Shown here: piece by piece, positions 1-64,000 of the stretch | Layout of the letters: each line of letters starts with the position of its first letter | How positions within the stretch are numbered: position 1 is the first letter of the stretch | DNA from: Aquificaceae bacterium | Lineage (GTDB): Bacteria; Aquificota; Aquificia; Aquificales; Aquificaceae | Length of the DNA stretch: 64,000 nucleotides | Direction of reading: 5' to 3' | Assembly (NCBI GenBank): GCA_037925075.1 | Contig: JAXSNR010000002.1 | Coordinates: forward strand, 384,001-448,000 | The notes under the pieces: model-generated | Told to the model about the DNA's origin: nothing | The model's input: the letters and a program-made list of their open reading frames with translations, nothing else | The model's database searches: none | Made by a program: the position numbers and the translations under genes

Positions 1-643
1 GGTCAAAGTATATCTCCGAATAGGCAAGGTCAGAAGCCACGATTATGTTATGTTCTTTTGCCCACTCTATCAGTTCCCTATAGAAGTCCTCGCTTGCGGT
101 CGCAGATGTAGGATTGTTGGGGTAATTTACCCATATTATCTTTGCTCTTTTTAGCACCTCCTTTGGGACGCTTTTGAAATCTGGTAGGAAGTGGTTTTCT
201 TCCTTAAGAGGCAGTATATAAGGCTCTCCACCCGCAAACAATGTGCCTATTTTGTACACGGGATAGGCAGGGTCTGGACACAGTACCACATCACCGGGGT
301 TTATAAAGGCTAAGGGAAAGTGGGCTATACCTTCCTTTGAGCCTATAAGGGTTATTACTTCCTTGCTTGGGTCCAATTCCACATCAAAACTTCTCCTATA
401 CCAGTCCGCTACCGCCTGCCTAAAGGAGAGCATGCCCTCGTAGGAGGGGTATCTGTGGTGCTGGGGATTTTCCACAGCTCTTTGCATAGCCTCCACTATG
501 GGCTTTGGTGTGGGAAGGTCTGGGTCTCCCACCCCAAGGTCAATAACATCCACACCTTGAGAGAGCTTTTCCCTCTTTTTCTGGTCAATCTGAGCAAAGA
601 GGTATGGTGGCAAAGCCTTTATCCTTTGGGCGTATTCAAACAT
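1..643 (-). CDS. dapL: LL-diaminopimelate aminotransferase (class I/II PLP aminotransferase), 5' part; runs off the window
   Basis: Manual translation from ATG at 643: MFEYAQRIKALPPYLFAQIDQKK...; contains NYPNNPT and DLAYSE motifs; GGAGG SD upstream. Confidence 0.85.
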   Translation of the reverse strand, partial: MFEYAQRIKALPPYLFAQIDQKKREKLSQGVDVIDLGVGDPDLPTPKPIVEAMQRAVENPQHHRYPSYEGMLSFRQAVADWYRRSFDVELDPSKEVITLIGSKEGIAHFPLAFINPGDVVLCPDPAYPVYKIGTLFAGGEPYILPLKEENHFLPDFKSVPKEVLKRAKIIWVNYPNNPTSATASEDFYRELIEWAKEHNIIVASDLAYSEIYFD

Positions 644-700
644 TTTGCACCTCCAAAGCTTGTGGATTTTTATTATAGCAGTAAAATAAAAGGTTGGGAC

Positions 701-1480
701 ATGACAAATCTTACACTCAGGGTAGCCCCAGAAAAAGCCAAAGAGCTAAAGAAGGAGCTTCTAAGGATGGGTTTTCATGAGATGGAGGATCCAAACCTTC
801 TGTGGTTTTTAACCGATGGAGAAACCTTTTTGAGGCTTTACCCCTCTGGAACACTGCTAATTCAGGGTAAAGATGCTCAAAACCTAAAGGAGTTAATTCT
901 CTCTTTTATTGAAGTCCCTTCTCTGATAACTGTAGGCTGTGATGAGTCGGGTAAGGGTGATGTGTTTGGTCCCCTTGTGCTTTGCTGTGCAGTCATAAAG
1001 CCAGATTACTACAAGAGAGTCCTAAGCCTCAACATGAGAGATTGCAAGAAGATGAAGGATGATCAAGTCCTCAAGAAGGCACAAATCTTCAAGTCCTTTG
1101 GAGAGTTCAGATGCAAGCTTGTAGAGCCTGCAAGCCTAAACGAGCTTTACCAAAAGGTGGGAAACCTTAACAGAATACTGGATGGGCTTTACATGGAACT
1201 TCTTGAGGAGCTACTTAAAAAGTACCCTCATGGTAGCTTTTCTGTGGACGCCTACTCAAAGATAAGCCCCTTTGATAGAAGGGTTTCCTTTAAGCACAAG
1301 GGAGAGGAGGACCTTGCGGTCGCCACAGCCAGCGTTCTTGCAAGGGCTGAGTTCCTAAACTGGTTGAAAAAAAGAGAACTTCCCAAGGGCTCTTCTCCCG
1401 AGGTCATGGAGCTTGCACGCAAGCTCTACAGACAGGACAAGGAAAGGGCTAAGGACATGATAAAAACCTTCTTTTTATGA
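701..1480 (+). CDS. rnhC: Ribonuclease HIII
   Basis: GCDESGKGDVFGPL, DCKK and VATASVLAR RNase H2/H3 motifs; N-terminal 'LYPSGTLLIQGK' domain typical of RNase HIII; ATG 701 preferred because the longer ORF overlaps dapL. Confidence 0.85.
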   Translation: MTNLTLRVAPEKAKELKKELLRMGFHEMEDPNLLWFLTDGETFLRLYPSGTLLIQGKDAQNLKELILSFIEVPSLITVGCDESGKGDVFGPLVLCCAVIKPDYYKRVLSLNMRDCKKMKDDQVLKKAQIFKSFGEFRCKLVEPASLNELYQKVGNLNRILDGLYMELLEELLKKYPHGSFSVDAYSKISPFDRRVSFKHKGEEDLAVATASVLARAEFLNWLKKRELPKGSSPEVMELARKLYRQDKERAKDMIKTFFL

Positions 1481-2267
1481 ACTTGCTCAAAGAGACCGCG
1501 ACAAACAGAAGCACCATACTACCCACCACCGCACCGCTGGGTGGAAGGTCAAGAAGTAAAGATATGGCTATCCCAGAAAAAAGAGAAAAAAAGGAAAAGA
1601 ACACGGAAAGGAGCATGCCCTGCAAGAAGGAGGAAGAAATCATAAGGGAGGTCATGGCTGGTATGGATATAAAGCTGGTAGATAGCACAATGCCCACCGC
1701 CTTTATGGATAGAGCCACATTAGCGGAGGCAAGGGCGATAAGAGAATAGTTAAGAAGCCCAAGCCTTACACCTCTGAGCCTTGCCACCTCCTCATTAAAG
1801 CTTAGGAGCAAAAGGCTCCTGTAGCTGGATAGCACAAAAAGTAAAGTAATCAAAAAGGTCAGCACTGACAAAAGCAGGTCCCTCTCTGAGGCGGTAAGCA
1901 TGCTACCAAAAAGGTAAGAAAAGACATTCGTCCCAAGATTATCCGTAATGCCAAGCACCACTATAGCCAATGCAACACCAAGAGAAAAAAATAGAGCGAC
2001 CACCGTGTCCGCGGGGAGGGATTTTTTATCCACAAGGAACTGTATAAAAAGTCCGAGAAGGACCGTGTAAATCACCGTGAAGGTCATGGGTTCAAGGCCC
2101 AAGACTATTGCTAAGGCTATGCCCCCAAAGGAAGCATGAGAGAGGCCCGCACCAAGCATGGCAAGCCTTTTTATGAGCAAAAAGACGCCGATCAGAGAAG
2201 TGGAAAGGGCTATAAAAAAGGCGGAAAGAAAGCCTTCCCAAAAAAGGCTGTAAGAAAGAAGGTCCAT
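1449..2267 (-). CDS. Zn/Mn ABC transporter permease (ZnuB/ABC-3 family)
   Basis: Hydrophobic ORF with LSHASFGG, YLFGS and LDLPPSG motifs. Confidence 0.9.
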   Translation of the reverse strand: MDLLSYSLFWEGFLSAFFIALSTSLIGVFLLIKRLAMLGAGLSHASFGGIALAIVLGLEPMTFTVIYTVLLGLFIQFLVDKKSLPADTVVALFFSLGVALAIVVLGITDNLGTNVFSYLFGSMLTASERDLLLSVLTFLITLLFVLSSYRSLLLLSFNEEVARLRGVRLGLLNYSLIALASANVALSIKAVGIVLSTSFISIPAMTSLMISSSFLQGMLLSVFFSFFSLFSGIAISLLLDLPPSGAVVGSMVLLFVAVSLSKFIKRRFLSCP

Positions 2268-2283
2268 TCCTAAATTTTAACCT

Positions 2284-4032
2284 ATGGAGAAAAACAAGGA
2301 ACTTGCCAGAATCTTTGAAAGAATGGCGGATATGCTTGAGTTTCTTGGAGACAACCCATATCGTATAAATACCTACAGGAGGGTGGCGGAGGTTCTCTCT
2401 GAACTGGGTGAGGATGTGGAAGACTTGGTAAAAACGGGGAAGATACATAAGATACATGGTATAGGTGAATCCAGCGTGGAAAAGATTCTGGAATACCTTC
2501 GCACTGGCAAAGTGAGTGCTTACGAGGAGCTAAAACAGAAGGTACCAGAAGACCTTCTTGAGCTTCTTGAGGTGCCCGGCGTGGGAGTAAAAACTTTGAG
2601 GCTTGCCTACGACAGGCTAAAGGTAAGAAGCAAGGAGGATTTTATAAGAGCGGTAAGGAGCGGTCAGCTTGCCTTTCTACCGGGCATGGGAGAAAAGAAG
2701 ATACAAAACATACTCAGGGGGCTTGAGCTTTGGCAGAAGAGCAAAGAGAGGATGACCCTTTTACAGGCTTACGAGCTTGGACAGGAGCTTCTTAGCCATT
2801 TTGAAAAGGTAAAGGACCTTTATGAAAACATAGAGCTTGCGGGGAGCCTCAGAAGGAGGAAGGAAACGGTGGGAGACATAGACCTTTTGGTATCCGCAAA
2901 GAAAGAAAACTGGGAGAAGCTTCATCAACACTTTGTTTCCTATCCGGGTGTAAAGGAGGTACTTCTTCATGGAGAGACCAAGTCTAGCGTGGTGCTTCAA
3001 GAGGGAAGGCAGGTAGATTTTAGAACCGTAGAACCTCATCAGTGGGGCTCCGCTTTGCAGTACTTCACCGGTTCAAAGGAGCATAATGTAAGAATCAGGG
3101 ATATAGCTAAAGCAAAGGGCTTAAAAATAAGTGAGTACGGAGTTTTCCAAGAGGAGCAATGGATAGGGGGAAGAACAGAGGAGGAGGTCTATAACCTGAT
3201 AGGCATGCAATGGATCCCACCAGAGCTTAGGGAAAACACGGGAGAAATAGAGCTTGCCCTTGAGGGAAAATTGCCAAGGCTTGTAGAATTGCGGGACATT
3301 AAGGGTGATTTTCATATGCATTCCAATTGGAGCGATGGGCTTCATAGCCTTGAGGAGATGGCGGAAGCCTGCTACAAGCTTGGATATGAGTATATGGTGA
3401 TAGGAGACCATTCTCAGTCTTCACGCGTTGCCAACGGTCTTGATCCGGCGCGTTATAGAGAGCAGTTTAAGTTAATAGAGAGGCTGAACCAGTACTACAA
3501 TCCAAGGGGCTTTTATATACTAAGAGGCTGTGAGGTGGATATACTACCCGATGGCTCTTTGGACCTTCCCGATGAGCTTTTGGAGGAGTTTGACTTTGTG
3601 GTAGCTTCTATTCACTCAAGGTTTAGTCAGGACAACACGTACAGAATACTGAAGGCTATGGAAAGTCCCTATGTGAACCTCATAGGGCATCCCACGGGCA
3701 AAGCCTACGGTACAAGGGAAGGCTATCCTCTGAACATGGAAAAGGTTATAGACATGGCAAAGGAAACGGGCACAGCTCTTGAACTAAACACCTACAGGGC
3801 GGACCTCTCTCCAGAGTATGTGAGAATGTGCATGCAAAAGGGCGTCAACATTGCCATAGTCACCGATGCCCATTCTGTAAAGCACCTTTCCTATATGTGG
3901 GTGGGGGTTGGGCTTGCCAGAAGGGGCTGGGCCGTGCCAGAGCTTGTTTTAAACACAAGGGGAGTAGAAGGTGTTAAGGATTTTGTAGGGCGTAAAAGGG
4001 AGCTTATGCTAAGTGGAAAAAAGGGTTTATAA
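2284..4032 (+). CDS. polX: DNA polymerase X with C-terminal PHP domain
   Basis: GSLRR..TVGDIDLL and YFTGSKEHN motifs; PHP motifs DFHMHSNWSDG and TDAH. Confidence 0.95.
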   Translation: MEKNKELARIFERMADMLEFLGDNPYRINTYRRVAEVLSELGEDVEDLVKTGKIHKIHGIGESSVEKILEYLRTGKVSAYEELKQKVPEDLLELLEVPGVGVKTLRLAYDRLKVRSKEDFIRAVRSGQLAFLPGMGEKKIQNILRGLELWQKSKERMTLLQAYELGQELLSHFEKVKDLYENIELAGSLRRRKETVGDIDLLVSAKKENWEKLHQHFVSYPGVKEVLLHGETKSSVVLQEGRQVDFRTVEPHQWGSALQYFTGSKEHNVRIRDIAKAKGLKISEYGVFQEEQWIGGRTEEEVYNLIGMQWIPPELRENTGEIELALEGKLPRLVELRDIKGDFHMHSNWSDGLHSLEEMAEACYKLGYEYMVIGDHSQSSRVANGLDPARYREQFKLIERLNQYYNPRGFYILRGCEVDILPDGSLDLPDELLEEFDFVVASIHSRFSQDNTYRILKAMESPYVNLIGHPTGKAYGTREGYPLNMEKVIDMAKETGTALELNTYRADLSPEYVRMCMQKGVNIAIVTDAHSVKHLSYMWVGVGLARRGWAVPELVLNTRGVEGVKDFVGRKRELMLSGKKGL

Positions 4033-4040
4033 TCATAACC

Positions 4041-4454
4041 ATGGCACAGCGTGTTGACCTTGAAGACCTACAAGCCATTATAAAGCATGAGATTGGTGAG
4101 CTTAGAAGGCTAAAAAGGGACCTGGCCCTAACAGAGCATATCCCCAGCGTGGATAGTTTTTCTATAATGGTTTTGTACAGCAAGTATCTCTCGGAACAGC
4201 ACATTGAGAACATATCAAGGTCTATGCGAGATTCAGATATATTGGTAGTTCTTGACCGCTACATAATATGTTTACTTCCCGGTACAAACAAAGAAGGAGC
4301 AATCCACTTGGCAGAAGGTATAAAGGATTTTCTGAGTGAAGAAGGCTACTACGTTATAGTTACCTACCCCGAAGATGGAAAAAGCTACGAGGATTTGATT
4401 GATTCGCTTAAGTTCTATTCTGAACAAAAAGGCATTTCCTTACCGATGTTCTAA
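4041..4454 (+). CDS. Hypothetical protein with a degenerate GGDEF-like fold
   Basis: RDSD...LLPGT...A..LAE...TYPEDG pattern resembles GGDEF domains, but there is no GG(D/E)EF motif. Confidence 0.55.
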   Translation: MAQRVDLEDLQAIIKHEIGELRRLKRDLALTEHIPSVDSFSIMVLYSKYLSEQHIENISRSMRDSDILVVLDRYIICLLPGTNKEGAIHLAEGIKDFLSEEGYYVIVTYPEDGKSYEDLIDSLKFYSEQKGISLPMF

Positions 4455-4465
4455 AGGAGGTTAAC

Positions 4466-5575
4466 GTGCAATTGGATATATTAATAGAAAAGAGCTCAAA
4501 TAAAAGCCTTAAAGCTATAGGTGAAAAGGTACTTGAGGGCAAAAGGCTATCTTCTGAGGACGCCATAAAGCTTTTTTATGAAGCTGACCTGAGCTTTGTG
4601 GGTGCCCTCGCGGAGTGGGTAAACAGGAAGAAAAACGGCAATTTTGCCTACTTTATAGTCAACAGACAGATAAACCCCACAAACGTATGCGTATATAAAT
4701 GCAACTTTTGCAGTTTTGGAGTGGTCAGGTCGGACCCAAGAGCTTACGAGATGAGCCTTGAGGAGGTACTTAAGAAGGTGGGAGAAACCCATAGGATGGG
4801 AGGAAGGGAAGTGCATATAGTGGGAGGAATTCCACCCCACTGGAAGGTGGAACATTACATAAACCTTGTGAGGGAGATAAAGAAAGCTTTTCCAGATATG
4901 GTAGTAAAAGCTTGGACCGCCATTGAAATACATCATATGAGCAAAATATCGGGAAGGAGCTACGAAGACATCCTTCTTGAGCTTAAGTCCGCAGGGCTTG
5001 ACGCCATACCAGGAGGTGGTGCGGAGATATTCTCAGAAAGGGTAAGGAAGATAATAGCACCCTACAAGGCAAAGGCGGAAGAGTACCTTGAGGTGCACAG
5101 AACCGCGCACAGGCTCGGCATCCCCACAAATGCCACCATGCTATACGGACACTTGGAAACCTACGAGGAAAGAGTAGAACACATGGAAAGGCTTAGAGAA
5201 CTTCAAGACGAGACGGGAGGCTTTCAGGTCTTTATACCCCTTGCCTACTGGCCTGAGGGCACAAGGCTTGGAGGCAAAAGAACCTCCTCTGTGGATGATC
5301 TCAAAACCATAGCCATCTCAAGGCTCTTTTTGGACAACTTTGACCACATAAAGGCTTATTGGGTCACTCTCGGTGAGAAGGTGGCACAGGTAGCCCTAAA
5401 CATGGGTGCGGATGACCTTGACGGCACCATACAGGAGGAGAAGATAGTGCATTCCGCGGGCACCACCTCCGCCATAGGGCACACAAAGGAAAGGCTTATA
5501 AGACTCATAAGGGATGCGGGTAAGATACCAGTAGAAAGGGACACCTTTTACAACCCAGTCGCAATCTATCCTTGA
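4466..5575 (+). CDS. mqnE: Aminofutalosine synthase (radical SAM, CofH/MqnE family)
   Basis: CVYKCNFC radical SAM motif; PGGGAEIF, TNATMLYGH, HIKAYW. Confidence 0.88.
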   Translation: MQLDILIEKSSNKSLKAIGEKVLEGKRLSSEDAIKLFYEADLSFVGALAEWVNRKKNGNFAYFIVNRQINPTNVCVYKCNFCSFGVVRSDPRAYEMSLEEVLKKVGETHRMGGREVHIVGGIPPHWKVEHYINLVREIKKAFPDMVVKAWTAIEIHHMSKISGRSYEDILLELKSAGLDAIPGGGAEIFSERVRKIIAPYKAKAEEYLEVHRTAHRLGIPTNATMLYGHLETYEERVEHMERLRELQDETGGFQVFIPLAYWPEGTRLGGKRTSSVDDLKTIAISRLFLDNFDHIKAYWVTLGEKVAQVALNMGADDLDGTIQEEKIVHSAGTTSAIGHTKERLIRLIRDAGKIPVERDTFYNPVAIYP

Positions 5576-6429
5576 TTTACCCTTTCCAACAAGGCTTTAA
5601 GGCTTTTTGATATCTCCTTCATCACAGGCTCTATCTTGTCCTTTATCTCCATAAGCCTTTCGTACAGCTCCTGTGGGCTTACCTCCCATGTGCTTATAAG
5701 CCTGTTTTTTAGATTGGTCATCTTAAACACATCCATGTAGTACTCTTGGGGTATAACACCCACCTCCACAAGCTTTGAAAGACAGTCATCACCAAACCTC
5801 TTGACACCAAACTTAGGTGCAAGGTGTTTGCATATATCAAAGAGGCTATCGTACGCCACCTGATAAAAGTATTTGACCCTGTCATAGTACATGGGGGTTT
5901 TGGAAAACTCTTCCAAGCCCTGAGAAAGCACAAAGTCAATCCTTTTTACAGACTCCTTTACATGCCTTGCCTTCTCGTTGAGAAGCTCAAAGTCTATAAG
6001 AAGAGGGTTTTTCGTTTCCCTTTTTACAAACTCCACCACAGCCCTTGCATACTCCCTAAAAAGGGGCAAGAACCTCTTCAAAGACTGATAAAGCTCTTCC
6101 GGTGGCAAGGCTTCCTTGAGGTCCCTATGTTTTATGTAAAACTGAGCCAGTTCTTCGAAGACCTCGGACCCAGAAAGTCCCACAAGCTCCGCTATCTTTT
6201 TAAGGCAGTCTTTTGATGTGGTTTTAAGGTTATAAACCACAGACAGATGCCTGCATACTCTCATGGAGCTTTCAAAAGCCATGTTAAAGTCCACTCTAAC
6301 CTTGTCTTGGACTAATCTGTTTGAGACAAACTCTTCCTCAGAGAGGGAAAGGTTCTTTTTAAGGTCCGCATAAGCCTTTTCAAGCTGGGTGAAGCTCTCC
6401 AGTATAAGGCTTATCTTGGGCTTTTTCAT
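5566..6429 (-). CDS. Tandem DUF86/HEPN-like domain protein
   Basis: Two internally similar halves (VRVDFNMAFESSMRVCRHL / VKYFYQVAYDSLFDICKHL) resembling DUF86 helices. Confidence 0.65.
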   Translation of the reverse strand: MKKPKISLILESFTQLEKAYADLKKNLSLSEEEFVSNRLVQDKVRVDFNMAFESSMRVCRHLSVVYNLKTTSKDCLKKIAELVGLSGSEVFEELAQFYIKHRDLKEALPPEELYQSLKRFLPLFREYARAVVEFVKRETKNPLLIDFELLNEKARHVKESVKRIDFVLSQGLEEFSKTPMYYDRVKYFYQVAYDSLFDICKHLAPKFGVKRFGDDCLSKLVEVGVIPQEYYMDVFKMTNLKNRLISTWEVSPQELYERLMEIKDKIEPVMKEISKSLKALLERVNQG

Positions 6430-7230
6430 CTATATCTCTCTTAGCTCCTCTCTTGTAATGTACTGTTGTAGGCGCTCTATGTACCTTGCCTTACCACTTA
6501 CCTCGTCAAGCTCCACAAGAAGTGCATTTACCACCACATCTTCCTTTTCTTCCACTTCGTACTTTTGAGGTATTCCCTTTGTAAACCTTTCTATTGCCTC
6601 CTGGGGCTTCATGCCTATGGCTGAGTACCAACAACCTGTCATGCCCACATCACTTGTGTAGGCGGTGCCCTTTTTGAGGATGACCTGGTCTGCGGTGGGC
6701 ACATGGGTATGGGTCCCATAGACAAGGCTTGCCCTTCCATCCACGTATATACCAAAAGCCCACTTTTCTGAAGTGGTTTCCGCATGGAAATCTACCACTA
6801 CAAGAGGCGTTTCCTTGCTCACCTCCTCATATACTCTGTCAAAGAGCAAAAAGGGGTTTTCAAGGTTTGAATCAAGCAAGGATCTACCCATAAGGTTTAT
6901 AACCGCATACCTTATGCCCTTCTTTTCGTATATGCGGTAGCCTCTACCGGGAACACCGTCGGGATAGTTGGCGGGTCTTAAAAGGTTTGTGGCACTGTCT
7001 ATAAACTGATAAACCTCCTTTTTGTCCCATATGTGATTTCCAGAAGTCATAACATCCACGCCCATGTTTAAAAGCTCTTCATAGACCTTTTTTGTTATAC
7101 CAAAGCCACCGGCAACATTTTCCACATTCACAAGCACCACATCCACAAGGTCCCTATAGCCAGCAAGAAAGTATTTTAGAGTTTTCCTTCCGGGCTTTCC
7201 TATTATGTCTCCAAACACTAAAAGCTTCAT
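6430..7230 (-). CDS. ymdB: YmdB-family metallophosphoesterase (TIGR00282)
   Basis: GDIIGKPGR, NVENVAGG, TSGNH, DFHAETTSEK, GTHTHVPTAD, DVGMTG. Confidence 0.93.
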   Translation of the reverse strand: MKLLVFGDIIGKPGRKTLKYFLAGYRDLVDVVLVNVENVAGGFGITKKVYEELLNMGVDVMTSGNHIWDKKEVYQFIDSATNLLRPANYPDGVPGRGYRIYEKKGIRYAVINLMGRSLLDSNLENPFLLFDRVYEEVSKETPLVVVDFHAETTSEKWAFGIYVDGRASLVYGTHTHVPTADQVILKKGTAYTSDVGMTGCWYSAIGMKPQEAIERFTKGIPQKYEVEEKEDVVVNALLVELDEVSGKARYIERLQQYITREELREI

Positions 7231-7237
7231 GGCTCTT

Positions 7238-7324
7238 TGGTGCGGGTGGAGGGAGTTGAACCCTCACGGGCGTAAGCCCACTGGATCCTGAGTCCAGCGC
7301 GTCTGCCAGTTCCGCCACACCCGC
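7238..7324 (-). tRNA. tRNA-Leu(CAG), CCA encoded
   Basis: Reverse complement GCGGGTGTGGCGGAACTGGCAGACGCGCTGGACT-CAG-GATCCAG...GGTTCAACTCCCTCCACCCGCACCA; long variable arm. Confidence 0.97.
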
Positions 7325-7342
7325 TAAGAGTCAGATTATAAT

Positions 7343-10039
<2,697 letters not shown>

Positions 10040-10151
10040 GGTCTATGTTATAGAATTTTATATGGAGTGAAAAGAGAAATGGTTTTGTCTTGTCCAATGG
10101 TAGGAGAGCTGTATCCTTTTATTGCACAAATTATTTGCTTGAAAGTTAACC

Positions 10152-10859
10152 ATGACCTACTTTGACCTTTTAACAAAAAGGTTTCTGGTGGGACACAGAG
10201 GAGTGCCAGAGCTTGAGTTAGAAAACACCCTTCAGTCTATTCAGAGGGCTATAGAGTTTGGTGCACAGGTGGTGGAGGTGGACATCCAAAGGACAAGGGA
10301 CGGAGTCCTTGTGCTAAGCCACGATGAGAACATTAAAAGAACCTTTGGAGTGGACAAGAACATACACGAAGGCACATGGCAAGAGATCAAAGGCGTTGAA
10401 AAGGATGGCCACAGGTTGGCAAGGCTTGAGGAAGCCCTTGAGTTGGTAGGTGGCAAGGCGGGCATGTTTTTGGAGGTAAAGCACCCAGAGGATGCTCAAG
10501 AGGTTTATAAAAAGGTTTTGGAGCACAGGGCTGCGGACTGGACCGCCATAATAAGCTTTTACCCTCAAGCCCTTGAGGAGCTAAAAGGAAAGATAACCAC
10601 CGGGCTTGTATATTCAAAACCACCGGGCATGATACCTGAGGCTAAAAGGTTGGGCTGTTTGTTTGCTCTTCCCAAGTACGGGCTGGCAACTCAAAAGGCT
10701 GTGGACTTTGCCCATAGGTTGAAGCTTAAGGTGGTAGCATGGACCGTCAACGACCCCCAAAAGGCAAGAGAACTTTTTGAAAGAGGCGTGGACGGAATAG
10801 CCACGGACTGTGTTAAAACATTGAAAGTGCAACTCTCTTCTATTCTATCCTCTCCTTGA
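10152..10859 (+). CDS. Glycerophosphodiester phosphodiesterase
   Basis: GHRG..ENT, EVDIQRTRDG..HD, AWTVND, GIATD. Confidence 0.93.
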   Translation: MTYFDLLTKRFLVGHRGVPELELENTLQSIQRAIEFGAQVVEVDIQRTRDGVLVLSHDENIKRTFGVDKNIHEGTWQEIKGVEKDGHRLARLEEALELVGGKAGMFLEVKHPEDAQEVYKKVLEHRAADWTAIISFYPQALEELKGKITTGLVYSKPPGMIPEAKRLGCLFALPKYGLATQKAVDFAHRLKLKVVAWTVNDPQKARELFERGVDGIATDCVKTLKVQLSSILSSP

Positions 10860-12194
10860 CTATAATAAGTTTTTCATCCTCAGAAAGCTTGTGAGAAAGC
10901 CTTGGGAAGTAGCTTATGCGATTTTCCTTCATGACTCCCAAAACACGATAACCTTTAACCTCTAATTTTTTTCTCTATCTCTTCTATCTTTTTTCCAGCT
11001 TCTGCGGGTATAACCTCCAACTGAAATCTTTCCGCCATGTGCTGTATAAGGTCCGCAAGTGCCCTTCCATGAATAAGGCTCGCTATGATTGAACCCACTA
11101 TCTCCCCTCCTATTATGATGTAATCCGCCACCCTTCTTCTCTTTATCAGCTTGGCATTTTCTCTTAGAAGAATTTCTAAGACGATGACCGCATTGGGATT
11201 AAGGTCTCTTGCTTGTAGACCCGCTAATATGGTTCTTGCATCCACAGAGTCTTCCGAGTAGCCTGTTAATTTTTCCGCCAACACTATCACCATATGAGCC
11301 CTTTCTATGCCCGCATCCTTCATAACCTCCTCACTTCCAAAGTCGCCCCTCTTATAATGAAAACCTTTGTATGTGCTTAGGTCTTGTGTGCTTATGACCA
11401 CTATGTCTTTTCCAGAGTGCTTTAACCTTTCAAGTATCACACCGCCTGTTTCATTCCATCCACATATGACTATATGGTCTTGCATATCCTTGTAGCTTAA
11501 CATTCCCAACCTTAACATACTAACATAGCTTGCCAATCCCGCACTCAGGGTAGCCACAAAGCTGGAAAAGGCAAGCACACCACTTACTGCGGCCATCATA
11601 ACTATAACTTTGCCCTCCCAAGTGATTGGTGTTATGTCTCCATAACCCACTGTTGTTATGGTTATAACAAGCGTATAAAAGGCGTCAAAGAGGTTTGATA
11701 TATTGGGGTTGCCTGCTCTTTTCTCAATGGAGTAGAAGATAAGGAGTGATATAAGGAATACAGCAGGGAAAAAGGAGGAAAGAAGCATTAGCTCAAAGAA
11801 TACGTTTCTGAATATATCTCTGAGGGTTAAGAAAATATACCTGTAGCGGTAGGTTATTCTGAAAAACCTTGCAGTAAGCAATATACCTCAAAAGTCTGAA
11901 GGGCTGAAAATATGGAACGATAGCGATCAAGTCAAGCAAAGAGAGAGGATGTAAAAGGTAATACAGTCTATTCTTAGAAAGGTACAATCTTCCAAAGTAT
12001 TCAAAAAGAATAACCGTTGAAACGAAAACCTCAATGTGGATAACTATGAAATGAATATCCTTCGTAAAACCCTTAAGCTCATCATAAACACCAAGGACAA
12101 CGGAAAGTGCAAGTATACTAAAGGAAAAGCTTTGGTAGAGTATAAAAAGGGGAGAAGCGATATTCTCAAGCAAGTTATGAAGAAGTCTGTGCAT
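10840..12194 (-). pseudogene. Six-TM potassium channel with RCK (TrkA-N/C) domains, broken by two frameshifts
   Basis: ORF 11793-12194 holds S1-S4 (LDLIAIVP..FRLLR); ORF 10955-11881 holds the TVGYGD filter and RCK-N; the C-terminus (LEVKGYRVLGV...DEKLIIVKERIE*) continues in another frame to the stop at 10840. Confidence 0.8.
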
Positions 12195-12207
12195 ATATTT
12201 TTATTCT

Positions 12208-14052
12208 ATGCTTTTGGATAGCTTTGATGTGGCGGTTATTGGTGGTGGTCATGCGGGTATAGAGGCTGCTTTGGCATCCTCTCGTATGGGTGCAAAGACC
12301 CTCCTTTTTGTCCTAAATGCGGATACCATAGGCCAGATGTCCTGTAATCCAGCCATAGGAGGTATAGCAAAGGGCATAGTGGTCAGGGAGATAGACGCCT
12401 TAGGTGGTGAAATGGCAAAGGCCATAGACCACACGGGCATACAGTTTAAGATGCTCAACACAAGAAAGGGAAAAGCGGTTTGGTCTCCAAGGGCTCAGGC
12501 GGACAAGAAGCTTTATAGAGAGTACATGAAGAGGGTTTGTGAATCTCAGGAAAACCTCCACATAAAACAGGACGAGGTGGTGGATATTATCACCGAAGAT
12601 AACAAGGTGGTGGCGGTTCGCACCAAGTTAGGGCTTGAGTACAAAGTTAAGGCGGTGGTGGTTGCCACTGGCACCTTTTTAAACGGTCTTATATACATAG
12701 GAGACAAAACCTTCCCCGCAGGTAGGGCTTGGGAGCCTCCTTCTACGAGCCTTGCAGACTTTTACAAAAGGCATGGCTTTCCCCTTTTGAGGTTCAAAAC
12801 GGGCACACCCGCAAGGCTTGACAAAAGGACCATAGATTTTTCCGTGCTTGAGCCAGCACCGGGTGATGACCCGCCACCCAAGTTTTCCTTCTGGACAGAG
12901 CCCGTAGGAAGCTACTGGTTTGAAAAGGGCAAAAGGCAAGCCCTATGCTGGATAACCTACACAACACCAAAAACTCACGAGATAATACGCAAAAACCTCC
13001 ATCGTACAGCTCTGTACGGAGGCCTCATAAAGGGCATAGGACCAAGATACTGCCCATCCATAGAGGACAAGGTGGTAAAGTTTTCCGACAAGGAAAGGCA
13101 TACCATCTTCCTTGAACCAGAAGGTTGGGACACCATAGAGATATACCCAAACGGACTTTCTACCTCCTTGCCAGAAGAAGTTCAATGGGAAATGTACAGG
13201 AGCATTCCGGGGCTTGAAAAGGTGGAGCTGATCCGCCCAGCCTACGCCATAGAGTACGACATGGTGCCACCCACGGAGCTATATCCTACTTTGGAGACCA
13301 AGAAGATAAGGGGCCTTTTCCACGCAGGGAACTTAAACGGTACCACGGGCTACGAGGAGGCAGCAGGGCAAGGGATCCTTGCGGGTATAAACGCCGCCCT
13401 TAGAGCCTTTGGAAAAGAACCCATATACCTCAGAAGAGATGAAAGCTACATAGGCATAATGGTGGATGACCTTGTGACCAAGGGAGTGATGGAACCCTAC
13501 AGGCTCTTTACCTCAAGGTCCGAGTACAGGCTACAGCTAAGGCAAGACAATGCCATACTGAGACTTTCAAAGCTTGGCTATGAGCTTGGGCTTTTGTCTG
13601 AGGAACAGTACAAGCTTGTGAGGGAGCTTCAAGGGGAAATAGAAAACTGGATTGAGTTTTACAAGTCTCAGAAGGTGGCGGTTGCAGTAGGCTCTGACAC
13701 AAAGAGCTACACACCTTCCCAACTTCTCACCGCGGATTACACAATGGAGGACTTAAAAAACTTTGGCTTTAAGGTGCCAGAAAATCCCTACGTAAGGGAA
13801 GAAGTGGAAATCCAGCTAAAGTATGAGCCTTATATAGAGCGTGAGCGGAAACTAAACGAAAGGTTAAGGAAGCTTGAGGGCATAGCCCTCCCGCAGGATA
13901 TGTATTACGACCAAGTGCCCGGTCTTACCAAGGAGGCAAGGGAAAAGCTTAAAAAGTTTAGACCCATCACGGTAGGACAGGCAAGTAGGATAGACGGCAT
14001 AACACCAGCAACCATAACCGCCCTTCTTGCGTACCTTGGCAAGCTGGACTGA
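12208..14052 (+). CDS. mnmG: tRNA uridine-5-carboxymethylaminomethyl modification enzyme
   Basis: GGGHAGIEAA, MSCNPAIGG, GPRYCPSIEDK, PYRLFTSRSEYRL. Confidence 0.98.
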   Translation: MLLDSFDVAVIGGGHAGIEAALASSRMGAKTLLFVLNADTIGQMSCNPAIGGIAKGIVVREIDALGGEMAKAIDHTGIQFKMLNTRKGKAVWSPRAQADKKLYREYMKRVCESQENLHIKQDEVVDIITEDNKVVAVRTKLGLEYKVKAVVVATGTFLNGLIYIGDKTFPAGRAWEPPSTSLADFYKRHGFPLLRFKTGTPARLDKRTIDFSVLEPAPGDDPPPKFSFWTEPVGSYWFEKGKRQALCWITYTTPKTHEIIRKNLHRTALYGGLIKGIGPRYCPSIEDKVVKFSDKERHTIFLEPEGWDTIEIYPNGLSTSLPEEVQWEMYRSIPGLEKVELIRPAYAIEYDMVPPTELYPTLETKKIRGLFHAGNLNGTTGYEEAAGQGILAGINAALRAFGKEPIYLRRDESYIGIMVDDLVTKGVMEPYRLFTSRSEYRLQLRQDNAILRLSKLGYELGLLSEEQYKLVRELQGEIENWIEFYKSQKVAVAVGSDTKSYTPSQLLTADYTMEDLKNFGFKVPENPYVREEVEIQLKYEPYIERERKLNERLRKLEGIALPQDMYYDQVPGLTKEAREKLKKFRPITVGQASRIDGITPATITALLAYLGKLD

Positions 14053-14067
14053 TTTAAAATATTTTTC

Positions 14068-14382
14068 ATGTATGGCTACTATGTGGTTTTCATCACCGTG
14101 CCCGTGGAGAAGGCTCAGGAGATTGCCAACTACATAGTAGAGAAAAAACTCGGTGCCTGTGTAAATGTGGTGCAAGAAGTAAGCTCCATATACTGGTGGA
14201 AGGGAAGCATAGAAAGGGACAGGGAAAGCCTTTTGGTGGTAAAAACCTCAGGAAAGAAGTTTGAAGACCTACTGAAGGGTGTCAAATCTGTACATCCCTA
14301 CACGGTTCCAGAGATAATAGCCCTTCCTATAGTGGCGGGCAATGAAGATTACCTTAGGTGGATAGATGACTCCCTTGGGTGA
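14068..14382 (+). CDS. cutA: Divalent-cation tolerance protein CutA
   Basis: GACVN, SIYWWKG, HPYTVPEII. Confidence 0.95.
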   Translation: MYGYYVVFITVPVEKAQEIANYIVEKKLGACVNVVQEVSSIYWWKGSIERDRESLLVVKTSGKKFEDLLKGVKSVHPYTVPEIIALPIVAGNEDYLRWIDDSLG

Positions 14383-14426
14383 GTTCTCTCATAGCCCCTT
14401 AGCTTGTTTAAATCTATATTTTCCTC

Positions 14427-15311
14427 ATGGTATGCAAGCATGAGCATGAATTTTATACACCCAGCACCAAGGCTCAAAAGAGGGTCCTTGTAGTTTTCCT
14501 TATTACCCTTTTCACCATGCTTTTGGAGATTTTTGCAGGCTACGTGTTTAACTCCGTTGCCCTTCTTGCGGATGGTATTCATATGTCCACTCACGCCCTT
14601 GCCTTTGCCATAGCCTACTTGGCTTACTTTTTTGCCAAAAGGTGGGCAAGAGAAGGTGGTTTTACCTTTGGCACATGGAAGGTGGAAGTGCTGGGGGCTT
14701 ATACAAGTTCCATTCTGCTTTTCTTCCTGTCCTTTCTCATATTGGAGGAGATAGTCTACAAGTTTCTAAAAGGTGGGGAAACTAAGTATGATGAGGCATT
14801 GCTTGTGGCTGTGGTGGGTCTTGGGGTAAACCTTTTAAGTGCTTACATACTGCAAGGTCATCATGAGCATGAACACCACCACGACCTGAACTTAAAGGGT
14901 GCTTACCTGCATGTACTTGCGGACGCCCTTACCTCTGTGCTTGCCATCGGTGGTTTGCTTGCAGGGAAGTATTTAGGTCTTTGGTTTATGGACCCTCTCA
15001 TGGGACTTTTTGGTTTTGTGCTAATAGTCAAATGGTCTTTGGGACTTATGAGAGAGACAGCACCCATACTCCTTGACAGGGAGGGGAAAAACCCCCTCGT
15101 GAAAGAGATAATAAGAGCTCTTGAGGAAGAGGGTAAGGGTAGGGTCTACGACCTACATCTTCTCAAGATTTATGGCAACAGGTATGCCTGCATAGTAGGG
15201 CTTGAGACCTTTGAAGATTACAACCTTGAGCACTACCACAGAATAATCTCCCGCTTTGAGGAAGTAGCCCACACCACCATAGAACTCAGGAGATGTACAG
15301 ATAGAAGATAA
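14427..15311 (+). CDS. CDF-family Co/Ni/Zn efflux transporter (DmeF-like)
   Basis: LLADGIHMSTH, His-rich loop HHEHEHHH, NLKGAYLHVLADALTS. Confidence 0.9.
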   Translation: MVCKHEHEFYTPSTKAQKRVLVVFLITLFTMLLEIFAGYVFNSVALLADGIHMSTHALAFAIAYLAYFFAKRWAREGGFTFGTWKVEVLGAYTSSILLFFLSFLILEEIVYKFLKGGETKYDEALLVAVVGLGVNLLSAYILQGHHEHEHHHDLNLKGAYLHVLADALTSVLAIGGLLAGKYLGLWFMDPLMGLFGFVLIVKWSLGLMRETAPILLDREGKNPLVKEIIRALEEEGKGRVYDLHLLKIYGNRYACIVGLETFEDYNLEHYHRIISRFEEVAHTTIELRRCTDRR

Positions 15312-15326
15312 ACAATTTTACAATTT

Positions 15327-15342
15327 TGTAAACATTTCTACA
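15327..15342 (+). promoter_or_regulatory. Putative enhancer (NifA-type TGT-N10-ACA) for the glnB sigma54 promoter
   Basis: TGTAAACATTTCTACA, overlapping a TTTACA-N4-TGTAAA dyad, about 65-80 bp upstream of the -24 box. Confidence 0.5.
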
Positions 15343-15384
15343 TAAACTTCAAATACCTACCTTTTTAAAAGATAGTAAAATTAA

Positions 15385-15783
<399 letters not shown>

Positions 15784-15807
15784 AAAATCTTATAAAGGAG
15801 GTTCAAG

Positions 15808-17217
15808 ATGCCAAAGTATACGCCAGAAGAGGTGCTAAGCCTCATTGAGCAGGAAGGGGTCCAGTATGTGGACCTGCGTTTTTCCGACCTTTTTGGTCAG
15901 TGGCAACACCTTACCATACCAGCCTACGAGCTGTCTTTGGATACCTTTGAAGAGGGTAGAGGCTTTGATGGTTCTTCCATAAGAGGTTGGCAGTCCATTC
16001 ACGAATCGGACATGCTTGCCTTTCCAGACCCTACCACAGCCTTTATAGACCCCTTTATGGAGCCCAAGACTTTGGTTATGATATGCGATATCTGTGACCC
16101 TATAACAAGGGAACGGTACGGTAGGGACACACGCTACATAGCCCAGAAGGCGGAGCAATACCTAAAACAGACAGGCATAGGAGACACTGCCTATTATGGA
16201 CCTGAGGCGGAGTTTTTCATCTTTGACTCTGTGGAGTTTGGCACATCCTCAAACTATGCCTTTTGGAGGGTAGACTCAGAAGAAGGCTGGTGGAATAGAG
16301 AGGTAACCTCTTCCGGATACAAGATACCCAACAAAAGGGGATACTTTCCAGTGCCACCTTTGGACAGGACCCACGACCTAAGGAATGAGATGGTTTCCAT
16401 CATGTCCCAGCTTGGTATTGTGGTGGAGCTACACCACCATGAAGTTGCCACCGCAGGGCAGGGAGAAATAGACATTCGTTATGACTCTTTACTAACCCAA
16501 GCGGATAAGCTCTTTCTTTACAAGTATGTGGTGCGTATGGTGGCTTACAAGCATGGAAAGTATGCAACCTTTATGCCCAAGGTCCTACCCAACGACAATG
16601 GCTCAGGTATGCACACACACTTCTCCATATGGAAAGAGGGACAAAACCTCTTTGCAGGTTCAGGGTATGCGGGAGTTTCTGATATATGCCTTTATTCCAT
16701 TGGTGGTATTCTCAAGCACGGTCCCGCACTAACCGCCTTTACAAACCCAACCATCAACTCCTACCACAGGCTTGTGCCGGGCTTTGAGGCGCCCGTAAGG
16801 CTTGCCTACTCCGCCAGAAACAGGTCTGCATCCATAAGGATACCCATGTACTCCCAGTCTCCAAAGGCTAAAAGGATAGAGATTCGCTTCCCAGACCCAA
16901 CTTGCAACCCATACCTTGCCTTTTCCGCCATCCTTATGGCCGCCATAGACGGCATAGAAAACCGCATACACCCAGGAGAGCCCTTTGACAAGGACATTTA
17001 CTCCCTACCACCAGAAGAGTTAAAGGACATACCACAGCTTCCCGGCTCCTTGGAAGAAGCCCTCAAAGCCCTTGAAAACGACTACGAATTCCTACTCAAA
17101 GGTGGTGTATTTACGGAGGACCTCATAGAAACATGGATAAGCTCCAAGAAAAAGGAGATTGACGAGATGAGGTTTATACCCCATCCTAAGGAGTTTGAAC
17201 TTTACTTTGATATTTAA
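15808..17217 (+). CDS. glnA: Glutamine synthetase type I
   Basis: FDGSSIRG, HHHEVA, DNGSGMHTH, RLVPGFEAP. Confidence 0.98.
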   Translation: MPKYTPEEVLSLIEQEGVQYVDLRFSDLFGQWQHLTIPAYELSLDTFEEGRGFDGSSIRGWQSIHESDMLAFPDPTTAFIDPFMEPKTLVMICDICDPITRERYGRDTRYIAQKAEQYLKQTGIGDTAYYGPEAEFFIFDSVEFGTSSNYAFWRVDSEEGWWNREVTSSGYKIPNKRGYFPVPPLDRTHDLRNEMVSIMSQLGIVVELHHHEVATAGQGEIDIRYDSLLTQADKLFLYKYVVRMVAYKHGKYATFMPKVLPNDNGSGMHTHFSIWKEGQNLFAGSGYAGVSDICLYSIGGILKHGPALTAFTNPTINSYHRLVPGFEAPVRLAYSARNRSASIRIPMYSQSPKAKRIEIRFPDPTCNPYLAFSAILMAAIDGIENRIHPGEPFDKDIYSLPPEELKDIPQLPGSLEEALKALENDYEFLLKGGVFTEDLIETWISSKKKEIDEMRFIPHPKEFELYFDI

Positions 17218-17225
17218 TTAAAAAA

Positions 17226-17248
17226 AGCCCCGCCCCTTAAACGGGGCT
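17226..17248. terminator. GC-rich hairpin between glnA and amtB
   Basis: AGCCCCG-N9-CGGGGCT preceded by an A tract; the U tract exists only on the minus strand, so on + it may be an mRNA-stabilising stem. Confidence 0.55.
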
Positions 17249-17262
17249 AAGGAGGAGATAGA

Positions 17263-18543
17263 ATGCATAAGATACTAAGTATTATAACACTGCTATCGGT
17301 CAGTTTTGCCTTTGCACAGGAGGAAAAAGCACCAAAGTTAGACAGTGGCGACACCGCCTGGATGTTAATTTCCACCGCACTTGTCATGCTTATGACCCTT
17401 CCCGGCCTTGCCCTTTTCTACGGTGGTATGGCAAAGAAGAAGGATAGCCTTAACACCATAGCCATGTCCTTTGTCGCTTACGCTATAACTTCTATTCTGT
17501 GGATAATTTACGGCTACAGCCTTGCTTTTGGTTCAGATATGGGTGGTATCATAGGTAGCCCTTCTAAGGTCCTACTCTATGGGGTTGATGCCAAAAGTTT
17601 TCAGGGCACAATACCTGAGCTTCTTTTTGTTGTATTCCAGCTAACCTTTGCGGCAATTACTGCGGCTTTGATAAGTGGCTCCTTTATAGAAAGGCTTAAG
17701 TTCTCCGCATGGGTTCTTTTTGTGATCCTATGGGTTAGCCTTGTGTATGTGCCAGTGGCTCATTGGGTGTGGGGTGGTGGTTTCCTTGCCAAGCTTGGAG
17801 CCTTGGACTTTGCTGGTGGCACCGTTGTTCACATAAACGCAGGCATAGCTGGCCTTGTGGGAGCTCTTATACTTGGAAAAAGAAAAGATGCTACCCTTTT
17901 GCCAAGCAATCTAACGCTTGTTGTCCTTGGAGCTGGTCTTTTGTGGTTTGGGTGGTTTGGCTTTAATGCGGGTTCAGCCCTTGCTTCAAACGCTCTGGCA
18001 TCCGTAGCCCTTATAAACACAAACACCGCAACCGCAATGGCTTCCCTTGCTTGGATGTTCACCGAATGGATCCATAGGAAAAAGCCTACGGTTCTTGGTC
18101 TTGCTTCTGGAGCTATCGCTGGGCTTGTGGCCATAACGCCCGCGGCGGGCTTTGTAAACATAGTGGGTGCTTTGATAATAGGCTTAATAGCCGGCATAGT
18201 GCCTTACTTTATGGTTGCGGTTGTTAAAGAAAAACTCGGATACGATGATGCTCTTGATGTGTTTGGCATACATGGTATAGCAGGGATTATAGGAGCAATG
18301 CTTACAGGTATTTTTGCAGACCCATCCATAAACGAGGCAGGTAAGGGCTTGCTTTATGGAAACCCCTCGCAGGTTCTCATCCAAGCGGTAGCTGTTGCAA
18401 TAACCATAGTGTACGATGCTGTGGCAACCTTTGTAATTTTCCTTGTGATAAAGGCCCTTGTAGGCTTGAAGGTTGCGGAAGACGAAGAAATTGTTGGGCT
18501 TGACAGGTCCCAACATGGCGAAAGTGCCTACAACATCTCATAA
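17263..18543 (+). CDS. amtB: Ammonium transporter
   Basis: [32 protein letters not shown]. Confidence 0.97.
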
Positions 18544-18549
18544 GGAGGT

Positions 18550-19611
18550 ATGGACATGAAGAGATTGTTTTTATTCACCTCGCTGCTTGGAGCTTTTAGT
18601 TTTTCTCATGCCCTTGAGCTAAAGGCAGGCTTTCTTGGAACCCTTAAGGTTAGTGGAGCATTGACTGGCTACATACTCCACAGCAATAACACCTCTGACA
18701 GCAAAAAGACTCGTTACGATGTGGGTTCAGCCCTCATAAACCTTTCTAAACCTGCGGAGCCCTTTGGCTTTACCCTAATAGGTGGTGCCTACGCATTTCC
18801 TGTGGTGGGAGCTGGGCTTTTAAAGACCTCGGACACCACAGACCTCTTTAGTGCTCTCCCAGTTGCCTATGTGGAATACGTTCCCGTAAAGGAACTTTCT
18901 ATTCAAGCGGGTAAGCTTCCCACCCTAATAGGCTATGAGTCCGCCTTTACTTATCTTAACTATTACATACAAAGAGGTCTTGTATGGAACATGCAACCCG
19001 TTATAAACAACGGCGTAAGGCTAACTTATACCACAGACCTTTTTACAGTCAAAGCGGGCATAAACGACGGCTTTTATACCCTTAGCACAAGCCATCCAAA
19101 GCCAGCCTTTGAAGGAAGCATAGCAATAACACCCATCAAAGGGGCATCCCTTTCCCTTAACCTTATAATTCCAGACAAAAGCTCAAGGCCAAACAAAACT
19201 GCATTCCCCGCCAACAAAAGGGAGTTTAACGCCATCATTAGCTACACTTACGAAAGGCTTTCCTTTGGAATGGACCTTATGTATGTGGAGGCTCCAAGGG
19301 ATGCGGTCGCTCAGGTGCCAGAAAAGGCAAAGGCAACCGGTGGCTGTATCCATCTGTCCTATCATCTAAAACCCATTACCCTGTCTGGAAGGATAGAGTA
19401 CGTTAAGGATAACTCCGACGCTGGTGGAATTGACCTTGTAGGGCTTGGCGATGGAAACAGGGGATGGACTTTTACCATAACACCCTCTTACAGTAATGGT
19501 CCTTTGTTCTTAAGAGGGGAAGTTTCCCATGTGGAGGCGGACAATCCCTTTACCCAAAACAGCAAAAAGAGCCAAACAAGGTTTGGAGTTGAGGTGGGTT
19601 TTGTCTTTTAG
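18550..19611 (+). CDS. Outer-membrane beta-barrel porin
   Basis: Signal peptide, alternating beta strands, C-terminal Phe (VEVGFVF), GKLPTLIGYE motif. Confidence 0.75.
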   Translation: MDMKRLFLFTSLLGAFSFSHALELKAGFLGTLKVSGALTGYILHSNNTSDSKKTRYDVGSALINLSKPAEPFGFTLIGGAYAFPVVGAGLLKTSDTTDLFSALPVAYVEYVPVKELSIQAGKLPTLIGYESAFTYLNYYIQRGLVWNMQPVINNGVRLTYTTDLFTVKAGINDGFYTLSTSHPKPAFEGSIAITPIKGASLSLNLIIPDKSSRPNKTAFPANKREFNAIISYTYERLSFGMDLMYVEAPRDAVAQVPEKAKATGGCIHLSYHLKPITLSGRIEYVKDNSDAGGIDLVGLGDGNRGWTFTITPSYSNGPLFLRGEVSHVEADNPFTQNSKKSQTRFGVEVGFVF

Positions 19612-19626
19612 CTAAAGAGGGATATT

Positions 19627-20298
19627 ATGAAAGCTTTGGCGATAAGACATATGAGGATAGAGCATCTTGGAATACTTGAGCCTATTTTGAAAGGGATTGG
19701 CTTTGATGTGGAGTATATGGACACCGCTGAAGGTATGCTTTTAAGGAGATCTCTTGAAGATTACTCCCTTTTTGTAGTCCTCGGTGGATACATGGGTGCA
19801 TACGAAGAAGAGAAGTACCCCTTTCTATCCTACGAATACAAGCTTATGGAAGAGGTTCTCAAAAGGGACATGCCCCTTTTGGGCATATGCCTTGGTGCTC
19901 AGATGCTTGCTAAGGTGCTTGGTGCAAGGGTATACAAGGGCAAAAAGGGCAAGGAAATAGGTTGGATGGAGGTTTATAAGGTGGGTGAGCATGACTACTT
20001 TAAGGACTTTCCAGAAAGGCTTACGGTCTTTCAGTGGCATGGAGATACCTTTGACCTTCCAATTGGTGCCATAAGGGTCTATTCTTCTGAAAGATACGAA
20101 AATCAGGCTTTTGTCTTTAAAAGGGCTGTGGGTTTGCAATTTCACATAGAAGTGGACCAAAGCATGGTAAAAGAATGGGCAAGTGCTTATAAGGATGAGC
20201 TAACACAAGAAAACACAAATCTTCAGTTGCCCGCGGAGATGATAATTCACAAAAATAGGCTTTTGGTCAATTCCTTGACAAGCAAGCTTTTGGGGTAG
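19627..20298 (+). CDS. Class I glutamine amidotransferase
   Basis: GICLGAQ nucleophile elbow, QWHGD, QFHIE. Confidence 0.92.
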   Translation: MKALAIRHMRIEHLGILEPILKGIGFDVEYMDTAEGMLLRRSLEDYSLFVVLGGYMGAYEEEKYPFLSYEYKLMEEVLKRDMPLLGICLGAQMLAKVLGARVYKGKKGKEIGWMEVYKVGEHDYFKDFPERLTVFQWHGDTFDLPIGAIRVYSSERYENQAFVFKRAVGLQFHIEVDQSMVKEWASAYKDELTQENTNLQLPAEMIIHKNRLLVNSLTSKLLG

Positions 20299-20308
20299 AA
20301 TATTTACC

Positions 20309-20602
20309 ATGAAAAAGCTTTTCCTTATGAACATAGCCATGTTTATGGCCTTTGGTTGCCATCAGGCGGTAAAGGGTCAAGGGGAAAACACATGGTACCA
20401 TGTGGCTTCCTGCGAAAGGATTAAAACACGGCTTGCACCCACCGTTTGCGGCAAGTGTAGGCTAAAACAGGAAGAGGACAAGCTCCTTGTCATACCCGCC
20501 CAAGACTGTCCAGCTTACGAGACTTACAGATGCACTACAAAGGAGGGTAAAACCTTTCTTATAAACACTCTTGGCTGTAAGCCCTACGAAGACAAAAGGT
20601 GA
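20309..20602 (+). CDS. Small Cys-rich putative lipoprotein
   Basis: Signal peptide ending AFGC; six further Cys; stop overlaps the arsB start. Confidence 0.6.
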   Translation: MKKLFLMNIAMFMAFGCHQAVKGQGENTWYHVASCERIKTRLAPTVCGKCRLKQEEDKLLVIPAQDCPAYETYRCTTKEGKTFLINTLGCKPYEDKR

Positions 20603-21915
20603 TAGAAAAATTCCTCGCTCCAGCGGTTTTTTTACTTACCCTCCTTCTTGTTCTAACAAGACCCAAAGGGCTCGGAATAGGATGGTCCGCATGGATAGGT
20701 GCCCTCCTTGCCATGGCTTTGGGTCTTATAAGCCTCGGAGATGTGCTTTATATTGCAAGCCTTGTTTGGGATGCAACCCTTGCCTTTGTGTTTCTTATTT
20801 TTATATCCATCGTACTTGACAAGGCTGGCTTTTTTGAATGGTTTGCCCTAAGGGCTATAGAGTTGGGTAGAGGGAGAGGCATTTACCTTTTTGTTTCCTT
20901 GATGCTACTTGGTGCCTTTATATCCGCCCTCTTTGCCAACGACGGCTCCGCCCTTATGCTAACCCCCATCATATATTCCAAGATAAAGTACCTAAAACTT
21001 CCCAAAAGACATGTGCTACCCTACATCATGGGAGCGGGCTTTATCTCTGACACCGCAAGCTTGCCCTTGGTTATATCAAACCTAACAAACATAATAACCG
21101 CCCACTACTTTGGCATAGGCTTTTGGAACTACACCCTTTATATGTTTTTCCCAAACCTTGTTTCCGTGCTTTTGAGCCTTCTTGTCCTTTACCTTTTTTA
21201 CCGAAAGGACCTTATAAAAACTTACGAACCTGAACTGATTTTGAACATCCCAGCCCACCATGCGATAAAAGACAGGTTTGTCTTCAAGGTTGGCTTTTTG
21301 GTAATGGTGGTGCTTGGGTTTGTCCTTTTTGTGCTTGAGCTTTTGGGTCTTAAGGTTCCCATTTCCCTTGTTTTGGGTCTTTGTTCCCTTGTGCTATCTC
21401 TTGCCACCTTCAAAAACAGGGTGGTCAATTCAAGGGAAGTTTTTGCCTTTGCTCCTTGGAACATAGTTTTTTTCTCCGTTGGTATGTATGCGGTGGTTTA
21501 TTCTCTAAAAAGGGCTGGCTATACGAATAGCCTCACATGGCTTATAAATAAGTTTTTAGATCACGGAGAACTGCCCGCCATAGTGGGTGTGGGACTGACT
21601 TCAGCCCTTCTTTCTGCGGTAATGAACAACCTGCCCACCGTCATGACGGTAAACATAGCCATAGGTGAGTTGGGGGTTGAGCCACGGATGGCTGAGTTCC
21701 TTGCCCTTGCAAACCTTGTGGGAACCAACATAGGACCAAAGCTAACACCCATAGGCTCTTTGGCAACGCTTTTGTGGCTTTATCTTCTTCAACATAAGGG
21801 TATAAACATAGATTGGGTTTACTACATAAGGGTGGGCTTTGCCCTTACCCTTCCCGTGCTTTTGGGAACGCTTTTAGCCTTGTGGCTCTCTTTTAAACTG
21901 TTTGCACTTTTATAG
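20599..21915 (+). CDS. arsB: Arsenite efflux pump ArsB family
   Basis: LFANDGSAL, DTASLPLVISNLTNI, MNNLPTV, GPKLTPIGSLATLLW. Confidence 0.9.
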   Translation: MIEKFLAPAVFLLTLLLVLTRPKGLGIGWSAWIGALLAMALGLISLGDVLYIASLVWDATLAFVFLIFISIVLDKAGFFEWFALRAIELGRGRGIYLFVSLMLLGAFISALFANDGSALMLTPIIYSKIKYLKLPKRHVLPYIMGAGFISDTASLPLVISNLTNIITAHYFGIGFWNYTLYMFFPNLVSVLLSLLVLYLFYRKDLIKTYEPELILNIPAHHAIKDRFVFKVGFLVMVVLGFVLFVLELLGLKVPISLVLGLCSLVLSLATFKNRVVNSREVFAFAPWNIVFFSVGMYAVVYSLKRAGYTNSLTWLINKFLDHGELPAIVGVGLTSALLSAVMNNLPTVMTVNIAIGELGVEPRMAEFLALANLVGTNIGPKLTPIGSLATLLWLYLLQHKGINIDWVYYIRVGFALTLPVLLGTLLALWLSFKLFALL

Positions 21916-21944
21916 AATAGGGCAAGGGCTTAGCCCGGTAAAAT

Positions 21945-22340
21945 TCAGATTTTAAGCAAAATACTTCGCAACTCGTTAACCTCGGACTTACCTATCAGAC
22001 CTCGCTCGTGCACCTGCTTATCAACCCTTACAGGCTCAAGGGTGGAGATGATGTAATCCATTGCCTTGTAAGCCTTTGATGGGTCTCCGCAGGTGTATAC
22101 GTCAATGGTCGCAAGACCATGCTCTGGCCATGTATGGATGGAAATATGGGACTCGGCCAGAAGCACCACGCCGGTGGCACCGTGTGGCTGGAACTGATAG
22201 TAGTGAGAAGAGATTTTTGTGAGGTCTGCAACTTTGACGGCGCTCTCAAGGAGCTGACGCACATCCTCCACCCTGTCAATAAGGTCAGGGTGGACCCCAT
22301 ACAGGTCTGCTAGGATATGCAGTCCGAGGGCTTTGACCAT
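21945..22340 (-). CDS. speD: S-adenosylmethionine decarboxylase proenzyme (class 1B)
   Basis: LAESHISIHTWPE cleavage motif, DVYTCG; ATG at 22340 with AAGGAGGAG SD. Confidence 0.96.
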   Translation of the reverse strand: MVKALGLHILADLYGVHPDLIDRVEDVRQLLESAVKVADLTKISSHYYQFQPHGATGVVLLAESHISIHTWPEHGLATIDVYTCGDPSKAYKAMDYIISTLEPVRVDKQVHERGLIGKSEVNELRSILLKI

Positions 22341-22387
22341 TTGCACTCCTCCTTGTCAAGTTTTTGTAGCAGTTTAAACTGCCTCAT
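22310..22387 (-). CDS. Putative leader peptide/uORF overlapping the speD start (MRQFKLLQKLDKEECKWSKPSDCIS)
   Basis: AAAAAGGAGG SD 8 nt before ATG 22387; open for 25 codons to TAG at 22312-22310, out of frame with speD. Confidence 0.5.
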   Translation of the reverse strand: MRQFKLLQKLDKEECKWSKPSDCIS

Positions 22388-22433
22388 AGCAAAAACCTCC
22401 TTTTTAACAGAAGGCTAAATTATAATACTTTTT

Positions 22434-22892
22434 GTGAAAAAAGCAAGTGGAAAACAAAAACTCAGACCGACTTCTAACCTTGTCAAGCAGGCGGTCTTCA
22501 ACATGCTGGGAGACATAGAAGGGCTTCTCTTCTTTGACCTTTTTGCTGGAACGGGTCAGATGGGCTTGCAGGCGGAAGAAAAAGGTGCGGAGGTAATTTT
22601 TGTGGAAAAGAACCCAAAATTGGCGGAAAAAATAAGGCAAAAAGCCAGGGGTAAGGTGGTTGTGGAAGATGTCCTCAAGTTTTTAGAAAAGGCGGAGGCT
22701 CATGCGGACATAATTTTCGCAGACCCACCATATGCCTATGAATTTTACGATAAACTTATTGAACTTTCCCTGAAAAACCTCAAAGAAGGGGGCATTTTTA
22801 TACTTGAACACTCCAAAAAACTGGACTTCTCCGCAGAAAGGAAGAAAATTTATGGTGATACCGCCCTGTCTATTTGGAGGAAGGAAGCATGA
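22434..22892 (+). CDS. rsmD: 16S rRNA m2G966 methyltransferase RsmD family
   Basis: LRPT, DLFAGTG, ADPPY, YGDT. Confidence 0.9.
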   Translation: MKKASGKQKLRPTSNLVKQAVFNMLGDIEGLLFFDLFAGTGQMGLQAEEKGAEVIFVEKNPKLAEKIRQKARGKVVVEDVLKFLEKAEAHADIIFADPPYAYEFYDKLIELSLKNLKEGGIFILEHSKKLDFSAERKKIYGDTALSIWRKEA

Positions 22893-23389
22893 AAAAAGCG
22901 GTATATCCCGGTACCTTTGACCCACCACATTTAGGACATCTGGACATAGTCAAGAGAGCGGTCAAAATCTTTGACCATTTGGTGGTCGCGGTTGCGAAAA
23001 ACCCAAGGAAGAGCCTCCTCTTTAGCATGGAGGAGAGGGTGGACATGTTTTCAAAGATGGTGGAAGGTATGGGTGGAGTTGAAGTAAAGGGCTTTGATGG
23101 ATTGCTTGTAGATTTCATGAAGGAGGAGGGTATTAGTGTAATAGTCCGCGGTGTGAGGCTCTTTACAGATTTTGAATACGAGCTTCAGATAGCCCTAAAC
23201 AACTACAAACTGGCAAAGGTGGAGACGGTTTTTATGATGCCCTCCCAAGATTACATACATATCAGCTCCACCATAGTTAGAGACATAGCAAGCTACTGCG
23301 GATGCCTTAAGGGTCTTGTACATCCTTATGTGGAGAAAAGGCTAAGGGAAAGGTTTGGGTGCTTGGAAACTCTTGACATAAAAACCTAG
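22889..23389 (+). CDS. coaD: Pantetheine-phosphate adenylyltransferase
   Basis: YPGTFDPPHLGH, RGVR..DFEYE, ISSTIVR. Confidence 0.97.
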   Translation: MKKAVYPGTFDPPHLGHLDIVKRAVKIFDHLVVAVAKNPRKSLLFSMEERVDMFSKMVEGMGGVEVKGFDGLLVDFMKEEGISVIVRGVRLFTDFEYELQIALNNYKLAKVETVFMMPSQDYIHISSTIVRDIASYCGCLKGLVHPYVEKRLRERFGCLETLDIKT

Positions 23390-23465
23390 TACATGGTTAA
23401 TATATACACCATTGAGGAGGTTTAAGGATGTCTAAGCTTGATATCAAAATATTGGAGGTAAGGAC

Positions 23466-25871
23466 ATGGAACCAAACAAAACATCAAAGCTTCAAAAGAT
23501 ATTTTCATCATCAGAAGTAAAACACGGTCTTTCCTTATTTTCGCAAGAAGAGTTAGATTTTGTTGAAAATCTGATAATTGAAGAAGAAGATAAACTCTTT
23601 ATCAAGTGCCAAATCAAAGATAAACGCAAACCTGCAAAACCCGAGGAAATAGTAAGACAGTTATTTATCTACAGGATGATATCAGAGTATAACTATCCTA
23701 AAGAACGAATTGATGTTGAAAGAGTTATCTATTTTGGCTCAAGAGATTCTGGACTTGCTGACATTGTCATAATGCATGAAGACATGAAACATCCATATAT
23801 CATTTTTGAAGTTAAGAGACCTAAAAGAAGCGATGGCTTAGAGCAATTAAAAAGTTATTGTAATGCTGAAGGCGCATCCATCGGTGTTTGGTCAAATGGA
23901 AATGAAATGATAAGACTTCATCGAGAAGAACCAAACATCTTTATTGAAATACCAAGAATCCCGAAAGCTAACGAAACATTAAAAGATGTTCTAACGGAAC
24001 GCTGGAATATAAGATGGTTAGAAGAAAATGATGAATTAAAGAAAGGTAAAACAACACTTAAAAAGATTCTTCTTGACTTAGAAGAATTAGTTTTAGGAAA
24101 CGCGGGAGTAGATCCATTTGAAGAAATTTTCAAACTTATCTATGCAAAACTTTATGATGAATGGAGAGGTATTAATGAATCCTCTTATCAACTCAATTTT
24201 TTTGTAGGCGACAGAAGCCCAGAACAAGTAAAAAGAGCGATTGAAAACTTGCTTGAAGGTGCTAAAAGGCAATGGCGGGGCGTTTTTGAACCAACAGATA
24301 GAATTGAACTAAGGGACGAACATCTTAAAGTTTGTGTTTCATTTCTTGAAAAAATAAAATTATTCAATTCTAACCTTCAAATAATTGATGAAGCATTTGA
24401 GTATCTAGTACCGCAAGTATCAAAGAAAAAGGAAGGACAGTTTTTCACACCAAGACCTGTTGTTGATATGATAGTAAAAATGCTTAACCCAAAGTATGAC
24501 GAGGCAATAATTGACCCTGCCTGTGGATCTTGTGGTTTTACTCTTCACTCTATACTTTGGGTTGCCGGTGGAAAACTAACTGCTAACGGTTTACCAGAAA
24601 GAGCCAGAGATTTTGCACAAAACAGAGTTTTTGGTATAGATTTTGCCAAAAAAGCCGTAAAAATCGCAAAGGCAATAAATTTAATTGCTGGAGATGGTAA
24701 AGCTCATGTTTACAAAGCAAATTCACTAGCACCTTTCATCTGGGATGATGAAACTAAAGGAGGATTAAGAGGAAGATTACTACAATTTAAAGACCCAGCA
24801 AAAAATAGAGAGAATGAGGAAAGTTTTACTTATTTTGATTTTGATGTTTTAATGACAAATCCGCCATTTGCTGGAACAGTAAAAGAAAAGGGAATATTAA
24901 GACTTTACAAATTAGCGGAAAAAGGTGGCAGGCTTGTAAATAAAATTGATAGACACATTCTATTTTTAGAAAGGTGTTTACAATTTATACGCCCGGGCGG
25001 AAGAATGGCAATAATTTTACCACAAGGTATATTTAACAATACCAATGCTGAATATATCCGTAGATTCATTATGGAGGAAGCAAGAATTTTAGCTGTTGTT
25101 GGTTTGCATGTAAATACATTTAAACCACATACAGGAACAAAAACAAGCGTTCTTTTCTTACAGAAATATACTGATGAGGAAAAAGAAAAAATTCAGCAAA
25201 TCAAAGCCAAATACGAAAGCAAGTTTGACGAATATTTCTCTGAACTTCAGAACAACTACGGTGATTACAACTGGGATAGTGATGTAGATGAAGAAAACCT
25301 ACCTGAAGAACTTAGAGCATTTTTAGAAAGTTATTTTACTTCAGTTGAGGAAATTGAAGAAATAGAAAATGAAACTGAGGAAATAGAAGAAAATGAAGTT
25401 GGAAAGAAAACTTCACTTAAAGAATTAGTTGATGAATATAAAGAGATTGTTGATATCCTTAATGAAAGAAAGGCTGAACTAAAAAAAGCAAATACTCAAA
25501 GAATAAGTGAAATAAAAAAAGAGATAAACACACTAAATAAAAAGGCAAAAAAGCTCCATCGTGAAATTTCAGAAAGAACTTTAGGTGGGCAGATTTGGTT
25601 AGTTTTGAATGATGATAAAATCAAAGAAGAGTTTAAGAAATTCTGGATTGATGGAAATGTGATAAAAGAAATGGATTATCCTATTTTTATGGCTGTTAAC
25701 AAAAAACCTGTCAAAGACAACAGCGGGGAGTATAGATATAAGAAAAATCCCGATGGCTCTTTTGTTTTGGACGAACACGGACACCCAGTAATTGATCATG
25801 ATTTAGACGAAATCGCAGAAGCTTTTATTAAATTTGCTAAAGAACAAGATGTTTATTTTTGGAGAGAATAA
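23466..25871 (+). CDS. Fused restriction endonuclease/N6-adenine methyltransferase (HsdR-N-like nuclease plus HsdM-like; type IIG/IIB-like)
   Basis: N-terminal PEEIVRQ...ADIV...IFEVK (PD-(D/E)xK-like); GQFFTPR, DPACGSCGF (motif I), NPPF (motif IV); AT-rich. Confidence 0.85.
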   Translation: MEPNKTSKLQKIFSSSEVKHGLSLFSQEELDFVENLIIEEEDKLFIKCQIKDKRKPAKPEEIVRQLFIYRMISEYNYPKERIDVERVIYFGSRDSGLADIVIMHEDMKHPYIIFEVKRPKRSDGLEQLKSYCNAEGASIGVWSNGNEMIRLHREEPNIFIEIPRIPKANETLKDVLTERWNIRWLEENDELKKGKTTLKKILLDLEELVLGNAGVDPFEEIFKLIYAKLYDEWRGINESSYQLNFFVGDRSPEQVKRAIENLLEGAKRQWRGVFEPTDRIELRDEHLKVCVSFLEKIKLFNSNLQIIDEAFEYLVPQVSKKKEGQFFTPRPVVDMIVKMLNPKYDEAIIDPACGSCGFTLHSILWVAGGKLTANGLPERARDFAQNRVFGIDFAKKAVKIAKAINLIAGDGKAHVYKANSLAPFIWDDETKGGLRGRLLQFKDPAKNRENEESFTYFDFDVLMTNPPFAGTVKEKGILRLYKLAEKGGRLVNKIDRHILFLERCLQFIRPGGRMAIILPQGIFNNTNAEYIRRFIMEEARILAVVGLHVNTFKPHTGTKTSVLFLQKYTDEEKEKIQQIKAKYESKFDEYFSELQNNYGDYNWDSDVDEENLPEELRAFLESYFTSVEEIEEIENETEEIEENEVGKKTSLKELVDEYKEIVDILNERKAELKKANTQRISEIKKEINTLNKKAKKLHREISERTLGGQIWLVLNDDKIKEEFKKFWIDGNVIKEMDYPIFMAVNKKPVKDNSGEYRYKKNPDGSFVLDEHGHPVIDHDLDEIAEAFIKFAKEQDVYFWRE

Positions 25872-25874
25872 AAA

Positions 25875-27242
25875 ATGGCTGTAATAAACATTATAAAATT
25901 ATCTGAACTTGAAGGAGCAAAGAGGATAGATGCCGAGTACTACCAACCAGAGTATTTGGAAGTAAAAAATAAGCTCTTGAAGACTAACGCCACTTATTTT
26001 AAAAATTTGGTAAGGGAAATAATACATCCTAAAGAGATTAAAAGGGAGTATGAGGAAGAAGAAAAAGATTACTTATTTTTACTTGCTCAAAATGTGAGAC
26101 CTTTAATGCTTGATTTATCTGAGAGAAAATACATAAGTTCTAAAACTGCACTTTCTTTACAAAAAAATTTATTGGAAATAGGAGATCTTCTTTTTGTTAG
26201 AACAGGTGCCATTGGTGATGTGACGGCATACACAGGTAAACCCAGAAATGTCGTAGCTTCTTCTCATATTCTAATTGCTAAGCCAAATTTTAGAACATCT
26301 CCTTTTTACTTAGCAGTATTTTTTAATACAAAGCTTGGCAAAAAAATAATAATTAGGGGGAATTATGGAGCTGTGCAACCCGAAATTTCACCAGAGCATG
26401 TTAAAACAATTCCGGTGCCGATATTAAATCAAGACCTAATAGAGTGCGTAGAGAAAAAATTTCTTCAAGCCCAAGAGTTATCTGAACAAAGTCAATCTCT
26501 CTACTCTCAAGCTGAATCCCTCCTTTTATCTGAATTAGGATTACAAGACTTTAAACCAGAAGACAGATTATTTTACAAAGTTAGTTTCTCAAAAGCAAGC
26601 ACAGTTCATAGAATTGATGCAGAATATTTTAAGCCAAAATATGAGGAAATTTTTGATTTCATTAAATGTCCCATTAAAAGATTAGGAGAAATAACAAAGT
26701 TTCTTAATCATGCAAAACAACCACCTTATGTTGAGAATGGGGAAATCCCAATAATTACTCAAAAACACCTAGGGAAAGCATTTCTAAATTTAGATTTTAT
26801 AAAAGATTCTGAAACAAAATTTACAAGTGAAGAATGGTTAAATAAGAATCTAGATTACAGATTAAGAATAGGCGATGTTTTATATTATTCAGTGGGAGCA
26901 TATATTGGAAAAACAAATATTGTTTTAGATGAGATTAAAGCAACAGCTGCAAGCTTTATCACTATTATTAGACCTACTGATGAAGTTAACTCAGCTTATT
27001 TAACTGTTGTTCTCAATAGTATTGTTGGTCAATTACAATCTGAAAAATGGCAATCAGCAACCGCACAGCAATATATTTATCCAAAAGATATTAAAAACTT
27101 TATAATCCCCATTCTTCCCAAATCTATCCAACAAGAAATCGCCAATCTTGTTCAAAAATCCCACGAAGCAAGAAGAAAAGCGGAACAACTTTTGGAAGAA
27201 GCAAAAAAGATGGTTGAAGATGCTATTGAAAAACAAGGATAA
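25875..27242 (+). CDS. Restriction-modification specificity (S) subunit with two TRDs
   Basis: Repeated RIDAEY motif and two TRD-plus-helix units (IPVP / IIPIL..QQEI); AT-rich. Confidence 0.85.
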   Translation: MAVINIIKLSELEGAKRIDAEYYQPEYLEVKNKLLKTNATYFKNLVREIIHPKEIKREYEEEEKDYLFLLAQNVRPLMLDLSERKYISSKTALSLQKNLLEIGDLLFVRTGAIGDVTAYTGKPRNVVASSHILIAKPNFRTSPFYLAVFFNTKLGKKIIIRGNYGAVQPEISPEHVKTIPVPILNQDLIECVEKKFLQAQELSEQSQSLYSQAESLLLSELGLQDFKPEDRLFYKVSFSKASTVHRIDAEYFKPKYEEIFDFIKCPIKRLGEITKFLNHAKQPPYVENGEIPIITQKHLGKAFLNLDFIKDSETKFTSEEWLNKNLDYRLRIGDVLYYSVGAYIGKTNIVLDEIKATAASFITIIRPTDEVNSAYLTVVLNSIVGQLQSEKWQSATAQQYIYPKDIKNFIIPILPKSIQQEIANLVQKSHEARRKAEQLLEEAKKMVEDAIEKQG

Positions 27243-27344
27243 GAAAGTCATAAAAAGCTCTGCAAGAAAAAGAGGTCATTATATTAGCTAATCTTCTTAA
27301 GGTTCAACCTACTTACAAAAAGTTTTATCGGATGAATAAACACC

Positions 27345-27788
27345 TTACCTACATTCCACCCCTTCCCTGTCTATATACTCCTTCATCTTCCTTATGGCCT
27401 CTTCACCTGTGAATAAGTCCTTTAGGTCCCTTTCAAGGTTTGTGGGCTTTAGCCTTGCAATCCATCCTCTTGTGTAAGGGTAGTCGTTTATAAGGTCTGG
27501 TGTATCAAAAAGCTCCTCGTTTCTTTCTACCACTTCTCCCTCTATAACCGCAGGCACGGGACCTGTCCATTTTCCACTCTCAAGGCTTGCAATGGGTTTT
27601 CCCTTTGGTACATGCTTGCCCGGAGCTTTTATGCGTACATTCACCATCCTGCCTGCCCTTGTTTGTCCTATGTCTGTCGCTCCTACTGTAACGGTGCCAT
27701 CTGGCTCAAGCCTGTACCAGACCTGATTTTCTATATCGTAGTAAAGCTCTGGCGGTATATTACAGCCTTTGTATATTTCCTCGCTCAT
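27345..27788 (-). CDS. GcvH-like lipoate-binding protein (LbpA-like)
   Basis: Lipoyl motif LESGKWTGP, N-terminal and C-terminal Cys, NDYPY..GWI; start MSEEIYKGC at 27788. Confidence 0.8.
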   Translation of the reverse strand: MSEEIYKGCNIPPELYYDIENQVWYRLEPDGTVTVGATDIGQTRAGRMVNVRIKAPGKHVPKGKPIASLESGKWTGPVPAVIEGEVVERNEELFDTPDLINDYPYTRGWIARLKPTNLERDLKDLFTGEEAIRKMKEYIDREGVECR

Positions 27789-28326
27789 GGAGGAGTATTT
27801 TACAGGAACGTTCAAGGACGGATATATGAGCATAAGCATAAAAGGGGTCAAGGTCTGCGGAAAAAACACCGTGAGCTCTCACCACCACAAGCCTTGAAGC
27901 CTTCAAAGATGAGGCAACCGCCTTGGCAAGCTCATAACTTCCAGAAGGGTAGTTAGGAATAACCTCCACCCTTCCAAGAAGGTCCCTTCCTTCGGAGTCT
28001 ATGGGCTCTATGTGGTCCATCTCAAGGGATAAAATGGTGGTTGCCAGTGGATGGGCATGCACCACCGCACGATGGGAGGTTTGAAGGTATATCTCCCTAT
28101 GAACCACAAGCTCGGAAGAAGCCCTATCTTCAAGGATATGGGCTTTTTCAAGAGGTAGCTCTACAAAATCCCAGCCTTCAAGCCTTCCAAGATGGCTTCC
28201 CCTTCTGGTTATAATAAGTTGGTCCTTTAGCCTTACAGACAGGTTTCCAGCCCTTGCATCCACAAGCCCCTCTCTGTACAAAAGCCTTCCAACCTCTACA
28301 AGCTTTTTTATGGCTACCTTTTCCAT
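27760..28326 (-). CDS. Class II aldolase/adducin family protein (FucA-like)
   Basis: GNLSVR, ASSE..VH..IY, HAHP, HGV. Confidence 0.88.
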   Translation of the reverse strand: MEKVAIKKLVEVGRLLYREGLVDARAGNLSVRLKDQLIITRRGSHLGRLEGWDFVELPLEKAHILEDRASSELVVHREIYLQTSHRAVVHAHPLATTILSLEMDHIEPIDSEGRDLLGRVEVIPNYPSGSYELAKAVASSLKASRLVVVRAHGVFSADLDPFYAYAHISVLERSCKILLHERGNIQRL

Positions 28327-29681
28327 AGGAGGCTAAAAAGTATAAAGCTTACAATGCTAAAGGCAAGCCCCACAAGAAGGGCAAACTCGCTTTCAAGCAC
28401 ATACTCAAAAAGAACCCAACTGAAAAAGCCAGAAAGCATGGAGGCTAAGGCGGATATGGGATTTGAGCCCTTAAAGTAAAGCCCAGCAACAAGTGGCACA
28501 AAGAGAGAAACAAGGCTCAAGGCGGAGGAGCTTCCCACAAGGTGGTATATGGACTCACCGGAAAGGGCAAAGCCAAGGGAAGCAACAGACACAAGCAGAA
28601 CACAGGCTCTCGTAAGCCAAAGAAAGCCTCTGTCGGAGAGGTTTTTTATATAAGGCTTTATAAGGTTTTCACTGAGAACGGAGGCGGGGGCAAGCACAGC
28701 AGCACTGGCGGTGCTCATAATGGCAGACAGCAAGGCACCAAAGAAAAACACCTTGGTAGGTAGGCTCGCATGCTCCCTTATCATGATGGGAAGCATAAGC
28801 TGAGGGTCCATATGAAGAAGCTCAGGATACTTGGTCCTTGCAAAGACCGCAAGAACAAGAGGCACAAGGGCAACGGTAAGGTACATAAAGCCGGCCAAGA
28901 TGGTGGACAAAACCGCCACCCTCTCACTCCTTGATGCCATAACCCTCTGAAACACATCCTGCTGGGGGATAGACCCAAGCCCTATGGTGATCCATGCGGA
29001 GATGTAAAGGAGAACATCCTTTAAGGTAGGCTCTGGGAAAAATTTGTAGTAATCTGGAGGCTGAGAAGCCAACACCGTAGCAATCTGAGAAAAACCAGAG
29101 GAAACCTCATAAAGCACCGCCAAAAGACCTACTATTATGGTTATGGTTTGCAAAAAGTCCGTCAAAGATACCGCCCACATGCCACCCAGAAAGGTGTAAA
29201 GGAGCACCACACCAAAGCCCAAAAGTATGCCCAAAACCTGAGGAATGCCCAACACAAGCTGAAGAATAATACCTATGGCAACCATCTGAGCCCCAACCCA
29301 CCCAAAGTAAGAAAAGACCATCATAAGACTTGCCACCACCTCCGCCTTCCTTCCATAAACCACCCTGTAAAAATCTCCCATGGTCAAGAGGTTCATCTTA
29401 TAAAGGGGCTTGGCAAAGAAAAGACCTATAAGAATAAGACATAGTGCTGCACCAAAGGGGTCTTCTATCACACCCAATAGCCCATCCTTTGCCATCACAG
29501 AGGACGCTCCCAGTACCGTTTCTGAACCAAACCATGTGGCAAAGGACACAAAGGTAGCCATGTAAAGGGGCAAACTTCTGCCAGCCAGTATGTAATCCTT
29601 TGAGTTTTTAACAAGCTTTGACGCCAGAACTCCTATAAGCAAAGTGCCAAGTATGTACAAAAGTATGAAGCCCGCAAGCAT
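28314..29681 (-). CDS. Sodium:solute symporter family protein
   Basis: LAGRSLP, ATWFGSE, GGMWAVSLTD, QDVFQRV, AIMSTAS. Confidence 0.92.
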   Translation of the reverse strand: MLAGFILLYILGTLLIGVLASKLVKNSKDYILAGRSLPLYMATFVSFATWFGSETVLGASSVMAKDGLLGVIEDPFGAALCLILIGLFFAKPLYKMNLLTMGDFYRVVYGRKAEVVASLMMVFSYFGWVGAQMVAIGIILQLVLGIPQVLGILLGFGVVLLYTFLGGMWAVSLTDFLQTITIIVGLLAVLYEVSSGFSQIATVLASQPPDYYKFFPEPTLKDVLLYISAWITIGLGSIPQQDVFQRVMASRSERVAVLSTILAGFMYLTVALVPLVLAVFARTKYPELLHMDPQLMLPIMIREHASLPTKVFFFGALLSAIMSTASAAVLAPASVLSENLIKPYIKNLSDRGFLWLTRACVLLVSVASLGFALSGESIYHLVGSSSALSLVSLFVPLVAGLYFKGSNPISALASMLSGFFSWVLFEYVLESEFALLVGLAFSIVSFILFSLLWKR

Positions 29682-29690
29682 GCCAATATT

Positions 29691-31031
29691 TTATGAAATT
29701 TCTTCTAAGGGTTTTCCCTTCGTTTCCATACCCTTTAGAGCCCAGACCAAAAAGGCAAAAAAGCCCACAAGCCAAAAAAGAGAAAGCCCAAGCATTGCAT
29801 ACACAAAACCAACTTGTGAAAGGCTTACAAGAAAGAGAGGAGCAAAGGCACCAGAAACTCTTCCTATTATGGAAAGGATTCCTATGGCGTATGCCCTTAT
29901 GTAGGATGGATATATCTCCGTGGCTATCACATAGGCAACGGACGCAAAGGAAAAGGCTATAAGAGAGTACACAAAAAAGGTTAGCCTTATTTCAAAGCCA
30001 AGAAGAAAAGACAGGCTAAGAAGGGCTGACGCAAAGCTGATAAGCAATCCAAGGGGAATTCTTCCCACCTTATCCACAAGGTATGCTACAAAGAGCCCAC
30101 CAAAGAGTCCACCAAGACTTCCAAGGGTAAGGATCTGGGGTATTTCTTTACTACTAAGAGAGTAGACCTCGGAGAGGATCACAGGTAAAAGGGTTATCAT
30201 GCCGTAGTAGGTGGTCAGAATGGTAAAGCTCATACTGGCACTGAAGAGAAAACGCCACTTGTACCTGCTTAGAATTATCCTTGAGGCGTCTATTATGTTT
30301 CCTTCAAAGACAGGCACCTCGCATCTGTCGTAGCTTTTTCTACCGCCAGCTTCCAATTCTATTTTTTGAACTATTCTTTCCGCTTCTTCGAGCTTTCCCC
30401 TTGATATAAGCCACCTTGGAGACTCGGGAACGTACAACCTAACAAAGACCACAAGAAGGGCAAGCACACCACCAAACAAGTAGGCAGTACGCCAAGCAAA
30501 ACTTTCATCCAACACCTTAAGCAGTCCAACCGCACTTAGAGAAGCCATAAGACTTCCAAGGTTCCACAGGGCTGTTATGGTGCCATCCACCTTGCCCCTA
30601 TGACGCGATGGAACAAACTCATCCATGGCGGACTGTATGGCGGCAAACTCACCCCCAAGACCAGCACCCGCAAGGATCCTGAAAAACAAGGCGGTCTCAA
30701 AGCTTTGGGCAAAGCCTGTTAAAAAGGTGCCACCCGCATAAAGTAGTAGAGTGATCAAAAAAAGCTTTTTTCTGCCGTACCTGTCCGCAAGGTATCCAAA
30801 GAGCAAAGACCCAAGAAGGGCACCAAGCAAAAAGCCGCTCACCATCATGGAGCTTTGTTGAGGCGTAAACTGAAGGCTCTTTGCCATAGGCTTGAGGACT
30901 GCGCTGGCTATAACCACTTCAAAGGCATCAAGAACCCAAGTAATACCAAGGGCAAAGACAAAACGCGTGTGAAAGCTCGTCCAAGGCAAGCTATCAAGCC
31001 TACAGGTTATATCCGTTTCTATAAACCTCAC
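29691..31031 (-). CDS. MFS transporter (sugar porter-like)
   Basis: GYLADRYGRK, PESPRWL, ETKGKPLEE. Confidence 0.92.
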   Translation of the reverse strand: MRFIETDITCRLDSLPWTSFHTRFVFALGITWVLDAFEVVIASAVLKPMAKSLQFTPQQSSMMVSGFLLGALLGSLLFGYLADRYGRKKLFLITLLLYAGGTFLTGFAQSFETALFFRILAGAGLGGEFAAIQSAMDEFVPSRHRGKVDGTITALWNLGSLMASLSAVGLLKVLDESFAWRTAYLFGGVLALLVVFVRLYVPESPRWLISRGKLEEAERIVQKIELEAGGRKSYDRCEVPVFEGNIIDASRIILSRYKWRFLFSASMSFTILTTYYGMITLLPVILSEVYSLSSKEIPQILTLGSLGGLFGGLFVAYLVDKVGRIPLGLLISFASALLSLSFLLGFEIRLTFFVYSLIAFSFASVAYVIATEIYPSYIRAYAIGILSIIGRVSGAFAPLFLVSLSQVGFVYAMLGLSLFWLVGFFAFLVWALKGMETKGKPLEEIS

Positions 31032-31053
31032 CGTGTTATAAAATATAACCGCA

Positions 31054-32715
31054 ATGCTTGCCTATTTTGTGATGGAGCTGGGATTAGAAGACAGTATGCC
31101 CTTGTACAGTGGAGGGTTGGGTACTCTTGCAGGCGATACGCTTTTTTCCTATGCGGACATGGATATTCCCGCGGTGTGTGTAACCTTGCTATACAAAAGG
31201 GGCTACAACCTTCAAAAGATAACTCCCCACGGCATGCAGTTGGATTTTGATGCTCTCTGGGATTACAAGAGGTATCTAAGAAAGCTTGATTTGGAAGTGG
31301 ATGTCTATTTTGGAGACAAAAGGCAAAAGGTTACGTGCTGGGAGTATTGGATAAGGTCAAAGGGCGATGTTAGGGTTCTCTTTTTGGATGCGGATATAGA
31401 GGGTAACGACCCGGAGATAAGAAAGTTAAACAGCAAGCTTTACTTTGATGATGGACTTTATAGGCTAAGGCAGGAGATACTCTTGGGGATTGGAGGCTAC
31501 AGAGTGCTCAAAGCCCTTGGCTACGCCATCCATGTCTACCATATGAACGAAAGCCACTCCGCCTTTCTTGTGTTGGAGCTTCTCAAGGAGTTGGGCAGTC
31601 TTGAAGAGGTAAGGAAAAGGTGCGTCTTTACGACCCATACACCGGTCCCGGCGGGGCATGACAGGTTTCCTTTGAGTATGGTAAAGGAAGAGCTAAAGGC
31701 ATATAACCATATGGCATGGGAGGAGGAGGCGGAGGATGGAAACATAAACCTGTCCCTTTTGGCTTCAAAGTATTCGGGAAAGGTGAATGCGGTATCGCAA
31801 AAGCATAAGTTTGTGACCGCAGGCATATTCCCAGAGCTTGCGGAAAGCCTTGAATACGTCACTAACGGCGTATACCACAAAAGATGGATACACGAGGAGA
31901 TGCAAGAGCTTTTCAACGAATACATGCCCGGATGGGATGAAAACCCCATTTTACTCCAAAGAGCCCATGAGATACCTTCTGAGCTTTTGCTCAAAAAACA
32001 CAACGGAATAAAGAGCGACCTTGTGAACCTTGTGAACAAGCAAACGGATGCAAGCTTTTCTGACGATGTGCTAACCATAGGTATAGCAAGAAGGGTAACA
32101 CCCTACAAAAGGAATGACCTTATACTCAGGGACATAGACAGGTTGATACACATAGGGGAGAGTGTGGGGGAAATTCAGATTGTCTTTGCGGGGAAAGCCC
32201 ATCCAAGGGACGGACTTGGTAAAGAGATGATAAAGAACATCTTTGAAAAGATGAAGCTTATAAGAGAAAGGACAAAGGCGGTTAAGGTAGCCTTTCTTGA
32301 AAACTACGGCATAGATATGGCAAGGCTTTTGATAGCGGGATGCGACCTATGGCTAAATAATCCCAAAAGGCCATACGAAGCTTGTGGCACAAGTGGTATG
32401 AAGGCTGGTATGAACGGAGTTCTCAACTTCTCCATATGGGACGGGTGGTGGCTTGAGGGTGGTATAGAGGGAGTAAACGGCTGGGGCATAGGTCCAAAAC
32501 CAAGCTGGCAGGATTTAAGTGAATCAAAAGACGAAGAAGACCTTGAAGACCTTTATGGAAAGTTGGCTTACATAATCATACCCACCTACTACAAACATAG
32601 GGATGAGTGGGTCCGTCTTATGAAAAACAGCATAGCGACCATAGGACCGTACTTTAACACCTACAGGATGGTAAGCGATTATATTAGTAAAGTGTACAAA
32701 ATAGGATTGAGGTAG
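31054..32715 (+). CDS. glgP: Alpha-glucan phosphorylase
   Basis: YSGGLG, FTTHTPVPAGHD, EACGTSGMKA (PLP lysine). Confidence 0.93.
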   Translation: MLAYFVMELGLEDSMPLYSGGLGTLAGDTLFSYADMDIPAVCVTLLYKRGYNLQKITPHGMQLDFDALWDYKRYLRKLDLEVDVYFGDKRQKVTCWEYWIRSKGDVRVLFLDADIEGNDPEIRKLNSKLYFDDGLYRLRQEILLGIGGYRVLKALGYAIHVYHMNESHSAFLVLELLKELGSLEEVRKRCVFTTHTPVPAGHDRFPLSMVKEELKAYNHMAWEEEAEDGNINLSLLASKYSGKVNAVSQKHKFVTAGIFPELAESLEYVTNGVYHKRWIHEEMQELFNEYMPGWDENPILLQRAHEIPSELLLKKHNGIKSDLVNLVNKQTDASFSDDVLTIGIARRVTPYKRNDLILRDIDRLIHIGESVGEIQIVFAGKAHPRDGLGKEMIKNIFEKMKLIRERTKAVKVAFLENYGIDMARLLIAGCDLWLNNPKRPYEACGTSGMKAGMNGVLNFSIWDGWWLEGGIEGVNGWGIGPKPSWQDLSESKDEEDLEDLYGKLAYIIIPTYYKHRDEWVRLMKNSIATIGPYFNTYRMVSDYISKVYKIGLR

Positions 32716-32719
32716 AAAT

Positions 32720-33610
32720 ATGGACAAAAGGGAAACCATAAACCTACTCCTTTACGATGTAGCCCTTGAGCATTCAGCCATAGTGCAGTATCTGTATCAC
32801 ATATTTCTCATAAGCGACGGTAATATAACCTCTGAGATAGAAGAGATTGCCCGTCAGGAGATGAGGCACCTCAAGTGGTTTGCTCAGAAGGTGGTACAGC
32901 TTGGTGGTCAGGTGGTCTTGGACAGGCTTGAGGATATGATCGTTATAGGGGGTCCAGATTGGGCGGATATGCTCTCAAGGGATGTGTGGGCGGAAGAAGA
33001 AGCCATAAGGGTATACAGCCAGCAACTGGAGTTGGTAAAGGATGATTCGGTTAAAAAACTCCTTGAGAGGGTCATAAAGGATGAACAAGATCACAAGGTG
33101 GAGTTTTCAGAGCTTATGCAAAGGGTCAAAGAGGGGCTCGTATGCTTGCCCTTGGAGGAGCAAAGACCAGACCCCAAAACCATTGAAGTTTTAAACAAGT
33201 TTCTCAAAGAGGAGTATCAAACCATAATCAACTACCTTTATCAGTTTTTCCACTCCAAAAATTGTGATTACAAGGACATAATGCTTGACCTTGCTATAGA
33301 AAGTATGGTGCATATGGGAAAGTTGGGTGAGAAGATTGGTGAGTTGGGCGGTATGCCAGACCTTCAACGCATGGACTTTTCACCAAAGCCTTTAAAAAGC
33401 CTTCAAGAGCAGGTAAAGGCGGAGATACTTTACGAGCAAGAAACGGGCGGTGAGTATGGCAAGGAGGTTGAGGAAGTCAAAGACCCGGAAATAAAGAGAC
33501 TCCTTAGCTTTATAGAGCATCAGGAAGAGTATCACAAGCAAAAGCTCATGGAGTTTTTCAAGCTCATGAACAGGCTTACGGTGGGAGATCTCAGAAAAAA
33601 GGATGCTTGA
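32720..33610 (+). CDS. Tandem ferritin-like (diiron) domain protein
   Basis: Two four-helix repeats, each with two ExxH motifs (EMRH, EQDH; SMVH region, EEYH). Confidence 0.8.
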
Positions 33611-34166
33611 CCTTGTGATAAACTCCTTTAGAGAAAGTGCGGATGTAAAGTTGGCTTTTGTGGAGCTTTACGCTAACAGAATTTTGGAGGTGGGAGAGAT
33701 AATAGCTAGTGCTTTGAAGGAGGGCAACAAACTCCTACTTTTTGGCAACGGGGGAAGTGCTGCAGACGCTCAGCATATGGCAGGTGAGATAGTGGGTAGG
33801 TTTAAAAGGGAAAGGAGGGCTTTGCCCGCCATAGCCCTAACCACGGATACCTCTATACTTACCGCGGTAGGAAACGACTATGGCTTTGAAAGCGTATTTG
33901 AAAGACAGATAGAAGCCCTATGCATGCCCGGAGACATTGCCATCGGCATAAGCACTTCGGGAAACTCACCCAACGTGATAAGGGGTCTAATGAAGGCTCA
34001 CGACCTTGGAGCAACCACCATAGCTTTTACAGGTAGAGATGGTGGAAAGTTGGTAGATATAGCCCACTACAGCTTTGTGGTCCCTTCCTACGATACCGCA
34101 CGCATCCAAGAGTGCCATATAACCCTTGCTCATGTGATCTGCGATATAGTTGATAGGCTTTTATGA
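33603..34166 (+). CDS. gmhA: D-sedoheptulose 7-phosphate isomerase
   Basis: [23 protein letters not shown]. Confidence 0.96.
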
Positions 34167-34981
34167 AAGCTCTTCTTTTTGTAAAGGACAGTCAAAGAGC
34201 AAGGGAGGTCTCTCAAAGGGTTGCCGAAATTGTAAAGACTGGTGCAAAGCTGGAGGTTTTTATAAACGAGAGAACAAGGAGAGAAAAACCGAGCCTTAAG
34301 GGTATTGACCTGCTTGTGGTGGTGGGTGGAGATGGCACCTTTTTGGCTGGTGCAAGGCTTGCTTCAAAGGAGGGTGTGCCACTTTTGGGTATAAACGTGG
34401 GAAGGTTTGGCTTTCTCACAGAGGTGGAGCTGGAGGAGTTAGAGGAGGTGTTTGGGCTTATCTTGGAGGGCAAAATAGAGCCTCAGAAAAGGATGATGCT
34501 CTCCGCCTTTTTGGTAAGAGATTCTCAAGAGCTTTACCTTGGGGACTACCTTAACGATGTGGTGGTTTCAAAGGAAAGCCTTGCCCGTATGGTGGAGGTG
34601 GAGATAGAGCTTCAGAGGGAAAAGGTGCTAAAGGTTTATGGTGATGGTGTTATAGTTTCCACTCCTACGGGTTCTACCGCCTATGCTTTGTCCGCGGGAG
34701 GACCCATACTCTACCCTCTTATGGAAGCCCTCCTTTTTGTTCCCATATGCCCGCATACCCTCTCCAACAGACCCCTTGTTTTTCCGGCGGACTTTGAGAT
34801 AAGGCTTATAAACCTCTCAGAGGACCATATGGCATACCTCACCCTTGACGGACAAGAGGGCATGAGCCTTAAAAAGGATGACTTGGTTCTTGTAAAAAAG
34901 TCTCAAAACTACTGCCTCATGTATCCAAACCCAAAAAGAAGCTTTTTTGGGATTCTTAAAGAAAAGCTAAGGTGGGGCTAA
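34163..34981 (+). CDS. nadK: NAD(+) kinase
   Basis: [25 protein letters not shown]. Confidence 0.95.
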
Positions 34982-35012
34982 AAAAATACTTGTATTGTAA
35001 AAAAATACTTGC

Positions 35013-35029
35013 ATGATAATTATTCTCAT
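35013..35029. promoter_or_regulatory. Fur/PerR-type box upstream of hemerythrin
   Basis: ATGATAAT-T-ATTCTCAT, one mismatch from the 7-1-7 TGATAATnATTATCA consensus. Confidence 0.6.
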
Positions 35030-35060
35030 ATTATATTTATTATATAAAGGAGGTGATAAC

Positions 35061-35453
35061 ATGAGACTTATACAAATAAATCCGGATCTACTTACTGGTG
35101 TTGAAGAGATGGACAGGCAACACATGCGCATAGCGGACTACATAAACCATGTAGCAGACCTAATTTCTGAAGATAAACTGGAGGAAGCCATTGAGTTTTT
35201 CAAGGAAACACTCCTGCCCTTTGTGAAGCATCACTTAGCAAGCGAAGAAAACTTTATGTTGTCCATTGAATACCCAGACTATGAAACACATAGAAAGCAT
35301 CATGATTGGGTTCTAAACCTGTTTATAGATGTAGCCAACAAGCTTTCAGACAAAAAAAGCGTAAGACAGGCTATTTCTTTACTAACAGGCTGGCTTTATG
35401 GTCATGTGGGTAGTGTGGATAAGAAATACGGAGTTTTTATAACAGCAAAGTGA
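35061..35453 (+). CDS. Bacteriohemerythrin
   Basis: TGVEEMDRQH, HLASEE, HRKHH, WL..H....DKKY; AAGGAGGTG SD before ATG 35061. Confidence 0.92.
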   Translation: MRLIQINPDLLTGVEEMDRQHMRIADYINHVADLISEDKLEEAIEFFKETLLPFVKHHLASEENFMLSIEYPDYETHRKHHDWVLNLFIDVANKLSDKKSVRQAISLLTGWLYGHVGSVDKKYGVFITAK

Positions 35454-35467
35454 AGGTATAATTAGAA

Positions 35468-36211
35468 TTGCTGATGTTTAAGGAGTATGTCGCCTTTCGC
35501 TTTAAAGAAGGAAGTTTACAACCTGTAAAACACCCCCATATTCCAAGCTTTGATACTCTTTTCTGTATAGAGGAACAAAAGCGGGTACTAAGGAGTAATA
35601 CGGAAAGGCTTGTGAAGGGCATACCGGCTCACGACGCCTTGCTTTGGGGAGACAGAGGCACAGGAAAGTCCTCTTTAGTAAAGTCCATGCTGGGACTTTT
35701 TGCCCAAGAGGGTCTAAGGCTTGTCCAAGTCTATAAAATGGACATAAGCCACCTCTCTGACCTTTATGAACTTCTCAGAAACCAAGAAGAGAAGTTTATC
35801 CTCTTTTTTGACGACCTTTCCTTTGAGCCCGGAGATGAAAACATCAGGGTTTTAAAGTCTCTCATGGAGGGAGATGTGGAGGAAAGGCCTTCAAACGTGC
35901 TTGTGTATGCGACCTCCAACAGAAGATATCTCATGCCCGAAAGGGAAGAGGAAGGGAAGTTTCCCGAAGAGGGCTACTGGGAAAGGGCATCCCTCGTAGA
36001 AAGGTTTGGCATAAGGTTGGGCTTTTTCAGTTTTGGGAAGGTGCAGTACCTTGATATAGTAAAAAAACTGGCACTTCAGAAGGGTATAAACCTTGAGGAA
36101 AAAGAGCTTGAAGGGCTTGCCCTTGAATGGGCTTTGCATAGGGGCTTTTCTGGCAGGAGTGCAAGCCAGTTTATAAAGGACCTTGAAGGGAGGTTGAAGT
36201 TAAAATTTTAA
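35468..36211 (+). CDS. DUF815-family AAA+ ATP-binding protein
   Basis: GDRGTGKSS Walker A, FFDDLSF, YATSNRR, SGRSA. Confidence 0.88.
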   Translation: MLMFKEYVAFRFKEGSLQPVKHPHIPSFDTLFCIEEQKRVLRSNTERLVKGIPAHDALLWGDRGTGKSSLVKSMLGLFAQEGLRLVQVYKMDISHLSDLYELLRNQEEKFILFFDDLSFEPGDENIRVLKSLMEGDVEERPSNVLVYATSNRRYLMPEREEEGKFPEEGYWERASLVERFGIRLGFFSFGKVQYLDIVKKLALQKGINLEEKELEGLALEWALHRGFSGRSASQFIKDLEGRLKLKF

Positions 36212-36212
36212 C

Positions 36213-37925
36213 ATGACCTTTTGGGAGCTTTCCCAGTACTTTTATCGCCTTGAGCAAACCACAAGCAGGCTAGAGATGGCACAGATACTGGGAGAGCTTT
36301 TAGAAAAGGCAAGCGTGGAAGAGGTGGACAAGGTGGTCTATCTTACCTTAGGTGAACTTGTGCCAGCCTTTAGGGGATTGGAGTTTGGGATTTCGGAAAA
36401 GCTTATGATGGAAGCCCTTTCCAAAGCGTGCGGTGTAAGGCTAAGTCAGTTGCAAGCCCTATACAAACAGAAGGGAGACCTTGGAGACACCGCCCAAGAG
36501 CTTATAAAATGGCAAGGAAGAAACCTAAGCCTTGTAAAGGTATATGGAGAACTCTTTGATATAGCACGCACAAGGGGGACTTTGGATAAGCTTATGAAGC
36601 TTATAAGCCTTCTAAAGGGGCTTTCTGGCTTTGAAGCCAAGTATGCGGTAAGGGTTGTTATAGGAAGGCTAAGGCTTGGGGTGGGTGATGCCACCATAAT
36701 TGACGCCATGGCTAAGGGAAGAAGGGAGCTAAAGACTCTCATAGAAAGGGCTTACAACCTTTGCTCTGATTTGGGATTTGTAGCAAAAAGGTTCAAAGAG
36801 GGTGGACCTTCCGCTTTGAAGGAGTTTAAGGTTCAGGTGGGCTTTCCCATAAGGATGGCTCTGGCGGAGAGGGTGGCAAGTGCTGAGGAAATTGTTCAAA
36901 GGTTGGGAAGATGCGCGGTAGAAGCCAAGTACGATGGCTTTAGGCTTCAAGTCCATAAGGATGGGGAAAAGGTGGAAATATACTCAAGAAACCTTGAGCG
37001 TATGACGGAGATGTTCCCAGAGGTGGTAAAGGCTGTTCTTGAGGATATAAAGGTTCAGAGGGTTATACTTGAGGGGGAAGCTCTGGCTATAAATGAAGAA
37101 ACGGGAGAGTTCTATCCCTTTCAGATAACCATACAGAGAAAGAGAAAATACAGTGTAGAAGAATACTCAAGGGAATATCCCCTTAAGCTCTTTGCCTTTG
37201 ACCTTCTTTACCTTGAGGGAGAGGACTACACAGTAAAGCCCTACACGGAAAGAAGAAAAGCCCTTGAAGAGCTTCTTACTCAAACAAACACCCTTCGCAC
37301 TTCGGAGATGTTTATAACCGACAGTGCAAAGGAAATAGAAGCCTTCTTTGAGGATGTTATAACGAGGGGGCTTGAGGGTATAATGGCAAAAAGGCTTGAC
37401 GCACCGTACACCGCAGGTTCAAGAAACTTCAACTGGATAAAGCTAAAAAGGAGCTACAGGGGAAGCCTTGCGGATACCATAGACGTGGTCATAGTGGGTT
37501 ATTACTACGGAAGGGGTGCAAGGGCAAAATTGGGCATAGGTGGGCTTCTTGTGGCGGTCTATGAACCATCCACAGATACCTTTAAGACTGTAAGCAAGGT
37601 GGGTTCAGGCTTTACAGAGGAGGAATGGATAAGGCTAAAGGGCATGTTAGATAGGATAAGGCTAGACCATAAGCATCCGAGGGTGGACAGTCTCATAGAT
37701 GTGGATGCTTGGGTGGAGCCAAGGTATGTGATAACCGTGAACGCGGATGAGATCACTAGGTCTCCCCTTCACACTGCAGGAAGAACCATAGAAGAACCCG
37801 GCTATGCCCTTCGTTTTCCAAGGGCTGTAAGCTTTGTAAGGGAAGACAAAAATCCAGAGGATGCCAACACGGTGGAGGAGATAATAAGACTTTACCAACT
37901 TCAAAAGAGGGTTTCCATAGAGTAG
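36213..37925 (+). CDS. lig: ATP-dependent DNA ligase (archaeal/eukaryal type)
   Basis: EAKYDGFR, EGIMAK, WIKLK, ALRFPR. Confidence 0.95.
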   Translation: MTFWELSQYFYRLEQTTSRLEMAQILGELLEKASVEEVDKVVYLTLGELVPAFRGLEFGISEKLMMEALSKACGVRLSQLQALYKQKGDLGDTAQELIKWQGRNLSLVKVYGELFDIARTRGTLDKLMKLISLLKGLSGFEAKYAVRVVIGRLRLGVGDATIIDAMAKGRRELKTLIERAYNLCSDLGFVAKRFKEGGPSALKEFKVQVGFPIRMALAERVASAEEIVQRLGRCAVEAKYDGFRLQVHKDGEKVEIYSRNLERMTEMFPEVVKAVLEDIKVQRVILEGEALAINEETGEFYPFQITIQRKRKYSVEEYSREYPLKLFAFDLLYLEGEDYTVKPYTERRKALEELLTQTNTLRTSEMFITDSAKEIEAFFEDVITRGLEGIMAKRLDAPYTAGSRNFNWIKLKRSYRGSLADTIDVVIVGYYYGRGARAKLGIGGLLVAVYEPSTDTFKTVSKVGSGFTEEEWIRLKGMLDRIRLDHKHPRVDSLIDVDAWVEPRYVITVNADEITRSPLHTAGRTIEEPGYALRFPRAVSFVREDKNPEDANTVEEIIRLYQLQKRVSIE

Positions 37926-37999
37926 TGGCGGCGGGAGGACTCGAACCTCCGACCTGAGACTTATGAGATCTCCGCTCTAACCAGCTGAGCTACGCCGCC
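37926..37999 (-). tRNA. tRNA-Met(CAT), elongator type; CCA not encoded
   Basis: GGCGGCGTAGCTCAGCTGGTTAGAGCGGAGATCT-CAT-AAGTCTCAGGTCGGAGGTTCGAGTCCTCCCGCCGCCA; paired G1-C72. Ile2 not fully excluded. Confidence 0.9.
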
Positions 38000-38004
38000 T
38001 ATGT

Positions 38005-39345
38005 TTATATTATATTATACTCCCTTAGCTTTGAAATTAGTGTGTTCCTAGACATTCCCAACACTTGAGCCACCTTACTCTTATTCCCACCAAACCTTTC
38101 AAGAAGTTTCTTTATTACCATAAGCTCAAGCTTCTCAAGGATATTAGGAAGCTCTTCTTCGGGAATTGTTTGTAGGCATTTTTCTACAATAGGTTCAAGA
38201 TTTTCTCTTTTTTCTGGCTCTTTAAGTTCAAAGTCCGCTTCTGTGAGCACACCGTATCTTTTCTTCATACACATCCTAAAAACCGCATTCTTTAACTCCC
38301 TTACGTTTCCATACCACGGGTAATTAAGTGCTTTGTCAATAAAGGATTTATCCGCACCACTTACATTTGTGTCAAGCTCCTTGTTGGCAAGATTGATGAA
38401 GTATTCAATAAGCGGTGGTATATCTTGTTTTCTTTCCCTAAGAGGGGGTATATGTATGTGTATCTGGGATACTCTATAAAACAGGTCTTCTCTAAACTCT
38501 TGCTTTTCAACCATTTCCTTTATGTTCCTATTGGTGGCACATATGATCCTAACGTCCGCATGCAATTCTTTGTTTGAACCCAATGGATAAAAACTCTTTT
38601 CTTCTATGAACCTTAAAAGTTTTGATTGCTTGCCGTAGGGTAGCTCACCGATCTCATCAAGAAAGAGAGTTCCTCCCTGTGCCTGTTCCACCTTACCCTT
38701 TCTGTCTGAAGCCGCACCAGTAAAGGCTCCCTTTGTGTATCCAAAGAGCTCCGCTTCAAACAGATCTTTTGGAATGGCACTACAGTTTAGGGCGACAAAG
38801 GGCTTTCCACTTCTCGCGGAGTTTGCATGTATCAGCCTTGCAACCACTTCCTTGCCAACCCCCGTTTCACCCGTTATAAGTACGTTAAGGTCGCACCCGC
38901 TTGCAATACCAGCCTGTTTTAGGACTTCAAACATTTCCTTTGACGCAAACACTAAACCCTTTGGCTCCATAAGTACGGTCCGTATTGGGGGTTTTTGCTC
39001 CATAGCACCTTTTACAACCCTTAGAAGTTCATCCACGCCAAAGGGTTTTTTTAGAACATCCACAGCTCCAAGCCTTGAAGCTCTAACTATCATATCAGGG
39101 TCGGTGTAAGCAGTTATAAAAACTACTGGTACGTTGTAGCCTTTAGACCTTAATTCCTCCATAACCTCCACACCATTTTTATCTAAAAGCCGTATGTCCA
39201 TTATAAGGAGGTCCGCTTCGCCGATATGCTCTTCCAAGCCTTCGGGGCTCAAAAGGGTTAGCACCTCAAAGCCTTGATTGGAAAGTGCCTTTTTTATTGC
39301 GTACAGGATAAACCTTTCATCATCCACCACAACAACCTTAGCCAT
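38005..39345 (-). CDS. Sigma54-dependent response regulator (NtrC family; AioR-like)
   Basis: Receiver domain, GETGVGKE, GAFTGA, FREDLFYR, Fis-type HTH. Confidence 0.93.
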   Translation of the reverse strand: MAKVVVVDDERFILYAIKKALSNQGFEVLTLLSPEGLEEHIGEADLLIMDIRLLDKNGVEVMEELRSKGYNVPVVFITAYTDPDMIVRASRLGAVDVLKKPFGVDELLRVVKGAMEQKPPIRTVLMEPKGLVFASKEMFEVLKQAGIASGCDLNVLITGETGVGKEVVARLIHANSARSGKPFVALNCSAIPKDLFEAELFGYTKGAFTGAASDRKGKVEQAQGGTLFLDEIGELPYGKQSKLLRFIEEKSFYPLGSNKELHADVRIICATNRNIKEMVEKQEFREDLFYRVSQIHIHIPPLRERKQDIPPLIEYFINLANKELDTNVSGADKSFIDKALNYPWYGNVRELKNAVFRMCMKKRYGVLTEADFELKEPEKRENLEPIVEKCLQTIPEEELPNILEKLELMVIKKLLERFGGNKSKVAQVLGMSRNTLISKLREYNII

Positions 39346-41011
39346 TAAAGGGCACCTCTAAATAAAATTTTGTTCCCAAACCCTTTTGGGATTCGTAGGT
39401 AAGATGACCACCTAACAGATAAGTGTACTTCATGGCTATGGAAAGCCCAAGCCCAGTACCTTCCCTTTTGGTTGTAAAAAAAGGCTCAAACACTCTATCC
39501 TTCATATCCTCCTCTATCCCCGGTCCATCATCAAAAACGGTAAAAACCAGCTTATCATCTTTGATTTTTACCTCTATCCCCACTGTACCACCCCGTTCAA
39601 CAGCATCTATGGCGTTCTTAATCAGATTTGCAAGTATAAGCTCAAGATATCCCCTTTCCATAAACAAGTTTGCATCTTGGATATCTGCTGAAAAGTTTAT
39701 GTTCTTTTCTTTTAACAAAGGCTCAAAAAGGTTTTGAATACCTCTAATAAGGTCGCTAACATAAAAGTGGGATTTTACCTCCTTTTTTTGCCTTGCAAAG
39801 TTAAGCATGTTTATTAGAACCCTATCCACCCTTGCAAGAGACTGCTTTACTACCTTTATATCTTCTCTATCCCACTCTTCCACATCCGCCAAAAGTCTTA
39901 TAGGTAGTAGGGCATTTTTCAACTCATGGGCAAGACCCACACTCATCTCCCCAAGAAGACTAAGCGTCTCCATAAGTTTTATCCTTTTTTCCATCTCCTT
40001 TAGCTCCCTTATATCCCTTATGGTAACTAAATAAAACTCCTCCTTGAACATAAAGTTTATAAGAACATCAATCTTCATCTCTCTTGTCCTGAATTGCCCT
40101 TCAAGAATAGCATCCTCTTTTAAAGACATTGCCTTTCTTAACCTTGAACGCACCCTTGCATCGCAGATAAGAATAAAAAACCGCCTACCTATAAGGTCTT
40201 GATATCTGTAATGAAACTGTTCTACCATGGCGTTTGTAAAGATTATCCTACCCTCCACATCCAGAACAAAAATCATTTCACCAAGAGAGTTTACAAGATT
40301 GAAAAAGAACTCCCCTTCAAATCTTGCATTTTCCAAAAGTCTTTTTATATTTTTTAAGCTTTGATATAGATAGTTAGCCAATTCCTGAAGTTCATCCTTC
40401 TCAATAAAATAAACAGGATATACACTACCTTTTTCTGCATCCTCCGCCATCTTGATTATTTTTTTAAGTCTTCCGTATATTCTAAGGGATATTAAAAGAC
40501 CTAATACAAGACCTAAAGCCGAAAAAATAAGTGTAAAGCCTATAGCAAACATCTTTACAGGCATAAGGGAGCTCTCTATGTACTTGTTATCAACCCTAAA
40601 AACCGCGTACCCTATGGTTCCGTTATAACTCCTTATATCAATTTTCCTCTCTTCTTGGTTTGAAAGGTAAAAGGTGTATATGGGGAATTGTTGCGGTCTT
40701 GAATGTGCTAGTATAAACCCATCGGTGTTAAGTATGGCGACATATTCTATGCCTTTAAACCTCGCCCATGCGTCCACTCGCTTAAAAATCTGCCAGTAGT
40801 CCCCACTGATAATGGCGGTTCTGATGTTTCCTTCTTCCGCTTCAAAACTCTTAATAATGCTTTCTTCTACTTGTTTTCTCAAAAGGTTTCCCGAATAGTT
40901 TATTATCAAATAAGATAGGGATGCAGATACACATATAATAACAATAAGAAAAGTTATGGCTAATTTAAAACCTATGCTCAGCCTTAAAATTCTATCTTTT
41001 AGAGAATACAT
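39338..41011 (-). CDS. Membrane sensor histidine kinase (PAS; AioS-like)
   Basis: Two TM segments; LAHELKN, NLIKNA, DDGPGI, GTGLGL. Confidence 0.93.
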   Translation of the reverse strand: MYSLKDRILRLSIGFKLAITFLIVIICVSASLSYLIINYSGNLLRKQVEESIIKSFEAEEGNIRTAIISGDYWQIFKRVDAWARFKGIEYVAILNTDGFILAHSRPQQFPIYTFYLSNQEERKIDIRSYNGTIGYAVFRVDNKYIESSLMPVKMFAIGFTLIFSALGLVLGLLISLRIYGRLKKIIKMAEDAEKGSVYPVYFIEKDELQELANYLYQSLKNIKRLLENARFEGEFFFNLVNSLGEMIFVLDVEGRIIFTNAMVEQFHYRYQDLIGRRFFILICDARVRSRLRKAMSLKEDAILEGQFRTREMKIDVLINFMFKEEFYLVTIRDIRELKEMEKRIKLMETLSLLGEMSVGLAHELKNALLPIRLLADVEEWDREDIKVVKQSLARVDRVLINMLNFARQKKEVKSHFYVSDLIRGIQNLFEPLLKEKNINFSADIQDANLFMERGYLELILANLIKNAIDAVERGGTVGIEVKIKDDKLVFTVFDDGPGIEEDMKDRVFEPFFTTKREGTGLGLSIAMKYTYLLGGHLTYESQKGLGTKFYLEVPFNG

Positions 41012-41837
41012 CTTTATTCACATATTTCAGCATATGCTTTATTGGCATGTAAAAATTATCTTCTACTACTGTAAACCCAGATATACCCAGCAAACTTAGT
41101 ACTTTTTTGCCTTCTTTTTCCTTATTCATCTCAAGCAAAGCATCTCTCATTTTTTTTACTATTGTGGTGTCTAAGCCTCTTCGGTATACAAAGGGAGTTA
41201 TTGGAAAGGGGCCATACTTTTCTACCACCTTAATTTCCTTTCCAATGCTTTTGTCAAGTTTTAAAACCTGCTCATAAACAATGCTATCCACACTTGCTCC
41301 CTCCACAAAACCCTTATAAACCGCCAATATAGATTCGTAGTGGGAGTAGGTATAGATTACTGGCTTGAAAAACTCATCAGGTTTCAGCCCTCTTTTAAGG
41401 AGGTTGTACGTGGGGACAAGGGAGCCTGAGTTGGATTTTGGGTCTGAAAAGGCGTAGGTCTTTCCTTTGAAGTCTAAAAGGCTTTTGTAGTGTTTTTCCT
41501 TTCTCGTTATAACCAGAGAGTAATAATAGGGCTTTCCCTCAGAGTTAAGAGGAACAGCTACTATCTTATAACCATATCTATCCTTACCCTCCACGTATGG
41601 GGCTCCGCATATGTATGCTATATCAACTCTACCTATTGCCAAAAAGTGGTCCATTTCGTCGTAGGACTTAGCGAATACAGGTTTGAGTAAAAATCCAGTC
41701 TTTTTTGAAAGGTAGTCCAAAAAGGAGTGTATGCTTCCTGCATCTTCCCTTGTTATAACTGCGGTAAAGCCAACTTTTATCTCCTGCGAATAGGCAAAAG
41801 TAAAAGTAAGAAGGGTTATAAGAAGAAATAGCACCAT
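40992..41837 (-). CDS. PhnD-family periplasmic oxyanion-binding protein (AioX/ArxX-like)
   Basis: AYICGAPY with conserved Cys, AFSDPKSNSG, SVD; signal peptide starting at ATG 41837. Confidence 0.8.
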   Translation of the reverse strand: MVLFLLITLLTFTFAYSQEIKVGFTAVITREDAGSIHSFLDYLSKKTGFLLKPVFAKSYDEMDHFLAIGRVDIAYICGAPYVEGKDRYGYKIVAVPLNSEGKPYYYSLVITRKEKHYKSLLDFKGKTYAFSDPKSNSGSLVPTYNLLKRGLKPDEFFKPVIYTYSHYESILAVYKGFVEGASVDSIVYEQVLKLDKSIGKEIKVVEKYGPFPITPFVYRRGLDTTIVKKMRDALLEMNKEKEGKKVLSLLGISGFTVVEDNFYMPIKHMLKYVNKDVFSKR

Positions 41838-41948
41838 AAAATATAATTTACACATCCAGCAAAAAATTCCATCTTCCAGTACAGCTCCAAATAGATGTAA
41901 AAGTTAGCTTTTTTAGTCGGTGTGTATTTTAAGATTATACTTTGTATT

Positions 41949-42215
41949 ATGGAGGAAAGCTTAAAGGGTTTGGTTTTCTTTTACTATACATTCTCTGAGC
42001 TATTCCTTGCGAGGGACTACTATTATCTCAATAAGCTGTGTCAGAACATGCTGGATTCGGACTATTCAACTTATGCTACATCTGTGCTTGAACATATTCA
42101 TAGTGGCCTTCTTCCTGTAGAGCTTGAACTTTTGGAAAATGCTTGCCTGTTGGAAAGAAACCACAGACAGGTTGATACAGACCAGCTCCTAAAGTCTTAC
42201 GAACACTTTGGATAA
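41949..42215 (+). pseudogene. Possible truncated TorD/DmsD-like chaperone fragment
   Basis: Helical ORF with FYYTFSELFL near the start, ending LLKSYEHFG*; weak similarity seen by eye only. Confidence 0.3.
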
Positions 42216-42254
42216 AGGTAAGGAGTTTTGTCTTTTTGAGCTGGAGAAGAAATG

Positions 42255-43160
42255 TTAAACTTTATTTAAAAACTCCTCCACTATCAACCCTTCTTTTAGC
42301 CCCCAGTCGCTTACCCTTATTTTTTTTCTTCCAAAAAGTAGCATGCTCCTGTAGAAGATCGCAAGCCCGGGAATAATCACCTTTGCCCTTTTTGGCTCTA
42401 TGTGTGGAAAGTTGGCAATCCTTTGGCTTTCCTTCATGGAGCTTAGGGTTTCAAGCCAAAACATAAGCCTTTCAAGGGATAGCTCTTTTCCGTGCACATC
42501 CTCGCCCTTGTAGGGGTATATACCGTATTCTATTGCGGCTATAGTGGTTATTGTTCCGCCAAGCCCTATAAGCTCATCGCAAGGCTGGACCACCTGTTTT
42601 ATATGCTCATCAAGGAAGTTTTTCAAGGATTCAAGCTCATAGTCTCTTGGTGGGTCGTGCTGGATAAACTCCTCCGTAAGGCCTACTATGCCAAAGGGAA
42701 GGGATTTTAGGCTTTCTATCTGAAAGCCCCTACCGCATACAAACTCCGTGGAGCCTCCTCCTTGGTCTATGATGCAAAACTTTCCTTTGGGTCTAAGGGA
42801 GTAAGCAACGGAGAGAAAGGCATACCTTCCTTCTTCCTCTGGGGTTATAACCTTTAGCTCAAAGCCCGCAAGTTCCTTTAACCTTTTTAGAAATTCTTCA
42901 GAGTTCTTTGCTCTTCTCAAAGCTTCTGTCCCCACAATCTTTACACTTTCCACGTTAAACCTTTTAGCCTTTTCTAAAAATTCCCTTATGGTGTTTAGGG
43001 TTTCTTCTATCCTGTCCTCTCTTAAAAGCCCTTCCTCCCTAAGCCCAGTTGCCAAGGCGGTTATCCTTCCCTCTTCGTAAAGTATATTCAAGCCTGCATT
43101 AAGCTCCGCTACGCTTAGCCTTACAGAATATGAGCCCACATCTATACTGGCAACCTTCAT
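42255..43160 (-). CDS. ppx: Exopolyphosphatase / Ppx-GppA family
   Basis: IDVGSYSVRL, TEALR, DQGGGSTE, GLKEG. Confidence 0.93.
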   Translation of the reverse strand: MKVASIDVGSYSVRLSVAELNAGLNILYEEGRITALATGLREEGLLREDRIEETLNTIREFLEKAKRFNVESVKIVGTEALRRAKNSEEFLKRLKELAGFELKVITPEEEGRYAFLSVAYSLRPKGKFCIIDQGGGSTEFVCGRGFQIESLKSLPFGIVGLTEEFIQHDPPRDYELESLKNFLDEHIKQVVQPCDELIGLGGTITTIAAIEYGIYPYKGEDVHGKELSLERLMFWLETLSSMKESQRIANFPHIEPKRAKVIIPGLAIFYRSMLLFGRKKIRVSDWGLKEGLIVEEFLNKV

Positions 43161-43189
43161 CTTAGAGGGATATTATAATATTTTAATTG

Positions 43190-43281
<92 letters not shown>

Positions 43282-43282
43282 T

Positions 43283-44536
43283 TTAAGCTTTTCTCACCTT
43301 TAGCAAAAGCCCCCTCACCTCCTCTACTACTACCATGTCTCCCCTCTTTATATCCTCATCGCTTATGGCGTTCCATATCTCACCATGTACAAAAACCTTT
43401 CCCTTACCATTTACAAAGTGGGTAAAAGCTTCTCCCTGCTCACCCACCAACTCCTCAGCACCGAGCATCTTTTTTCTTCTTTGGGCTTTTAGCCCAAGCC
43501 TTCCCGCAAAGAGGAAAAAGGCTACCGTAAGTCCCACCATGGTGGCTATAACGCTAAGAGGTATGTCTCCATAAGGAGAATCTGGGCTTATGAGTATGAA
43601 AGAGCCAAGGGCAAGGGCGACCGCACCCGCAAGGGCAAGCCCACCAAAGGTGGGAGTTATAAGCTCAAGCACCAAAAGGAGTATACCCGCAAGTATAAGC
43701 AAGAGCCCAAGCCAGTTTATGCCAATAACACCAAGCCCATACAGCCCCAAAAGCAAGGATATTACACCCACCGCACCCGGAATAATACTTCCAGGATTGT
43801 AAAGCTCAAAGAAGATACCATAAAAGCCTATAAGGAGAAGCATGTAGGCAACCGTTGGGTTGGTTATCACCCTCAAAAACTCTTCTCTTAGGCTTTTCCC
43901 TATCTCCACCACCTGAACCCCTTCTGTCTTGATCCTTGTTTCCTTCCCATGCTTTTTGACCACTCTGCCATCAAGTTTTTTCAAAAGGTCGGACCTGTCC
44001 CTTGCCATCATGTCTATAACCTTTTCCTTTAGAGCCTCCTCCGGCGTTAAGGATATGGCGTCCTTTACCATCCTCTCTATCACATCTGGGTTTCTGCCCT
44101 TTTCCTTGGCTATGCTTCTGACAAAGGCGAGCATGTCTTGCATAACCTTCTTTTTCATAGCTTCGTCCATCTTTTCACCACCCATTTGCACTGGCGTTGC
44201 AGCTCCTATGTTGGTTCCCGGTGCCATGACCGCAACGTCCGCGGATACGGTTATAATGGCTCCTGCGGAGGCTGCACGACCGCCGGAAGGGTACACATAT
44301 GCCACCACGGGAAGAGATGTCCTTTGAAACTCTTGAATAACCTCCCTCATGGAGCTTTCAAGACCACCGGGAGTGTTAAGCTCAAGGATGAAAAGCGTAC
44401 CACCCTCTCTTTCCGCCTTTTCAAGGCTCCTTTTTATGTAATCCACCATAAGAGGAGTTACCGCATCCTGCCACTGGGAGACAAAGACCTTAGCATAAGA
44501 AAGACTAAGGAAGAGCGTTAAAAGTAGAAGTACCAT
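43283..44536 (-). CDS. NfeD-family membrane-bound serine protease (long form)
   Basis: NTPGG, AASAG, GAATP, C-terminal OB fold with GEIWNA. Confidence 0.92.
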   Translation of the reverse strand: MVLLLLTLFLSLSYAKVFVSQWQDAVTPLMVDYIKRSLEKAEREGGTLFILELNTPGGLESSMREVIQEFQRTSLPVVAYVYPSGGRAASAGAIITVSADVAVMAPGTNIGAATPVQMGGEKMDEAMKKKVMQDMLAFVRSIAKEKGRNPDVIERMVKDAISLTPEEALKEKVIDMMARDRSDLLKKLDGRVVKKHGKETRIKTEGVQVVEIGKSLREEFLRVITNPTVAYMLLLIGFYGIFFELYNPGSIIPGAVGVISLLLGLYGLGVIGINWLGLLLILAGILLLVLELITPTFGGLALAGAVALALGSFILISPDSPYGDIPLSVIATMVGLTVAFFLFAGRLGLKAQRRKKMLGAEELVGEQGEAFTHFVNGKGKVFVHGEIWNAISDEDIKRGDMVVVEEVRGLLLKVRKA

Positions 44537-44551
44537 AAGAAAATCTTAAGG

Positions 44552-45172
44552 CTATTTCATCCTTCCCGCAAGCTCTTTAAGAACCTCCTCTACACCTATT
44601 CCTCTTATGGTGAGCATAAGCACAAGGTGGTAAAACATGTCTGAAGCTTCCGCCTTTATCTCATCGGGCACACCCCTTTTTAGGGCTATAAGGGTTTCTA
44701 TGGCTTCTTCGCCAAACTTTTGGAGCACTCTGTCCTCCCCCTGTTTGTAAAGCTCTACCGTGTAAGAGCCCTCCGGAAGCTCTTGTAGTCTTTTTTGCAC
44801 TATCTCCTGAAGCCGTTGTAAGGCTTCAAAGGGAAGCACCCTTTTAACCTTCTCTCCTTCAATATTTCTGAAAAAGCAGTTTCTCTCCCCCGTGTGGCAA
44901 GCTGTGTTTTTTTCTTGCTCCACAAGGTATAGCACCGCATCCTCGTCGCAATCTACACGGACTTCAACAACCCTTTGAAGCTCTCCCGAGGTCTCCCCCT
45001 TTTTCCATATGCTTTTTCTTGACCTTGAATAGTAGTGGGCATAGCCTGTCTCTAAGGTCTTTTTTATAGCTTCTTCGTTTGCCCAAGCAAACATCCTTAT
45101 CTCACCAGTCCTGTAGTCCTGAGCTATAACCGGCAAAAGCCCCTCTTCGTTAAACCTTAGCTTTAGCACCAT
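44552..45172 (-). CDS. hisIE: Bifunctional phosphoribosyl-AMP cyclohydrolase/phosphoribosyl-ATP pyrophosphatase
   Basis: [29 protein letters not shown]. Confidence 0.96.
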
Positions 45173-45176
45173 TAAG

Positions 45177-45776
45177 TTAAATTATAAGGCTTACCCTCAA
45201 ATCTCCGTATGGTCTTTCCTGCTCTATGTCCACAAGCCCATCCTGATATAAAACCATAAGAGCCATGAGGTAAGGCACAAGGCTCTTCCCAAGAATAAGT
45301 TCGTAAAAGGAAAAAACTACCCCTTCCTCTTTCAGCAAGCCTCTAAGCTCTTCAAGGGCATCCTCAAACTTGGATATATGCAAAGGGAAACGTCTTTCCC
45401 TTGTCCTTTCTCTGGTTACCTTAATCGTTGGCCTTTTTATGACCCTTTTTACCCTCTCTATCCTCTGGCTTATTTCTTCTTGCACATGCTCCTCTTGACC
45501 TTCAAACTGCTCAATTATTTCCTCAAGGGTTAGCCTTTTTCTTTCTCTTTTTTGCTTTGGTTCCGGGAATAGCACCTCCGCCTGCTTTTTTAACAAAAAG
45601 GACGCTGCAAGCACCGCCCTTGCCGGCACCCTTAGGTCCAAAAGCTCATGCCTTCTTATCTCCTCCATGTAAGCCTTTGCAAGGGCAGATATATCCACAT
45701 CCCAAGGGTCAAGCTTTCCTTCTTCTACCAGCCTATAAGCAAGGGCAAAGGGGTGGTCCTCTTCAAACCTCCACAT
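45177..45776 (-). CDS. scpA: Segregation/condensation protein A
   Basis: [10 protein letters not shown]-terminal [10 protein letters not shown]. Confidence 0.85.
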
Positions 45777-46596
45777 GTCTTCTCCAGTAGGTGGTAAGTT
45801 TTATAAGCTGATGCAAGGTATCCTTTAGGTCCTTTCTGTGGACTACCATATCCACCATGCCCTTTTGTATGAGAAACTCAGAGGTTTGAAAGCCCTCTGG
45901 TAGTTGCTGTTTTATTGTCTGTTCTATGACCCTTGGTCCCGCAAAGCCTATAAGAGCCTTAGGCTCTGCGATGATTATGTCTCCCAAAAAGGCAAAGCTT
46001 GCGGACACTCCACCGGTGGTAGGGTTTGTAAGCACGGTGATGTAAGGAATGCCCTTTTCCTTTAGGTAGCCCACACCTATGGAGGTCTTTGCCATCTGCA
46101 TCAGAGAGAGAATTCCTTCCTGCATACGAGCACCGCCCGAGGTTATCACCGCAATGAGAGGCACTTCCTTTTCACCGGCACGCTTGCATGCCCTGTAGAA
46201 CTTCTCCCCCACCACAGAGCCCATACTACCACCTATAAAGCCAAAGTCCATAACCGCAAGCACCACCCTTTCGTCCTTGAGAAACCCTTCCGCCACTAAC
46301 AGAGCTTCAGAAAGACCCGTTTGTTCCTGAGCTTGCTTTAGACGGTCCTTGTAGCTTTTTGTATCCTTGAAGTTAAGGGGGTCCGTAGGTCTTATGTTTT
46401 CAAAAAGAAGCTCGTAGTTTTCAAGAAGATGTTCAAGCCTTTCCTTTGCTGGCATGTTAAAGTGGTGCTGACACTTGGGACATACATTCAGATTTGCCCT
46501 CAGCTCAGGAATGTACAGGATAGACTTGCAGTTTTCACACTTAGTCCAAAGGACTTCCTTTTCTTCCTTTTTCCTAAACCTATCAAAAAAGCCCAT
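45763..46596 (-). CDS. accD: Acetyl-CoA carboxylase carboxyltransferase beta subunit
   Basis: WTKCENC zinc finger, GGSMGSVVGE, SGGARMQEG, GFAGPRVI. Confidence 0.97.
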   Translation of the reverse strand: MGFFDRFRKKEEKEVLWTKCENCKSILYIPELRANLNVCPKCQHHFNMPAKERLEHLLENYELLFENIRPTDPLNFKDTKSYKDRLKQAQEQTGLSEALLVAEGFLKDERVVLAVMDFGFIGGSMGSVVGEKFYRACKRAGEKEVPLIAVITSGGARMQEGILSLMQMAKTSIGVGYLKEKGIPYITVLTNPTTGGVSASFAFLGDIIIAEPKALIGFAGPRVIEQTIKQQLPEGFQTSEFLIQKGMVDMVVHRKDLKDTLHQLIKLTTYWRRHVEV

Positions 46597-46675
46597 GCTA
46601 TAAGATTATACGAATGCCCTCAAGGTTTGTGCCTGATTTCTAAGTGGCAAGAACCCAAAACTTTACCACCAAAAT

Positions 46676-47226
46676 TCAACAGACCTCCAAATAGCCAAAG
46701 CCTTGACCCGTCCTCAACCCAAGCCCATACTGATAGACAAACTCTAATATTTGGGGATTGTCTGTGATTATACTAAACCTTCCAAGAAAAGCCCTTATGT
46801 AGCCTCCGTAGTGCCTTATAAGTTCTTCCTTGAAGTGTTTAAATACGGGGGAAAAGACTTTTATTTTTGGCTCATAGCCTTTTATAGCCTTAAAACGCCT
46901 TTGTATGTTTTCAAGAAGAACTTCTTTAAAGTCTTCTTCTATGGGAATGGCATATATTAGCTTGGGATTGTCCTCATAAAAACCAGGCCTCTCAACCACC
47001 ACAGGAGAAAGGGTTTTAAAGGTACCCTTTGACCAATCCTTTTCCTCTTCTAAAATTATTTCCTTTATAATAAATTCCGCATCGCCTATTTTATGGACCT
47101 GACCTTTTAGACCAATAAGCCCGTTGTATAGCCTTACTCCGTACACTGGATCTCCCGTAGAAATGCGTAGGTTTAAGAACTTTACACCTTTAATAGTTTC
47201 CTCTTTAAAGACTACATGCTTTCCTT
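46676..47226 (-). pseudogene. cas6: CRISPR-associated endoribonuclease Cas6, 5'-truncated orphan
   Basis: C-terminal G-rich loop GLGLRTGQGFG and TLSPVVV; the frame stays open upstream (LNLRISTGDP) only to about 47226, then enters a CRISPR repeat and a stop. Confidence 0.8.
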
Positions 47227-47255
47227 GTTGCTAATCTACCGTGTGGAGTTGAAAG
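47227..47255 (+). CRISPR. Solitary CRISPR repeat (second repeat family)
   Basis: GTTGCTAATCTACCGTGTGGAGTTGAAAG, 29 bp, closely resembling the Aquificae GTTCCTAATGTACCGTGTGGAGTTGAAAC repeat as I recall it. Confidence 0.75.
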
Positions 47256-47324
47256 CAAATTGCATACATGATTTTCTGACTGCCATCATTGAAGAACTGG
47301 CAAGCTCAAGTTTAATATTCAAAC

Positions 47325-48224
47325 ATGCGTTGGATAAGGCTAAAAAGAAGCAAAATAAAAGTCTATGGTAAACAAGGGAAACTGCTTTCAAAGGGCATGG
47401 CGGAAGAACACACCGCCTTTTTGCACAATCTCCTTAGCAACGATATAAAGGGAATGAAAGAAAACACCTTTACCTACAACCTTTGGCTGAGACAGAACGG
47501 TTTTCCCTTGGGTGAGTTTTATGTCTATAAGATAGGAGACCAATATCTACTTGATACTTCTTTGGAAGCTAACTATGTTATTGAGGAGTTTAACCGCCTT
47601 AAGCTTTCTATGAGGGTGTACTTTGAAGCCCTTGATATGGAGCATGTTTTTCTGTTTGGAGAGGGTGTGGGGGAGTTTATCAAAAGCCGTTTTGGTGTGG
47701 AGCTTAAGGACTTTGAAGTAAGACAATTGGATGGTGTTTTTCTTGCTTGCAATTCCCTTAGGCTGAGGGAAGAGGGGTATGAAATCATGGGCAAAGCCCT
47801 TGAAATTTCTTTGGAGGACAAAGCCATGCTATCCGAAGATGAGTATGAACATATACGCATACAAAAGCTTATTCCCAAGCTTGGAAAGGAGCTAAAGGAG
47901 GGCTTTTCTCCTTTGGAAGCCTGTCTTTTAAAGGACGCTATCAGTCTTACAAAGGGCTGTTATGTGGGGCAGGAAGCCATAGCAAGGGTTTATTACAGAG
48001 GGAGGCTTCCAAGAACTCTGGCACTTTTTGGGGGAGAGGGTCTATCTGAGGGTGAAAAGATAAGGCTTGAGGGCAAGGATATAGGGGTTATAACCTCTGT
48101 AAGCCCTATAAAGCCTATTGCTTTGGGTTATGTCTTGAGGGCAAAGGTGGAAAGTCAAAGGGTCTTTGAAACGGACAGGGGAAACAGGGTAGAATTTTTA
48201 AAGTCCTGTGATGAGGCTCTCTGA
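47325..48224 (+). CDS. ygfZ: YgfZ/GcvT-family folate-binding Fe-S repair protein
   Basis: KGCYVGQE signature. Confidence 0.9.
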   Translation: MRWIRLKRSKIKVYGKQGKLLSKGMAEEHTAFLHNLLSNDIKGMKENTFTYNLWLRQNGFPLGEFYVYKIGDQYLLDTSLEANYVIEEFNRLKLSMRVYFEALDMEHVFLFGEGVGEFIKSRFGVELKDFEVRQLDGVFLACNSLRLREEGYEIMGKALEISLEDKAMLSEDEYEHIRIQKLIPKLGKELKEGFSPLEACLLKDAISLTKGCYVGQEAIARVYYRGRLPRTLALFGGEGLSEGEKIRLEGKDIGVITSVSPIKPIALGYVLRAKVESQRVFETDRGNRVEFLKSCDEAL

Positions 48225-48497
48225 AGAGGAAAAGAGGTGCCTGAAAAGGGCTCTTGAGGGCTTTGAGGGTGAAGTGTACCTTTTTGGGTCAAGGCTTAGG
48301 GATGACCTAAAGGGGGTGATATTGACCTTTTGCTGGTGCCATCAAAGCCAGAAAACTCCATGGAGCTTGCCCTCAGGATTCAAACAAGGTTTTTCATGGA
48401 ATGCGAGCAAGACGTAGATGTGCTTGTCTACAGGGATACGGACTTTTTTAGGGAGATCCTCAAACATGCAAAAAGAATCTATCCTGAGGAGCTTTGA
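48211..48497 (+). pseudogene. Minimal nucleotidyltransferase (MNT antitoxin), frameshifted
   Basis: YLFGSR...KG then, in a shifted frame, GDIDLL...DVDVL; one G missing in the G5 run at 48312-48316. Confidence 0.8.
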
Positions 48498-48899
48498 AGA
48501 CCTTCTCAAAAGCAAAAGGCTGTTGGACGCTTCTATAAAAGGCTACACACCTTATGAACCATACAAAAGCTATGAACCAGAAGAGCTTGAAAAGTACGAT
48601 GCCCTTAGCTTTAGGTTTGAAAAGTTTGTGGAAACCGCACTGAGCTTTTTTGTATCCCTTGAGCTGTATCTCTTTGGTGAAAAATCCGACACCTTAAGAG
48701 GTAGGCTTCTGAGACTACAGAGGGCTGGGTATGTGCAAGATGTGGAGCTTTGGCCTTCCGCAAGGTTTTGAGAAACAAAATAGCCCATGCTTACCTTCCG
48801 GAAGAGTTGGTTGAGATTTTTGAAAGCCTTATGGCTATTTCAAAAAGGCTTTTTGAAGAAGTAGAAAGCCTAAGCCATAAGCTCAAAGCTCTTCTATAG
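48466..48899 (+). pseudogene. HEPN toxin, frameshifted
   Basis: RFEKFVE helix; catalytic RNKIAH(AY) lies in a shifted frame after the T4 run at 48766-48769. Confidence 0.8.
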
Positions 48900-50223
48900 C
48901 CCACTTTAGGGTGTTTAGCACATGGTCCATATCTTCCAAACTTATCACCAAGGGCATCATCAAAACCATCACATCCCCTAAAGGTCTTAAAAACACGCCC
49001 CTTTCCCTGCACTTGTAAGCGACCTTAAAGCCAGTTCTTTCTCCGTAGGGAAACCTTTCGTCGGTTTTTTTGTCCTTTACAAGCTCTATGCCCGCCATAA
49101 AGCCAAGCTGACGCACATCTCCTACGTGCTCAAGCTCCCAAAACTCCTCAAGCCTTTTGGAAAGGTGTTCTATCTTTGGCTGAAGCTTTTGAAGTGTTTT
49201 CTCTTCTTCAAAGACCTCAAGGTTAGCCAAGGCGACCGCACAGGCAAGGTTGTTGCCCGTGTAGGTGTGTCCGTGATAAAAATGCCTTAGCTCTCCAAAC
49301 TCTCCAAGAAAGGCGTTAAAGACCTCTTCCGTGGTAAGGGTTACCGCCAAAGGTAGGTATCCTCCCGTTATGCCCTTACCAAGACACATAAAGTCAGGGC
49401 TTACATTCTCTTGCTCGCAGTAAAACATGGTCCCAGTCCTTCCAAAGCCTGTAGCCACCTCATCCACTATCATAAGCACCTTGTATTTCTCTGTTAGCTC
49501 CCTTACTCCCTTTAAAAAGCCCTTTGGAAAGGGTAGCATGCCCGCCGCACCTTGAATGCCCGCCTCAAGGCTTACAGCTACCACATCATCCCTACTTTTC
49601 AAAATCTCTTCTAACATATTCAAAAGCTCATCCCTACACTCATCACATAGCCTTCCGTACCTTTCCTTACAGAAAAGATAAGGAGAGGGTAGTTTTATGC
49701 TTTCAAAGAGTAGGTCCTTGTATGTGCCATGAAAGAGGTCTATACCGCCCAGACTGACCGCACCGAGGGTATCCCCATGGTATGCCTCCGCCAGTGTTAT
49801 AAAGGCTTTTCTATTTTCCCCCTTGTTTTTCCAGTACTGGTATGCCAGTTTTATGGCTATTTCTACCGCCTCCGCGCCGTCCTCCGAGTAGAAGACCTTT
49901 GTAAGACCTTTGGGAGCTATTTCCACTAATCTTTTTGCCAAAAGTATGGCTGGCACGTTGGAGCTTCCAAGGGTTGTGGTGTGTGCCACCTTTTGGAGCT
50001 GGTCTATGAGAGCCTTGTTTAGCTTTGGGTGGTTGTGTCCGTGCACATTGCACCAAAGGGAAGATATGGCGTCTATAAACTTCCTGCCCTTTATATCGTA
50101 GAGATATACACCTTCTCCCCTTTCAAAGATTAGATTTTCTTCTTCTCGGTAGACCTTCATCTGGGTAAAGGGATGCCAAAAGTACTCCTTGTCCCACCTG
50201 TCCAAAAGCTCGTATTCCATCAT
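48883..50223 (-). CDS. bioA: Adenosylmethionine-8-amino-7-oxononanoate aminotransferase
   Basis: WHPFTQ, YHGDT, DEVATGFGRTG, KGITGGYLP, LRPLG. Confidence 0.96.
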   Translation of the reverse strand: MMEYELLDRWDKEYFWHPFTQMKVYREEENLIFERGEGVYLYDIKGRKFIDAISSLWCNVHGHNHPKLNKALIDQLQKVAHTTTLGSSNVPAILLAKRLVEIAPKGLTKVFYSEDGAEAVEIAIKLAYQYWKNKGENRKAFITLAEAYHGDTLGAVSLGGIDLFHGTYKDLLFESIKLPSPYLFCKERYGRLCDECRDELLNMLEEILKSRDDVVAVSLEAGIQGAAGMLPFPKGFLKGVRELTEKYKVLMIVDEVATGFGRTGTMFYCEQENVSPDFMCLGKGITGGYLPLAVTLTTEEVFNAFLGEFGELRHFYHGHTYTGNNLACAVALANLEVFEEEKTLQKLQPKIEHLSKRLEEFWELEHVGDVRQLGFMAGIELVKDKKTDERFPYGERTGFKVAYKCRERGVFLRPLGDVMVLMMPLVISLEDMDHVLNTLKWAIEEL

Positions 50224-50891
50224 GGCAGTCTCCACACCAGCACCACCTCTCCCTTTACCTCTCCTCTACCTTCTAACTCCCTTATAACCTCCGAAAGCTT
50301 ACCCCTTAAATACTCCTCATGAACCTTTGTGAGCTCCCGAGCGACGCATACGGGCAACTCCGAGCCATAAACCTTTTCCATGGCTTGCAGGCTTTTTAAA
50401 AGTCTGTTGGGAGATTCAAAGGCTATAAGGGTTGTATCCGCGTAAGCCCTTAGCTCCTCAAAGAACTTTTCAAGCCCCTTTCTTGGAAGAAAGCCCAGAA
50501 AGGTAAACCTATCTGTGGGAAGTCCGGAGCCTACCAGGGCGGTTAGCACCGCACTGGGTCCCGGGATTACCTCCACAGGAATGCCCTTTTCTACGCAAGC
50601 CCTTATTAGCCTGTAGCCCGGGTCTGATATGGAGGGCATGCCCGAGTCTGTAACAAGAGCCACATCTTCTTTCTCCAAAAGCTTTAGTACCTTTGGCACT
50701 TGCACACTTTCCTTTGGCTCGTAATAAGATATGAGTTTTTTATCCTTTATGTGGTAGTGGTTGAGAAGTATAAGGGTTCTGCGGGTATCTTCACAGGCTA
50801 TGAAGTTAACATTTTGGAGCACCTCAAGGGCTCTAAAGGTTATATCTTTTAGGTTTCCTATGGGTGTGGCTACCACGTAAAGCTTTCCCAT
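50220..50891 (-). CDS. rsmI: 16S rRNA C1402 2'-O-methyltransferase
   Basis: VATPIGNLKDIT, ACEDTR, SDPG, RELTKVHE. Confidence 0.96.
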   Translation of the reverse strand: MGKLYVVATPIGNLKDITFRALEVLQNVNFIACEDTRRTLILLNHYHIKDKKLISYYEPKESVQVPKVLKLLEKEDVALVTDSGMPSISDPGYRLIRACVEKGIPVEVIPGPSAVLTALVGSGLPTDRFTFLGFLPRKGLEKFFEELRAYADTTLIAFESPNRLLKSLQAMEKVYGSELPVCVARELTKVHEEYLRGKLSEVIRELEGRGEVKGEVVLVWRLP

Positions 50892-50892
50892 A

Positions 50893-51687
50893 TCACTTCA
50901 CCAAAAGGAGGGGTATGTTTATGTGGTGTATCACAAAACTGGTCACACTTCCAAGGAACAGCTCCCTTATCCTTCCCTTTGAGTAGGCTCCCATAAGTAG
51001 GAGGTCCACCTGTGCCTTTTGGCAATGGCTTACTATCTTCTCTTCTGGCAATCCATGTAGGACCTCAAGCTTAACCTCTTCAGGCTTTTCTGGTGGCTCT
51101 TCTCCCACATAGAGGGCGTAAAAGTTGGCTTCGTAGACCTCGGCGAGCTCCCTTGCAAGTTCAAGGGCTTTTTTTGATACCTCTCCTCCGTCGTAAGCAA
51201 CGCACAGGTTTTTTATATGCCTTTTTTCTTCAGGCACCAGCATAACTGGAGCCCTACTTCTTCTTGAGACCACCTCCGCGGTGGAGCTTAGAAAGAAGCC
51301 CTTTATGGGTCTTTTTCCGCTCCTTCCCATGATAAGCAGGTCCTCTGGGTCCGCTTGATTTACAAGCTCTTCGTAGGGTATGCCTACCGTCTGAAAGGAG
51401 GAGACCCTTATGCCCCTTTGCCTGCCTTCTGTGAGAAACTCCTCTATGAGGGCGTTTGCCTGCTCTTCAAGGAAGCTTCTAACCTTTTGAGAGATGCCCA
51501 AATAGTAGGTAAAGCCAAGCACACCCGCCAAGTCTTCCAAAAAGCTTTCCTCAAGAAGCCTACTGTCTATTATATGGATACCTACCACCGGTACAGAAAG
51601 CTTTTCTCCAAGCTCAAAGGCGTAGTCCTTGGCAGTCCAGCCAGCTTTTGAACCGTCAATACCCACCAAAAGCCTTTTAAACGTCAA
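50893..51687 (-). CDS. Universal stress protein (tandem Usp domains)
   Basis: VGIDGS, AYDGG, MGAYS..LGSVT. Confidence 0.92.
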   Translation of the reverse strand: MTFKRLLVGIDGSKAGWTAKDYAFELGEKLSVPVVGIHIIDSRLLEESFLEDLAGVLGFTYYLGISQKVRSFLEEQANALIEEFLTEGRQRGIRVSSFQTVGIPYEELVNQADPEDLLIMGRSGKRPIKGFFLSSTAEVVSRRSRAPVMLVPEEKRHIKNLCVAYDGGEVSKKALELARELAEVYEANFYALYVGEEPPEKPEEVKLEVLHGLPEEKIVSHCQKAQVDLLLMGAYSKGRIRELFLGSVTSFVIHHINIPLLLVK

Positions 51688-54052
51688 GGTTTCTTACCTC
51701 TCTTGCGTAGGCTTCTATAAACTCCCTTCTTGGCTCCACCTCTTCACCCATCAGTATGGAAAAGATTCTGTCCGCTTCCGCCGCATCTTCTATGGTTACC
51801 TTTAAAAGCCTTCTTGTGGCTGGGTTCATGGTGGTTTCCCAAAGCTGTTCTGGGTTCATCTCTCCAAGACCTTTATATCTTTGTATTTCAAAGGACTCCT
51901 TTACCAACTCAACCACCTTTGAATAGAGGTCTTGCAGGCTTTCCACCTCTACAGATTTCTTCTCATAGAGTATCCTCACTGGAAACCTTACCCTTGAGCC
52001 TTCAAGAAGAGACTTGTAGGAGAGAGAAGACAGAAAATCAACATCTACCATGGTTCTTCTGCCTGCTATCTTGTCCTTGAAGATTATTTCGTAGGCGTCT
52101 TCAAGCCTGTCGTAGTGAATGTCTATAGCCATATCGGGGAGCTTCTCCTCAAGCTCCTTTATCTTTTCACTAAGGAGGGAAGAGTTTCTGAGAGTTTCTT
52201 CTGTAATGCCTACCGTAAGTAGGGCTCTTAGGATTTGCTCTCCTTTGAGCCTTGCCATGGCTTTATAGCCCTCTTCAATCTCCTTTACCTCCCTTAGGAC
52301 TTCTAAAAGCTGTTCTCCCTTGTATTCTGTCCCGCTCAGGTCTATAAGCGTTGCCTCCTCTTCAAGGGTCTTTAAAAGAATTGCTTCAAGCTCCCTGTCA
52401 TCCTTCACATACTGAACCTTTTTACCCTTCTTTATCCTGTAAAGGGGTGGCTGTGCTATGTACAGATGCCCTCCTTCTATAAGCCTTGGCATGTACCTGT
52501 AGAAGAAGGTAAGAAGAAGCGTCCTTATATGTGATCCATCCACATCCGCATCCGTCATCAGGATTATCTTGTGATATCTGAGTTTTGAAAGGTCTATGTC
52601 TTCTCCTATGCCACATCCAAGGGAGCTCACTATGGTTTTTATCTCTTCGTTAGAGAAGACTTTGTCAAGCCTTGCCTTTTCCACGTTGAGAATTTTCCCT
52701 CTAAGGGGTAGGATGGCTTGGGTTCTTCTGTCCCTTCCTTGCTTTGCGGAGCCTCCCGCAGACTCACCTTCCACTATGAATATTTCGCACTTGCTTGGGT
52801 CTTTCTCGGAGCAGTCCGCCAGTTTCCCTGGGAGGGATGAGTCTTCAAGGGGAGACTTTCTACGCACCAGTTCCTTTGCCTTCTTTGCCGCCTCCCTTGC
52901 AAGGGCAGCTTCTACCGCCTTTTCAACTATGAGCCTAAAGGTGTCCCTGTTGCTGTCAAAGTACTCTGACAAATATTCGTAGGTGATGGACTCCACCACA
53001 TTTTTCACGTTCTGATTTCCCAGCTTGGTTTTCGTCTGCCCTTCAAACTGGGGCTCTGGCACTTTGCAGGATATGACCGCCACGAGACCCTCTCTTAGGT
53101 CCTCTCCCGTTATGGTTTCCTTTAGCTCCTTCTGAAGCTTTATGTTGGGTAGGACCTTCATGACAGCCTTTGTAAGCCCAGACCTAAAGCCCGTCAGGTG
53201 AGTACCACCTTCTAAGGTTTTTATGTTATTTACAAAGGTTTCTACGGACTCTCTGTAGTCTTTGGTGTAGGTAAAGGCTATGTCTACATAAACTCCTTCC
53301 TTTTCACCGTTTATTCTAAGTATTTCCTCAAATAGAGGCTCTTTGCCGGCGGACAGAAATCTCACAAGGTCTTCTATACCCTTTTCAAACCTAAAGGTGA
53401 GCTCTTTACCGATCCTTTCATCTATGAGTTTAAAGGTGCAGCCTGGATTAAGGTATGCAAGCTCCCTTATGCGTCTTTCTACGATGTCAAACTTTATTTT
53501 GGTGGTTTCAAAGATCTCTGGGTCTGGCTTGAAAACCACCTTAGTCCCGCGTTTCGTGGTAGTGCCTACGAATTTTACCTCGTAAAGGGGCTCACCCCTT
53601 TTGTATTCCTGCTTGTAGATTTTTCCATCTCTATAGACCTCCACCATAAGCCACTCGGAGAGGGCATTCACCACCGACGCACCCACGCCGTGCAAACCGC
53701 CAGAGTATTTGTATGCCTTTTTGTCAAACTTCCCTCCCGCACCCAGCATGGTAAAGACCATCTGAACCGCGGGAATGCCCGTCTCTGGGTGTATATCTAC
53801 CGGTATGCCTCTTCCGTTGTCTTCTACGGTTATAGAGCCGTCCGCATGGATTATAACCGTTATATGGTTGGCATAACCTGCCATATGCTCATCCACTGCG
53901 TTGTCAAGGATTTCCCATATGAGGTGATGAAGACCCCTTTCCCCCACATCTCCTATGTACATGGAGGGCCTAAGTCTAACGTGCTGAAGACCGGTAACTG
54001 CTTTTATGTCTGTTGCTTGATAGTCAATGTTTTCTTCTCTTTTCTTTTCCAT
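51677..54052 (-). CDS. gyrB: Type IIA topoisomerase B subunit (GyrB)
   Basis: RPSMYIG, EGESAGG, PLRGK, DADVDG, RYKGLGEM. Confidence 0.96.
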   Translation of the reverse strand: MEKKREENIDYQATDIKAVTGLQHVRLRPSMYIGDVGERGLHHLIWEILDNAVDEHMAGYANHITVIIHADGSITVEDNGRGIPVDIHPETGIPAVQMVFTMLGAGGKFDKKAYKYSGGLHGVGASVVNALSEWLMVEVYRDGKIYKQEYKRGEPLYEVKFVGTTTKRGTKVVFKPDPEIFETTKIKFDIVERRIRELAYLNPGCTFKLIDERIGKELTFRFEKGIEDLVRFLSAGKEPLFEEILRINGEKEGVYVDIAFTYTKDYRESVETFVNNIKTLEGGTHLTGFRSGLTKAVMKVLPNIKLQKELKETITGEDLREGLVAVISCKVPEPQFEGQTKTKLGNQNVKNVVESITYEYLSEYFDSNRDTFRLIVEKAVEAALAREAAKKAKELVRRKSPLEDSSLPGKLADCSEKDPSKCEIFIVEGESAGGSAKQGRDRRTQAILPLRGKILNVEKARLDKVFSNEEIKTIVSSLGCGIGEDIDLSKLRYHKIILMTDADVDGSHIRTLLLTFFYRYMPRLIEGGHLYIAQPPLYRIKKGKKVQYVKDDRELEAILLKTLEEEATLIDLSGTEYKGEQLLEVLREVKEIEEGYKAMARLKGEQILRALLTVGITEETLRNSSLLSEKIKELEEKLPDMAIDIHYDRLEDAYEIIFKDKIAGRRTMVDVDFLSSLSYKSLLEGSRVRFPVRILYEKKSVEVESLQDLYSKVVELVKESFEIQRYKGLGEMNPEQLWETTMNPATRRLLKVTIEDAAEADRIFSILMGEEVEPRREFIEAYAREVRNLDV

Positions 54053-54062
54053 GTTTTTAAAA

Positions 54063-54138
54063 CACCCCCAGCGGGATTCGAACCCGCGATCTCCGCCTTG
54101 AAAGGGCGGTGTCCTAGACCGGGCTAGACGATGGGGGC
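54063..54138 (-). tRNA. tRNA-Glu(TTC); CCA not encoded
   Basis: GCCCCCATCGTCTAG...CCGCCCT-TTC-AAGGCGG...GGTTCGAATCCCGCTGGGGGTG. Confidence 0.96.
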
Positions 54139-54176
54139 TAAACTTTTATAGATTATAGCAGAGAAAGTGCTTTCTG

Positions 54177-55244
54177 TCAAGTGGTAGAACCTTCCTCATC
54201 AAGGTAGAAAACGTCATCGGATATGGGCTCGTTCCACCTTTTGAAGCCGGGCAGTGCTTCTATCCTGTACCATGCGGACCTGTACCAAACTCCGTTGGGG
54301 TGCCTTCTCACTGGGGCAACCTCCGCAGCCTTTGTCTCTGAGTGATAATCCCAAGTTATGTACGCGTTAAAGTCTTGAACTATGTCCGTTATGGCTACGC
54401 CAAATTCTGTGGTTAGGGATATCTGAAAGTCTCTCCAGCGAAAGACAGAAGAATCCCTAAGGGTAAGGCCAAAGTAGCCTACGCCTCCGTCTTCTCTTAA
54501 AGTGGCTATACCTCTACCTATAAAGGCTCTAAAGGCAGGTAAGGTCTCTGGTGGGTCCGAGACAAACACATCGTAATGACCCAGTATCTCCTGCGGGAAA
54601 GGGTTCCTAAGATCCCACACCTTAGCCTCTGCGTTGTCTATGCCAAGCTCCTTGAATATTCCGTTGTCAAAGTCAATAAGCCTTTTGTCTATGTCTATCA
54701 CAAGCACGCTACGGGCTTTTCTTGAAAGGGCTACCGCCAGGCCCGTAAGGTCATCCTCCGCACCAAGAACGAGAACATCCTTGTTTCTTAGGTCTCCCCT
54801 TGAGTCCATAAAAAGAACCCTTGTCACAGTGGTCTCTGGTGTAACGGAACCCTGATCATAGTCCCTTATGGCTTTGGGTCTGTCCTTTGTGATTTGAAGA
54901 AACTCTCTGTAAAACTCTATGTCCGCATAAAAGGGAATGCCTCTACCTTCGCACGCCTGACAGGTATAATCCACATAGGGCTCTATGCCCAGTTCTCTTA
55001 CAAGGTCAAAGCCCTTTTGCGTTAGCCTTATATTTTCTTCATCATCTATAAAGGCTATCCCTCTCTCCACAAGCGTGTTCACTATACCAGAGGCGGCAGG
55101 TACGGGAAGGTCTGACATATCCACTATTTCCCAAAAGTCTCCACTTTTAAGAAGTGCGGACAGCACACGCTCTATGTTCTTTTTATAGACCCTAACACCG
55201 CCTAATTCCCTTGCTCTATTGGCAAGTTCAACGAGGATGTTCAA
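54177..55244 (-). CDS. bpsA: Branched-chain polyamine synthase (N4-bis(aminopropyl)spermidine synthase, DUF43)
   Basis: CQACEGRG, YDQG, EDDLT, DIDKRL, DPPET. Confidence 0.85.
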   Translation of the reverse strand: MNILVELANRARELGGVRVYKKNIERVLSALLKSGDFWEIVDMSDLPVPAASGIVNTLVERGIAFIDDEENIRLTQKGFDLVRELGIEPYVDYTCQACEGRGIPFYADIEFYREFLQITKDRPKAIRDYDQGSVTPETTVTRVLFMDSRGDLRNKDVLVLGAEDDLTGLAVALSRKARSVLVIDIDKRLIDFDNGIFKELGIDNAEAKVWDLRNPFPQEILGHYDVFVSDPPETLPAFRAFIGRGIATLREDGGVGYFGLTLRDSSVFRWRDFQISLTTEFGVAITDIVQDFNAYITWDYHSETKAAEVAPVRRHPNGVWYRSAWYRIEALPGFKRWNEPISDDVFYLDEEGSTT

Positions 55245-55303
55245 TACACCACCTCCAATCTAAGAGTTAAGCTATATAATTATAGCACAATTAGGAGGCT
55301 TTT

Positions 55304-55948
55304 ATGAAAGTGCAAAAACCACTAAGAGAAGTACCCCAAGACCCAAAAAAACTTGAGCCCTTTTTGGACTGGCAGGAGCTTTCTCCAAGCTTTGAGACTC
55401 TGTCCTTTGGAGATTGCACTCTTCTTATCGCAACCATAGAAGATGAGGAGTTTGATAAGCTACTGCATATATTCCAAAGTAGAGAAGAGGCTATGGGAGC
55501 CTTTCTTAGCGTTGCCATGGAGCATGGTTGGGAAGAGGTCCCCCAAACCTATTGCATATACCATGCTCAGGAAGTGGATGGGAAGCTTATCGCTGGTGTA
55601 AAGCTTAAAGATCAGGTGAGCTTTTACGAACAGACAACGGTGGAACAGTTGGCTCAGATACTGGCAAAGGTCCATAGGGTTGTGGTCTATTCCTCTGAAG
55701 TGCTTACCTACATAAAGGACATATATCCAGATATTGACCACAAAACCTATTCCATAGCAAGGGAGATAGCCAAAAGGCTTGGTAAAGCTCCTGAGTTTGA
55801 AGACTTGGGAAAGATATACGGTATGCCCTTTGAAAGCCTTGAGGAAAAGCTAAATCTAATAGAAAGGCTACTTGAAAACCCAGTGAGGACGCCTTACGGT
55901 GAGGTGGAGCTACCTCCTTATAGCTATCCCTTGGTGGGATGTGAGTAA
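55304..55948 (+). CDS. Hypothetical protein
   Basis: 214-aa ORF with AGGAGG SD and host-like codon usage. Confidence 0.7.
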   Translation: MKVQKPLREVPQDPKKLEPFLDWQELSPSFETLSFGDCTLLIATIEDEEFDKLLHIFQSREEAMGAFLSVAMEHGWEEVPQTYCIYHAQEVDGKLIAGVKLKDQVSFYEQTTVEQLAQILAKVHRVVVYSSEVLTYIKDIYPDIDHKTYSIAREIAKRLGKAPEFEDLGKIYGMPFESLEEKLNLIERLLENPVRTPYGEVELPPYSYPLVGCE

Positions 55949-56139
55949 AGGGTGGTGGTGAAACTGCTAAGGTCTACTTTTCTTTCTTTTAGCCATAAGA
56001 TTTCCACACCCACCACATTCCCCTCAGCATCTTAATCAACGAATATGTCCTCCGCCACCTCTTTTGTAGTTTCCACACGAAAGCCTTCTCTGAGGTATAG
56101 ATAAACCGCATCCGCCACTGGGTCGTAGGTTAGCCTCAT
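55924..56139 (-). pseudogene. DUF2283-family antitoxin with an in-frame stop
   Basis: MRLTYDPVADAVYLYL...DIFVD*DAEGNVVGVEIL; TAA at 56034-56032. Confidence 0.8.
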
Positions 56140-56354
56140 TTTAAATAATAATATAAACTATTAACCTTGACCTCCTTATCCTGATAAAATTTCCCACCGA
56201 ACGTGTTATTATAAGGAAACCTTTTTATGTAGCTAACTTTGCCTTCTTTTTCTTCCTGCTGAATACCCCTTAGGATACATTCTATAACCTCTTCTTCTTT
56301 TACATTTCTTTCTAACATCCTTTCTTGAGCATGTTTAGTGAATTTTATATTCAT
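56136..56354 (-). CDS. DUF4258-family (BrnT/RelE-like) toxin, possibly with a C-terminal deletion
   Basis: IKFTKHAQERMLERNV motif; ATGA overlap with the DUF2283 gene; AT-rich. Confidence 0.7.
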   Translation of the reverse strand: MNIKFTKHAQERMLERNVKEEEVIECILRGIQQEEKEGKVSYIKRFPYNNTFGGKFYQDKEVKVNSLYYYLK

Positions 56355-56464
56355 GAATTTGATTATCAAAGGGCACATATCACCTTAGCAAGTTTTATGA
56401 ATAAAATTTGTGCTAAGCTTAGGTGTTAATGTCCTAACATTAGGCTTATCCGAATAAATTGTTT

Positions 56465-57070
56465 CTAAAGAAATTTCTCAAGCACCCCCATTACTTCCAC
56501 CTTTTTGTTTCTGTAGCTTGCCCTGTTGCAAACCAGCATGGCGGTGGAAGTGGTTATTTCTTCTATGACCACAAGGTTGTTTTCTCTTAGGGTCTTTCCC
56601 GTCTGTACCAAATCTACGATAAAGTCCGAAAGTCCAATAAGAGGTGCAAGCTCCACAGAACCGCTAAGAGGAATTACCTTACACTTAATGCCCTTTTCTG
56701 AGAAAAACTCCTGAGTTATGCGTGGATACTTGGTGGCAACCCTTAGGTATGAGCTTGTGAGATATTTCTCTCTGTTTTCTTCCTTTCCCGCCACCACTAT
56801 CCTACAAAAGCCTACTCCAAGGTCAAAAAGCACATAAAGGTCTGGTTTTTTCTCCATTAATACATCCCTCCCGGCCACTCCAAGGTCTGCCACCCCGTTT
56901 TCCACATAAACGGGCACATCGGAGGGTTTTACAAGAAGAAACTCATAATCCCCAACTCTTATACTGAGCCTTCTTCCCTCTTCAAAGCCCTCTTGTATTA
57001 TTCCTTTCTTCAGAAAAAGGTCAAGGGTTTCCCCAAAGAGCCTGCCTTTTGGTAGAGCTATCTTTAACAT
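56465..57070 (-). CDS. hisG: ATP phosphoribosyltransferase, short form
   Basis: IALPKGRL, ATKYP, GSVELAP, DLVQTGKTL. Confidence 0.96.
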   Translation of the reverse strand: MLKIALPKGRLFGETLDLFLKKGIIQEGFEEGRRLSIRVGDYEFLLVKPSDVPVYVENGVADLGVAGRDVLMEKKPDLYVLFDLGVGFCRIVVAGKEENREKYLTSSYLRVATKYPRITQEFFSEKGIKCKVIPLSGSVELAPLIGLSDFIVDLVQTGKTLRENNLVVIEEITTSTAMLVCNRASYRNKKVEVMGVLEKFL

Positions 57071-57086
57071 GGCTTAAAGTATAACA

Positions 57087-57770
57087 TCACAAAGCCCTCA
57101 GGGTTAGGTCTCCCACATTAAAGGACCGTATGCCCTCTTGGGTGAGCAAAAGCAAGCTACCTTTTTCGGAAATGCCCTTTAGAATGCCCACTACTGGCTC
57201 TGGAGTGTAAAGCACAACCTCCTCATCCTTGAAAAGAAGCCTGTCTTCTATGGCTTCTTTGAAGGCTTTAAAACCAAAGGCTTGTAGCTTCTCTAAATCT
57301 CCTTCAAGCTGTCCCAAAAGACCCAAAAGGAAATCCACCTTATCAAAGGTCTTACCACTTATAAGTCTTAGAGATGTGGCGTCAAGGTCCTTGGGAAAGT
57401 CTTCCTGATTGAGGTTTATTCCAACCCCCACCACTATCTTGTCCCTTAGTCTTTCTGTTAGAACACCGCATACCTTTTTTCCACCCACATACACATCATT
57501 GACCCACTTTACCGCAGGCATAAAACCAAGCCCTCTAATGTATGACGCAAGGGAATGAGCTATCACAAGGGGTAGGGTCATCTCATCTCTCATGCCCGTA
57601 AAAAGGCAGAAGCTAAGGTAAAGCCCTCCTTCTGGAGAGTGCCATTGCCTTCCCATCCTCCCACGACCGGCGGTCTGTCTGTTTGCCACCACCACAGAGC
57701 CCACGGAAAGCCTTTTGGCTATCTCCTGAGTGGAAGAGACTTTTTCAAGCCATAGCAGGCTTTTTAGCAT
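57087..57770 (-). CDS. birA: Biotin--[acetyl-CoA-carboxylase] ligase (no HTH)
   Basis: QTAGRGRMGRQW, KWVND, KVCGVL, GVGIN. Confidence 0.93.
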   Translation of the reverse strand: MLKSLLWLEKVSSTQEIAKRLSVGSVVVANRQTAGRGRMGRQWHSPEGGLYLSFCLFTGMRDEMTLPLVIAHSLASYIRGLGFMPAVKWVNDVYVGGKKVCGVLTERLRDKIVVGVGINLNQEDFPKDLDATSLRLISGKTFDKVDFLLGLLGQLEGDLEKLQAFGFKAFKEAIEDRLLFKDEEVVLYTPEPVVGILKGISEKGSLLLLTQEGIRSFNVGDLTLRAL

Positions 57771-59041
57771 ACATTGAATTTTACCCTTAGAAAGTGCGTC
57801 GCACAGGATATGCAAGGGTCAAAGCTTCTTATCATAGGCTCAGCATTATCCCTTAGCCATGTCTCCTCAAGGTTGTGGTAGTCTTTTATAAGCTCCCAAA
57901 GGGAAAGCTCTATCGCCCTCTGGTTTTGGGATGTGGGTGGCACTATGTCCGCACTGATTATTTTGCCCTCTTGGTCAAAGGAGTAGTGGTGCCATAGGAT
58001 TCCCCTCGGAGCTTCGGAAACTCCGTAGCCCTCTGACCCTTTTGGCTTTATCTCCACCTTGCTTTTTTCAGGTTTCTTGTAGTTTTTTACCATCTCAAGA
58101 GCCTTCTCAAGGGCATGCACCATCTCCACAACCCTAACCAGTAAGCTGATGTAAGGGTTTCTAACTGGAGGTTCAAGCTCAAGCTTTTTGGCTGTTTCCA
58201 TGGCAAGAGATGAAAGCTTTTCAAAGGCGTTGTTAAAACGTGAAAGGGATCCAACCACATAAACCCTTCCGTCCCTTGTCATGGCATGCTTGGCGGTGGA
58301 ATAGGGGACCTCAAACTCCACAAAAAACTCCTTAAAGTCCCTTGGACTTATTCTTTGACCTTCAAAGTATATGTCTCCCTTCAAAATGGGGTATTCTTCT
58401 TCCATCAAAGATACAAAGAGCACATCTCTAAGTTCAAAGCTTGGAAAGTCAAGCCTTTTAAGTTTTTCCGCAGTCCATAGGGTTTTTTCAAGGGCTTTCT
58501 CAAGGGGCTCCACAAGAGAGGCTAAGCTCTCTGGAAGATCACTAAAGCCACCGGGGACTACGGAAACTGGATGGGAGGTCCTGCCTCCAAGGGTTTGGAT
58601 TATAAGGCTTCCAGCCCTCTTTATCTCCATTCCCGCAAGCACAAGCTCTTTGTCTATCTTTGAAAGCTCAAGGATTGAGGGAACTCCAAAGAAGTCTGGA
58701 AGATGTAAGAAAAACACATGCAAGGCATGACTTTGGACCCACTCTCCAAAGTACATGAGCCTTCTAACCTTCTCTATATCCTCTGGAACTTTGACGCCAA
58801 AGGCGTCCTCCACCGCCTGAACACCGCTCATCTGATAGGCGACAGGGCATATTCCACATATGCGTGCGGTGATATCTGGAATAACATGGTAGGGCTTTCC
58901 AGCAAGTATGCCCTCTATAAACCTTGGAGGCTCGTATATAGAAAGGTGTAGCTTTTGGGGTCTTCCCTCCTTCAAAAACACCTCAAGGCTACCCTCTCCT
59001 TCCACCCTTGTGAGAGCTTCTACCTTTATCTTCATAGCCAC
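57764..59041 (-). CDS. Group 3b [NiFe]-hydrogenase large (alpha) subunit
   Basis: TRVEGEG, L1 RICGIC, EAPRG, L2 DPCISCATH plus a cleavable tail. Confidence 0.93.
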   Translation of the reverse strand: MAMKIKVEALTRVEGEGSLEVFLKEGRPQKLHLSIYEPPRFIEGILAGKPYHVIPDITARICGICPVAYQMSGVQAVEDAFGVKVPEDIEKVRRLMYFGEWVQSHALHVFFLHLPDFFGVPSILELSKIDKELVLAGMEIKRAGSLIIQTLGGRTSHPVSVVPGGFSDLPESLASLVEPLEKALEKTLWTAEKLKRLDFPSFELRDVLFVSLMEEEYPILKGDIYFEGQRISPRDFKEFFVEFEVPYSTAKHAMTRDGRVYVVGSLSRFNNAFEKLSSLAMETAKKLELEPPVRNPYISLLVRVVEMVHALEKALEMVKNYKKPEKSKVEIKPKGSEGYGVSEAPRGILWHHYSFDQEGKIISADIVPPTSQNQRAIELSLWELIKDYHNLEETWLRDNAEPMIRSFDPCISCATHFLRVKFNVC

Positions 59042-59775
59042 TCTCTTATGTTTTTATTGTAGCCGTTAAAAGAAACCCTTAGAAGCTCCTTAAGAGTGTC
59101 TTCGCATATTCCCAATCTACTGTATCCTTCCACAAGGGCTTGGAGGTTTGGATTTCCCACAGGTCCATAACAGCCATAGCATCCTCTCTTATAGCTTGGA
59201 CACAAGGCTCCACAACCCGCCATGGTTATAGGTCCAAGGCATACAAGCCCATAGGCAACCACCACGCATGGATTTCCCCTTCTTTTGCACTCAAGACAGA
59301 GAGGATAATTAGGGACCTGAGGAGTTCTACCGTGCAAAATAGCGGTTATGACCTCTTTAAGGCTATTTTTGTCTATGGGACACCCTCTTATCTCCAAATC
59401 CACCTTTACAAAGTCAGAGATGGGTCTTGAGAGGTGATTGACCTCGTATTTTTCAGAATACACGGAGGAGTAAAGCTTGGAAAAGTCTTGAAAGTTCCTC
59501 GCGGACTGAATGCCTCCAGAAACCGCACATGCACCTATGGCTATAAGAAGTTTTGAGCTTTCCCTTATTCTTTTAATTCTTTCCTCTTCCTCTGGAGTTG
59601 AAACAGAGCCTTCCACAAAGGCAAGGTCAAAATAGCTCCATCTGTTTGAAGAGCTTGCCTCAAGGAAGTACTCTATGCTCAGAATTTCCGAAAGCCTAAG
59701 TAACTCTTCCTCAAAATCAAAAAAGGCAAGCTGACAGCCATCGCAGGAAGAGAACTTAAAAACTCCAACCTTCAT
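59032..59775 (-). CDS. Group 3b hydrogenase small (delta) subunit
   Basis: SCDGCQ, GACA..GG, GCP, CLGP, CYGCYG. Confidence 0.92.
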   Translation of the reverse strand: MKVGVFKFSSCDGCQLAFFDFEEELLRLSEILSIEYFLEASSSNRWSYFDLAFVEGSVSTPEEEERIKRIRESSKLLIAIGACAVSGGIQSARNFQDFSKLYSSVYSEKYEVNHLSRPISDFVKVDLEIRGCPIDKNSLKEVITAILHGRTPQVPNYPLCLECKRRGNPCVVVAYGLVCLGPITMAGCGALCPSYKRGCYGCYGPVGNPNLQALVEGYSRLGICEDTLKELLRVSFNGYNKNIREWL

Positions 59776-60572
59776 ACCTCTTTCCTCTCAAAGTATTCTC
59801 TTATAAGGTCATACCTAAATATGGGACCATCCTTGCAAACAAAATAGGGACCTATCATACAGTGCCCGCATGTTCCAACAGAGCATTTCATATGCCTTTC
59901 AAGGGATGCGTATATATTACTAAGGGGTATGCCCTTTTCCTGTAGCACCTTAACGCAGGCTTTTACCATAGGATCAGGTCCGCAGGCAAAAACTATAGCA
60001 TCCTTCTCAAGGTCTATATCTCTGAGAAGCTCCGTTATAAGCCCTACCTTGCCCTTCCACCTTTGGTCTGGCTTGTCAAGGGTTATGTAAAACTCCGCCT
60101 TTGAACTCCATTCTTGGTAAAGATATCTGTAAAGAAGGCTATCGTAGTCCTTTGAGCCGTAAAGATGGACAAGTCTTTTTATGGGTTTTTTCATAGCTTC
60201 TTCAAAGACCCACCTTGTAGCCGCAAGCCCAAGACCACCGGAGAGTATGAGAAGGGTTCTCCCGTAAGCCCTTTCAAGCTCCCACACATTGCCATAAGGA
60301 CCTCTCCAATAAAGAAGGTTTCCTTCCCTTAGCTGGTCTATATGTTTTGTTACATCGCCTACCGCTCTTACCGTATGAACCATATAGTTGTCTCCCATGC
60401 TTGCTATGGTGATGGGTGCCTCTCCCATGCCAAAGGCGTACAGCATGTTATACTGCCCCGGCAAAGCATACTCCCAAGCTTCTATATGAAAGGTATAAAC
60501 GCCTTCGCATTCCTTTATAACCTTTAGAACCTTTCCAGCCTTCAAGGTGTAAGGGTTTTCAAGAGTAGGCAA
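59772..60572 (-). CDS. Group 3b hydrogenase gamma subunit (FAD/NAD(P) binding, 2Fe-2S)
   Basis: [34 protein letters not shown]. Confidence 0.92.
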
Positions 60573-61662
60573 CTCTTTTTACCTCCTCCCTCAGGTCTAT
60601 ACCCACTGGACACCAAGTTATGCACCTACCACAGCCCACACAGCCAAAGGTGCCAAACTGGTCCACCCAATAGGCAAACTTGTGCATAAGCCACTGCCTG
60701 TATCTTGAATGTATGCTCTGTCTTAGGTTAAAGCGATGGACTGTAGCAAAAGAAGGTGAAAAGCAAGAGTCCCAAACCCTTATTCTTTGGCTTTCTTTTA
60801 GCTCAAGGTGGTTCTTCTCAATGATATCAAAGCAAAAACATGTGGGGCATGCCTGCGTGCAAGAGGTACAGGCAAGACAGCGCTTTTCTATATGCTCCCA
60901 ATAGCTTGAGGCCATCCTTTCGTAAAGCCTCTGCGTGAGGCCCTCTGTCTGAAAAGGGATGTTCATCATAGCCTCTGTTTTTTTAAGTATTTCCTTCTTC
61001 TCCTCAAAGTGTCTCTTTTCCGCCTCCTTTTTGTTTTTAATACCTTCTAAGATGTATCTGCCCTTTTCTGAGCCCACTTCTACCAGAAAGCCTTCGGCAA
61101 GCTCAGTTATAAGAAGGTCGTAGCCCTGCTTTACTTCTGGACCTGTTCCCATGGTGGTACAAAAGCAATTTGAAGTAGCATAGGAGCAATTTACCGCGAT
61201 CACAAAAAGGCTTTCCCTTAGGCTCGCATAGTAGGGGTCGGGATGGGGGTTTTTGTAAAGAAAGACCGTATCAAGCACCTTCAAAGCGGACAGATCACAG
61301 GCTCTTACATCAAAAAAGCAAAAGTTTCCCTTTGGTATTTCCATCTCAAAGCTTAGCCTTCCATCCTCTTTGACCACCTTCATAAGGGTAAGCTCTGGGG
61401 GATGTAGGAAGTTTTTTAGGGAGTTGTAAGGATGTGTGTAGGAAAAGTAGCCTTGGGACTTTTCAAAGGCATAAAAGCCTGGAGTTTCCACATTCCTGTA
61501 GCCAAAGGGAAGGCTTTCAAAACTTTCCGCCTCAGAATAGGCTATAAGCCCATCTTTAAGCTTTGGAGCTATAACCTTGTATTCTTCTTTTAGTCTTTCA
61601 AAGAGCTCTTTAAGTCCATCAACCTCTAAGAGGTAGCTTCCGCCTTCTCCCTTGCCCTCCAC
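60559..61662 (-). CDS. Group 3b hydrogenase beta subunit (4Fe-4S, AsrA-like)
   Basis: [35 protein letters not shown]. Confidence 0.92.
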
Positions 61663-62741
61663 CTTAGGTACTCCTCTATAAAGGGGTCTATCTCACCATC
61701 CATCACCGCCGAGACATTGCCCACTTCAAGCCCAGTTCTTAGGTCCTTTACAAGCTGGTAGGGTTGAAAGATGTAAGACCTAATCTGATAGCCCCAGCCT
61801 ATTTCTGTCTTTTCACCTTCAAGGGCTTTTTTCTTCTCCTCAAGCTTTTGAAGTTCAAGCTGGTAAAGTTTTGCCTTTAGAAGCTCAAGGGCTTTTAGCC
61901 TGTTTTGAAGCTGAGACCTTTCCTGCTGACAGGATACCACTATACCAGTGGGTTTGTGCCTGAGCCTTACAGCGGTGTCTGTCTTATTCACATACTGACC
62001 TCCCGCTCCGCTTGCCCTAAAGGTTTCCATCTCAATGTCCTCTTCCCTTATCTCTATGTTTATGGCTTCGTCTATCTGAGGCATAACGTTTACGGACGCA
62101 AAAGAAGTATGTCTTCTTGCGTTGGCATCAAAGGGGGAGATTCTCACAAGCCTATGTACTCCATGCTCACCCTTTAGGTAGCCGTAGGCATACGGACCCT
62201 TTATCAAGATGGTTGCACTCTTTATGCCTGCCACATCGTCGGGGTTTATATCCACCACTTCCACCTCGTAGCCATGCCTTTCCGCCCACCGCCTGTACAT
62301 CCTAAAAAGCATGCTTGCCCAATCGCAAGCCTCCACACCACCCGCACCCGCCTGAACGGTAAGGTATGCGTTTTTGGAGTCCATCTCCTCCGACAGAAAA
62401 GCCCTTATCTCAAGGTCCTTTATAGGCTTTTCTATCTTTTCCAACTCTTCCATAAGCATCTGCAAGGTGTCCAAGTCTTCTTCCGAGGTCATTCCAAGTA
62501 TCTCTTCCACATCCTCCAGAGTTCTTTGGATGTTCTCAAGCTCCTTTATGTTTTCTTCTAACCATCTCCTCCTTTGAGTTAGACTTTTTGCCTTTTCCGC
62601 ATCCTCCCAGAAGTCCGCAAGAGACATGCTTTTGTCTATGCTTTCCAACTCTTCTTTAAGAGCCTGAAGGTTCATGGTGGATTTTATATCCTCAAACTTA
62701 GCCTTTAGCTCCTCAAGCTTTTCTCTTATCTCCGCCATCAT
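61626..62741 (-). CDS. prfB: Peptide chain release factor 2 (continuous ORF)
   Basis: SPF tripeptide (RISPFD), GGQ motif, RRHTSF. Confidence 0.97.
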
Positions 62742-62785
62742 AGGAGTTTAATATAATTCAATTTTAAACCCTGTGGAGGTATAAA

Positions 62786-63142
62786 ATGCGAAAGGTAAAT
62801 GTGGCAATAGCTGGACTTGGAAGGGTTGGAAGCCAGTTTCTTGAAGCCCTTCTTAAAGCAAACTCGGAGACGGTAAAAGTTATCGCAGTTGCGGAGCCAA
62901 GGGAAGACCTGCCAAGCGTGAAGTTGGCAAAGGAAAAGGGAGTGGCGTACTTTAGAGACGCAAGGAATATGTTAGAAGCCCTTGAGGATAGCATTGATGT
63001 GCTTTTTGAACTTACTGGTGATGCGGTAGTAAGAAGTGATCTCTACGATGTGCTTGCAAAGACAGGAAACAATAAAACGGTCATAGTCCCAGAGCCAGTA
63101 GCCTATCTTATATGGAGTTTAATAAAGGAAGGAGAAAAATAA
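62786..63142 (+). CDS. Stand-alone NAD(P)-binding Rossmann domain protein
   Basis: VAIAGLGRVG, IDVLFELTG; only 118 aa. Confidence 0.75.
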   Translation: MRKVNVAIAGLGRVGSQFLEALLKANSETVKVIAVAEPREDLPSVKLAKEKGVAYFRDARNMLEALEDSIDVLFELTGDAVVRSDLYDVLAKTGNNKTVIVPEPVAYLIWSLIKEGEK

Positions 63143-63504
63143 TACCCATCAGAAGTGCGGTAGGCTTTTGGGAAAAAGAGAAAATACGAAGGCATGCACA
63201 AGGTCGTTTTTTAGAACAAAAGCCTTGTATAATATATGTTAAAAAGGTTAGGGGCAAAAAGCCCCTTGACATCTTGGCATTTGAATAGGGCTTTAGCTAT
63301 GCCATAAAGCCATAAAGACATAATTACGGTTTTACGGTAATACGGCGTAGGCTTAAAAGCCTTGTCTCTCAATGGTTTAAATTTGACAATAACATACTCA
63401 ATTTTGCATGACCTGAGGTTTTTGGCAAACTACCTTCATTTGAAAGGGGTGGGGTATTGATAAAAGCTTTGATAGTTCTTATTATTTTTTATGTGCTTGT
63501 GCAG
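63143..63504 (+). promoter_or_regulatory. CRISPR leader with sigma70-like promoter
   Basis: AT-rich non-coding region; TTGATA(63457)-17 bp-TATTAT(63480) ends 19 bp before the first repeat. Confidence 0.7.
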
Positions 63505-63998
63505 GTTTTAAGCCCACTGTGAGGGATGGTGACTAGTCCTCTATTATGCCATCATACGGGGCAAAAATGAACTGTTTTAAGCCCACCGTGAGGGATGGTG
63601 ACCTCAATTAACTCCTGCATTGTTAAGCATTGTTTAGTTTGTTTTAAGCCCACCGTGAGGGATGGTGACGCTTCATGGCTTTAACCTCCTTTAAGGTTTA
63701 TTCTTAGTTTTAAGCCCACCGTGAGGGATGGTGACGCTTCATGGCTTTAACCTCCTTTAAGGTTTATTCTTAGTTTTAAGCCCACCGTGAGGGATGGTGA
63801 CCTCAATTAACTCCTGCATTGTTAAGCATTGTTTAGTTTGTTTTAAGCCCACCGTGAGGGATGGTGACTCACGGTCATTCAAAGGGCAGTGGTTGGAGTT
63901 GTCAGTTTTAAGCCCACCGTGAGGGATGGAGACATAATAAAAGCCAGCCCGCTCCAGTCGTAGTTGTAGTTTTAAGCCCACTGTGAGGGATTGGAAAC
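63505..63998 (+). CRISPR. CRISPR array: 8 repeats and 7 spacers visible, probably continuing beyond the window
   Basis: Repeat GTTTTAAGCCCACCGTGAGGGATGGTGAC (29 bp) starting at 63505, 63574, 63641, 63707, 63773, 63840, 63905 and 63969; spacers 35-40 bp. Confidence 0.98.
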
Positions 63999-64000
63999 GT

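Follow-up and report, generated by a model that had tools for sequence, protein, structure and literature searches.

Control of S-adenosylmethionine decarboxylase (AdoMetDC) by upstream open reading frames (uORFs) is a textbook mechanism of eukaryotes. The AdoMetDC uORFs of mammals and plants are described as causing polyamine-dependent ribosome stalling at their own stop codon (PMC2811004; PMC7038982). The mammalian AMD1 uORF, MAGDIS, has six codons and blocks scanning from far upstream, and its stalling is abolished by the substitution I5L (PMC2811004; PMC7038982). Termination arrest that is sequence-dependent and polyamine-responsive is also reported for the plant AtAMD1 S-uORF and for the AZIN1-type uCC (PMC2811004; PMC7038982), and the vertebrate spermine synthase and SSAT genes have uORFs, known from prediction only, that overlap the 5' end of a polyamine-pathway coding sequence out of frame and act on scanning (PMC2811004). 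In bacteria, PepNL arrests at its stop codon in E. coli (PMC11890864), and SpeFL, which senses the substrate ornithine, arrests at UAG and turns speF on by Rho antitermination across a 257-nt spacer (10.1101/604074). Bacterial cis-control of speD and speE with end-product repression is described for the spermidine riboswitch, a SAM-I variant (PMC10853860). In the open literature, we found neither a description of a bacterial speD leader uORF nor a bacterial counterpart, for speD, of AdoMetDC uORF control.

The locus described here lies in a 64,000-nt stretch of an Aquificaceae genome (the window, by which this whole stretch is always meant), and comprises the following features:

21945..22340, minus strand: speD, class 1B S-adenosylmethionine decarboxylase proenzyme, 131 aa (TIGR03330, PDB 2iii)
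22340, minus strand: ATG start of speD
22348..22354, minus strand: speD Shine-Dalgarno (SD) sequence AAGGAGG (core GGAGG at 22352-22348), 7 nt from the AUG and read across by the uORF
22310..22387, minus strand: uORF of 25 codons (proposed name speDL), in the -1 frame relative to speD
22387, minus strand: ATG start of the uORF (uAUG)
22396..22405, minus strand: SD of the uORF (uSD), AAAAAGGAGG, 8 nt before ATG 22387
22310..22312, minus strand: amber stop of the uORF, UAG followed by C, at speD +29..31
22369..22382, minus strand: inner hairpin GCAGT-TTAA-ACTGC directly after the uAUG, a genus-level feature
22396-22390 with 22366-22360, minus strand: the two paired sides of an outer stem
22326..22330, minus strand: CCCUC, speD +11..+15 (Pro-Ser of the uORF), which can pair with the speD SD
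22304..22325, minus strand: weak hairpin, speD +16..+37, with the end of the uORF UAG in its 3' side
22441..22446, minus strand: -35-like hexamer TTGCTT, within codons 3-5 of the divergent rsmD
22419..22424, minus strand: -10 box TATAAT, 16 nt from the -35-like hexamer
22434..22892, plus strand: divergent rsmD-like gene with a GTG start (TIGR00095, 77 bits, below the cut-off)
54177..55244, minus strand: bpsA, branched-chain polyamine synthase (PF01861, 328 bits, E 2.6e-98)

All elements upstream of speD that a preliminary description had listed were found on the minus strand where it had placed them, and its naming of BpsA is borne out by the Pfam match above. The SpeD protein scores 138.5 bits against TIGR03330 (cut-off 75.65), has PDB 2iii as its best solved relative (E 3e-67) and contains the self-cleavage motif of class 1B AdoMetDC; it is the single match within this genome, and its protein cluster has Aquificaceae as its named members. 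Arginine or ornithine decarboxylase activity can occur among SpeD homologues, according to a paper whose main text contains no Aquificota term (PMC10407285), and these alternative activities apply as a caveat to the identification of the present SpeD, by sequence, as AdoMetDC. Downstream of speD lies arsB, in convergent orientation. The genome also encodes speE (a spermidine-synthase-family protein) and bpsA, the product of which uses decarboxylated S-adenosylmethionine (dcSAM) (PMC12979288).

The uORF extends 31 nt into the speD coding sequence and its product ends W-S-K-P-S-D-C-I-S-stop. This peptide is absent from the protein collection searched and matches no family in Pfam. Of 766 genes called crudely in this genome with free DNA upstream, 8 are preceded by a layout in which an SD and AUG open an overlapping out-of-frame ORF, several of these eight cases being genuine upstream genes or miscalls. 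Because no 16S anti-SD could be located for this genome, SD strength is judged by the canonical GGAGG. Elsewhere in the window (23466-27242), we observed a type I-like methyltransferase and specificity-subunit pair, as read from the ORFs, in which a GGAGG-led out-of-frame ATG ORF overlaps the called start of the first gene; this is possibly a miscalled start or a phase-variable 5' end.

SpeD matches were obtained in 168 of 178 genomes of the phylum and in 139 of the 148 genomes in the order of the window. We analysed 134 loci from 132 genomes, 96 of them in a first set and 38 held out; seven matches stayed outside the locus set (six partial or weak, plus G127). An intact uORF, that is, an AUG in the -1 frame open to UAG at speD +29..31, is present at 132 of the 134 loci, and any ATG open to the stop at 95/96 first-set and 37/38 held-out loci. 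Leader length takes 13 values between 29 and 119 nt, every one of them 2 mod 3, and the uORFs have 19-49 codons. When the first ATG after an upstream GGAGG was taken whatever its frame, such a pair was found at 88/96 loci with a spacing of 5-10 nt, and all 88 picks were at 2 mod 3; at the remaining eight loci, the contig ends or the SD is absent or weaker. The same frame-blind rule applied to the held-out loci gave 34 picks in frame, three loci without a match and one pick out of frame (L293), where the first of two adjacent ATGs was taken and the second is in frame. Stops in the uORF frame occur in none of 80 unique leaders, as against 41 and 74 leaders for the other two frames, and shuffles lead one to expect 34/80 leaders to be open by chance. 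Ahead of the speD SD, the fraction of single-base changes that are synonymous is 0.47 in the uORF frame vs 0.20 and 0.18 in the others. The uORF stop is TAG at 95/96 first-set and 38/38 held-out loci, and the GGAGG of the speD SD is invariant, with 7-nt spacing, at 88/88 loci counted.

There are two exceptions. In L281, speD itself carries an internal stop. In L074, the upstream ATG is in another frame, the TAG is lost and codons 6, 7 and 10 are relaxed, so that this one lineage lost AUG frame, stop and third-base freeze (see below) together. Kin loci are not independent, and tree-based counts accordingly weigh more than raw fractions. The upstream SD, AUG and frame, on which the preliminary description had rested its proposal of leader-peptide control, prove to be conserved in relatives, and on these sequence comparisons the uORF is almost certainly a conserved, selected cis-regulatory element.

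The third bases of speD codons are the second bases of uORF codons, and in the overlap they hardly change. On a tree made from codons 12-117 of 96 sequences, and with the expectation derived from the same amino acids downstream, speD codons 4-10 underwent nine third-base changes vs about 185 expected; three of the nine fall on L074. No downstream seven-codon window approaches this freeze (0/99), which ends at codon 11 (21 changes), i.e., at the uORF stop. Codons 4, 5, 7 and 10 have first bases that serve the uORF as wobble positions, and these changed 11, 1, 4 and 23 times (39 in total). Within one predicted loop, position +27, where a change alters the uORF Ser, changed twice and its silent neighbour +28 changed 23 times. 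The His8 codon is CAT at 88/96 loci, although CAC makes up 68% downstream, and the Gly6 codon is GGA at 95/96, although GGT, the codon used most often for Gly, would here extend the hairpin by one pair. The uORF Trp is invariant, being forced by ATG-G, and residue 2 of SpeD is Ala, Glu or Val, with Val always encoded by GTC, which leaves the uORF open. A general 5'-end effect as the cause of the freeze was ruled out by glnA, in which codons 4-10 gave 0.43 vs 0.42 (a control of one gene and 30 loci in three close genera), whereas speD gave 0.018 vs 0.43.

The uORFs end in PSDCIS* at 118 of 134 loci, and otherwise in PSDSIL* (seven), PSDCTL* (six) or PSDCTS* (two), with one locus lacking the stop. 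Frame, stop position and C-terminal codons are all constrained, which upholds the earlier view that the uORF is a selected reading frame; the constrained C-terminus inside speD goes beyond what had been observed in the preliminary description. The locus shares two traits with arrest peptides: a short upstream ORF with its own start and a conserved frame (132/134; 88/88), and a concentration of amino-acid constraint at the C-terminus. Bias extends past the uORF stop, where Ala11 is encoded by GCC at 0/96 loci vs 26% downstream and Asp12 by GAC at 94/96 vs 61% downstream; given this constraint beyond the stop and the conservation of CCCUC, part of the freeze is probably RNA-level. The freeze of codons 4-10 would partly reflect constraint on the C-terminal peptide of the uORF, confounded in part by RNA pairing.

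Like MAGDIS, speDL is a short uORF on an AdoMetDC mRNA with constraint in its last residues, and it ends Ile-Ser-stop with an Asp nearby; unlike MAGDIS, it is bacterial and SD-led, has 19-49 codons and ends within the coding sequence, and no homology is claimed. The Ile-Ser-stop likeness may be due to chance, and it is low in information because the His-Ile-Leu of SpeD allows few endings and three lineages end otherwise. Pro-Ser near the end is shared with the AtAMD1 S-uORF, where it is terminal, whereas four more residues follow in speDL; unlike the plant AdoMetDC uORFs, speDL overlaps the main ORF and has no tiny uORF. In its out-of-frame overlap with the 5' end of a polyamine-pathway gene it resembles the spermine synthase and SSAT uORFs. 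Unlike SpeFL, speDL overlaps its target, has no spacer and no Phe-rich effector domain, and has a predicted OFF effect; membership in the SpeFL family proper (34-aa, Phe-rich, with a rut-site spacer) was rejected, as there is no Pfam match and peptide, target and layout all differ. The spermidine riboswitch is a structured aptamer, whereas the conserved feature of speDL is a reading frame. speDL likely works like the eukaryotic AdoMetDC uORFs, and belongs neither to SpeFL nor to an Rfam family.

The reading that we prefer, and to which we give about an even chance, is that the uORF acts as a feedback brake: abundant polyamines would slow release at the UAG, and the ribosomes held there would cover the speD start. 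The uORF would be translated from an mRNA starting near 22412. Its C-terminus, W-x-K/R-P-S-D-C-I-S, would make termination slow and sensitive to spermidine, or to a longer or branched polyamine, helped by the UAG-C stop context and perhaps also by the weak hairpin at the stop. With its A site at the UAG, a ribosome would cover about +12 to +45 of speD and block initiation there, and a second one queued behind it would occupy the speD SD and AUG. At low polyamine, quick release would leave an unfolded initiation region, de novo initiation on speD or re-initiation a few tens of nucleotides back would follow, and AdoMetDC and dcSAM would rise. Against this reading speak the bias past the uORF stop, for which a peptide offers no explanation, and the variation of the last uORF residues from lineage to lineage.

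More tentatively, as a possibility in which we have limited confidence, the uORF peptide may be a bacterial nascent-peptide sensor of polyamine end products that is arrested inside its own target gene, with a logic and an Ile-Ser-stop convergent on MAGDIS, with thermophile branched polyamines as the possible ligand, and with sensing residues double-coded in the first beta-strand of SpeD. Polyamine-dependent stalling, if real, would offer a short bacterial system for toeprinting and cryo-EM; it would address the open question of how polyamines act on the terminating ribosome, and might reveal whether cells read branched polyamines as signals. The first ten codons of a gene can conceal a regulatory ORF in their synonymous sites, and the synonymous-site freeze is a signature that can be searched for genome-wide.

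Sensing at uORF initiation instead of termination, with the C-terminal constraint then largely RNA-level, is an unlikely alternative to the polyamine-slowed termination that we favor. Polyamines would alter weak hairpins at the uSD and uAUG, or favor a long SD spacing or a UUG start, and the larger number of ribosomes then crossing the speD start would damp speD. In E. coli, polyamine-modulon mRNAs are described as acting via distant SDs, UUG or GUG starts and bulged stems (PMC7177335), and an initiation component has been proposed for MAGDIS too (PMC2811004); here, the uSD spacing is 9-10 nt at 45/88 loci, and four of 17 loci in family f5 retain the uORF with a UUG start. Hairpins directly after the uAUG occur in the genus of the window (g1; mean local z of the inner-hairpin region -1.95) and in family f2, where a GGGC/GCCC hairpin is present at 20/20 loci (mean z -1.83). 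However, no structure is common across genera, since g2, g9 and f3 have no consistent post-uAUG hairpin (mean z near or above 0), and initiation leaves unexplained both the frozen +24 and +27 beside the free +28 and the fixed stop position. The 3' side of the uSD pairs with the A-rich tract before the speD SD in g1, g9 and g4 among the genera listed.

The preliminary description had also proposed a long leader hairpin enclosing the uAUG. Both of its stems exist in the window, where the inner one by itself reaches a local z of -2.8; but only the window's genus has the exact stems (inner at 11/96 loci, all in g1; outer at 10/96), and the fold of the entire leader does not outperform shuffles (z -0.55; z -0.1), so that we rejected the hairpin as the conserved core. 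In the minimal window leader, this fold has -13.1 kcal/mol at 37 C and -2.8 at 70 C.

An activating coupling is rather more doubtful. The speD SD would be shut by pairing with CCUC, in a stem stacked on the +16..37 hairpin, and ribosomes on the uORF would melt the stem and re-initiate 31 nt back; the uORF would then set speD output with little or no ligand sensing. The RNAalifold consensus is exactly this stem of the SD with CCUC (+12..15) next to the stop hairpin; four pairs of the former are intact at 95/96 loci and six pairs of the latter (+16..37) at 78/96, and the bias at codons 11 and 12, past the uORF stop, runs in the direction that the hairpin predicts. A peptide-only reading is opposed by this bias and by family f5, where most uORFs are gone and the freeze is weak (0.30 vs 0.41) but CCCUC persists and remains over-conserved (ACC 13/17, CTC 16/17, GGC 14/17). 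Against the coupling, the pairs of the two stems are invariant or changed on one side across the 96 loci, with no two-sided compensatory change; their stability is about 0 kcal/mol at 65-70 C (for the +16..37 hairpin, on average -4.7 at 37 C and 0 at 70 C); a U at +33 breaks the hairpin at 13/96 and 18/38 loci (31/134); and f4 keeps uORF and stop without CCCUC. The coupling also has no need of a conserved peptide, and any reading in terms of RNA only is opposed by the loop, in which +24 and +27 are frozen and +28 is free to change, and by +18, which stays A although U would pair.

The same stalling with SAM, dcSAM or methylthioadenosine as the effector in place of a polyamine appears improbable: SpeD commits SAM, and SAM-induced nascent-peptide stalling is described for plant CGS1 (PMC7038982), but the AdoMetDC uORFs tested and the speD-linked SAM-I variant riboswitch are reported to sense spermidine (PMC7038982; PMC10853860). 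Least of all would we expect the released peptide to act in trans as a small antizyme-like inhibitor or partner of SpeD, which mild purifying selection on the N-terminal part and its amphipathic look in f1 would suit, whereas the N-terminal halves range from about 5 to 35 codons and bear no relation to one another in f1, f2, g5 and f3, conserved residues cluster at the stop in the manner of arrest peptides, and an overlap at a fixed position would be unnecessary.

Other decoding routes were rejected. A riboswitch (spermidine or SAM aptamer) has no match to any Rfam model, the scan of the leader region giving three chance matches (E 3.3-9.7), none of them bacterial. Frameshifting into speD is opposed by a stop that closes the speD frame 15-17 nt upstream in the window, and inspection revealed no slippery site that is conserved. 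The SD and start of speD itself, both invariant, also speak against antizyme-type frameshifting, in which a main ORF without its own start is entered through a +1 shift at the final uORF codon; to pass from the uORF into speD, a ribosome would have to shift by -1 or +2 and would leave out conserved residues at the N-terminus. Readthrough past the UAG would find the -1 frame open for 93 codons in the window, which is not conserved: the frame stays open for 5-29 codons in 94 of the other 95 loci, and for 123 in one.

The transcription start is predicted at about 22412. Of the speD promoter reported in the preliminary description, the sequence at 22446-22419 is present, but the promoter scanner did not list TTGCTT-16-TATAAT, and TTGCTT matches a -35 element at only 3/6 positions. 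Most family-f1 loci have a TTG-led hexamer at the same spacing as the window -35, and a lenient search found a -10-like box upstream of the uSD at 95/96 loci. Two contigs from RNA libraries of related strains (X1 RNA; X13 RNA by guess) cover the uAUG and speD and end near 22400-22405; the contigs give neither start nor strand, and their ends, near the predicted start, are a weak hint of support for it. In the RNA runs, all shares were < 0.1, and the main text of an Aquifex dRNA-seq paper does not mention speD (PMC4227106).

The -10 box was seen to be a palindrome, ATTATAAT (window 22419-22436), with a plus-strand TATAAT (22421-22426) 7 nt before the rsmD GTG. The same 7-nt spacing between TATAAT and ATG or GTG recurs at 37/96 loci (genera g1, g4, g6, g7, g9 and g10), and the palindromic box is likely a single bidirectional promoter that gives rise to a leaderless rsmD-coaD mRNA. 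At bpsA (window 55244-55300), a TTG start and a strong SD are preceded by a short leader after a TATAAT box, and neither an upstream SD nor a uORF was seen there by eye.

Beyond the families discussed above, both f4 genomes have an AUG-led uORF that ends at +31 in HWESTL*. The f5 loci that retain the uORF have the ending LSASTL*, and elsewhere in f5 a short LSVI* ORF occurs, or an upstream SD without a start; named Thermovibrio and Desulfurobacteriaceae records have f5-type leaders. Among 120 speD-like loci from the matches listed, mostly from other phyla, none has an SD-led -1 uORF ending at +31, this being a pattern-selected sample that requires a Cys that Aquificales lack, and not a census; the single -1 candidate in it (L112) was rejected as a protein without a start at that place. 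By its distribution, the element looks ancestral to the class and lineage-restricted.

Several lineage variants were observed in addition. Three SpeD paralogues of f2 have a single SD, with no second SD or leader. Second SpeD-family paralogues (L236-L240), with a TTG start and leaderless in f2 and divergent in f5, are candidates for arginine or ornithine decarboxylases or pseudoenzymes. In the f2 loci L091-L110 and L292-L316, uORF codons 2-7 contain GGGC-N7..10-GCCC, with a loop that varies in steps of three, and the hairpin encodes MG-x-x-SP. In genus g5 (L067-L069 and L287-L290), the leader measures 95-119 nt and the uORF is long, conserved along part of its N-terminal region and ending in PSDSIL*. 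Six f5-type loci (L079, L085, L089, L232, L317 and L207) combine an upstream SD with LSVI*, a -1-frame ORF of four codons that starts at UUG and ends about 20 nt short of speD; it may represent a leader that has been truncated or rewired. Six further loci (L081, L084, L086, L140, L187 and L199) have an upstream SD without a start codon, together with a G-rich/C-rich hairpin that holds a purine tract in its loop. In Methylomirabilis-like loci (L116, L129 and L191), a second upstream SD-like tract precedes a TTG-started speD.

Follow-up and report, generated by a model that had tools for sequence, protein, structure and literature searches.

The window analysed here is a stretch of 64,000 nucleotides on contig C2 of an Aquificaceae genome (G000; 1.60 Mb in four contigs, 99.95% complete). 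The locus of interest lies between accD (acetyl-CoA carboxylase beta; 45763..46596, minus strand), an open reading frame matching PF01039 and PF17848, and ygfZ (47325..48224, plus strand; TIGR03317 above cut-off). From left to right, the interval holds a minus-strand remnant of cas6 (46676..47224) that corresponds to codons 51-232 of its orthologue and is 62-76% identical to the intact 232-aa Cas6 of the genus, two stray bases, TT (47225..47226), a single leaderless copy of the canonical type I-B repeat of the genus (47227..47255, plus strand), a 21-nt trailer (47256..47276, plus strand), and the conserved upstream region of ygfZ (47277..47324, plus strand), in which a TGAC-N-TCATTG motif is followed by TAATAT. 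Further right, two ORFs at 48208-48800, a short one that is nucleotidyltransferase-like and its partner, look frameshifted, as read from their translations. The junction exists as DNA and is not an assembly artefact, because a contig from a separate study's run (run X5, study P2; four of seven runs examined) spans 46992-47416 with 0 differences.

The cas6 frame is open on the minus strand from 47227 to a stop at 46676, and is closed upstream by a TAG within the complement of the repeat. It matches Cas6 profiles (PF01881, E 1e-25; TIGR01877, 90 bits against a cut-off of 58.65), retains the C-terminal G-rich loop and contains no internal stop or frameshift; with the start codon and the first 50 of 232 codons gone, it does not encode a complete two-domain Cas6. 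A sequence-only reading of the window had described cas6 as intact to about 47226 and running straight into the repeat. The open frame and the Cas6 identity stand, but homology to intact cas6 stops at 47224, 2 nt before the repeat, and the bases TT intervene. Codon 50 is Leu in all of the 12 intact cas6 loci compared, and TT fits neither this codon nor the repeat. The concern that cas6 orthologues might be naturally this short is removed by their length of 232 aa in the genus, and the reading of a deletion survives this check. A GTG at 47146 could start a 156-aa product from the remnant. Compared with the relative G016, the remnant shows 56 silent and 44 changed codons (62 and 61 between G016 and G003); as there is no clear excess of amino-acid changes, the comparison shows neither selection nor decay. 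Most named records of related cas6 genes are from Aquificaceae or Aquificales.

Identity of the repeat

The 29-nt repeat is present on the plus strand as first described, and its membership of a CRISPR repeat family is borne out by arrays in its own genome and in relatives. A search of the genome for arrays with the same repeat found a two-repeat mini-array with leader (G000:C1:554086-554180), the first repeat of which (554152-554180) is identical at 29 of 29 positions; the same repeat occurs in relatives' type I-B arrays, which are linked to the type I-B operon in the genus and whose leaders fix its orientation. A 28-nt repeat pattern (up to 3 mismatches) matches 14 of 25 genus genomes, including G000 and mostly in arrays, while the reversed control matches none. 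In view of this identity and distribution, the repeat is not a chance resemblance. It had been called solitary, which holds for the window, where no second copy was found, but not for the genome, which carries the mini-array as well as two degenerate solo copies (C1:655298 and C1:655674). An Rfam scan of 46500-47600 gave three chance hits and no CRISPR family, and the fold of the repeat is not stronger than that of shuffled sequences (z -0.1).

As originally noted, the repeat differs from that of the array at 63.5 kb (63505..63999, plus strand), which is of context interest only. That other family also occurs next to a type III-like operon and a second cas6, both retained in this genome (G000:C2:450-456 kb; gene names reflect our reading of the proteins). 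The array contains an internal duplication, with two spacers each present twice, and becomes degenerate towards its end. Arrays of the two repeat families have nearly identical leaders (window 63250-63504; G000:C1:554181-554400; C2:451170-451421), likewise in relatives, which suggests that one adaptation module, now gone from G000, was shared by both.

Sequence downstream of the repeat

The stretch of about 40 nt after the repeat, initially taken to be spacer-like, is better described as the 21-nt trailer followed, from 47277, by the upstream region of ygfZ. Of 15 relatives, 9 have a TGAC-N4/5-TCAT(T/G)G motif ahead of ygfZ, in an unchanged register in those most closely related, and none of the 15 carries a repeat within 400 nt. 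In the window this element (47277-47291) lies about 47 nt upstream of ygfZ, and is possibly a regulator site or promoter element. The trailer weakly resembles the last codons of a ubiB-like gene, the similarity being significant in one of the four relatives compared (shuffle p 0.0015, 0.12, 0.79 and 0.82). This gene precedes ygfZ in G011, G019 and G023 and follows a solo repeat in G002; it has no match in G000.

These observations bear on the proposal that the locus still functions, either as a one-repeat regulatory cr-like RNA or through a retained truncated Cas6. Precedent exists in type I-B loci, where, according to the accessible part of a preprint (bioRxiv 10.1101/2023.03.03.530964), repeat-like elements are enriched near cas6 (27%) and mini-arrays target cas6 promoters. 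The window repeat resembles such mini-arrays and standalone repeats in lying outside an array and beside cas6; moreover, it is canonical in sequence, the cas6 remnant is stop-free with a possible GTG start, and the genome encodes a second Cas6. Unlike the regulatory elements described there, however, it has no second repeat-like unit enclosing a spacer, no leader, no spacer complementary to a PAM-flanked promoter, no conservation and no type I-B effector, and the break in cas6 lies at the repeat itself. The supposed spacer had no genomic target at any of four stringencies (first 11 nt, exact; 14 nt, 1 mismatch; 18 nt, 3 mismatches; 25 nt, 6 mismatches), the post-repeat sequence varies among the scars of relatives, promoter-like sites number 3 against 1.7 +/- 1.1 by chance, and the open cas6 frame is equally compatible with a recent deletion. 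We consider continued function of either kind very improbable, and caution against taking every isolated repeat next to cas6 for a regulatory RNA. In another lineage, a solo repeat lies downstream of cas6 and ahead of the main array's leader at seven loci (L101:7100, L102, L103, L105, L120, L124:479 and L130:326; absent from L098, L099 and L104), and would make a more plausible regulatory cr-like RNA than the window repeat does.

Reconstruction of the lost locus

Among the relatives' loci for which upstream DNA was at hand, cas7 starts divergently just upstream of cas6 in 8 of 11; the position of cas7 is occupied by a repeat in G002 and by other genes in G009 and one G019 paralogue. The full arrangement is seen in G016, where cas6 is followed divergently by cas7, cas5b, cas8b1, cas3, cas4, cas1b, cas2, the leader and the array, an operon typed as I-B by TIGR02585, 01895, 01908 and 03641, and where 7681 nt separate cas6 codon 51 from the first repeat. 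The window shares with this locus (Cas7/Cst2/DevR, Cas5b, Cas8b1/Cst1, Cas1b) the same cas6 clade (76% identical) and repeat family, but lacks its effector and adaptation genes, leader and all spacers. In G000, tblastn gave no match to the Cas7, Cas5, Cas8, Cas3, Cas4, Cas1 or Cas2 proteins, and no PF01867 (Cas1) match was found in this 99.95% complete genome (control matches in 7 of 14); a DevR search also gave no match, but its control matched in only 2 of 14.

On this comparison, the locus is, as far as its sequence can tell, a dead, non-functional remnant of a type I-B (Cas8b1/Cst2) CRISPR-Cas locus. Since in relatives cas6 stands at the head of a divergent I-B operon to which a leader and an array belong, we regard it as very probable that a deletion of about 7-8 kb, running from inside cas6 to the 5' edge of a repeat, took the divergent cas7-cas5-cas8b1-cas3-cas4-cas1-cas2 genes, the leader and array, and that leftover spacers collapsed by repeat-repeat recombination. 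The earlier suggestion that a deletion removed the 5' end of cas6, the leader and most of a divergent array is thus upheld as to the scar, but the loss was probably larger, given the divergent cas7 in 8 of 11 relatives and the whole operon in G016, and no spacer is left. It is important to note that in the relatives compared accD and ygfZ do not lie next to each other, so that the pre-deletion state of this site is reconstructed and not seen. No intact CRISPR locus lies between accD and ygfZ in the relatives examined, and no intact allele of a close strain was found among 24 genus genomes, 77 metagenome loci, 21 genome loci and four of seven runs. A metagenome scan with the window's Cas6 protein as sole query gave no match and was rerun with an alignment.

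Ectopic integration of a repeat, or of a repeat with a spacer, into cas6 had been offered as an alternative. A leaderless repeat within a gene would fit such an off-target event, and at the L101-type loci of the other lineage a repeat plus about 40 nt occupies a site that is empty in L099 and L104. In the window, however, cas6 does not resume past the repeat, its first 50 codons have no copy anywhere in G000 (best E 0.3-0.8), and there is no duplicated target; we give this alternative hardly any credence.

Recurrence of repeat-edge junctions

The deletion scar is not confined to this site. In the survey, first repeats were listed in 90 clusters, of which 53 follow a leader; the 37 others and 24 further clusters made 61 to be inspected. 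Sixteen junctions, in which the upstream DNA has a homologue lacking a repeat after it, were kept by hand. Left out from the 37 were five clusters without a homologue, one with a variant leader, six copies of one conserved solo repeat, two beside an inverted array and ten that were array-internal; the 21 left out of the 24 were leader-preceded, array-internal, duplicate or without a homologue. Many of the junctions come from metagenome bins or contigs.

By blastn, homology ends exactly at the first base of the repeat in 7 of the 16 (G010 cas3, G078 cas7, G002 intergenic, and leader-side DNA of G024, G064, L086 and L127) and at -2 in two more (the window and L118), hence within 2 nt in 9 of 16; the remaining seven end at -5, -6, -9, -15, -25, -29 and -51, most of which reflect distant homologues. 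The window junction is accordingly not base-exact, having 2 foreign nucleotides. Assuming that breaks fall evenly along a 36-nt spacer, P = 1e-7 for the seven exact ends and 1e-6 for the nine within 2 nt, figures that are too strong because the genomes are kin and the assemblies binned. In G010, where cas3 abuts an 8-repeat array, the stump matches intact cas3 with 100% identity as far as the repeat; as intact cas3 continues AGG and the repeat reads GTT, the junction has no overlap with the repeat. Other scars join cas6 to a repeat in G019 (where cas6 reaches the repeat at protein level, while G019 L047 has 29 foreign, non-leader bases), the cas6-cas7 intergenic region to a repeat in G002, cas7 to a repeat in G078 (100% complete, on contig C1 of more than 1 Mb), and leader fragments to repeats in G024, G019, G018, G064, L086 and L118. 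The far ends thus vary, falling in cas6 (three different sites), intergenic DNA, cas7, cas3 and leaders. G000 itself holds a second, older and more decayed scar, a cas6 3' remnant against a degenerate repeat at C1:655.7 kb, where G016 carries its I-B operon.

The pattern is neither universal nor strictly one-way. Of 99 cas6 matches in L063-L160, 69 are full, 24 are cut by contig ends and 6 are internally cut; among the latter, a repeat stands at the break in one and is lacking in three, and the other two are fragments of a single frameshifted gene. Losses of the cas operon without a repeat occur in G009, and as cas6 tails in L128, L131 and L133. Junctions also occur at the 3' edge of the repeat (L086, repeat against cas1; L136), so the edge pattern does not run in one direction only.

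Several of these loci show further features. In L086:1-1300, cas1 is interrupted by a cas6 tail, leader-side DNA, a repeat, a cas1-matching spacer and a repeat, with both outer edges joining host DNA exactly; a second cas1'-cas2-cas6-leader-array follows the interrupted cas1, and this metagenome contig may be a chimera. Genes are also found between two lone repeats: a HicB-like antitoxin after the cas7 stump fused to the first repeat in G078 (L205:1302-2250), a 255-aa protein without Pfam match in G024 (L045:2171-3115), and, in G000:C1:655298-655794 (L211:1800-2295), a 105-aa ORF without Pfam match that follows the cas6 remnant with its degenerate repeat and precedes another degenerate repeat. 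These genes could be captured long "spacers" or remnants of neighbouring arrays.

Origin of the junctions

Three accounts of how a deletion comes to end at the edge of a repeat were weighed. The first is recombination between a self-derived spacer and its protospacer: a 37-nt spacer taken from cas6 would recombine with cas6, delete the intervening DNA and leave cas6 against the next repeat, which predicts a junction at the repeat edge. Spacers matching CRISPR-locus DNA do exist (from cas1 in L086, from an array end in L136), and CCT lies exactly 37 nt upstream of the window repeat (23% by chance on this cas6 strand), 37 nt being the second commonest spacer length (336 of 1186; 36-38 nt in 922 of 1186). 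For the sister repeat family the PAM is CCN: its 1185 spacers gave 13 viral matches, of which 11 have it, and that family's Cas1 and Cas4 share about 64% identity with their G016 counterparts (Cas4 63-65%). For the exact window repeat, a G003 array had no phage match and an L110 array only unrelated weak matches; all 13 viral matches belong to the sister repeat. Across 13 junctions (L047, L206 and the other-family L127 excluded), however, CCN stands at 36-38 nt in only 2, where chance gives 11-23% each and this account would lead one to expect about 66% (P = 2e-4). No dinucleotide is common to more than 5 of the 13, the freshest junction (G010 cas3) has no CCN at 34-41, and the two foreign bases of the window are not predicted. 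With CCN at chance level, self-spacer recombination was rejected as a general rule, and for the window we think it improbable. The self-derived spacer of the L136 array has its counterpart at the end of other CRISPR arrays; the match lies on the opposite strand, has 0-1 mismatches and is flanked by CCA.

The second account is an ordinary microhomology-mediated deletion, ending by chance in the last bases of a spacer and involving no Cas1. It accommodates the two stray bases, as a spacer ending TTCCTT could have paired with cas6 TTTCC; imprecise and repeat-free losses are known (L047, G009, L128, L131), and alternative end-joining after self-targeting is reviewed in PMC6990116, in the part available. 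However, a break within 2 nt of the edge would arise by chance in about 8% of cases, yet is seen in 9 of 16 junctions, and the clearest of these (G010, G078, G064) have no overlap with the first bases of the repeat. We hold this account to be unlikely, though less so than recombination with a self-derived spacer.

The third account involves the CRISPR integrase. The first base of the repeat is the site at which Cas1-Cas2 carries out leader-side strand transfer. In one variant, a free chromosomal 3' end in cas6, arising from a break (for example after self-targeting), would be transferred to the repeat like a one-ended prespacer; in another, a nick or half-site at the repeat edge would become a break and be joined to the resected end. 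The sequence alone does not separate the two. Survivors may be favoured, as a single event would both repair the break and remove the system. The two stray bases could be what is left of the end of a prespacer or spacer, or could have arisen later by substitution, and the remaining spacers would have been lost through recombination between repeats. Adjacent deletions made by transposons likewise have one end fixed at the strand-transfer site and the other variable.

The Cas1-Cas2 account has a partial biochemical counterpart. In the accessible text of PMC8390005, Cas1-Cas2 of S. pyogenes performs one-ended insertion and hydrolytic disintegration at the leader-repeat junction in vitro, similarly fixing one end at the strand-transfer site and leaving the other variable; that work differs in using short protospacers in vitro and a type II enzyme, and the word "deletion" is absent from its main text as accessed. 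Against the account, S. epidermidis escapers lost their locus through insertion sequences, homologous regions or cassette excision, according to the portion of PMC3784566 at hand. Our literature search, which fell short of most subscription journals, found no published Cas1 mechanism for such deletions, no report of Cas1-Cas2 transferring a kilobase-long end and no account of solitary repeats in Aquificae.

Given the scar, we judge it rather more probable than the contrary that Cas1-Cas2 fixed the repeat-side end of the deletion. The best explanation of the locus as a whole, a I-B deletion scar with Cas1-Cas2 chemistry at the repeat edge, we would put only slightly above an even chance. More speculatively, and in our estimation somewhat doubtful, in living cells Cas1-Cas2 might act as a one-ended joining enzyme on chromosomal ends, with repeats as programmed breakpoints; it would delete its own cas operon at the 5' edge, join host DNA at the 3' edge (L086, L136, and at the present locus possibly the repeat and ubiB tail), and leave lone repeats with genes enclosed by them (G000:C1, G078, G024).

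Relation to known systems and significance

The closest pattern in print is that of the "deletions of the Cas machinery" in Salmonella type I-E loci, in which, as described in the accessible part of PMC3356390, one end is fixed at a direct repeat, the other is scattered in a distal cas gene, and the operon is lost with a stump left behind; no mechanism is given in that part of the account. The Aquificaceae scars likewise show variable far ends in independent events, with loss of operon and leader. They differ from the Salmonella deletions, as far as these are described there, in being of type I-B, in a stump that is the 3' part of a divergent cas6, in an array reduced to one repeat, in occurring twice in one genome, and in far ends that also fall in cas7, cas3 and leaders. 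The single repeat also recalls a collapsed array, in which one repeat is left after all spacers are lost (PMC7056967, in part); such an array keeps its leader and can be refilled, whereas the window repeat is leaderless and G000 has no Cas1.

Taken singly, this locus is a case of ordinary decay. Seen together with the other scars, it has something to say about the way in which CRISPR-Cas systems disappear. What is new here is the addition of type I-B and a distant phylum to the repeat-edge deletion pattern, together with a negative PAM test. That junctions keep falling at the repeat boundary itself is a hint that the CRISPR integrase takes part in deleting the system to which it belongs, and the finding of the same breakpoint in Aquificaceae type I-B loci, far from enterobacterial type I-E, points to the shared component, Cas1-Cas2. 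If Cas1-Cas2 does join chromosomal ends to repeats in living cells, an enzyme would be driving both the loss of CRISPR loci and the rearrangement of genomes, and would be doing so as a general route.
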